A stretch of DNA of 32,000 nt, taken from positions 1,350,001 through 1,382,000 of the forward strand of contig NC_013967.1 of the NCBI RefSeq assembly GCF_000025685.1, in the 5' to 3' direction. A model generated the notes under the pieces. The model saw only the letters and a program-made list of their open reading frames with translations, did not search any database and was not told the origin of the DNA. Below are positions 1 through 32,000 of this stretch, piece by piece. Position 1 is the stretch's first letter. Every line of letters begins with the position of its first letter. The position numbers and the translations under genes are program-made. Origin of the DNA: Haloferax volcanii DS2. Its GTDB lineage: Archaea > Halobacteriota > Halobacteria > Halobacteriales > Haloferacaceae.

Positions 1-1053
1 CGGCGCGGACACCTCGGTTAGCATGGGGACGAACACCAGCGACGCGCCGGCCCAGTACACCGCCGCCGACACCTCCGAGCGCGGCCCGCCGGCCGTGTAG
101 CGGTCGACGAGGAACACCGCCGCGCCGAGGAGGACGACCGGAAGCGCCGCGAGGGCGAGCGCGCCGAGGAGGTCACCGAGATAGGGGAGGTACTCGTGGG
201 TCCCGTCGGGGTAGCGGTCGACGACGCGGACGCCGACGAACCGCCGGACCGAGTCGAACAGCGCCGCGTCGACTGCGCCGAGCACCGTCCCCGGCGTGTA
301 GAGGCCCGCGCCGTCGGTGTCGCCCGCCCGCGGCGCGAACGCGAAGATGTAGACGGCGACGAAGACGAGGAGCGCGCGAGCCGCGGGGGTCGCCGCGCCG
401 CGGACTCGGGCGGCGTACTCACCGAGGCGCATCGCGGCCGGGCGCGCCGACGGGAGGAGCGCCGCGTGGTCGAACACGAGGAACCCGGCGACGCCGAGAC
501 AGCAGAGTGCGACGACGCCGAGTCCCGACGAGGCGACGGCGAGCGCCAGAGCCGCGGCGAGTCCGTAGGCGTTGCGCCGCCCCGCGCCGTCGACGAGGCG
601 GAGCGCGAAGCCGAAGGCGACGAGCGCGAAGCCGACCGCGAGCACGTCGCCGCGGGCGAACCGGCCGTAGTAGACGAGAATCGGATTCGCCGCGAGGACG
701 GCCGCGAGCCCGAGAACCTCGTCGTCAGCGAGGCGGCCGCGGAAGAGGAGCGCCGCGATCGGGAGGGCCGCGCCGAACAGCGCGAAGGGGAGGCGGAGCG
801 CGAAATCGGTCGCGCCGACGAGCGCGAGCGACGGCCGCGAGAGGTGATAGACCAGCGGGCCGCCGGCGACGGGGCGGTACGAGAAGAAGCCGGTTTCGAG
901 CGATCGGAGGCTCCAGTAGCCGACGCGGGCCTCGTCCCAGTGGAGCGGCCGGTCGCCGAGGCCGACGAGGCGGACCACGAGTGCCGCGGCGGCGAGCGCG
1001 ACGACGGCGAGCGTCGTTCGGTCGGGTCGCCGCCCGGCGCGGGAGGGAATCAT
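1..1053 (-). CDS. Polytopic membrane protein, Agl23/TIGR03663-like (GT-C, ArnT/PMT-type fold); N-terminal 351 codons, 3' end lies beyond the left window edge
   Basis: Not on the ORF track because it runs off the edge. My translation of the minus strand from the ATG at 1053-1051 gives MIPSRAGRRPDRTTLAVVALAAAALVVRLVGLGDRPLHWDEARVGYWSLRSLETGFFSYRPVAGGPLVYHLS... It is open to position 1, with many hydrophobic helices and GC-rich third codon positions. The family assignment rests on a remembered N-terminal motif (HWDEAR..YRP..GP). Confidence 0.6.
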   Translation of the reverse strand, partial: MIPSRAGRRPDRTTLAVVALAAAALVVRLVGLGDRPLHWDEARVGYWSLRSLETGFFSYRPVAGGPLVYHLSRPSLALVGATDFALRLPFALFGAALPIAALLFRGRLADDEVLGLAAVLAANPILVYYGRFARGDVLAVGFALVAFGFALRLVDGAGRRNAYGLAAALALAVASSGLGVVALCCLGVAGFLVFDHAALLPSARPAAMRLGEYAARVRGAATPAARALLVFVAVYIFAFAPRAGDTDGAGLYTPGTVLGAVDAALFDSVRRFVGVRVVDRYPDGTHEYLPYLGDLLGALALAALPVVLLGAAVFLVDRYTAGGPRSEVSAAVYWAGASLVFVPMLTEVSAP

Positions 1054-1154
1054 GGGGTGACGTGGCGCGCCGGGCGGCAGAAAGGTTACGACTTGGACGG
1101 CCGCCGGCCCGCCCCTTCGAAAGCGTCATCCCCGCCGACCGGTAGCACTCGGAT

Positions 1155-1442
1155 ATGTCGCTCATCGAGTCGCTGCCCGCTCGCCCGCTCGAACCGCAGG
1201 AACTCACGTCTTTGAACCGCGCCGACGCGTTCGAACTCGTCGTCGCCGTCGAGGACGACGGCCCCGCCCGCAGTCTGCTCGTCGCCACCGAGGGGTGGGT
1301 CAAGGCTATCGCCCACGAGGACGACGCCGGCTGGTCGGTCGTCGAGACGGTCGCACTCGACGACGAGACCGAGCGAATCGACGGCCTGCAAGCGTGCGAG
1401 GAAGCCATTCTGTCGTTCCGAGACGACGGGAACGAGGAGTAG
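1155..1442 (+). CDS. Small acidic hypothetical protein (95 aa)
   Basis: ATG ORF with the acidic composition and high GC3 typical of haloarchaeal coding sequence. No domain recognised. Confidence 0.6.
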   Translation: MSLIESLPARPLEPQELTSLNRADAFELVVAVEDDGPARSLLVATEGWVKAIAHEDDAGWSVVETVALDDETERIDGLQACEEAILSFRDDGNEE

Positions 1443-1476
1443 TGTTAACCCCGTTCCGAACTAAGTATAATTCGTC

Positions 1477-1968
1477 ATGTACCGCGAAATCCTCGTCCCG
1501 ACCGACGGCAGCAAGGCCGCCGAACGCGCCATCGACCACGCGCTCGACCTCGCAGAGACCTACGACGCGCGGATTCACGCGCTGTACGTCGTCGATACCA
1601 GCATCTACACCTCGCTCGACGCCGGTGCGGACGTGGTCATCGACGCCCTCGAACGGGAGGGCGACGCCGCGACCCGACACGTCCGCGAAGCCGCCGAGGA
1701 AGCCGGCATCGACGTGCAGGCGGAGGTCGTCACCGGAACCGCCTACCGCTCCATCCGGGAGTACATCGACGGCCACGACATCGACCTCGTCGTCATGGGT
1801 ACCCACGGGCGCACGGGCCTGAGCCACTACCTGCTCGGGAGCGTCACCGAGCGCGTCGTCCGCACCTCGCCGGTGCCGGTGCTCACCATCCGACTGGACG
1901 ACGACGAAGAAAACGAGGCGGACGCCGCGGACGAAGCGACGGACGCGGACGCCGACGCCGAGGAGTAG
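1477..1968 (+). CDS. Universal stress protein (UspA family)
   Basis: MYREILVPTDGS...HALYVVD...DLVVMGTHGRTGLSHYLLGSVTERVVRTSPVPVLT is the canonical Usp fold signature. It has an acidic C-terminal tail. Confidence 0.9.
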   Translation: MYREILVPTDGSKAAERAIDHALDLAETYDARIHALYVVDTSIYTSLDAGADVVIDALEREGDAATRHVREAAEEAGIDVQAEVVTGTAYRSIREYIDGHDIDLVVMGTHGRTGLSHYLLGSVTERVVRTSPVPVLTIRLDDDEENEADAADEATDADADAEE

Positions 1969-2075
1969 GCCGACAGTTTCGGGGAGTCAAGACACAGCCT
2001 CGGCCGGCGCGGTCGGTGACGGGGTCGCCGCGGCTTTGATAAACAGTTTTGGTGCGGTCGCGCATACGCCGCGGT

Positions 2076-2402
2076 ATGACCGAGTACACCGTCGAGTTCG
2101 TCGGCACGGGCGAGACCATCACCGTCTCCGACAAGCAGACCATTCTCAAGGCCTGCATCGAGGAGGGCATCGCACAGGAGTACTCCTGCCGCGTCGGGAT
2201 GTGCCTCGCCTGCTCCGCCGAGATTCTCGAAGGCGACGTCACCCAGCCCGCCGCCCGCGGGCTGACCGAGGAGGAGGCCGAGCGCTTCGCGCTCACCTGC
2301 ATGGCCCGCCCGCAGAGCGACCTCAAACTCGACCGCGGCGTCTACCCGCCGAGCATCGAGGACGACGCCGCGGCCGCTGGCACCGCCGCAGACGACGACT
2401 GA
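2076..2402 (+). CDS. Plant-type [2Fe-2S] ferredoxin
   Basis: The CRVGMCLACSAEI...LTCMA cysteine pattern (C-x4-C-x2-C...C). I prefer the ATG at 2076 (MTEYTVEF) over the TTG at 2049. A TTTGATAAA TATA-like element lies about 32-40 nt upstream of 2076. Confidence 0.85.
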   Translation: MTEYTVEFVGTGETITVSDKQTILKACIEEGIAQEYSCRVGMCLACSAEILEGDVTQPAARGLTEEEAERFALTCMARPQSDLKLDRGVYPPSIEDDAAAAGTAADDD

Positions 2403-2529
2403 CGACGGGTACTCTCCGGGGGCGGCCCCGCGGCCGCCGACCCACGTTCTCAGTTCCGCATCGCGCCGCCGAGCCGACGCGCTGGCCCGACGTAGTCGCT
2501 CGACCCGCAATCTGCCCGCGAACCGCGCC

Positions 2530-3313
2530 TCACGCCTCGCTCGTCGCCGCGCAGTTGTTCGGCCCCAACTCGACTTCGAACGCCTCCTCGTCGGTCAGCG
2601 AGTTCCGACCGAGATTCGTCTCGATGATGCGCTCGTAGTTGGCCGGCCGCGGCGTCGTCCACGAGTCGCGCGTCGAAGTCGAGGCCGCGGTCGGCCGCGC
2701 CCGCCGGGAGGACGGGCGTCGCGTCGGTGCGCTCCGCGACCGCCCTGACGCCGCTGACGTGGTCGGCGTGGACGTGCGTGTCGACGGCGGCGACGACCTC
2801 AGCGCCGCGCTCGCGGGCGTCTGCGACGTAGCGGTCCGCGAACGCCCGAAGGGGGTCAACGACCACGGCCTCGTCGCCGACGACGACCAGATAGGCGAGA
2901 CAGCCGCTGGAGGGGCGGTCGTACTGGAGCACCGTCGCGTCCCTGTCCCCGTCCGCGTCTCCGACGGGGAGGTCGCGGGCGCGGTAGACGCGCGCCCAGC
3001 CGTCCATGCCGGTTTCGAGGTTCTCGGCGGGGACGCCGGCCTCGGAGAGCAGGCCGGCGACGTGGTCGCTCGACCGGCCCTCCGCGCAGACGACGACCAC
3101 CGGCGAGGGGGCGTCTCGGAACTCGGCGGCGAGTTCGTCGACCGTCCCGCGAATCTCGGCCTGCGTGAAGCGAATCGCCGGAATCTGGGTCGCGGTCACG
3201 GCCGCGCCGTCGACGCGCCACGCCGCGAACTCGTCGCGGTCGCGCGCGTCGAGCACCGCCGTGGGGTCGCCGCGGGCGAGTCGGGTCGCCAGTTCCTCGG
3301 GAGTCATACGCAC
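2530..3313 (-). pseudogene. Rhodanese-domain / metallo-beta-lactamase fusion gene, disrupted by an internal deletion plus frameshift
   Basis: Frame A (3313 down to about 2654) encodes a rhodanese domain and the start of an MBL domain (DTHVHADHVSG = HxHxDH), ending ...LDFDARLVDD. It then decays into Arg-rich nonsense until the stop at 2450. A different frame from about 2652 to 2533 encodes a typical C-terminus, PRPANYERIIETNLGRNSLTDEEAFEVELGPNNCAATSEA. The two parts total about 260 codons and 784 nt, which is not a multiple of 3. Confidence 0.6.
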
Positions 3314-3371
3314 ACGGTACGCGCGCCGGCCGCAAGAACGCTACGCGGACCGAAGAGAGAACAGTGACGCG

Positions 3372-5135
3372 CTACTCCGACGTTCCGCCGTCGTTGCTCA
3401 GGCGGTTCGAGGGCGGTTCGTCGAAATCGAAGTCGCCGAGGACGCCCTCCGGTGGGTCGTCGACGCCGCCGGCGGCTGCGTTGCCGGCTCCCGTCTCCGG
3501 GAGCGTGTTCTGCCCGGTTCCGTCGCCCGTCTCGCCGCCGAGGCGTTCGGCCGCGTCGCGAATCGAAAGCACCTGCTCGGTCTGCGAGCGGTTGGCGTCT
3601 GCGATTTCGCCGATTTGGTCCGACACGGTGGTCGCGCGCTCCGTCGCGTCGTCGACCATCCCGGCGATTTGCTCGGCGCTCTCGGCCTGGTCGTCGGTCG
3701 CAGAGGCGACTTCGCCGACGCCGACGGTGGCCTGTTCGACCGCCGCCGAGATGTCCGAGAGACTCCGCATCACGTCCTCGCCGCGGTCGATGCCGTCGTA
3801 GAGTCGCTCGGTCGTCTGCGAGAGGCTGTCGATGGTCTCCTGGGCCTCGGACTGGATGTCGCCCACCGTGCCTTCGACCTCGGCGGCGCGGGCCTGCGAC
3901 TCCTCGGCGAGGTTCTTCACCTCGCTGGCGACGACGGCGAAACCCTCGCCCGCGTCGCCGGCGCGGGCGGCCTCGATGGAGGCGTTGAGCGCGAGCAGGT
4001 TCGTCTGCTCCGCGATGTCGTTGATGGCGTCGAGCACTTCGTCGATCTCCGCGATTTGGTCGTGCAGTTGCTGGACGTCCTCCGAAGCCGTCTCCGCGGC
4101 CTCGCTCACGTCGCGCATCACGTCGATGGCCTCGTCGGCCGCGTCCTCGCCCTCGGATGCGCGCGTTGCGGCGTCGGCGCTGGTCCGCTCGACCTCCTCC
4201 GCGGTCGCCGCAATCTCCTCGACGGTCGCGCTTAGCTCCGACACTTCGGCGGCGACCGTCGCCATGTCGTCGGCCTGCGCCCGCGCCGTGGTCTCGATGT
4301 CGTCGGTCCGCTCGGTGACCTCCTCGGAACTCCGCAGGAGCGACTCGACGGGGTCGCTCACGTCGGCTTCGACCTCGTGTGCGAGGGCGCGCCGACGCTC
4401 GGCGGCCTCGCGCGCCGCCTGACTGTACGAGTGGATGTACGTCTCCATCGCCACCTGCTGGTCGAGCGACAGGAGCTTCAACACGGGGAGGAAGCGCTCG
4501 ACGACCTCGTCGACGGCGGCTTCGACCCGGTCGTCGCCGCCGCGGAGGCCGCTCGAAACGCCGGACGCGCCGCCGAGAAGTCCCGAGAGCAGGCCGCTGT
4601 CGGCGTCGGTATCGCCGGCCGCGTCGCCTTCGAACTCGGTGTCAGTGTCGCTCCCGACCGTGTCGCCGCCGGTGAACTCCGCTTTCACTTCGTCCGCGAC
4701 GGCACCGAGAATGCCCTCGTAGTAGACCGAATACGCGCCGAGATAGAACTTCGGCCCGAGGTCTATCATATCGTGTAGCTTCCCGATACGCGCCCGCTTC
4801 GCGAAGTAGTCCTCGCCGTACTCGCCGCGACCGAGTTCGCGGAGGTAGGTCGCCTGGTCGGCCCGCAGCATTTCCGTGGTCTTCGTCGAGCGACCGAAGA
4901 ACTTCGTCGTCGCGTGCTCGCCGAGGTGGTCGTAGAACTCCGCCGCGAACTCGTCCGCGAACTCGTCCAAGAGCGGTTCGAGGTCGCTCAGACGGCGCTC
5001 GTCCGCGTCCGAGAGGCGAACGAACGATTTCCGGCGGTCGATTTCCGCCGCGTCGATATCCAGCTGCGAGAGCAGCGCGTCTCCGTCGACGCGAGCTCGC
5101 GCGTTGGCGTCGACTTGCCCCGAGGTGTCTGTCAT
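3372..5135 (-). CDS. hemAT: Heme-based aerotactic transducer HemAT (globin-coupled sensor + methyl-accepting signalling domain), soluble
   Basis: The N-terminus has a globin-coupled sensor pattern (..[35 protein letters not shown]..). The C-terminus has the MCP core ([40 protein letters not shown]). No TM helices. Confidence 0.85.
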
Positions 5136-5279
5136 ATACCTCTCTCAACAGACACCGGTATTTCAACCCTCTCCGCGGAGTATCACGAATGATAGAGCGG
5201 GGGAAGAGGGATAACCGTGAGAATCTCGTTCTCGTGGGCCGGACCGAACGTTCACGTCGCTGGCGGACCGAGAGGCGGT

Positions 5280-5915
5280 ATGGACGCCGATTCGTTCCGC
5301 GAGTCAGTCGAGACGGCGAAGCGAACCCAACTCGACCGGCTCGGCTCGTCGAAGCTCCTGTTGGCGCTGACCGAGGCGGACCTCTCCGAGCCGGCGGTGC
5401 TCCGCGCCGCCGCGTACTCCGAGCACGCGGCCCGCGGGACGTTCGCGGCGTGGGCCGAAGACGAGACGGACGAGGAAGCGAGCGCCGCGTTCGAGGCCAC
5501 CGCGGCGCAGGAAGCCGAGCACCTCGACCGCGTCCTCGGCGCGCTCGACGAGGCGGTCGACCTTCCCGACGAACCCGGCGTGATGCACGCGTACCTCCGC
5601 GGTCGCGAGGACGCTATCGAGCGGGTCGCCGCCGGCATGGTCGGCCGCGGCCTCGTCTCGATTCGGACCCACACGCAGGTCATCGGCTTCTTCGTCAACG
5701 AGACGGACGAGCCCCGCGCCGACCTCTTTCGCGACCTGAAAGCCGAGACCGAAGAGACGCTTGCGACCGGCCTCGACCTCTTGGCCGACCGCTGTGCGAC
5801 CGACGACGACTGGGAGCGCGCCCGGATGGTCGCAGAGTACGTCGTCCAACTGGCGTACGACGACTACGCCGACGGCCTCGCCGAACTCGGCGTCGACCCG
5901 AAGCCGCTCTGCTGA
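5280..5915 (+). CDS. Ferritin-like / rubrerythrin-like diiron-fold protein (tentative)
   Basis: Acidic 211-aa protein with two E..H pairs (YSEHAARG, QEAEHLDRV). The ATG at 5280 is preferred. The track ORF starts at a GTG at 5217, giving a poorly coding-looking extension. Confidence 0.6.
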   Translation: MDADSFRESVETAKRTQLDRLGSSKLLLALTEADLSEPAVLRAAAYSEHAARGTFAAWAEDETDEEASAAFEATAAQEAEHLDRVLGALDEAVDLPDEPGVMHAYLRGREDAIERVAAGMVGRGLVSIRTHTQVIGFFVNETDEPRADLFRDLKAETEETLATGLDLLADRCATDDDWERARMVAEYVVQLAYDDYADGLAELGVDPKPLC

Positions 5916-5935
5916 GTCGACGCCGCGACGCCCGG

Positions 5936-5977
5936 CCCGCACCGCCCAGCCCCGCACCGCCCAGCCCCGCACCGCCG
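5936..5977. repeat. 15-bp tandem repeat CCCGCACCGCCCAGC, about 2.8 copies
   Basis: Units at 5936-5950 and 5951-5965 are identical. A third, partial unit at 5966-5977 matches 11 of 12. It lies in the spacer between the ferritin-like gene and the MOSC gene. Confidence 0.85.
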
Positions 5978-6015
5978 ACCCAATCTATTCGTGTCCCCGA
6001 GTGGTAGCCGATGGT

Positions 6016-6600
6016 ATGACTTCCGAGGTTCGCGGGCGCGTCGAGGCGCTCTACACCGCGCCGTCGAAGGGTGAGCCGATGGTCTCCCACGAGGCCGTCT
6101 CGGTCGCGCGAGGCGGCATCGAAGGCGACCGCTACTTCGACGGCGACGGCTTCTACTCGGCGACCGACGGCTGTCAGGTGACGCTCGTCGACGCCGCGGT
6201 GCTGGACGACGCGGCCCGCGAGTACGGCCTCGACCTCGCTGACGGCCAACACCGCCGTAACGTCGTCGTCCGCGGCGTCGACCTCGACGCCCTGCTCGAC
6301 GCGACGTTCCAACTCGGCGGGGCCGAACTCCGCGGGACGAAGCTCAGGCCGCCGTGCGCGTATCTCGCGGACCTCGTCGGCGACGACGACGTGGGCGAGG
6401 CGCTCCGCGAGTCCCGGGGCGGCATCTGCGCGGACGTGCTCTCTCCCGGCCGGGTCGCCGTCGACGACGACCTCCGCGTGACCGAGGCGAACCCGCGGGA
6501 GATGGGTCGCCAGCTAGCCGAGCGACTCCGCGGCGAGCGAGTCGAAGACGGCGGCGAAGCCGCGGCGAACCACGGAGAACGCGGAGACGGCAACGAATGA
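6016..6600 (+). CDS. MOSC domain protein
   Basis: MTSEVRGRVEALYTAPSKGEPMV...GGIEGDRYF...HRRNVVVRGVDL...RGTKLRPPCAYL matches the MOSC beta-barrel pattern with its conserved Cys. The ATG at 6016 is 26 nt downstream of an AATCTATT TATA-like element. Confidence 0.8.
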   Translation: MTSEVRGRVEALYTAPSKGEPMVSHEAVSVARGGIEGDRYFDGDGFYSATDGCQVTLVDAAVLDDAAREYGLDLADGQHRRNVVVRGVDLDALLDATFQLGGAELRGTKLRPPCAYLADLVGDDDVGEALRESRGGICADVLSPGRVAVDDDLRVTEANPREMGRQLAERLRGERVEDGGEAAANHGERGDGNE

Positions 6601-7814
6601 CCGGCGGCGGCGACGACGATACGGCCGCCGGAACCCCGGTCGAGCGCGCGAAGGCCACGCTCGCGGCGCTCGGAGCCGACGGCGACGCCCCGAGTCGGCG
6701 TTCGCGGTCGACGACGGCCCCGACGGTCGCCGTCGCCCCCGGCCGCGTGAACCTCGTCGGCGGGCACACCGACTACAACGACGGCCTCTGCCTCCCGATG
6801 GCCGTCGACCGCCACGTCGCGGTCGCGGCCCGTCCCCGAAGCGACGACCTGCTCCGCGTCCGCGCCGCCGATTTCGACGAGACGGCCGAACTCGCCCCCG
6901 ACGACGACCCCAAGGGCTGGGCGGCCTACGTCGCCGCGGTCGCGCGCGTCCTCCGCGAGGAAGACCCAATCGGCGGCGCGGACCTCGCTATCGCATCCGA
7001 CGTGCCGACGGGCGCGGGACTCTCCTCGTCGGCCGCGCTCGAACTTGCCGTCGGCCGCGCGCTCCTCGCGGTCTCCGGCCGCGACCTCCCCGCCGCCGAC
7101 CTCGCGCTGGCGTGCTGGCGGGCCGAGCGCGAGGGCGTCGGCGTCGAATGCGGCATCCTCGACCAGTTCTCGGCGGCGCTGTGCGAGGCCGATTCGGCGC
7201 TCTCTCTCGACTGCCGGAGCCGCGAGACCGAGCCGGTCCCCCTCGGCGACGGCGTCGGCGTTCTCGTCATCGACACCGGCGTCTCCCACGAACTGACCGA
7301 GTCGGGCTACAACGACCGCGTCCGCGAGTGCGCGGCGGCGCTCGATACCCTCCGCGAGGACGCCGACCGCGACCTCGACTCCCTGCGCGACGTGGACCGC
7401 GACCTCCTCGACGCCCACGCCGACGCGCTGGACCCGGTTCACTTCCGCCGCGTCCGACACGTCGTGACCGAAAACGAGCGCGTCCGTCGCGCCCGCGACG
7501 CGCTCGCCGCGGGCGACCTCGACCGCGTCGGCGACGCGATGCTCGCGGCCCACGACAGCCTGCGCGACGACTACGAGGTGAGCTGTCCGGAACTCGACGC
7601 GGCGGTCGAACTCGCCGCCGAGACGCCGGGCGTCTACGGTGCGCGGATGACCGGCGGCGGCTTCGGTGGAAGCGCGGTCGCGTTAGTCGATGACGACGCG
7701 CTCGACCGAGCCGAGCGCGCGATTCGAGACGCCGCCCCCGAGCGCGTCGGCCCCGACGCCGACGTGTTCGCCTGCCGCCCCTCCGCCGGCGTTCGACTGG
7801 TCGGTGAGGAGTGA
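6597..7814 (+). CDS. galK: Galactokinase (GHMP kinase family)
   Basis: APGRVNLVGGHTDYNDG (galactokinase signature), PTGAGLSSSAALE (GHMP motif II) and GARMTGGGFGGS (motif III). The start ATG at 6597 overlaps the MOSC stop (ATGA). Confidence 0.85.
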   Translation: MTGGGDDDTAAGTPVERAKATLAALGADGDAPSRRSRSTTAPTVAVAPGRVNLVGGHTDYNDGLCLPMAVDRHVAVAARPRSDDLLRVRAADFDETAELAPDDDPKGWAAYVAAVARVLREEDPIGGADLAIASDVPTGAGLSSSAALELAVGRALLAVSGRDLPAADLALACWRAEREGVGVECGILDQFSAALCEADSALSLDCRSRETEPVPLGDGVGVLVIDTGVSHELTESGYNDRVRECAAALDTLREDADRDLDSLRDVDRDLLDAHADALDPVHFRRVRHVVTENERVRRARDALAAGDLDRVGDAMLAAHDSLRDDYEVSCPELDAAVELAAETPGVYGARMTGGGFGGSAVALVDDDALDRAERAIRDAAPERVGPDADVFACRPSAGVRLVGEE

Positions 7815-7847
7815 GCGCGAGCCGACGGCTCCGCGCGGTGTCTCGCG

Positions 7848-7867
7848 AAAAATCGCACGCGGGTGCG
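7848..7867 (-). terminator. Hairpin + T5 candidate terminator downstream of gnaD
   Basis: The minus strand reads CGCAC-CCGC-GUGCG followed by A-UUUUU. It lies 133-152 nt after the gnaD stop. Confidence 0.35.
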
Positions 7868-7999
7868 TGAGTTCGGGGTTGGATTCTGCTTCGGCTTCCG
7901 CCTCGTCGAACGAGACGAATCTCCGATTCGCCGGCTCGACGAGTCGTTTCACTCCTCGTCGAATAGTGTCGAGCGAAGCTCGACTGATTCGACTTCGGC

Positions 8000-9238
8000 T
8001 TACGCCTCGTCGAACAGCGTCTCGCCGTCGACCATGTGCTCTTCGACGGTGTCCATGTCCAGCGTCACGCCGAGGCCCGGCTTCTCCGGAATCTCGATGT
8101 AGCCGTCCTCGATGACCGTCTCCTCGACGAGGTCTTCCCACCAGCCCAGCTCGTAGGAGTGGTACTCGACGGCCAGCGAGTTCGGAATCGCCGTGCCGAC
8201 GTGCGCCGACGCCATCGTCGCGACCGGCGACGAGACGTTGTGCATCGCGACCGGCACGTAGTACTGGTTCGCCACGTCCGCGATTTTCTGCGTCTCGCGC
8301 ATCCCGCCGACCTTCGGCATGTCCGGCGCGACGATGTCAACGGCCTGGTTCTCGATGAGGCGGCGAAGCTCCGTCACGCGGTAGCGGTTCTCACCGACCG
8401 TGATGGGCGTGAGCGTGGACTTCGTGACCTCCTCCTGCACGTCGAGGTTCTCCGGCGGGACGGGGTCTTCGAGCCACCACACGTCGTAGTCTTCCAACTC
8501 AGCCGCGAGGCGCTTGGCGCTCCCGCCCGAGAACGTCCAGTGGCAGTCGAACGCCACGTCCGCCTTGTCCTTGACGCGCTCTGTGACCTTCTCGACGATT
8601 TCGGCCTTGTGCCGAATCTCGCCGGGGCGCAGGTGGCGGTTCGCGCGGTCCTTCTCGTGGCCCGAGGGCACGTCGAGGTCGAACTTCAGCGCGTCGTAGC
8701 CGAGTTCGTCGACCACGCGCTCGGCCTCGTCGGCGCACGCTTCGGGGTCGGCCTCCTCCTCGGTGTGGCAGTCGCAGTAGACCCGCACCTTGTCGCGGTA
8801 CTTCCCGCCGAGAAGCTGATAGGCGGGGATGTCGAGAATCTTGCCCGCGAGGTCGTGGAGCGCGACTTCGATGCCGGAGATGGCGGTGACGGTGACGCCC
8901 TCGACGGAGCCCTCGCCGGACATCTTCTGAACGAGGTGCTCGTACAGGCGGTCGATGTCGAGGGGGTTCTCACCGATGACGAACGGCTTCATGCGCTCGA
9001 TGAGTTCGGGCACGCCCGCGCCCCAGTAGGCCTCGCCGGTGCCGACGACGCCCGCGTCGGTGTAGATGCGGACGAGCGTCCACGGGAAGTTGCCGTCGAC
9101 CATCGTCGTCTGCACGTCGGTGATTTCGACGTCGCGGCCGCCGCCGCGCTTCGCCGTCACGCCCATCGTCTCCGCCGACAGCTCTCGCATCGTGTACTCC
9201 GCGTTCGGGTCGTGTAAGTCCGCGTAGTTCTTACCCAT
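8000..9238 (-). CDS. gnaD: Enolase-superfamily sugar-acid dehydratase, probably gluconate dehydratase of the semiphosphorylative Entner-Doudoroff pathway
   Basis: A 412-aa mandelate racemase / muconate-lactonising family protein (..VRIYTDAGVVGTGEAYWG.., ..WWLEDPVPPEN..). The specific assignment relies on my recollection that HVO_1488 is gnaD. A GGAAAAC-TTTACTAA BRE/TATA lies 21 nt upstream of the ATG. Confidence 0.75.
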   Translation of the reverse strand: MGKNYADLHDPNAEYTMRELSAETMGVTAKRGGGRDVEITDVQTTMVDGNFPWTLVRIYTDAGVVGTGEAYWGAGVPELIERMKPFVIGENPLDIDRLYEHLVQKMSGEGSVEGVTVTAISGIEVALHDLAGKILDIPAYQLLGGKYRDKVRVYCDCHTEEEADPEACADEAERVVDELGYDALKFDLDVPSGHEKDRANRHLRPGEIRHKAEIVEKVTERVKDKADVAFDCHWTFSGGSAKRLAAELEDYDVWWLEDPVPPENLDVQEEVTKSTLTPITVGENRYRVTELRRLIENQAVDIVAPDMPKVGGMRETQKIADVANQYYVPVAMHNVSSPVATMASAHVGTAIPNSLAVEYHSYELGWWEDLVEETVIEDGYIEIPEKPGLGVTLDMDTVEEHMVDGETLFDEA

Positions 9239-9322
9239 GAAGGGTAGTTTACTCGGACGTTAGTAAAGTTTTCCCGACCGGGACAGCTCTCCGCTCGGGT
9301 CTCGAGGGAACGGGACGCGAAG

Positions 9323-9769
9323 TCAGACCGGTGTGCGCCGGTCGAGCGAGTCGCGGAACGTCGCTCTGACGAGCGCGTCGAGGTCGGCGGGGAGTTCGAG
9401 TCGGCGGAGGTCGGTATCGGGGTCCGTCTCGGGGTCGAGGTCGATTCCGCGGCGTCGGACCGCGAGGAGTCGCCAGAGATACGCGAGTCTGAGCAGGCGC
9501 ATCGCGTCCGGCACGTCGGCGTCGCTTCTGACGCGGTAGGTCACCCACGTCGACTCGGGCACCACGCGGTGCGGGTCCGCGAGGCCGTCGGTGAGGAGCG
9601 CGTCGCGGACGCGCCTCGTGAGCGCGAGGTCGACGACACCGGCGTCGTGGACGTGACCGAGTTCCCTGCCAGCGACGACGAACGCCGTCCCTCCGAAGCG
9701 ATGCGGCGCGGTCTCGACGCCGGGCCAACGCGAGACGCGCGAGACGATTCTGTCGATTGCGGCGGTCAT
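9323..9769 (-). CDS. Luciferase-domain (DUF5519-like) protein
   Basis: The pattern ..SRWPGVETAPHRFGGTAFVVAGRELGHVHDAGVVDLALT.. matches what I remember of this small family. High GC3. Confidence 0.55.
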   Translation of the reverse strand: MTAAIDRIVSRVSRWPGVETAPHRFGGTAFVVAGRELGHVHDAGVVDLALTRRVRDALLTDGLADPHRVVPESTWVTYRVRSDADVPDAMRLLRLAYLWRLLAVRRRGIDLDPETDPDTDLRRLELPADLDALVRATFRDSLDRRTPV

Positions 9770-10182
9770 TCGACGACTGTACGCGCTCCGAGAAGATAAC
9801 GACAGAGCCGAAGCGGGTCAGACCCCCGCGAGAGACTGGCATTTGAGGTCGTTCGACATCGCGTACCCGGGCGATAACCACAGGCTTTCCGGACATTCAG
9901 TTCACCAAGAGGGTACGTCGAAAATAGACCCTCAGAGCGGCGCGATATTCGCGGATTAACACGGGTTAGGAACGCGAATTTTCGCATCCCGTGACGGGTT
10001 CCGACCGCGCAAGCACCGCGGGTGCTGGGTTCCGCGCGGAGCGCGTCGGTCCACGCCGGCGGCGAGCGGTAGACGAGTCGTAACGAAACCCTCGGGAGAC
10101 GAACAACAGTTCGAACCATGTCTCTGACCCCCACGGATGTACCACTGCGGGGAATCGACCCCGACTATCGGGAGGCCGACAG

Positions 10183-10749
10183 ATGAATCTCGGCCAGCTC
10201 GGCGTCGGCGTCGTCGTCCTCGTCATCGTCGTGTTCGCGCTCCTCACCGGCGGGGTGAACACGCCCGAGACGCCCGCCCCGGCCGACGACGCCGACAGAA
10301 GCATCGGCGCCGACGTGACAGAGCCCGACGCGGACGACGCGCCGCCCGAGGACTCCGACCCCGGAACCGAACAAGAGCCCGTCGTCGCTGACGACGACGG
10401 GACCGACGACTCGGGCGACGACGGCACCGCAAACGAGAGCGGAAGCGAGAGCGGGACGTTCGAGACGGTCGAGACCGGCGACGACGACACCGACTCGCCG
10501 ACGAGGACGACCAGACCGCGTGGCAGTCCGGTCGGCGTCTCGGACTACAATGACGGTGACGGTGACGACGGCTCGTCCGACGACTCGTCTTCGGACGATT
10601 CGACCGACGACTCCTCGACTGACGACAGCACCGATGACGCGTCCTCGGACGACTCGACCGACGACGCCGGTGACGACACTGGCGACGACTCGGGCGACGG
10701 TTCGAGCGGTGGCGACTCGGGTGACGACATCGGGATGTGTACGGTGTAA
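10183..10749 (+). CDS. N-terminally membrane-anchored, extremely acidic low-complexity (Asp/Ser/Thr/Gly) protein
   Basis: The N-terminal helix LGVGVVVLVIVVFALLTGG is followed by about 160 aa of D/S/T/G-rich sequence (DDSSSDDSTDDSSTDDSTDDASSDDSTDD...), ending GMCTV. Confidence 0.6.
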   Translation: MNLGQLGVGVVVLVIVVFALLTGGVNTPETPAPADDADRSIGADVTEPDADDAPPEDSDPGTEQEPVVADDDGTDDSGDDGTANESGSESGTFETVETGDDDTDSPTRTTRPRGSPVGVSDYNDGDGDDGSSDDSSSDDSTDDSSTDDSTDDASSDDSTDDAGDDTGDDSGDGSSGGDSGDDIGMCTV

Positions 10750-10778
10750 ACTCTGGACACCGTGGCAACGCGACACCC

Positions 10779-12005
10779 TCAGTCGACTAGGAGATTGAGG
10801 GCGTAGGCGGTCCGGAGCACCGACGCGGCGTCGCCGCGGGGAAACACCAGTTCGTCGGTCTCGCGGACGTGGTCGAGCACGCCCGGCGAGGAGTGCTCGG
10901 GAGCCGCCGCGAGCCCGCAGTCGTTTGCTGCTGCCCACCGCATCACGTCGAGGTCGGACTTCGAATCGCCCATCACGAGGACGAACGGGTCGTCCACCCC
11001 GAGCACGTCGAGCGCGGCGCGGACGCCCGCCGCCTTGTTCAGGTCGACCGCCGAGAGCTCCGCGGCGTCGGCGTGGTAGTACGCGACCGTCACGCGTTCG
11101 AGCGTCTGTGCGACGGGGTCCAGAATCTCCGACTCCGCGTCCGAGTCGGGAAGCGCGTCGCGGGTGTCGAGCACGTCGCGTATCTCCGGGTCGCGCGCCG
11201 CGAAGTACGCCCGCGCCCAGTCGGAGCCGGCGGGGTCGTCGGTGAGCGCCTCGCCGAGGAGGTCCAGCAGGTAGACGAGCGCGCCGTCGATGACTTCCTC
11301 GGCGTCGTCGCTGCCGGTCTCGAAGTTCGGCTTGAGCGTGACGTTGAACTCGTTTCCCTGCAAGTGGACGCCACCGCGGAGCGCGTCGGGGAGGTCGCGG
11401 ATGACGCGTCCGCGGACCGATTCGAAGACCGACTGCACCGAGTCGTCGAGCGTCTCGTAGAGGAGGCGCTTCGTGTCCGAGCCGTGACCGGGCGTGAAGA
11501 CGCCGGTGCCGGCCTCGTAGACGATGCTCACGTTCCCCGAGTGGACGAGTTCGTTGCCGAGTCCCTGAATTGCGAAGCCCTTGACGTTCTCCAAGGTCTG
11601 GCCGGTGCAGATGACGATGGGGACGCCCCGCTCGTGGAACTGCGTGAGGAGATGCAGCACCTCGCGGGGAATCTCGTTGTCCGTCTGGCCCGCAGAGCGC
11701 AGCGTCTCGTCCACGTCGAGGACGAGCGCGTTCACCGCCCGTCCGTACTTCGTGTAGAGGTCGAGGGCGGTGAACGCCTGGTCCCGCGTCGCGCGCGCGG
11801 CGAGTTCCGCGTAGCGGTCGCCGTCCGAAAGCGCCCGGCGAATGCGGTCTTTCTTCCCCGCGAGTTCGTCGTCGACCTGCTGCCAGTGCGACAGCGCCAC
11901 CGGCGAGCCGAGCGGCGGCAAGAGGTCGACGAAGTCCTGTGCGTCCCGGACCGCGTCCGCGTCGAAGTTCCCGTACAGTCTGTACAGGAGGTCGTACCGC
12001 TCCAT
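10779..12005 (-). CDS. HAD-superfamily hydrolase (Cof/phosphatase-like) with an N-terminal extra domain
   Basis: HAD motif I LVLDVDETL and motif IV VMGDSKSDLDVM. A CTTTAATG TATA-like element lies 23 nt upstream of the ATG. Confidence 0.8.
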   Translation of the reverse strand: MERYDLLYRLYGNFDADAVRDAQDFVDLLPPLGSPVALSHWQQVDDELAGKKDRIRRALSDGDRYAELAARATRDQAFTALDLYTKYGRAVNALVLDVDETLRSAGQTDNEIPREVLHLLTQFHERGVPIVICTGQTLENVKGFAIQGLGNELVHSGNVSIVYEAGTGVFTPGHGSDTKRLLYETLDDSVQSVFESVRGRVIRDLPDALRGGVHLQGNEFNVTLKPNFETGSDDAEEVIDGALVYLLDLLGEALTDDPAGSDWARAYFAARDPEIRDVLDTRDALPDSDAESEILDPVAQTLERVTVAYYHADAAELSAVDLNKAAGVRAALDVLGVDDPFVLVMGDSKSDLDVMRWAAANDCGLAAAPEHSSPGVLDHVRETDELVFPRGDAASVLRTAYALNLLVD

Positions 12006-12156
12006 GACTCGGGGTCGTCACCCAACCGCATTAAAGCCGCGTGAGAGGCGGGTCGCCTCGCGGCGGCTCGTCGGGGCGGGGTCGTCGGTCGGTCGGGGTC
12101 GTCCGCGGTCGATCTGCCCCGCAACTCTGATACCGACCGGCCGACGACGTGTGCAC

Positions 12157-12600
12157 ATGGCACATTGGACCGACAGCATCGTCGGCGACCGGATGACGGT
12201 GGACCGCGAGTTCAACGAGCAGGTGACGAACTCCCGGTTCAACAGTCAGGAGTGGGGGCTCATCATGACGGCGACGGAGTTCGAAATCGAGAACGCGGAC
12301 GACCCCGAGGCGGCGCGCATCGTCGCCGACACCGAGAAGGTCCCGCAGATTATCCCCGAACTCGACAACATCCGCAGTCAGATGGGCGCGATGGGCGGCG
12401 GCGGCGACGACTCGTCGTCCGGCGGCGGCATCGTCGACTCCATCAAGGGCGCGCTCGGGATGGGCGGCGGCGGCAAGAAAGGTGAACAGGAGAAACTGGA
12501 GGCCGCGGAACGACTCACCCAAGAGTACGCCGACGCGCTCCAAGACCACCTCGAAAAGAAAGGCAAGTGGAACCAGGTCCGGGTCAGCTACCTCGAATAG
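12157..12600 (+). CDS. Conserved haloarchaeal hypothetical protein (147 aa; possibly DUF5799)
   Basis: MAHWTDSIVGDRMTVDREFNEQVTNSRFNSQEWGLIMTATEFEIENADDPEA..., with a Gly-rich linker. The long track ORF from 11842 has an N-terminal extension that looks non-coding. Confidence 0.7.
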   Translation: MAHWTDSIVGDRMTVDREFNEQVTNSRFNSQEWGLIMTATEFEIENADDPEAARIVADTEKVPQIIPELDNIRSQMGAMGGGGDDSSSGGGIVDSIKGALGMGGGGKKGEQEKLEAAERLTQEYADALQDHLEKKGKWNQVRVSYLE

Positions 12601-12719
12601 CGGGGCACCCCGCCGGCGGGATGGTGCTCCTCGCGGGAGCGCCCGCGCGGTGGCTCGGGGTGTAACGACCCTCCGCAAATCAGTCGGGAGAACGCCCGAG
12701 CGTCGATGCCGAGTCGAGT

Positions 12720-12869
12720 TCAGTACTCGTCGCCGGCGTGGAACAGCGTCCGTTCGCTCGCCTCGTAGATGTTCATCAGTTCGTTGATGAGGTCGTCGTA
12801 CTCCTCGTCGTCCTCGCGGAGCGCGTCGAGTCTGGCGACCGTCTCGTCGTCGAGGTGAATCTGCGGCAT
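12720..12869 (-). CDS. Small acidic protein, 49 aa (below the ORF-track cutoff)
   Basis: My translation is MPQIHLDDETVARLDALREDDEEYDDLINELMNIYEASERTLFHAGDEY*. GC3 is high. A TTTAAG TATA-like element lies 24 nt upstream of the ATG, which is leaderless spacing. Confidence 0.55.
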   Translation of the reverse strand: MPQIHLDDETVARLDALREDDEEYDDLINELMNIYEASERTLFHAGDEY

Positions 12870-12969
12870 ACCTACACCCACGCCGCGTGACGCCTTAAAC
12901 GACGTGGGGGCGTCGGATTCGACCCCCCCATCCCCGAGAGGGTCGCCGCTGGGGGAGACGTACGAAACG

Positions 12970-12989
12970 AAAAACCGGCGGTGTGCCGG
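12970..12989 (-). terminator. Hairpin + T5 candidate terminator of fba
   Basis: The minus strand reads CCGGC-ACACC-GCCGG followed directly by UUUUU. It lies 81-100 nt after the fba stop. Confidence 0.4.
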
Positions 12990-13069
12990 GTGGAGACGAC
13001 GGCCGGTGTCGGCCCGCGATGCGGACGCGACGAGCGCTCGACGGTGAACGAGTCACCGTCCGCGCGACG

Positions 13070-14062
13070 TTACTTGAACAGCGACTGGCCGGCGCTGCCG
13101 GAGACCTCGGTCAGGTCGGCGTGCACGTCGGCGATGCGCTCGCGGATGTCGCGACCGGCGACGCGGGGGTCGAACACGTCCTTGTTCGGCGACCAGTCGG
13201 TCTCGTTGAAGAACGTGTCGCGAGCGTCCGCGACGCCCTCGGGCGGGACGATGGCGTTCGGTTCCTCGTTGTAGCGGTCGTACGCGGTGCGGGTGTACTC
13301 GTACTGGTAGCGGGTGTCCTTGTTGACCTTGCAGATGCCGTGTTTGAGCATCTCTTGCAGTTGGTCGGGCTGGACGCCCGAGGAGCCGTGGAGGACCAGC
13401 GGCGTGTCGAGGCCGTGGTCGCGCAGGGCCTGCCGGATGTCGTTGGCGAGGTCCGGACGGAGTTCGAGGTCCTTGCCCTTGGCGACGCCGTGCTGCGTGC
13501 CGACGGAGATGGCCAGCAGGTCCGCGCCCGTCTTGTCGACGAACTCGACGGCCTGTTCGGGGTCCGTGTAGAACGCCTCCTCGGCCTCGATTTCGTCCTC
13601 GACGCCCTTGATCTGGCCGAGTTCGGCCTCGATGAGCACGTCGGAGCCCGCGGCCTCGACCATCTCGACGACCTCGCGGCTCGTGGCGACGTTCTCGTCG
13701 AACGGCTCGTGGGACGCGTCGATCATGATGGACGACGGGATATCGAGTTCGATCTGCTGCTCGATGAACTCGAGGTCCGTCTGGTGGTCCATGTTGAGGA
13801 AGACGCCGATGTCGTACCGCTCGGCGATGGTCTCGATGTAATTCCCCATGGCCTTCAGACCCGCGACGGCGTCGCCGTCGCCCGCGAACCGACAGGCCCC
13901 GCCGCTCATCTGTAACAGGAGGTCCGAGTCCATCCGGTCGGCCCCCTCCATGAGACCCATCATGATGTTCGGCTCCGCGATGTTACTCGCGATGAGGCCG
14001 AATCCTTCGTCGAGCGCCTCGTCGTACACTGTGGCGAGTTCCTCCCCGCCGTAGAACGGCAT
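13070..14062 (-). CDS. fba: Class II fructose-1,6-bisphosphate aldolase
   Basis: A 330-aa FbaA/tagatose-bisphosphate aldolase family protein (..FLNMDHQTD.., ..AISVGTQHG.., ..LVLHGSSG..). It lies next to the fructose PTS cluster. Confidence 0.9.
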
Positions 14063-14201
14063 TATGCGTTCACCTCGGTTTCGACAACGACTGCGAGACT
14101 AATAATGTATGGGAAGCGAGTTTCGATTCTGCACGTTTTCGTTTGTTCGCGTTCGAGTTAATTTCCATCGCCCGACAGAGCGCCGCCGCTGGAAGCGAGC
14201 G

Positions 14202-14219
14202 AAAAAACGGAAAAGCCGT
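14202..14219 (-). terminator. Candidate terminator of the PTS operon (short hairpin + T-runs)
   Basis: The minus strand reads ACGG-CUUUU-CCGU followed by UUUUU, starting 9 nt after the ptfB stop. Confidence 0.4.
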
Positions 14220-14227
14220 CGCGGGAG

Positions 14228-14704
14228 TTACGAGAACAGCTTCTTCAGGCGGGCGAACAGCCCCTTTTCGGGGTCGCCGCCGCGGCGCACGGGCTCGTCC
14301 GACTCCGCGGCGTCGGCGTCGTCGGACGAGTCGTCGGCACCGACGTCGGCGTCCTCGCCGTCGTCACCGCTTCCGAACGTGACCGAACCCGTCTTGCCGG
14401 CCTCGGCGAGTTCGACGGCCTTCTGCACGACGGCCTCGGCGTTGTTCACGCCGTCTTTGACCGTCCCCTTGAGGACGAGTTTGCCGTCGAAGCGGTCGCG
14501 GCTGACAGACGTGTCCGAGGTGATGATGACCGCGTCCGCCTCGGCGATGGCGTCGGAGGCCAGTTCGTCCTGCGTGCCCATCGCGCCCTGAACCTCGACG
14601 TCGATGTCGTGGCCGAGGCGCTCGCCGGCCTGCAAGAGGTTCTCGGCCGCCATCTGGCTGTGTGCGATTCCGGTCGGACAGGATGTGACTGCGACGAGTT
14701 TCAT
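14228..14704 (-). CDS. ptfB: PTS fructose-specific EIIB component, with an acidic linker and amphipathic C-terminal tail
   Basis: MKLVAVTSCPTGIAHSQMAAE carries the EIIB(Fru) active-site Cys. The start overlaps the ptsI stop by 4 nt. Confidence 0.9.
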   Translation of the reverse strand: MKLVAVTSCPTGIAHSQMAAENLLQAGERLGHDIDVEVQGAMGTQDELASDAIAEADAVIITSDTSVSRDRFDGKLVLKGTVKDGVNNAEAVVQKAVELAEAGKTGSVTFGSGDDGEDADVGADDSSDDADAAESDEPVRRGGDPEKGLFARLKKLFS

Positions 14705-16398
14705 TGGTCTAGTGTAAGGATTTCCGCGACTTCAGCCTTCGTGTCGGCCTGGAGGACGCGCTCCGCGAGGTCGCGGGCGTCCGCGGTGTCGGTCTCCGCG
14801 ACGGCCGCCTTGACCTGCGGCACCGTCACGGCGCTCATGCTCAGTTCGTCGAGGCCGAGCCCGACGAGCAGTTCGGTGAGGTCCGGGTCGCCCGCCATCT
14901 CGCCGCACATGCCGACCCAGCAGTCCTCACCTTCGGCCGCCGAGACGGTGGCGTCGATGGCGCGGAGGACCGCCGGCTGCCGGTAGTCTCCGAGCTCAGA
15001 AACGCGCTCGTTGCCGCGCTCGGCGGCCATCACGTACTGCGCGAGGTCGTTCGTCCCGATGCTGAAGAAGTCGACGTGCGGCGCGAACTGGTCGGCCATG
15101 AACGCCGCGGCGGGCGTCTCGACCATGATGCCGAACTCGGGCAGTTCGTTTGCGACGCCCTCGGCGTCGAGGTCGGCGGCGACCGACTCGAACCGCTCGC
15201 GGCCGGCGCGAAGCTCCTCGACCGTCGAGACGAGCGGGAGCATCACCGACAGGTTCGCGCCGTCGGCGCTGGCCGCCGCGCGCAGGAGCGCGCGGACCTG
15301 CGTCTCGAAGAGGTCCGCGTCCGGACCGAGCGACCGGCGGATGCCGCGCTCGCCGAGGAACGGGTTCTCCTCGTCCGGCAGGTCGAGATACGGGACCGGC
15401 TTGTCGCCGCCGATGTCGAGGGTTCGGACGACAACGCGGCCCCCGTCGAACGATTCGAGCGCCTCGACGTACGCCTCGTACTGCTCGTCTTCGTCCGGCG
15501 GCGACTCGCGGTCGAGGAAGAGGAACTCGGTGCGGAACAGGCCGACGCCGTCGGCCCCGCGGTCGACGGCCGGCCCGAGGTCCGCCAGCGTGCCGATGTT
15601 GGCGGCGACCTCGATGTCGACGCCGTCTGCGGTCTCGACCGCCTCGTGTCGGATGTCAACGTCGGCGGCGGCCGCGGCGGCCTCCTTGCGCTCGTCGCTC
15701 GGGTCGACCACGAGGTCGCCCGACTCGCCGTCGACGACGACCTCGGTGCCGTCCTCGACGGACTGGAGCTCCTCGCCCACGCCGACGATGGCCGGCAGGG
15801 CGAGCGAGCGCGCGAAGATGGCCGCGTGGGAGGTGCGGCCGCCCGTCACGGTGACGAAGCCGGCGACGCGCTCCGGGTCGAGTTGCGCCGTGTCGCTCGG
15901 CGTGAGCCGCTCCGCGACGACGACGCTCCCCTCCGGCAGCGACGAGAGGTCGACGCGCTCGCCGTCCGAGAGGACGCGCACGAGTCGGTCGCGCACGTCG
16001 CGGAGGTCGTCGGCGCGCTCGCCCATGCGACCGCCCATGTTCTCGAACTGCTCGACGAACTCGGTGAACGTCTCCTGAACGGCGTGTTCGGCCGGGAGCC
16101 CGCTCTCGATGGCGTCTGAGACGCCGTCGGTTATCTGCGGGTCGTTGAGGAACTGGACGTGCGCGTCGAACACCGCCGCCTCCTCCTCGCCGACGCGTTC
16201 TGCGGTCCGCTCGCGCTCGGCTTCGAGTTCGTCTTCGGCGGCCGCGCGGGCGTCCTCGAAGCGGGCCAGTTCGGCCTCCGCGTCCACGTCTACCGGGGCC
16301 GGCGGCTCGGGGAGGTCCGCGTCCGGGCGGTACCAGACGACGGTGCCGACGCCCGAAAGCGGTGTCACGCCGATGCCGGAGAGGGTTCGTTCGGTCAT
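14701..16398 (-). CDS. ptsI: PTS enzyme I (PEP-protein phosphotransferase)
   Basis: 565 aa, with the phosphohistidine motif GGRTSHAAIFARSLALPAIVG and the C-terminal PEP-utiliser TIM barrel (FFSIGTNDLAQY). Confidence 0.95.
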   Translation of the reverse strand: MTERTLSGIGVTPLSGVGTVVWYRPDADLPEPPAPVDVDAEAELARFEDARAAAEDELEAERERTAERVGEEEAAVFDAHVQFLNDPQITDGVSDAIESGLPAEHAVQETFTEFVEQFENMGGRMGERADDLRDVRDRLVRVLSDGERVDLSSLPEGSVVVAERLTPSDTAQLDPERVAGFVTVTGGRTSHAAIFARSLALPAIVGVGEELQSVEDGTEVVVDGESGDLVVDPSDERKEAAAAAADVDIRHEAVETADGVDIEVAANIGTLADLGPAVDRGADGVGLFRTEFLFLDRESPPDEDEQYEAYVEALESFDGGRVVVRTLDIGGDKPVPYLDLPDEENPFLGERGIRRSLGPDADLFETQVRALLRAAASADGANLSVMLPLVSTVEELRAGRERFESVAADLDAEGVANELPEFGIMVETPAAAFMADQFAPHVDFFSIGTNDLAQYVMAAERGNERVSELGDYRQPAVLRAIDATVSAAEGEDCWVGMCGEMAGDPDLTELLVGLGLDELSMSAVTVPQVKAAVAETDTADARDLAERVLQADTKAEVAEILTLDQ

Positions 16399-16401
16399 AG
16401 C

Positions 16402-16671
16402 TTACTGTTTGGCTTCAGGCGTGGAAAGGATATCCTCTAGGGCGTCGAGTGCCGCTTCCGCGTCGTCGCCCTCGGCGACGAGTCGGACGGACTCGTCGTG
16501 GCCGACGCCGAGGCCGGTGACGGCGAGCATGCTGGCGGCGGGGACGAGGTCGTCCTCGTCGGCGCGGCCGAGCTGTACGTCGGCGTCGAACTTGTTTGCG
16601 GTCTCGACGAACTTCGAGGCCGGGCGGGCGTGCAGCCCGTCTTCGGGGACGACCGTGACGGTTCGCTCCAT
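16402..16671 (-). CDS. ptsH: PTS phosphocarrier protein HPr
   Basis: VVPEDGLHARPASKFV contains the His15 motif. I prefer the ATG at 16671, which shares one nt with the ptfA stop (TGATG). The track starts at the GTG one codon upstream. Confidence 0.9.
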   Translation of the reverse strand: MERTVTVVPEDGLHARPASKFVETANKFDADVQLGRADEDDLVPAASMLAVTGLGVGHDESVRLVAEGDDAEAALDALEDILSTPEAKQ

Positions 16672-17135
16672 CACTCGACCACCTCGGCGAGCACGTCCTG
16701 GACGGTCTGTTTGCTCTCGGCTTCGAGGAGCTTCTCGCGCACGTCCTCGTGCATGAGCGACCGCGAGAGGGCGCTCAGAATCTGTAGGTGGTCCTCGCCG
16801 CCCGCCGCGGGGACGAGAATCATAAAGAGGAGCTTCGCCGGCTTGTCGTCCATGGCGTCGAAGTCGATGCCCTCGGCCGAGCGCGCGAAGGCGACCGTCG
16901 GCTTCGAGACGGCGTCGGTCTTCGCGTGCGGGATGCCGATGCCGAAGCCGACGCCGGTCGTCGCCTCCCCCTCGCGTTCGAGGAGGGCGTCGAGCGCGGC
17001 GTCGCGGTCGTCGACGCGACCGGCGTCGACCGCGAGGTCGAGGAGGAACTCGATGGCCCCCTCCTTCGTCGCCGGCGGCTCTTCGAGCGATATCAGTTCG
17101 AGCGGTGTGATGGTGCTGATGTCAGTGACGTCCAT
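16671..17135 (-). CDS. ptfA: PTS EIIA component (fructose/mannitol type 2)
   Basis: GVGFGIGIPHAKT is the active-site His motif of PTS_EIIA_2. Confidence 0.9.
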   Translation of the reverse strand: MDVTDISTITPLELISLEEPPATKEGAIEFLLDLAVDAGRVDDRDAALDALLEREGEATTGVGFGIGIPHAKTDAVSKPTVAFARSAEGIDFDAMDDKPAKLLFMILVPAAGGEDHLQILSALSRSLMHEDVREKLLEAESKQTVQDVLAEVVE

Positions 17136-17179
17136 TGTATTGTGCTTCGTTCGAGTCTGGAAAGATTAGTTCGGTGTGG

Positions 17180-18307
17180 TCAGTCGTCGGAGCTCTGGGC
17201 CGCCATCTTGGCGTCGAAGTTCGGCTTGATGGCCGTCGCGATGACGGCGGTCACGATGGAGCCCAGCAGGATGCACGCGATGAACATGAACGGCTGGTTC
17301 GACAGCGGAACCACGAAGATGCCGCCGTGCGGAGCCGGCATGTTCACGCCGAGCGCCATCGAGGCCGCGCCGGCGACGGCGCTGCCCGCGACGACGCTGG
17401 GAATGACGCGGGCCGGGTCGGCGGCCGCGTACGGAATCGCGCCCTCGGTAATGAACGAGAAGCCGAGGAGCACGCCGCTCTTGGCGTTCTCGTACATCTC
17501 GGCCGCGTACTTCTGCGGCGCGATGAAGTTCGACAGCGCGAGACCGATGGGCGGGACCATCCCCGCAATCATGACCGCGGCCATCGGTGCAGTAACGCCC
17601 TCGGAGATGAGGCCGACGGAGAACACGTAGGCGACCTTGTTGATAGGGCCGCCCATGTCGGCCGCCATCATCGCCCCGAGGATGCCCCCGAGGAGAATCG
17701 CCTGTCCGCCGCCCTGCATGTTGCTCAGGAACTCGGTGAGTCCCGCGTTCGCGATGGAAATCGGGACGCCCAGCACGAACAGCATGACGGGCGTGAGCAC
17801 CGCGGTCGTCGCGACCGGGATGAGGAGCACGGGCATCATCGGTGCGATGAACTCGGGCACGTCGCGCTGCTTGAACCAGCGCGCGACGATGCCGGCGAGG
17901 AACCCGGCGACGATAGCGCCGAGGTAGCCCGCGCCGGCGGAGCCGCCCTGGAGACCGATGACGTCACCGGCCGCCTGCAGGACGTTACCCTGCTGGATGA
18001 TGTACGACAGGATGAAGCCCGGTGCGAGGCCCGGACGGTCGGCGATAGCGTACGCGATGTACGCGCCGAGCACCGGAACCATAAGCGTCAGCCCAGCGAC
18101 GCCGATCTGCGCGAGGAACCAGCCGGCGGTCCCCGTGCTGTTGAACACGTCTTGTACGTTGTTCGAAAGCGAGGCTACCGCGTAGCCCAGCGCAAGGAAG
18201 ATTCCGCCGATGGTCACGAACGGAATCATGAACGATACCCCGGTCATCAGGTCCTCCTTCACCGAAGTGAGGTAGGACCGAACTGCGTCTTCTGCGTCGT
18301 TTGCCAT
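17180..18307 (-). CDS. ptfC: PTS fructose-specific EIIC permease
   Basis: Polytopic membrane protein with a fructose EIIC-like sequence (..GGPINKVAY..ITEGAIPYA..). I prefer the ATG at 18307 (MANDAEDAV...) over the basic 11-codon extension from 18340. Confidence 0.9.
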   Translation of the reverse strand: MANDAEDAVRSYLTSVKEDLMTGVSFMIPFVTIGGIFLALGYAVASLSNNVQDVFNSTGTAGWFLAQIGVAGLTLMVPVLGAYIAYAIADRPGLAPGFILSYIIQQGNVLQAAGDVIGLQGGSAGAGYLGAIVAGFLAGIVARWFKQRDVPEFIAPMMPVLLIPVATTAVLTPVMLFVLGVPISIANAGLTEFLSNMQGGGQAILLGGILGAMMAADMGGPINKVAYVFSVGLISEGVTAPMAAVMIAGMVPPIGLALSNFIAPQKYAAEMYENAKSGVLLGFSFITEGAIPYAAADPARVIPSVVAGSAVAGAASMALGVNMPAPHGGIFVVPLSNQPFMFIACILLGSIVTAVIATAIKPNFDAKMAAQSSDD

Positions 18308-18364
18308 AGTGTTGCCACCCCTACGAAAGAACGTACGCAAATGTGCTCAAAAACCCTTTCGAAT

Positions 18365-18405
18365 ATGAACGTTACTGCGTGTTTCGGTCGTTAACAAACG
18401 TTCAT
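18365..18405. promoter_or_regulatory. Perfect 9-bp inverted repeat ATGAACGTT-N23-AACGTTCAT in the pfkB/ptfC spacer
   Basis: Arms at 18365-18373 and 18397-18405. On the minus strand a CGAAAGGG-TTTTTGAG BRE/TATA-like element follows 12 nt later, about 38 nt upstream of the ptfC ATG. Confidence 0.4.
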
Positions 18406-18412
18406 CCGAGAG

Positions 18413-19330
18413 TCACCGGGTCCGAACGGTCGTCACCTCGACGTGCGTTTCGTTCGTCAGCACGTCTTCGAGGTCCGGGACGCGGGTCCCGGCGACGCCG
18501 ACGACGCGGGACGCGGTCAGCACGCCCATTCGGAGCGCGTCGGCGTCCGAGAGGCCGTGTTCGCGCGCGGCGAGGAAGCCGGACATGACGGCGTCGCCCG
18601 CGCCGACCGTGTCCACGACCTCCACGTCGAGCGCGGGCGCGGAGAGCACCTCGTCGTCGGTGACGAGGAGCGCGCCGTCCGCGCCGAGCGACGCCAACAC
18701 GTACTCGAATCCGCGCGCGTGAAGCTCCTCGGCGGCCTCGACGGCGTCGGCTTCGGTCTCGACGGTCCGGCCCGTCGCCGCCGCGAGCTCAGAGCGATTG
18801 GGTTTGCAGACGTAGTAGTCGGCGTCCAGTTCCGCGAGGTACTCGCCGCCCATGTCCACCGCGATTTTCCAGTCGCCCGCGCGGGCGAGCCTGTCCACGT
18901 CGGAAAGCGACATCCCCGGCGGGAGACTGCCGCCGACGAGCAGCGTGTCGGGCTCGTTCGCCTGCGCGGTCTCGACGAGTTCGTCCACGTCGGCTGCACG
19001 AATCTGCGGGCCGTTGTGATTGAGTTTGTACTCGCCGTCGGCCGCGAGCACAGTCGTGTTCAGCCGCGTGTCCGCGTCGACGGTGACGAAGTCCGAGGCG
19101 ATGCCGTCGGCGTCGAGTCGGTCGCGGACGAACTTCCCGAAGTGGCCGCCGAGAAAGCCCGAGGCGGTCACGTCGGCGTCGAGCGCCGAGGCGTACTTGG
19201 CGACGTTGATACCCTTGCCGCCGGCGGTGAACACCGCGTCGTCGGTCCGGTGGACGACGCCGGTCTGAAGCGGTTCGTCGAAGTGAATCGTGTGGTCGAC
19301 TGCTGGGTTCGGGGTAACTGTGAGAATCAT
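18413..19330 (-). CDS. pfkB: 1-phosphofructokinase (PfkB/ribokinase family)
   Basis: MILTVTPNPAVDHT...GGKGINVA...DTVGAGDA. The start overlaps the glpR stop (ATGA). Confidence 0.9.
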   Translation of the reverse strand: MILTVTPNPAVDHTIHFDEPLQTGVVHRTDDAVFTAGGKGINVAKYASALDADVTASGFLGGHFGKFVRDRLDADGIASDFVTVDADTRLNTTVLAADGEYKLNHNGPQIRAADVDELVETAQANEPDTLLVGGSLPPGMSLSDVDRLARAGDWKIAVDMGGEYLAELDADYYVCKPNRSELAAATGRTVETEADAVEAAEELHARGFEYVLASLGADGALLVTDDEVLSAPALDVEVVDTVGAGDAVMSGFLAAREHGLSDADALRMGVLTASRVVGVAGTRVPDLEDVLTNETHVEVTTVRTR

Positions 19331-20094
19331 CGTGCGACTCCGTCGACGACGGTGACGCCCGCGCTCTCTATCTCCTCGCGCGAGTCGGCGTCGAGCGTCC
19401 CGTCGGTGATAAACAGGTCAATCTCTTCGAGCGATGCGAACTGGACGAAGCTCCGTCGACCGAGCTTCGAGAGGTCCGCGACGAGGACGACCTTCGCGGC
19501 CTTCTCGACCATCAGCTCTTTCATCCGCGCCTCGTCCTCGTTCGGAGTCGTGAGGCCGGATTCCACGTCTAAGGCGTTCGTGCCGAGGAACAGCAGGTCG
19601 AAGTTCGTCCGCTCCATGAACGACTCCGCGGTCGGTCCCACGAGCGCCTTCGTCCGCCGGCGGAGCGTCCCGCCCGTGAGTTTGACCTCGTTGTCCTCCT
19701 CGTTCAGTTCGATGGCGAGCCGCGGCGAGTTGGTGACGCCGAGTATCGTCCCGTCCTTGGGGACCTTGCGGGCCACCTCCATCGTGGTCGTCCCGGCGTC
19801 GAAGAACACGACCTGCCCCTCGGCCAGTTCCTCGACCGCGCGGTCCGCGATTGCGCGTTTCCCTTCGAGATTCTGTACTTCCTTCTGGCCGTAGGTCTGC
19901 TCGCGCCCGACGGAGGTCACGGGGACGGCCCCGCCGTGCGACCGCTCGATGAGCCCACGGTCTTCGAGTTCGCGCAGGTCACGACGTATCGTCGCCTTCG
20001 AGTAGCCGAGATGGTCTGACAGCGACTCGACCGACCGACCGTCCGAGTCGGAGACGAGTTCGACGATACGGCGTTTGCGCTCTGCTGGTAACAT
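19327..20094 (-). CDS. glpR: DeoR/GlpR-family transcriptional repressor
   Basis: N-terminal wHTH (RKRRIVELVSDSDGRSVESLSDHLGYSKATIRRDLRELE) plus a DeoR C-terminal sugar-phosphate sensor domain. Confidence 0.9.
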   Translation of the reverse strand: MLPAERKRRIVELVSDSDGRSVESLSDHLGYSKATIRRDLRELEDRGLIERSHGGAVPVTSVGREQTYGQKEVQNLEGKRAIADRAVEELAEGQVVFFDAGTTTMEVARKVPKDGTILGVTNSPRLAIELNEEDNEVKLTGGTLRRRTKALVGPTAESFMERTNFDLLFLGTNALDVESGLTTPNEDEARMKELMVEKAAKVVLVADLSKLGRRSFVQFASLEEIDLFITDGTLDADSREEIESAGVTVVDGVAR

Positions 20095-20103
20095 CGGTGG
20101 CGA

Positions 20104-20120
20104 TTCCTCGTTACGAGGAA
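20104..20120. promoter_or_regulatory. Perfect palindrome TTCCTCG-TTA-CGAGGAA between the TATA-like element and the glpR start; candidate operator
   Basis: The 7-bp arms are exact. The site ends 9 nt upstream of the glpR ATG (20094) and lies downstream of ATAAACAATTAACA on the minus strand. Confidence 0.5.
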
Positions 20121-20233
20121 GGTAGGTCGGGGAGTAGTGTTAATTGTTTATGTTGGATTCCGACCGTATCTGCTCGAAACAGCCGAATCCCACACAGGAA
20201 CGAAAACGGGGTGTTCGTCGATGAGAAAACGAT

Positions 20234-20267
20234 CAGAAACGAAAACGGGCGCGTTCGAAACGAACGC
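20234..20267 (-). terminator. Candidate terminator of the ilv-leu operon (hairpin + T-runs)
   Basis: The minus strand reads GCGUUCG-UUU-CGAACGC (7-bp stem, 20267-20251), followed by GCCCGUUUUCGUUUCUG. It lies 31 nt after the leuB stop. Confidence 0.45.
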
Positions 20268-20297
20268 CGAATCGCCGGTTCGGCGGGTCGCCGGCGC

Positions 20298-21272
20298 TCA
20301 GAGTCGGTCGAGAATCGCGGCGGTCACGTCCTCCGTGGAGGCGTCGCCGCCGAGGTCGGGCGTGCGCGGCCCGTCGGCGAGGACGCCTTCGACGGCCGAC
20401 CGGACGCGGTCGGCTTCGGCCTCGTGGTCGAGGTAGTCGAGCAGCATCGCCGCGGACAGAATCGTCGCGGCCGGGTTGGCGATGCCCTCGCCGGCGATGT
20501 CGGGCGCGGAGCCGTGGACCGGTTCGAACAGCGCGGCGTCCGGGCCGATGTTCGCCGAGGGGAGCAGTCCGAGGCCGCCGACGAGGCCGGCGGCGAGGTC
20601 CGACAGCACGTCGCCCGCGAGGTTCGGACAGACGATGGTGTCGAACTGCGTGGGGTCGAGACAGACGCGCGTCGCGAAGGCGTCCATCAGGACCTCCTCG
20701 GTCTCGACGCCGCGCTCGTCGGCGACGGCGACGGCGGCGTCGCGGAAGCGACCGTCCGTCTCGCGCATCACGTTCGCCTTGTGGGCGACCTGGAAGCTGC
20801 CGCCCTCGCCGCCGACGTAGTCGCAGGCGTACTCGGCGAGTCGCTCGGACGCCGAGGTGGTGACGACGCGCGTGAGCGTCGAGAGGTCCTCGGAGAGGCG
20901 GTCCTCGTGGCCCGAGTAGACGCCTTCGGTGTTCTCCCGGAGGAAGACGAGGTCCGTCTCCGGGCGGAGCGCGTCGACGCCGGGGTAGGCCTTCGCCGGG
21001 CGGACGTTGACGAAGGAGTCCACCGCGGTCCGAAGCGGCAGGATGACGTCCGCCGCGGTCTCGCCGGCCGCGCCGAACAGCGTCGCGTCGGCCTCGGCGG
21101 CGAGGTCGTACGTCTCCTGCGGGAGCGCCTCGCCGGTCTCTTCTTTGACGTGGTCGCCGGCGTCGGCCTCGACGAACTCGAAGTCGCCGACGGCCTTCAG
21201 CACGTCAACCGCCGCCGGGATGACCTCCGCGCCGATGCCGTCGCCGGGGATGACGACGATTTCCTCAGTCAT
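20298..21272 (-). CDS. leuB: 3-isopropylmalate dehydrogenase
   Basis: Isocitrate/isopropylmalate dehydrogenase family (..[12 protein letters not shown].., ..[27 protein letters not shown]..). It lies in operon context with leuCD. Confidence 0.9.
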
Positions 21273-21873
21273 CGACGTAGGGCAGGGCGGCGGCTTTCTC
21301 GGCGACCGCGTCGGCGTTCGACTTCATGAGCGCCGTCGTGTCCCAGACGCCCTCGGTGAGCGCCTTCCGTTGTGCGTCGTCGACGGTCACGTCCACGGTG
21401 GTGTCGCCGTAGGTGACCGTCTCGTTTTCCACGTCCACGTCGATGTCGCCGTCCGGGTGCTCGTCGACCCAGTCCTGGAGTTCGGTGACCGTCTCGTGGT
21501 CCGCGGTGACCGTCGGGATGCCGAGCGCGAGGCAGTTGCCCGCGAAAATCTCCGCGAACGACTCGCCGACGATGGCGTCGATGCCCCAGCGCATGAGCGC
21601 CTGCGGGGCGTGCTCCCGAGAGGAGCCACAGCCGAAGTTGGCGTTGACGACCATGATGGACGCGTCCTGGAACTGCGGCTCGTTCAGCGGGTGGTCCTTG
21701 GGTTCGTCGTTCTCGTCGTAGCGCTGGTCGAAGAACGCGAACTCGCCGAGGCCGTCGAACGTGACGACCTTCATGAACCGCGCCGGGATTATCTGGTCCG
21801 TGTCGATGTCGTTGCCGCGGATGGGCACGCCGGTGCCGGACGCGGAGTCGATTTCGGGGATTTCGTCGGTCAT
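21265..21873 (-). CDS. leuD: 3-isopropylmalate dehydratase small subunit
   Basis: Aconitase swivel-domain sequence (..[15 protein letters not shown]..). It overlaps leuB by 8 nt and leuC by 4 nt. Confidence 0.9.
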
Positions 21874-23291
21874 ACCGTGGTCACCTCCTTCAGTTCGCGT
21901 ACGTCAGTCACTTCCCCGGTGACGGCCGCCGCGGCGACCATGCGCGGGTTCATCAGGACGGTGCGGCCGTCTTTCGACCCCTGCCGGCCGATGAAGTTGC
22001 GGTTCGACGAGGACGCGGAGGCCTCGTCGCCCTCCAGTTGGTCCTCGTTCATGCCGAGACACATCGAACAGCCCGCCTCGCGCCACTCGAAGCCGGCTTC
22101 TTTGAACACCTCGTCGAGGCCCTCCGCTTCGGCGGCGGCCTTGACGCGCTGACTGCCGGGGACGACCATCGCGCGGACGCTGTCCGCGACCTGTCGACCC
22201 TTCACGACCCCCGCCGCGCGGCGGAGGTCGGGCAGGCGAGCGTTCGTACACGAGCCGAGGAAAGCCACGTCGATTTCGTAGCCCTCCATCGTCTCGCCGG
22301 GCGTGACGCCCATGTGTTCCTGCGCCATCCGGGCGGTTTCCTGCTTCTCCTCGGGCAGGTCTTCGGGGGCCGGAATCGGCTGGGTGATGCCGACGCCCTG
22401 TCCGGGCGTGGTCCCCCACGTCACGACGGGTTCGAGTTCGGAGCCGTCGATGGTGACGACGTCGTCGTACTCGGCGTCCTCGTCGGAGCGGATGGATTCC
22501 CAGTACGGCTTGAGTTCGTCGAACCGCTCGGGGTTCTCCTGGAAGTACTCGGTCTCTTTCAGCCACTCGTAGGTGGTCTCGTCGGGGTTGACGTAGCCCG
22601 CGCGAGCGCCGCCCTCGATGGACATGTTACAGATGCTCATCCGGCCCTCCATGTCGAGATCCTCGATGGCCTCGCCGGCGTACTCGTAGACGTAGCCGAC
22701 GCCGCCTTCGGTGCCGAGGCGACGGATGATTTCGAGGATGACGTCCTTCGCTTCGACGCCGGGGCCGAGTTCGCCCGTGACCTCGATTTTCCGCACCTTC
22801 TTCTTCTCCATCGCGACGGTCTGGGTCGCCAGCACGTCGCGAATCTGGCTCGTCCCGATACCGAACGCGAGCGCGCCGAACGCGCCGTGGGTCGAGGTGT
22901 GGCTGTCGCCGCAGACGATGGTCATGCCGGGCTGGGTGAGTCCCTTCTCGGGCCCGATGACGTGGACGATTCCCTGCTCGCCCGACGTGGGGTCCGAGAA
23001 GTTGATGCCCGCTTCGCGGACGTTCTGCTCCAGTTCGGCCATCATCTCCTCGGCGGCGTCGTCGCGGAACGGCCGCGACTGGTCCGACGTGGGGACGATG
23101 TGGTCGACCGTCGCGTGCGTCCGGTTCGGGTAGGCGACTTCGAGGTCGCGCTCCTGCAACATGCCGAACGCCTGCGGGCTCGTCACCTCGTGGATGAGGT
23201 GGAGGCCACAGAACAGCTGCGTCTGGCCGGTCGGCAGCTCCGAAACCGTGTGTTCCTCCCAGACCTTGTCGTACAGCGTTCCCTCACTCAT
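21870..23291 (-). CDS. leuC: 3-isopropylmalate dehydratase large subunit
   Basis: Aconitase family (..[23 protein letters not shown].., ..GSCTNAR.., ..CSMCLGMN..). I prefer the ATG at 23291 ([14 protein letters not shown]) over the 29-codon basic extension on the track. Confidence 0.9.
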
Positions 23292-23547
23292 GTCCGTCAC
23301 CCGGTACGACGCGGTCGTCGCGGCCGCGTTCCCAGACCTGGTTCGCGCCCTCGCCGTTGCGGGGCGTGTGGTCCACATCGCCCATCGTCTCGGTCTCGGT
23401 CGCGTCCGTCGACGCGGGCGTCGCGTCGCTCCGCCCGCCGTCGGTGACGGCCGGGCCGCGCTCGTAGACCGTGGTGAACGTCTCGCCCGTATAGGGGTTG
23501 GTGTGGCTGATGTCTCGCATTCGGTCGGTCGTGTCGTCGCGTGTCAT
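23284..23547 (-). CDS. Small acidic Thr/Asp-rich protein (87 aa) embedded in the ilv-leu operon
   Basis: [89 protein letters not shown]3 is very high. The start lies 11 nt after the ilvC stop, and the stop overlaps the leuC start by 8 nt (ATGAGTGA). Confidence 0.65.
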
Positions 23548-23558
23548 TGGTGTCGTGT

Positions 23559-24605
23559 TCAGTCGTCCGCCGGCGCTTCGGCTTTCTCCGCGTCCGCCTC
23601 GTCTTCCTCGTCGGCCCACGCGAACAGATCGCGCAGCGGCGCGCCGACCTGTTCGATGTGGTGGTTCTCCTCTGCGTCCTTGAGCTGGGAGTACGACGGC
23701 CGGCCCGCCTGGTTCTCCAGAATCCACTCGCGGGCGAAGGTGCCGTCCTGGACCTCCTCCAGAATCTCCTCCATGTTCTCGCGGGCGTGCTCGTCGACGA
23801 CGCGGTCGCCGCGGGTCAGCCCGCCGAACTCGGCGGTGTCGGAGACGGAGTGCCACATCTCGCCGAGCCCGCCTTCGTACATCAGGTCGACGATGAGCTT
23901 CAGTTCGTTCAGGCACTCGAAGTAGGCCATCTCGGGGGAGTAGCCCGCGTCGACGAGCGTCTCGTAGCCCTGCTTGACGAGCGAGGTGACGCCGCCGCAG
24001 AGGACGGCCTGCTCGCCGAACAGGTCGGTCTCGGTCTCCTCCTGGAACGTCGTCTCGATGACGCCCGCTCGGGTGCAGCCGAGGCCGTGCGCGTAGGCCA
24101 GCGCCTCCTCCTTGGCGTCGCCCGTCACGTCCTGGTAGACCGCGATGAGACCCGGCGTCCCCTCGTTGGACTCGTAGTTGCGGCGGACGAGGTGGCCCGG
24201 CGACTTCGGCGCGACCATCGTCACGTCGACGTCTTCCGGGGGCCGGATCTGGTTGTAGTGGATGTTGAATCCGTGGGCGAACTGGAGCGTGTCGCCGGCG
24301 TCCAGCGAGTCTCGAATCTCCTCGAACACCGCCGGCTGGACGGTGTCGGGGACGAGCACGGAGACGATGTCGCCCTCGGCGGCCGCCGCGGCGGGCTCTT
24401 TGACGCGGAGGCCGTCGGCTTCCGCGGCGCTTCGGGACGAGGAGTTCGCGCGCAGGCCGACGACCACGTCGACCCCGCTGTCCGCGAGGTTCTGCGCGTG
24501 GGCGTGGCCCTGACTGCCGTAGCCGATGACGGCTACGGTCTTGTCGTCGATTTGCGAGCGGTCGGCGTCGTCGTCGTAGTACACTTCGGTGGTGAGTTCT
24601 GTCAT
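23559..24605 (-). CDS. ilvC: Ketol-acid reductoisomerase
   Basis: A class I KARI (..[17 protein letters not shown]..) with a short acidic C-terminal tail. Confidence 0.95.
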
Positions 24606-25258
24606 TGCGTGTTGGTGTTGGGTTTGGTGGGTTCGCCGGAGGTTCCGGGTTCCTCTCCGGGGACGGTCTTCTTCGAGCCGTGGGCGAGCGCGGTCTGGCC
24701 GGTCCGGGCGATTTCGATGATGCCGAACCGTCGGAACGCGTCCACGGCGTCGTCTATCTTGCGCTCGTCGCCGGTGAGCTGGACCGTGATGGTCTCGGGA
24801 CCGGCGTCGAGGGTGCGGCCGTCGTACATCTCCGTGATGGCGTGGACCTTGTCGGGGTCCTCGCCGCGGACCTTCAGGAGGACGAGTTCCGCGCGGACGG
24901 CGTCGTCGTCCAGCTCGCCGACGGAGATGACGGGCTTGAGCTTCGCGAGCTGTTTTTCGATCTGGTCGATGCCCGGTTCGGGCTCCTCGACGACCATCGT
25001 GATGCGGGAGTGGTCCTCGACTGTCGTCGGGCCCACGGTGAGGCTCTCGATGTTGAACTGACGGCGGGCGGCGAGGCCGGCGACGCGCGAGAGCACGCCG
25101 GGTTCGTCCTCGACGATGGCCGAAAAGACCGCGCGCCGCGGTTCGTGTTCCGATTCCGCTTCGGGGTCGATGCGGATGCCCTGCGCGTTGCGGCGGCCGT
25201 CGGGGTGCGGCCGCTCGTCGGGCGCGGGGCCTTGCAGTCCTGTCCGATTGTCGCTCAT
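24602..25258 (-). CDS. ilvN: Acetolactate synthase small (regulatory, ACT-domain) subunit
   Basis: ..[34 protein letters not shown].. is an ACT domain. The ATG at 25258 overlaps the ilvB stop (ATGA). The 600-aa track ORF fuses ilvN with an ilvB shadow frame. Confidence 0.9.
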
Positions 25259-27018
25259 AACTGGTCCTCCGAGAGTGCGAATTTGCCGTTCGCGCCGCCC
25301 GAGGAGACCATCGGATAGACGTTCTCCGCCGGGTCGACGTGGAAGTCGATGACCGAGGGGCCGTCGTACGCGAGCGCTTCCTCGATGACGTCGGGAACCT
25401 CCTCGTAGGAGTCGACGGTCCAGCCGCGCGCGCCGAACGCCTCGGCGAGCTTGTCGAACTGGGGACACCAGTCGTAGCCGGCGGCCATGCGTCGGCCCTC
25501 GAAGAAGGCGTCCTGCCACTGGCGGACCATCCCGATGTACTCGTTGTTCAGGATGGCGACCGTGATGTCGAGGTTCTCGCGGACGGCGACCGACAGCTCC
25601 TGAATCGTCATCAGGAACGAGGCGTCGCCGTCGACGCAGACGACCGTCTCGTCGTCGTCGGCCGCGACCCGCGCGCCGATTGCGGCGGGCAGGCCGTAGC
25701 CCATCGTGCCGAGGCCGTGGGACGAAACCCACCGCCGCGGCTCGGTGAACGTCCAGTACTGGGCGGCCCACATCTGGTGTTGGCCGACGCCGCTCGTGAC
25801 GATGGTCTCGTCTGGCGTGGCCTCGTCGAGCGCCTCGACGACGAACTGCGGCTTCAGCGGCTCGTTGTCCGGGGCCGCGTAGTCCATCGGGTAGTCGTCT
25901 TTCCACGCGAGACACTGGTCGACCCACTCGCGCGCGTCGGGACCCTCGTCGAGTTCGGCGTCGACGCGCTCGATGGCGCGGCCGGCGTCGCCGACGACCG
26001 GGTAGTCCGCGTGGACGTTCTTCGAGATTTCCGCCGGGTCGATGTCGATGTGGACGACTTCGGCCTCGGGCGCGAACGTGTCGATGCCGCCGGTCAGGCG
26101 GTCGTCGAACCGCGTGCCGACCGCGATGAGGCAGTCGGTGTGCGTGATGGCCATGTTGGCGTAGCCGGTGCCGTGCATTCCCGCCCATGAGAGGCAGAGC
26201 TCGTGGTCCTCCGGCATCGCGCCGATTCCGGGCATCGTGGTGACGACCGGAATCCGGTGCTCGGTCGCGAACTGCCGGGCCACCTCGGTCGCGTCGGCCT
26301 TGACGACGCCGCCGCCGAACAACAGGAGGGGCTTCTCCGCGCGCTCGATTGCGCGCGCGGCGGCCTCGACCTGCGAGTCGGCCGGGTCGGTGCGGGCGCG
26401 ACACGTCTCGGGGGGCTGTGCCGGCCCCGACTCGGTGTCGGTCTCGTTGAGCGAGACGTCCTTCGGGAGGTCGACGAGCGTCGGGCCGGGTCGGCCCTCG
26501 GCGGCGAGCGCGAACGCTTCGCCGACGGTGTCGCCGACGGTGTCGGGCGACGAGGCGAAGTAGTTGTGCTTCGTGATGGGCGCGGTGACGCCCGTGGTGT
26601 CGGTCTCCTGGAACGCGTCGGAGCCGACCATGTCGGACGGGACCTGTCCCGTGAGCGCGAGCACCGCGTCGGAGTCCATGTTCGCGTCGGCGATGCCGGT
26701 CACGAGGTTGGTCGCTCCCGGACCGGACGTGGCGAGACAGACGCCGGGGTCGCCGCGAACGACGCCGTACGCGTCGGCCGCGTGCGCCGCGCCCTGCTCG
26801 TGGGCCATCGTCACGTGACGGATGTCGGAGTGGTACAGCGCGTCGTAGATGGGCATTATCGCCCCGCCCTGCACGCCGAAGGCGGTCTCGACGCCGGCGT
26901 TTTCGAGGGCGCGGACGACGGCCGTCGAACCCGAGGTGACTTCGGTCGGCGTCTGGGCCGCGTCGTCGGCGGCGTCGGTCGCGTCGGGGTCGGTCGTGGC
27001 TGCGGTTCGTTCGCTCAT
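25255..27018 (-). CDS. ilvB: Acetolactate synthase large (catalytic, ThDP-dependent) subunit
   Basis: 587 aa with ThDP-enzyme N, central and C domains (..[13 protein letters not shown]...[12 protein letters not shown]..). Confidence 0.95.
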
Positions 27019-27160
27019 GTGTGGGCTCCGTGGTGTGTGGTCGGTCGTCGATACGGGCTGTCTGGTGACTGCGTGTGGTGCTGGTGCGCCATTGTAGGGA
27101 CTGCGGACGTGTCTGAAAACGGTGCGAATACGCGGGACGGAGAGATGGTGTGGTAGGGGG

Positions 27161-27262
27161 CTATGCCCCTACAATAATGAGCGACCGAATCGCAGCGACG
27201 GCGGCGGCGCTGGCCCCGGCGTCCGGGGTCGCGCGAACCGCGTGTTCGTCGTGCGAGGTCAT
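27161..27262 (-). CDS. Candidate leaderless 33-codon ORF (possible ilv leader peptide): MTSHDEHAVRATPDAGASAAAVAAIRSLIIVGA*
   Basis: The ATG at 27262 lies 26 nt downstream of the BRE/TATA-like GCGAAAA-CATTATTA. The first two thirds have GC-rich third positions, and the ORF ends in Leu-Ile-Ile-Val-Gly-Ala. The stop codon sits in a hairpin loop. The upstream part of the 69-aa track ORF is basic and contains the TATA element. Confidence 0.3.
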   Translation of the reverse strand: MTSHDEHAVRATPDAGASAAAVAAIRSLIIVGA

Positions 27263-27288
27263 CGTATGCAACACGTCCGTCCCGTCGG

Positions 27289-27295
27289 TAATAAT
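27289..27295 (-). promoter_or_regulatory. TATA-like element (minus strand ATTATTA, preceded by GCGAAAAC) in the leuA/ilvB spacer
   Basis: An AT-rich heptamer in GC-rich DNA, at leaderless spacing from the ATG at 27262. A second CATTATT copy lies at 27173-27179. Confidence 0.4.
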
Positions 27296-27382
27296 GTTTT
27301 CGCGGCGGGCAACGATTGCACGCCGGTCGGGAGGTCGAACGCGTGCAGGGCGGTCGCCCCGTAGGGCCACAGCCCGGCGCCA

Positions 27383-28619
<1,237 letters not shown>

Positions 28620-28644
28620 CGTGTCAGTGACGTGCCCGAACTCC

Positions 28645-28652
28645 TATTTAAA
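28645..28652 (-). promoter_or_regulatory. TATA box TTTAAATA (minus strand), preceded by GGGAAACG
   Basis: It lies exactly 25 nt upstream of the ATG at 28619, the canonical haloarchaeal leaderless geometry. It sits inside the long leuA track ORF. Confidence 0.5.
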
Positions 28653-28984
28653 CGTTTCCCCCCGACAGTGTCACGAACGTTCAGCGGGTGTTGTGTGACA
28701 ACCACTCTCGGGGGTAATCGCTGTACCTAAACGTCCTTATATGATATCATGACATATGTTGACTTGATATGTCCGCTCGTCGTTCGATAGCTTCTGAGTA
28801 ATAATATAACTAAATAGAGTTTAGAAACAAAATTTAGCACCCGGTGCGCGCACTCTCGACTGGACAAACGTGGAGCAAACTGCGACTGTCGTGTGAAACG
28901 TGATACCAATGTGCGTGTTCGTGCCGTCGAGGCCGTTCACTGCTCGACCGAACCCTTTTCTCGCCGCTCGACAACCGAGCGGGT

Positions 28985-29272
28985 ATGGGCGATTTCAATC
29001 TCAACTTGCAGACGGCCGAAGAACACCTCGACGAGGACGACGCCGAGGGTGACGTGGTCCTCGGCGTCCTCGACGGGTCGACCCCGTCCGAGGAGTGGGT
29101 CCAGTCCGTCGCCCGCGGAAACGTCCTCTTTCTCGCCATCGAGGGCGACCTCAACAAGCTCGCGTCGGGCTTCGCACGCGACATCAAGGATATGGGCGGC
29201 CAGCTGATGCACTTCCGGAAGTTCCTCGTCGTCTCCCCGCCGGGCGTGGACATCAACACGGACGACCTCTGA
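28985..29272 (+). CDS. SepF-like (DUF552-fold) small acidic protein
   Basis: The C-terminal pattern GNVLFLAIEGDLNKLASGFARDIKDMGGQLMHFRKFLVVSPPGVDI resembles the SepF core (G-N-hydrophobic strand, helix, G-G, strand, P-x-G-V/I-x-I). The assignment is by pattern recall only. Confidence 0.5.
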   Translation: MGDFNLNLQTAEEHLDEDDAEGDVVLGVLDGSTPSEEWVQSVARGNVLFLAIEGDLNKLASGFARDIKDMGGQLMHFRKFLVVSPPGVDINTDDL

Positions 29273-29360
29273 CCGGGCGGCCCGCTTCGCGGTCTCCGCG
29301 GTCCCGACGAACGGAACGAACCGACCAGAACCGGGCGCATCGGCCGCGGGGAGAGTTCTT

Positions 29361-30074
29361 ATGCGCCGCGCGCCCCACGATACTGGCATGCCGATGAAAG
29401 GTCGCGGTACCTCCGACCTCCGCGAAATCGACCGATGGGACCACGGCGTCGGATGGCTCGCGTACCCCGACGAGACGATGCAGCGGGCCAGTCACGCCGT
29501 CGAAATCGACGGCGACGTGTGGCTGTTCGACCCCGTCGATGCCCCCGGCGTCGACGACCTGTTCGCCGAATTCGGCGACGTGGCCGGCGTCGTGGTCGGA
29601 CTCGACCGACACAAACGCGACTCGGCGGCCCTCGCCAACCGCCACGAAGTACCGGTCTACGTCGCCTCGTGGATGACCGGCGTCGCCGACGAACTCGACG
29701 CGACCGTCGAACGCTTCGGGGCCGACCTCGCCGACTCCGGCTTCGAGGCGTTCCGTCTCGTCGACCGCTCCGTCCCGCCGTGGCAGGAGGTCGGCTTCTA
29801 TCACGACGGGTACGACCTGCTCGTCGTCCCCGAATCGGTCGGCACGGTCGGCTACTTCTGCGCTCGCGGCGAGCACCTCGGCGTCCACCCGATGCTCCGG
29901 CCGTTCCCACCGCGGCGCGTGCTCTCTCGGTACGACCCCGACCGACTGCTCGTCGGCCACGGCGCGGGCGTGCCGGTGGACGCGGGCGACGAACTCCGGA
30001 CCGCCCTCGGAAACGCCCGCCGAAACCTCCCGAGCGCCTACGCCCGGGCGTTCACCTCGATGCTCTCGAACTGA
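29361..30074 (+). CDS. Conserved hypothetical protein (weak, degenerate MBL-fold resemblance)
   Basis: High GC3 and acidic. ..AVEIDGDVWLFDPVDAPG...VVVGLDRHKRD.. resembles an MBL strand/loop but lacks HxHxDH. The start could be 29361, 29388 or 29394. Confidence 0.6.
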   Translation: MRRAPHDTGMPMKGRGTSDLREIDRWDHGVGWLAYPDETMQRASHAVEIDGDVWLFDPVDAPGVDDLFAEFGDVAGVVVGLDRHKRDSAALANRHEVPVYVASWMTGVADELDATVERFGADLADSGFEAFRLVDRSVPPWQEVGFYHDGYDLLVVPESVGTVGYFCARGEHLGVHPMLRPFPPRRVLSRYDPDRLLVGHGAGVPVDAGDELRTALGNARRNLPSAYARAFTSMLSN

Positions 30075-30610
30075 TGCCCAACGAGACGGCCGACAACGAC
30101 GAGAATCCTCTGGACGCGGAGGCGACACCCGAGCGCACGACCGAAGGAGAGACCGTCGAACCCCGACCGAGCGAGACCGCCGAACCCGAGCGCCGACGAG
30201 TTCACGTCACGCGCGGACTCGTCGACCTGCTGCTCGATATGGCCGAAGACGCCGAGCCGTCGTCGGTGAACCTCGTGCTCGCTCCGACACCCGCGGGCGA
30301 GTTCGACGACGACCTCGGCCTCGACCCTGAGACGCCCGTGCTCACACACTTCTACATGGCCGAGGCCGGCCAGTCCGTGAGCGCCGTCTTCGGGATGGAC
30401 CTCGGAACGCCCGCCGGGCGCGGCCGCGCCCGCTTTCTCACGCACCCGCAGGGGCCGTTCGAACTCACGGAGCGCGACGGCCTCGCGGCCGTGGTGCTCC
30501 TCGCGGTCCCACCGTGGGAGCGGCGGACGCTCGCCGCGTTCGACCGCGCCGGTCGGAAGTTAGAACTCGCCGTCCTCGACGCCGAGCCACCGCAGGAAGA
30601 ACTCGACTGA
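30074..30610 (+). CDS. Conserved hypothetical protein (possible degenerate MPN/JAB-like fold), translationally coupled to the upstream gene
   Basis: The ATG at 30074 shares one nt with the upstream stop (TGATG). An acidic N-terminal tail is followed by ..AEDAEPSSVNLVL.. and ..RARFLTHPQGPFELTERD.., which loosely echo the MPN E...HxHP...S..D layout without the metal ligands. Confidence 0.6.
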   Translation: MPNETADNDENPLDAEATPERTTEGETVEPRPSETAEPERRRVHVTRGLVDLLLDMAEDAEPSSVNLVLAPTPAGEFDDDLGLDPETPVLTHFYMAEAGQSVSAVFGMDLGTPAGRGRARFLTHPQGPFELTERDGLAAVVLLAVPPWERRTLAAFDRAGRKLELAVLDAEPPQEELD

Positions 30611-30673
30611 GCCGACCGCGTTCCGCTGCCCGGCGCTGCCGGCCCGCGCGCGGCGGCCGCTCGCCTCGGTCGA

Positions 30674-30886
30674 CTACCGCAGGTAGCCGAGGTCGGTCAG
30701 TTGCTCCGCGATTTCTTGGAACTCCGCCTCCGAGAGATCGCCGCCGGAGCGCTCGTGCTGGATGACGATGCTGCGGAGGAGGAACCGGACGAGATCGCTC
30801 GTGCTCGAGAAGGTGGTTCCTTCGATGGTGTCGTCGACGCGAGCGGCCAACTCCTTCGGAATCGAGACCGTCGTGTACTCGGTCAT
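30674..30886 (-). CDS. CopG/ribbon-helix-helix DNA-binding protein (70 aa)
   Basis: MTEYTTVSIPKELAARVDDTIEGTTFSSTSDLVRFLLRSIV is a beta-strand followed by two helices, as in RHH proteins. I prefer the ATG at 30886 over the basic 26-codon extension. Confidence 0.75.
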   Translation of the reverse strand: MTEYTTVSIPKELAARVDDTIEGTTFSSTSDLVRFLLRSIVIQHERSGGDLSEAEFQEIAEQLTDLGYLR

Positions 30887-31021
30887 GGGTCGACCGTGGC
30901 ACCGGGCGAGGTTAACCCCAACGGTGGCGACCGGGACCGTCCAGCGCGGTTTCCCGGCGTTCACCGGCGATTTCGCCGGAGGTCGGGGGTTTTTCCATGC
31001 GGGGCGTACTATACACGTTCG

Positions 31022-31348
31022 ATGGCCGCGAGACCGCCGCAGAACGATACGTCGGAGCCGGACTCAATCGAATTCGGTATCGCCGCGCTCGCCGATGACG
31101 TCGACACCGCAGACATCGACTACCCGGCAGACGCGACCGAGATCACACGGGCGCTCGACGACGTTTCCGTGCCGATTGACGCCGCGGGCAATACGGTCGC
31201 GATAAGCGACGCCCTCGCCGCCGCGCCGAAAGACCGATTCGACTCTCGCCGGGACCTCTTGGAGACGCTTCACCCGGTGTTCGAGGAGTTCCGCGCGAAG
31301 GCCTCGAAGAGCCTGATGGGTCGGCTTCGTTCGCTCGTCCCGTTCTGA
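31022..31348 (+). CDS. Small acidic hypothetical protein (108 aa)
   Basis: MAARPPQNDTSEPDSIEFGIAALADDVDTADIDYPADATEITRALDDVSVPID... Haloarchaeal-type composition, with a TTTTTCCA element about 29-36 nt upstream. Confidence 0.6.
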   Translation: MAARPPQNDTSEPDSIEFGIAALADDVDTADIDYPADATEITRALDDVSVPIDAAGNTVAISDALAAAPKDRFDSRRDLLETLHPVFEEFRAKASKSLMGRLRSLVPF

Positions 31349-31399
31349 AGGCGGTCTCGGTTGGCGTCCTCCAGTCCCGACGGCCCGGTTCGAATCGGC

Positions 31400-32000
31400 T
31401 CACTCCAGTTCTTCGATTCGTTTCATCTGCTCGCGGTGTAGCGAGAGGATGAGATCCGACAGCACGCCGAACATCAGCAGTTGTACCCCGAAGAGAATAC
31501 CTGCCATAGAGACGACGGCGATGACCTCGTGGGAAATCGAGCGAACGACCCACTCGTAGGCGACGTACAGGGCGAGCCCGAGCCCGGTCGCGGTCGACGC
31601 GAACCCGACGCTGCCGAAGTAGAAAAGCGGGTTGTTGGTCTTGGCGCGGCGATACAGTTCCAGGAAGATGATACCACCGTCGCGGATCGGGTCGAGATTC
31701 GTATCCGAGCCGTCGGGCCGCGGGTAGTAGGTCGTGGGCACGACCGTCGTCTTGATACCACGCTTCGCGCACTCGACGGCCATCTCCGTCTCGATGCCGA
31801 AGCCGTCGGAAGTTAGCGTCATGTCGAGAAACGACTCGCGGGTGAACGCCCGGTAGCCGCTGAGGATATCACGAAAGTCCTGACCGTGAATAAACGCGAA
31901 CGCCCGGTTGATGATGCGGTTTCCGACTCTGTTGAGCCGCGTCATCGCGCCCGGCCGCATATCGGCGAATCGGTCGCCGATGACGTGGTCGTACCCCTCG
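31400..32000 (-). CDS. aglJ: GT2 dolichyl-phosphate hexosyltransferase, C-terminal 200 codons; 5' end beyond the right window edge (probably AglJ)
   Basis: The frame stays open to position 32000 (..EGYDHVIGDRFADMRPGAMTRLNRVGNRIINRAFAFIHGQDFRDILSGYRAF..FGIETEM..) and has two C-terminal TM helices, typical of DPM/DPG synthase-like GT2 enzymes. The symbol comes from the remembered gene order (HVO_1517). Confidence 0.65.
   Translation of the reverse strand, partial: EGYDHVIGDRFADMRPGAMTRLNRVGNRIINRAFAFIHGQDFRDILSGYRAFTRESFLDMTLTSDGFGIETEMAVECAKRGIKTTVVPTTYYPRPDGSDTNLDPIRDGGIIFLELYRRAKTNNPLFYFGSVGFASTATGLGLALYVAYEWVVRSISHEVIAVVSMAGILFGVQLLMFGVLSDLILSLHREQMKRIEELE

What the first reader, a model, noticed from the sequence alone, without database searches (positions are those of the whole stretch)
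27019..27382. Leaderless 33-codon ORF ending Leu-Ile-Ile-Val inside a hairpin upstream of ilvB: candidate branched-chain amino-acid leader peptide / attenuator
The leuA stop (27383) and ilvB start (27018) are 364 nt apart, whereas every other junction in the ilv-leu cluster is an overlap or at most 11 nt. On the minus strand, a BRE/TATA-like GCGAAAA-CATTATTA (27289-27295) lies 26 nt upstream of the ATG at 27262, which is leaderless geometry. The ORF reads MTSHDEHAVRATPDAGASAAAVAAIRSLIIVGA*. Its first two thirds have the GC-rich third positions of real genes here, but it ends with CTC ATT ATT GTA GGG GCA, using A/T-ending Ile/Val codons that look rare in this window. Those Ile-Ile-Val codons (27170-27178) and the TAG stop (27161-27163) sit inside a hairpin at 27153-27172 (7 bp, a bulge, then 1 bp). 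The 5' arm UUGUAGGG can instead pair perfectly (8 bp) with CCCUACAA at 27092-27099, and a U4 tract (27116-27119) lies between the two competing partners. A 9-bp inverted repeat, CGGACGTGT (27104-27112) / ACACGTCCG (27271-27279), brackets the whole unit. Leader peptides rich in the regulated amino acids control ilv and leu operons in bacteria. To my knowledge no such ribosome-mediated attenuator has been shown in archaea. The alternative reading is that the second CATTATT (27173-27179) is simply a second TATA box for ilvB and the ORF is fortuitous.
Basis: partly seen in the sequence, partly recalled or inferred. Interest (0 to 1): 0.7.

Follow-up and report, generated by a model that had tools for sequence, protein, structure and literature searches.

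The report
Candidate archaeal ilvB leader-peptide attenuator
Just upstream of the branched-chain amino-acid genes of Haloferax volcanii and 78 other salt-loving archaea lies a tiny translated leader, rich in Ile/Val/Leu codons, that runs into a conserved hairpin and a mapped premature transcript end; this is the anatomy of a bacterial-style attenuator, a type of control not yet documented in archaea.

Summary
The window is H. volcanii DS2 (window coordinate + 1,350,000). The 33-codon ORF is annotated as HVO_1509, "uncharacterized". Published maps place a primary 5' end 3 nt before its ATG (27265) and a T-stretch termination site at 27114, right after the predicted U4. ilvB has no start site of its own.

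All 79 Halobacteria leuA-ilvB spacers examined share this layout:
- a TATA box about 30 nt upstream of an ATG;
- an ORF of 15-54 codons with an unconserved body;
- an Ile/Leu/Val-enriched tail;
- an invariant AUY-GUA-GGG-G (Ile-Val-Gly);
- a stop codon (TAG, TAA or TGA) in the loop of a GGGG/CCCC hairpin.

A G-poor stretch follows, and about half the loci have a T run.

Not supported: the proposed competing 8-bp pairing, the 9-bp bracket and the second TATA. No conserved terminator/antiterminator pair exists.

New finding: a second, stop-free frame starts at leuA's stop codon and ends on ilvB's ATG. It probably carries ribosomes across the terminator on leuA-initiated transcripts.

Response to branched-chain amino acids is inferred, not shown. 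Verdict: a strong candidate for a ribosome-mediated attenuator in Archaea.

The parts
27289..27302 (-). Internal promoter: BRE-like CGAAA followed by TATA-like ACATTATTA.
   Evidence: Sequence. Babski 2016 gives promoter score 7.35 with the TATA at -28 from the start site. In 62 of 79 loci the most AT-rich 7-mer is centred 27-31 nt upstream of the leader ATG.
27265..27265 (-). Primary transcription start site, 3 nt upstream of the leader ATG. Classed as leaderless.
   Evidence: dRNA-seq table of Babski 2016: CHR 1377265 Rev, leaderless start 1377262, distance 3, HVO_1509, 33 aa. The TACGATG context is conserved.
27161..27262 (-). Leader ORF (sORF1 = HVO_1509): 33 codons plus TAG, reading MTSHDEHAVRATPDAGASAAAVAAIRSLIIVGA*.
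   Evidence: annotated as 'uncharacterized protein HVO_1509'. Present in 79 of 79 loci, with 20 different ATG-to-GTA distances, all in frame. It has no in-frame stop across 6.3 kb of pooled ORF bodies, against 42 in the +1 frame. The stop is TAG in 61 peptides, TAA in 9 and TGA in 8.
27170..27181 (-). Proposed sensor codons: CTC ATT ATT GTA (Leu-Ile-Ile-Val). Ile-Val is invariant across the class.
   Evidence: Position -1 is Ile in 76 of 78 peptides (ATT 58, ATC 18). Val is always GTA. The Ile/Leu/Val fraction is 43% at positions -6 to -2 against 12.7% in the body and 10% expected, mostly as the common codons GTC and CTC.
27153..27172 (-). Conserved hairpin: GUAGGGG, loop CAUAGC, CCCCUAC. The 5' arm is the Val and Gly codons, and the stop codon sits in the loop.
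   Evidence: A hairpin is predicted in 79 of 79 loci, with free energy -7.6 to -16 kcal/mol. The fifth pair is C-G in 55 loci, U-A in 14, U.G in 5 and unpaired in 5. It is the only consensus helix found by RNAalifold.
27120..27152 (-). C-rich, G-poor, unstructured spacer between the hairpin and the T tract.
   Evidence: The first 20 nt after the stop are 3% G and 47-63% C across the 79 loci. No conserved structure.
27111..27128 (-). Terminator block TTCGCACCGTTTTCAGAC, holding U4 (27116-27119) and the mapped RNA 3' end at 27114.
   Evidence: Berkemer 2020 SuppTable1: termination site CHR 1377114 (-), intergenic, upstream gene HVO_1509, 3'UTR 47 nt, sequence-motif columns 1/1, which I read as the paper's intergenic T-stretch motif (the table carries no key), mean coverage 4318. 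A further supplementary table, which I take to be the DSM list, gives 1377115. T runs of 4 or more reach 8.2 per kb in the 60 nt after the leader stop, against 0.48 per kb upstream and 0 further downstream. The block GCAYCGTTTTC recurs in several families.
27015..27383 (-). Bridging ORF0. Its ATG overlaps the leuA stop (TGATG) and its TGA overlaps the ilvB ATG (ATGA). It runs in the -1 frame relative to the leader ORF. The predicted product is 122 aa, Arg/Pro-rich and not protein-like.
   Evidence: Stops per frame: leuA-stop to leader-ATG segment 1 vs 47 vs 95; leader-stop to ilvB segment 5 vs 54 vs 60. ORF0 reaches the ilvB ATGA in 62 of 77 loci. The chain of overlapping ORFs is intact in 71 of 79 loci. 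GC content is flat across codon positions, against 0.68/0.47/0.89 in ilvB. No Pfam or NCBIfam match.
27015..27092 (-). uORF2 ([25 protein letters not shown]): the distal part of the ORF0 frame with its own ATG. Its stop overlaps the ilvB start.
   Evidence: Where the ORF0 frame differs from the ATGA frame, ORF0 ends on an ATGA that starts uORF2, forming a relay.
27016..27029 (-). ilvB translation start: Shine-Dalgarno-like GGAG (27026-27029) and ATG (27016-27018).
   Evidence: CACGGAG is invariant in Haloferax, and GGAGG-like motifs appear in other genera.

Best explanation
The leuA-ilvB spacer of Halobacteria is a two-input control region, and at its core is a leader-peptide attenuator.

Input 1: the internal promoter.
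- An internal promoter (TATA at 27289-27297) fires in rich medium.
- Its RNA starts 3 nt before an AUG, so a ribosome loads without a leader and translates a short ORF.
- Only three things about that ORF are conserved: it is open, its last ten or so sense codons are rich in Val, Leu and Ile, and it ends Ile-Val-Gly-(Ala/Val)-stop.
- The Val and Gly codons form the 5' arm of an invariant GGGG/CCCC hairpin, and the stop codon sits in its loop.
- Downstream lie a G-poor spacer and a T stretch. In amino-acid-replete cultures the transcript ends there (152-nt leader RNA, 27265 to 27114), before ilvB.

Inferred step: when charged Ile or Val tRNA (and often Leu tRNA) is scarce, the leader ribosome stalls on the tail codons, on top of the hairpin's 5' arm. 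This changes the fate of the elongating polymerase at the T stretch, so that more transcripts continue into ilvBNC-leuCDB. Two routes are possible:
- the stalled ribosome prevents the hairpin from forming;
- the ribosome stays on the transcript instead of being released, which excludes the termination factor aCPSF1/FttA.

Input 2: transcripts that begin at the leuA promoter.
- These carry a second frame, ORF0, which starts on leuA's stop codon and ends on ilvB's start codon.
- Ribosomes handed over from leuA would translate straight across the hairpin and terminator, keeping those transcripts immune to attenuation.
- They would then deliver ribosomes to ilvB by termination-reinitiation.

Shown: the start site, the 3' end, the absence of an ilvB start site, and conservation of all the sequence parts. 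Inferred: translation of the leader, stalling, amino-acid responsiveness, and the role of ORF0.
For: - Transcript maps in H. volcanii place the 5' end at 27265 and the T-stretch 3' end at 27114, with high coverage. Cultures were grown in complex or casamino-acid media. There are no other start sites between 1372461 and 1377265.
- With RNA from amino-acid-free glucose medium included, coverage is continuous from 28615 through leuB, across 9 genes. Read-through therefore occurs.
- In 79 of 79 spacers the leader ATG lies at TATA distance. The ORF is in frame across 20 different lengths and has no in-frame stops.
- The stop always lies in the hairpin loop, but it is TAG, TAA or TGA interchangeably. 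That points to selection for stop function rather than for sequence.
- The Ile codon varies synonymously between ATT and ATC.
- Ile/Leu/Val enrichment in the tail uses common GC-rich codons, so it is not an AT-richness effect.
- The hairpin is universal and its fifth pair covaries C-G with U-A.
- T runs are enriched about 17-fold immediately downstream.
- ORF0 shows frame-specific stop depletion and overlap junctions at both ends.
- The invariant residues are Ile and Val. By established pathway knowledge these are the two products that need ilvBNC but not leuA, which fits an internal promoter that bypasses leuA.
Against: - No data show that read-through changes with Ile, Val or Leu supply.
- No ribosome-profiling or proteomic evidence for the leader could be retrieved.
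- There is no conserved antiterminator or second hairpin. The step linking ribosome position to termination is therefore unexplained. Simple geometric arguments can be made for either sign of regulation.
- A T run of 4 or more is present in only 37 of 79 loci (3 or more in 50 of 79), at two different distances.
- GUAGGGG is invariant even at synonymous sites. A sequence-specific trans-acting factor could therefore be the real sensor.
- The frame relation between the leader ATG and the hairpin is also imposed by ORF0, so it is not independent evidence for the leader.
- Archaeal RNA polymerase is not known to need hairpins for termination (my own knowledge).
Confidence: 0.6

Rival explanations
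1. The hairpin GUAGGGG...CCCC, or the leader RNA as a whole, is the functional unit. It would be recognised by a protein, a small RNA or a metabolite. The ORF would matter only incidentally, or only to position or clear ribosomes, and sensing would not go through charged tRNA.
For: The 7-nt 5' arm is invariant at synonymous positions in 79 of 79 loci, which is more than a hairpin needs. Only one pair covaries. No alternative structures are found. The leader RNA is abundant, with coverage of 4318.
Against: - The ATG sits at the start site in every locus.
- The stop codon in the loop is exchangeable among TAG, TAA and TGA.
- The Ile codon varies synonymously.
- Val, Leu and Ile are enriched upstream of the hairpin using common codons.
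- Together these point to decoding rather than RNA recognition.
- There is no Rfam match.
Confidence: 0.15
2. HVO_1509 is an ordinary stand-alone micro-protein gene with its own promoter and terminator. ilvB would be expressed only from the leuA promoter, and nothing would be attenuated.
For: It is annotated as a CDS with its own start and termination sites. A continuous 8.4-kb transcription unit starts at leuA. The leuA promoter appears silent in complex medium while the HVO_1509 promoter is active.
Against: - The peptide body cannot be aligned, and its length ranges from 15 to 54 aa.
- There is no codon-position GC periodicity.
- Only four C-terminal residues are conserved, and they are conserved as nucleotides.
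- The ORF always lies immediately upstream of ilvB on the same strand.
- It matches no protein family.
- The Ile/Leu/Val-rich tail would be unexplained.
Confidence: 0.1
3. The control is translational, in the manner of ermC. A ribosome paused on the leader tail would melt a long-range helix that masks the ilvB start codon.
For: In H. volcanii, 27177-27200 is 88% complementary over 24 nt to 26995-27018, which is the ilvB ATG plus 21 nt (I1). Duplex z-scores are -2.7 to -3.75 in the four closest species.
Against: The pairing is not conserved beyond the H. volcanii species group: mean z over 79 loci is -0.4. Most leader transcripts also end before ilvB in replete medium.
Confidence: 0.05
4. The second CATTATT (27173-27179) is a TATA box for ilvB, and the ORF is fortuitous.
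For: The stretch is AT-rich in Haloferax.
Against: No start site lies between 1372461 and 1377265. Many genera have GC-rich equivalents such as GGT-ATC-GTAGGGG or GCC-ATC-GTAGGGG. What is conserved is GTAGGGG, not TTATT.
Confidence: 0.01

Closest known systems
E. coli ivbL-ilvBN and ilvL-ilvGMEDA leader-peptide attenuators (classical ribosome-mediated attenuation; my own knowledge)
   Same: A short ORF on the same transcript, upstream of the acetolactate-synthase operon. A run of Val, Leu and Ile codons near its end (IvbL ends ...VVVVVGNAP). A premature 3' end at a U tract before the first structural gene. A stop codon placed next to RNA structure.
   Different: - The domain is Archaea and the leader is leaderless, with no Shine-Dalgarno sequence.
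- There is one invariant hairpin rather than mutually exclusive 1:2, 2:3 and 3:4 helices.
- The T tract lies up to 18 nt or 27-39 nt beyond the hairpin, not directly against it.
- The termination machinery is archaeal (U tract, with or without aCPSF1/FttA).
- There is no sequence similarity to the Pfam, NCBIfam or Rfam leader families.
Actinobacterial ilvB leaders: the Corynebacterium ilvBNC uORF / ilvB-II motif (PMC10272879, PMC11857589) and mycobacterial ilvB attenuation (PMC13236596). Known here only from the titles and abstracts listed.
   Same: A uORF upstream of ilvB that regulates ilvBNC in high-GC organisms. At least some of these appear to be associated with leaderless transcripts.
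   Different: Those systems are modelled with three hairpins and a bacterial intrinsic terminator. The haloarchaeal element has no conserved alternative helices, and it comes with a bridging ORF.
Leader-ORF control of factor-dependent termination (tnaC/Rho and mgtL/Rho in enterobacteria; my own knowledge)
   Same: A leader ORF is followed by an unstructured, C-rich, G-poor stretch. Termination there would depend on whether a ribosome is present. You et al. 2024 hypothesise that FttA acts as a Rho-like checker of transcription-translation coupling (PMC11616081).
   Different: No archaeal case is known. FttA prefers U-rich RNA. The sign of regulation needed here (starvation giving read-through) is not obviously produced by simple occlusion.
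Translational coupling by termination-reinitiation at overlapping genes in H. volcanii (Huber et al. 2019, my own knowledge; review PMC12548453, listed)
   Same: ORF0 has the canonical overlap junctions: TGATG with leuA and ATGA with ilvB. Relay ATGA junctions appear where the frames differ.
   Different: The coupled 'gene' is a non-protein-like ORF of 67-218 codons. It spans a promoter, a leader ORF and a terminator, and appears to be kept open only so that it can be translated.

Membership tests
Ribosome-mediated (leader-peptide) transcription attenuators | A short translated ORF on the same transcript, upstream of the regulated biosynthetic operon. | tested here: met
   The start site lies 3 nt before the ATG. 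ilvB has no start site of its own. The ORF is conserved in 79 of 79 loci. Translation itself is inferred, not observed.
Ribosome-mediated (leader-peptide) transcription attenuators | The leader is enriched in codons for the amino acids made by the operon. | tested here: met
   Ile-Val is invariant. The Ile/Leu/Val fraction is 43% in the tail, against 12.7% in the body and 10% expected. 67 of 78 peptides have at least 2 further Ile/Leu/Val residues at positions -9 to -2.
Ribosome-mediated (leader-peptide) transcription attenuators | A premature transcript 3' end between the leader ORF and the first structural gene. | tested here: met
   A published termination site lies at 27114, 47 nt after the leader stop, and I read its motif columns as the T-stretch motif. 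T runs are enriched in the same position across loci.
Ribosome-mediated (leader-peptide) transcription attenuators | Mutually exclusive terminator and antiterminator helices whose choice depends on ribosome position. | tested here: not met
RNAalifold finds only the core hairpin. Constrained folds with a ribosome placed at the Ile codon or at the stop reveal no recurrent alternative.
Ribosome-mediated (leader-peptide) transcription attenuators | Read-through rises when the cognate charged tRNA is limiting. | not testable with these tools
   Only indirect evidence exists. The RNA is terminated in replete media. Coverage is continuous when RNA from amino-acid-free medium is included, but that transcription unit starts at leuA.
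Curated leader families (Rfam leader RNAs; Pfam and NCBIfam leader peptides) | A significant match to a family model. | tested here: not met
   Rfam gives no relevant hit even at E up to 10. Pfam and NCBIfam give no families for the leader, ORF0 or uORF2.
Termination-reinitiation coupled gene pairs (applied to ORF0 and uORF2) | Stop and start codons overlap or abut (ATGA, TGATG) on one transcript. | tested here: met
   An ATG sits on or within a few nt of the leuA stop in 78 of 79 loci. ORF0 or its relay ends on the ilvB ATGA in 71 of 79 loci. An 8.4-kb transcription unit spans both genes. Actual reinitiation was not tested.
Programmed -1 frameshift from the leader ORF into ORF0 (considered) | A slippery site on which the P-site tRNA can re-pair in the new frame, upstream of a stimulatory structure. 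| tested here: not met
   The codon before GUA is AUY preceded by a variable codon. By inspection of codon-anticodon pairing, tRNA-Ile cannot re-pair on NAU. There is no conserved heptamer 5-9 nt upstream of the hairpin.

The most novel reading that the evidence does not exclude
This is the first ribosome-mediated transcription attenuator in Archaea, conserved across the class Halobacteria, and it works differently from bacterial ones. A leaderless Ile/Val-sensing leader ORF ends inside a single invariant hairpin upstream of a U-tract (aCPSF1/FttA-type) terminator. An overlapping 'bridging' ORF, translationally coupled to leuA and ilvB, makes leuA-initiated transcripts immune to the terminator. 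One spacer would thus integrate a Leu-side promoter input and an Ile/Val-side attenuator input.
Probability: 0.45. Interest if true: 0.9.

Novelty: new variant of a known kind. Interest (0 to 1): 0.85.

Why it matters
[quoted passage not shown] My literature searches found no later report.

This locus offers a concrete candidate that is conserved across the class. It sits in a genetically tractable model organism, and its start site and 3' end are already mapped. Three open questions become directly testable:
- whether archaeal transcription and translation are coupled tightly enough to be used for regulation;
- how ribosomes interact with U-tract or FttA-dependent termination;
- whether attenuation can work without alternative hairpins.

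The bridging ORF would be a new kind of selected feature: an open frame kept only so that ribosomes can cross a terminator. It also means that "uncharacterized protein HVO_1509" and its homologues are probably regulatory leaders rather than micro-proteins.

Tried and rejected
- Rfam scan of 26800-27600 at E up to 10: only noise.
- Bacterial-type promoter and terminator scan: uninformative for an archaeon.
One lies beyond the 3' end and the other has an arm upstream of the start site.
- Two further 9-11-nt complementarities (I3 and I8): not conserved in Haloferax.
- Search for conserved alternative helices, using RNAalifold on 17 diverse leaders and constrained MFE folds with a ribosome at the Ile codon or at the stop: none found.
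- Long-range masking of the ilvB start by the leader tail: significant only in the H. volcanii species group.
- Frameshift from the leader into ORF0: no slippery site.
- ORF0 as a real protein, or as the shadow of an antisense gene: GC content is flat at all codon positions, the product is Arg/Pro-rich and basic, and no family matches.
- Regulon search with the motif in metagenome contigs: the 120 stored hits were nearly all chance matches from non-halophile samples. Four were further leuA and/or ilvB contexts (three with both genes, one with leuA only). No new genomic context emerged.
- Ribo-seq and small-proteome supplements (PMC10117724, PMC7261190, PMC12265661): not held as text, so translation of HVO_1509 could not be checked.
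- Full-text search for 'HVO_1509': no paper mentions it.
- Protein search with a hypothetical frameshifted LeuA N-terminus: returned only fragments with mis-called N-termini, plus one in-frame variant from a gene model that itself diverges downstream, consistent with an indel or assembly error.
Full report
**1. What is in the sequence**

On the minus strand, leuA ends at 27383-27385 and ilvB starts at 27018, leaving 364 nt between them.

- A BRE/TATA-like CGAAAACATTATTA (27289-27302) is followed by an ATG at 27262.
- That ATG opens MTSHDEHAVRATPDAGASAAAVAAIRSLIIVGA*, with TAG at 27161-27163.
- The last codons, ATT ATT GTA GGG GCA, are all rare in the cluster's own genes: ATT 10%, GTA 2.7%, GGG 9.5% and GCA 4% of their synonymous sets.
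- GUAGGGG (27166-27172) pairs with CCCCUAC (27153-27159) around a 6-nt loop that contains the stop codon.
- U4 lies at 27116-27119.
- The alternative 9-bp pairing with 27091-27099 and the 9-bp inverted repeat 27104-27112 / 27271-27279 are also present.

**2. Identity of the locus and experimental maps**

The 70 nt printed upstream of a start site in the dRNA-seq table of Babski et al. 2016 are identical to window 27334-27264. The window is therefore H. volcanii DS2 chromosome, at window coordinate + 1,350,000.

*Start sites (Babski 2016).*
- The table lists a primary 5' end at CHR 1377265 (Rev). It is classed as leaderless, 3 nt from the start codon at 1377262 of HVO_1509.
- HVO_1509 is listed as 33 aa and 'conserved hypothetical'. 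The promoter score is 7.35 and the TATA is at -28.
- Databases call the protein 'uncharacterized protein HVO_1509'. No paper in the library mentions it by name.
- The next start site below it on either strand is at 1372461, so ilvB (HVO_1508) has no start site of its own.

*Termination site (Berkemer 2020).*
- The Term-seq tables list a termination site at CHR 1377114 (-), equal to window 27114.
- It is intergenic and 47 nt downstream of HVO_1509. Its sequence-motif columns read 1/1, which I take to be the paper's intergenic T-stretch motif (the table has no key). Mean coverage is 4318.
- A further supplementary table, which I take to be the DSM list, gives 1377115.

*Growth conditions.* Both data sets come from complex or casamino-acid media.

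*Read-through.* A mixed RNA-seq experiment included RNA from synthetic glucose/ammonium medium. It reports one minus-strand unit, 1370207-1378615, of 8409 nt and 9 genes, running from the leuA 5' end through leuB. Transcription can therefore cross the spacer.

**3. Comparative genomics**

One scan of species-representative genomes with IlvB returned 80 Halobacteria loci. They include Haloferax, Halobellus, Halogranum, Haloplanus, Haladaptatus, Halorussus, Halorubrum, Haloquadratum and several Natrialbaceae.

- leuA lies upstream in nearly all loci, with a spacer of 200-650 nt.
- Every one of the 79 spacers that could be read (78 of those loci plus the window) contains the same unit.
- The most AT-rich heptamer is centred 27-31 nt upstream of an ATG in 62 of 79 loci. 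The usual ATG context is TACGATG.
- The ORF is 15-54 codons long, and its body cannot be aligned between genera.
- The ORF ends with the invariant nucleotides AT[TC]-GTA-GGG-G[CT]N, followed by 0-1 more codons (3 in two loci) and then a stop.
- The motif GTAGGGG[CT]-N1-10-CCCC occurs once per locus and nowhere else in 758 kb.

**4. Is the small ORF decoded?**

Evidence that it is:
- Its AUG sits at the 5' end of a mapped primary transcript. In haloarchaea this is the normal way to start translation (Babski 2016, section on leaderless transcripts; also my own knowledge).
- Across 6.3 kb of pooled ORF bodies there is no in-frame stop, against 42 in the +1 frame.
- The stop in the hairpin loop is TAG in 61 peptides, TAA in 9 and TGA in 8. 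This exchangeability is what selection for stop function predicts, not selection for a sequence.
- The invariant Ile is encoded by ATT (58) or ATC (18).
- Positions -9 to -2 are enriched in Val, Leu and Ile: 43% at -6 to -2, against 12.7% in the body and 10% expected from composition.
- That enrichment is carried mostly by the common codons GTC and CTC, so it is not a by-product of AT-richness.
- The consensus tail is V-x-x-V-R-S-L-I-I-V-G-A-stop.

Evidence that it is not a protein:
- There is no codon-position GC periodicity: 0.77/0.68/0.76, against 0.68/0.47/0.89 in ilvB.
- There is no Pfam or NCBIfam match.

I could not retrieve ribosome-profiling tables. Translation therefore remains an inference.

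**5. Hairpin and terminator**

*Hairpin.*
- A GGGG/CCCC hairpin is predicted in all 79 loci, at -7.6 to -16 kcal/mol.
- Its fifth pair is C-G in 55 loci, U-A in 14, U.G in 5 and unpaired in 5. The U-A form occurs in several unrelated genera.
- The remainder of the 5' arm never varies, so covariation is limited to that one pair.

*Downstream region.*
- The first 20 nt are 3% G and 47-63% C.
- T runs of 4 or more occur at 8.2 per kb within 60 nt of the stop, against 0.48 per kb upstream and none further on.
- These runs are present in 37 of 79 loci, in two classes. Most start 12-17 nt or 38-41 nt after the stop, which is up to 18 nt or 27-39 nt after the hairpin.
- The distal class sits in a block, GCAYCGTTTTC, that is shared by Haloferax, Halorussus, Haloplanus, Halegenticoccus and Natrialbaceae.

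*Alternative structures.*
- RNAalifold finds no helix other than the core hairpin.
- Folds constrained by a ribosome at the Ile codon or at the stop show no recurrent alternative.
It is already mismatched in the nearest species and is absent elsewhere.
- The 'second TATA' idea fails on the start-site map and on GC-rich equivalents in other genera.

**6. An unexpected second frame**

An ATG overlaps or abuts the leuA stop: TGATG in most loci, at window 27381-27383. Its distance to the leader ATG is always 1 mod 3, over distances of 70-277 nt.

- This frame, ORF0, is almost free of stop codons. Between the leuA stop and the leader ATG it has 1 stop, against 47 and 95 in the other frames. Between the leader stop and ilvB it has 5, against 54 and 60.
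- In 62 of 77 loci ORF0 runs uninterrupted to a TGA that overlaps the ilvB ATG (ATGA).
- Where the frames differ, ORF0 ends on an ATGA that starts a short uORF2, which in turn ends on the ilvB ATGA.
- An unbroken chain exists in 71 of 79 loci. In most of the remaining loci ORF0 ends within about 13 nt of the ilvB start.
- The ORF0 product is basic and rich in Arg and Pro. It shows flat GC at all codon positions and matches no family.
- It therefore looks like a frame that is kept open to be translated, not to make a protein.
- The leader ORF and ORF0 overlap out of frame, and both are stop-free.

**7. How it most likely works**

*Shown.* An internal promoter is active in rich medium. Its leaderless RNA ends at a T stretch before ilvB. 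The ilvB operon has no other promoter than this one and leuA's. All sequence parts are conserved across the class.

*Inferred.*
- The leader ribosome reads Ile, Val and Leu supply at the tail codons, which lie on the 5' arm of the hairpin.
- When supply is ample, the ribosome reaches the stop in the loop and leaves. The polymerase continues without a ribosome through a G-poor stretch and terminates at the T tract. This is the state seen in the published maps.
- When Ile or Val tRNA charging is low, the ribosome stays on the arm. The hairpin cannot form and the ribosome is not released.
- I propose that this lowers termination. Either the hairpin assists termination or pausing, or a ribosome still engaged with the transcript excludes aCPSF1/FttA. 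For FttA, a ribosome-exclusion model has been put forward on structural grounds (PMC11616081).
- The link between ribosome position and termination is the weak point. No antiterminator exists, and geometric arguments can be made for either sign of regulation.
- On transcripts that begin at leuA, ORF0 would carry ribosomes across the hairpin and T tract. This would suppress termination and deliver ribosomes to ilvB.
- The design makes physiological sense. Ile and Val need ilvBNC but not leuA, and Ile and Val are exactly the invariant leader residues.

*Rivals.*
- A trans-factor-binding hairpin, with the ORF incidental.
- A stand-alone micro-protein gene.
- Translational unmasking of ilvB. The 24-nt complementarity behind this idea is confined to the H. 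volcanii species group.

**8. Comparison with what is known**

Functionally, the closest systems are the enterobacterial ivbL and ilvL attenuators and the actinobacterial ilvB uORFs (PMC10272879, PMC11857589, PMC13236596; abstracts).

The element meets three defining features of leader-peptide attenuators: the leader ORF, cognate codons and a premature 3' end. It fails one, the alternative helices. The physiological response could not be tested. It matches no curated leader family.

A 2021 paper states that no example of attenuation or antitermination is known in archaea (PMC8448881). Five further searches found none.

The ORF, the start site and the termination site are each in public tables, but as far as I can see nobody has connected them. 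I therefore rate this a new variant of a known kind, and of high interest.

**9. Side finding at leuA**

- The mixed RNA-seq transcription unit begins at about 28615.
- A TATA box (TTTAAATA, 28644-28651) precedes an ATG at 28619 with leaderless geometry.
- That ATG is out of frame with the LeuA catalytic domain. It lies 103 nt from the DTTLRDGEQ codons, which is 1 mod 3.
- The same relation (94-109 nt, all 1 mod 3) holds in essentially all loci examined, with one exception (L047). Many loci have no in-frame start codon at all.
- The N-terminal part reads as an acidic, halophile-like peptide only in the ATG frame. From (V/I)EFFQGTL onward, substitutions are conservative only in the leuA frame.
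- Around the junction, the block CCCCGGCGG(G/A)TCGAGTTCTTC(C/G)AGGGCAC is almost invariant. It contains a rare CGA codon and a CUU-C site.
- Stop codons confine any shift to between about -12 and +26 nt of the junction.
- A conserved programmed +1 frameshift is the simplest reading. I found no report of it.

**10. Limits**

- All functional statements about amino-acid sensing, stalling, FttA and ORF0 are inferences.
- The loci are one per species but are phylogenetically related, so the counts overstate independence.
- Only Halobacteria with IlvB at least 70% identical to the query were sampled.

Noticed in passing
window 28539-28655, minus strand (leuA 5' end); the same region in L001-L080: The TATA-proximal, transcript-terminal ATG of leuA (28619) is out of frame (+1) with the catalytic domain in the window and in essentially all related loci examined (one exception, L047). 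Many loci have no in-frame start codon. A nearly invariant block, CCCCGGCGG(G/A)TCGAGTTCTTC(C/G)AGGGCAC, with a rare CGA codon and a CUU-C site, lies at the junction. This suggests a conserved programmed +1 frameshift, or a second leader ORF: MSHNDTEDSSGSPAGRVLPGHISPTI*. No literature report was found.
   Followed up: partly
window 27348-27375, minus strand: Directly after the leuA stop, GGGCUGUGGCCCUACGGGGCGACCGCCC is almost invariant across Haloferax. It is 87% complementary over 15 nt to the leader hairpin region 27158-27172 (I2). It lies upstream of the internal start site, so it is present only on leuA read-through RNA. Its function is unknown. It could pair with the hairpin region on long transcripts.
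   Followed up: no
window 27309-27319, minus strand: The inverted repeat GCAA-TCG-TTGC lies just upstream of the BRE of the internal promoter. It is conserved in most Haloferax species (GCAACACTTGC in two). It is a candidate operator for a transcription factor.
   Followed up: no
window 27322 (+), 27331-27447 (+) and 26988-27064 (+): The same TATA region appears to fire in the opposite direction. Babski 2016 lists a forward intergenic start site at 1377322. Laass 2019 lists antisense RNAs over the leuA 3' end (1377331-1377447) and over the ilvB start codon and uORF2 end (1376988-1377064).
   Followed up: no
window 26995-27018 and 27177-27200: There is 24-nt, 88% complementarity between the end of the leader ORF and the ilvB start codon plus its first seven codons. 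Read on the plus strand, 27177-27200 would encode MSDRIAAT, against MSERTAAT for IlvB. The pairing is significant only in the H. volcanii species group. It may be a lineage-specific translational add-on or a relic of an inverted duplication.
   Followed up: partly
window 23284-23547, minus strand: A small acidic ORF ([24 protein letters not shown]..., about 87 aa) fills the ilvC-leuC gap, starting 11 nt after the ilvC stop. It is probably HVO_1505. The 7-gene operon count and an antisense RNA assigned to HVO_1505 at 1373538-1373588 in the published tables fit this.
   Followed up: no
window 28513, minus strand: Babski 2016 lists an 'internal' start site at 1378513, inside the conserved RIFDTTLRDGEQ coding stretch of leuA. 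No primary start site is listed at the leuA promoter in complex medium. RNA from that site could not encode active LeuA.
   Followed up: no
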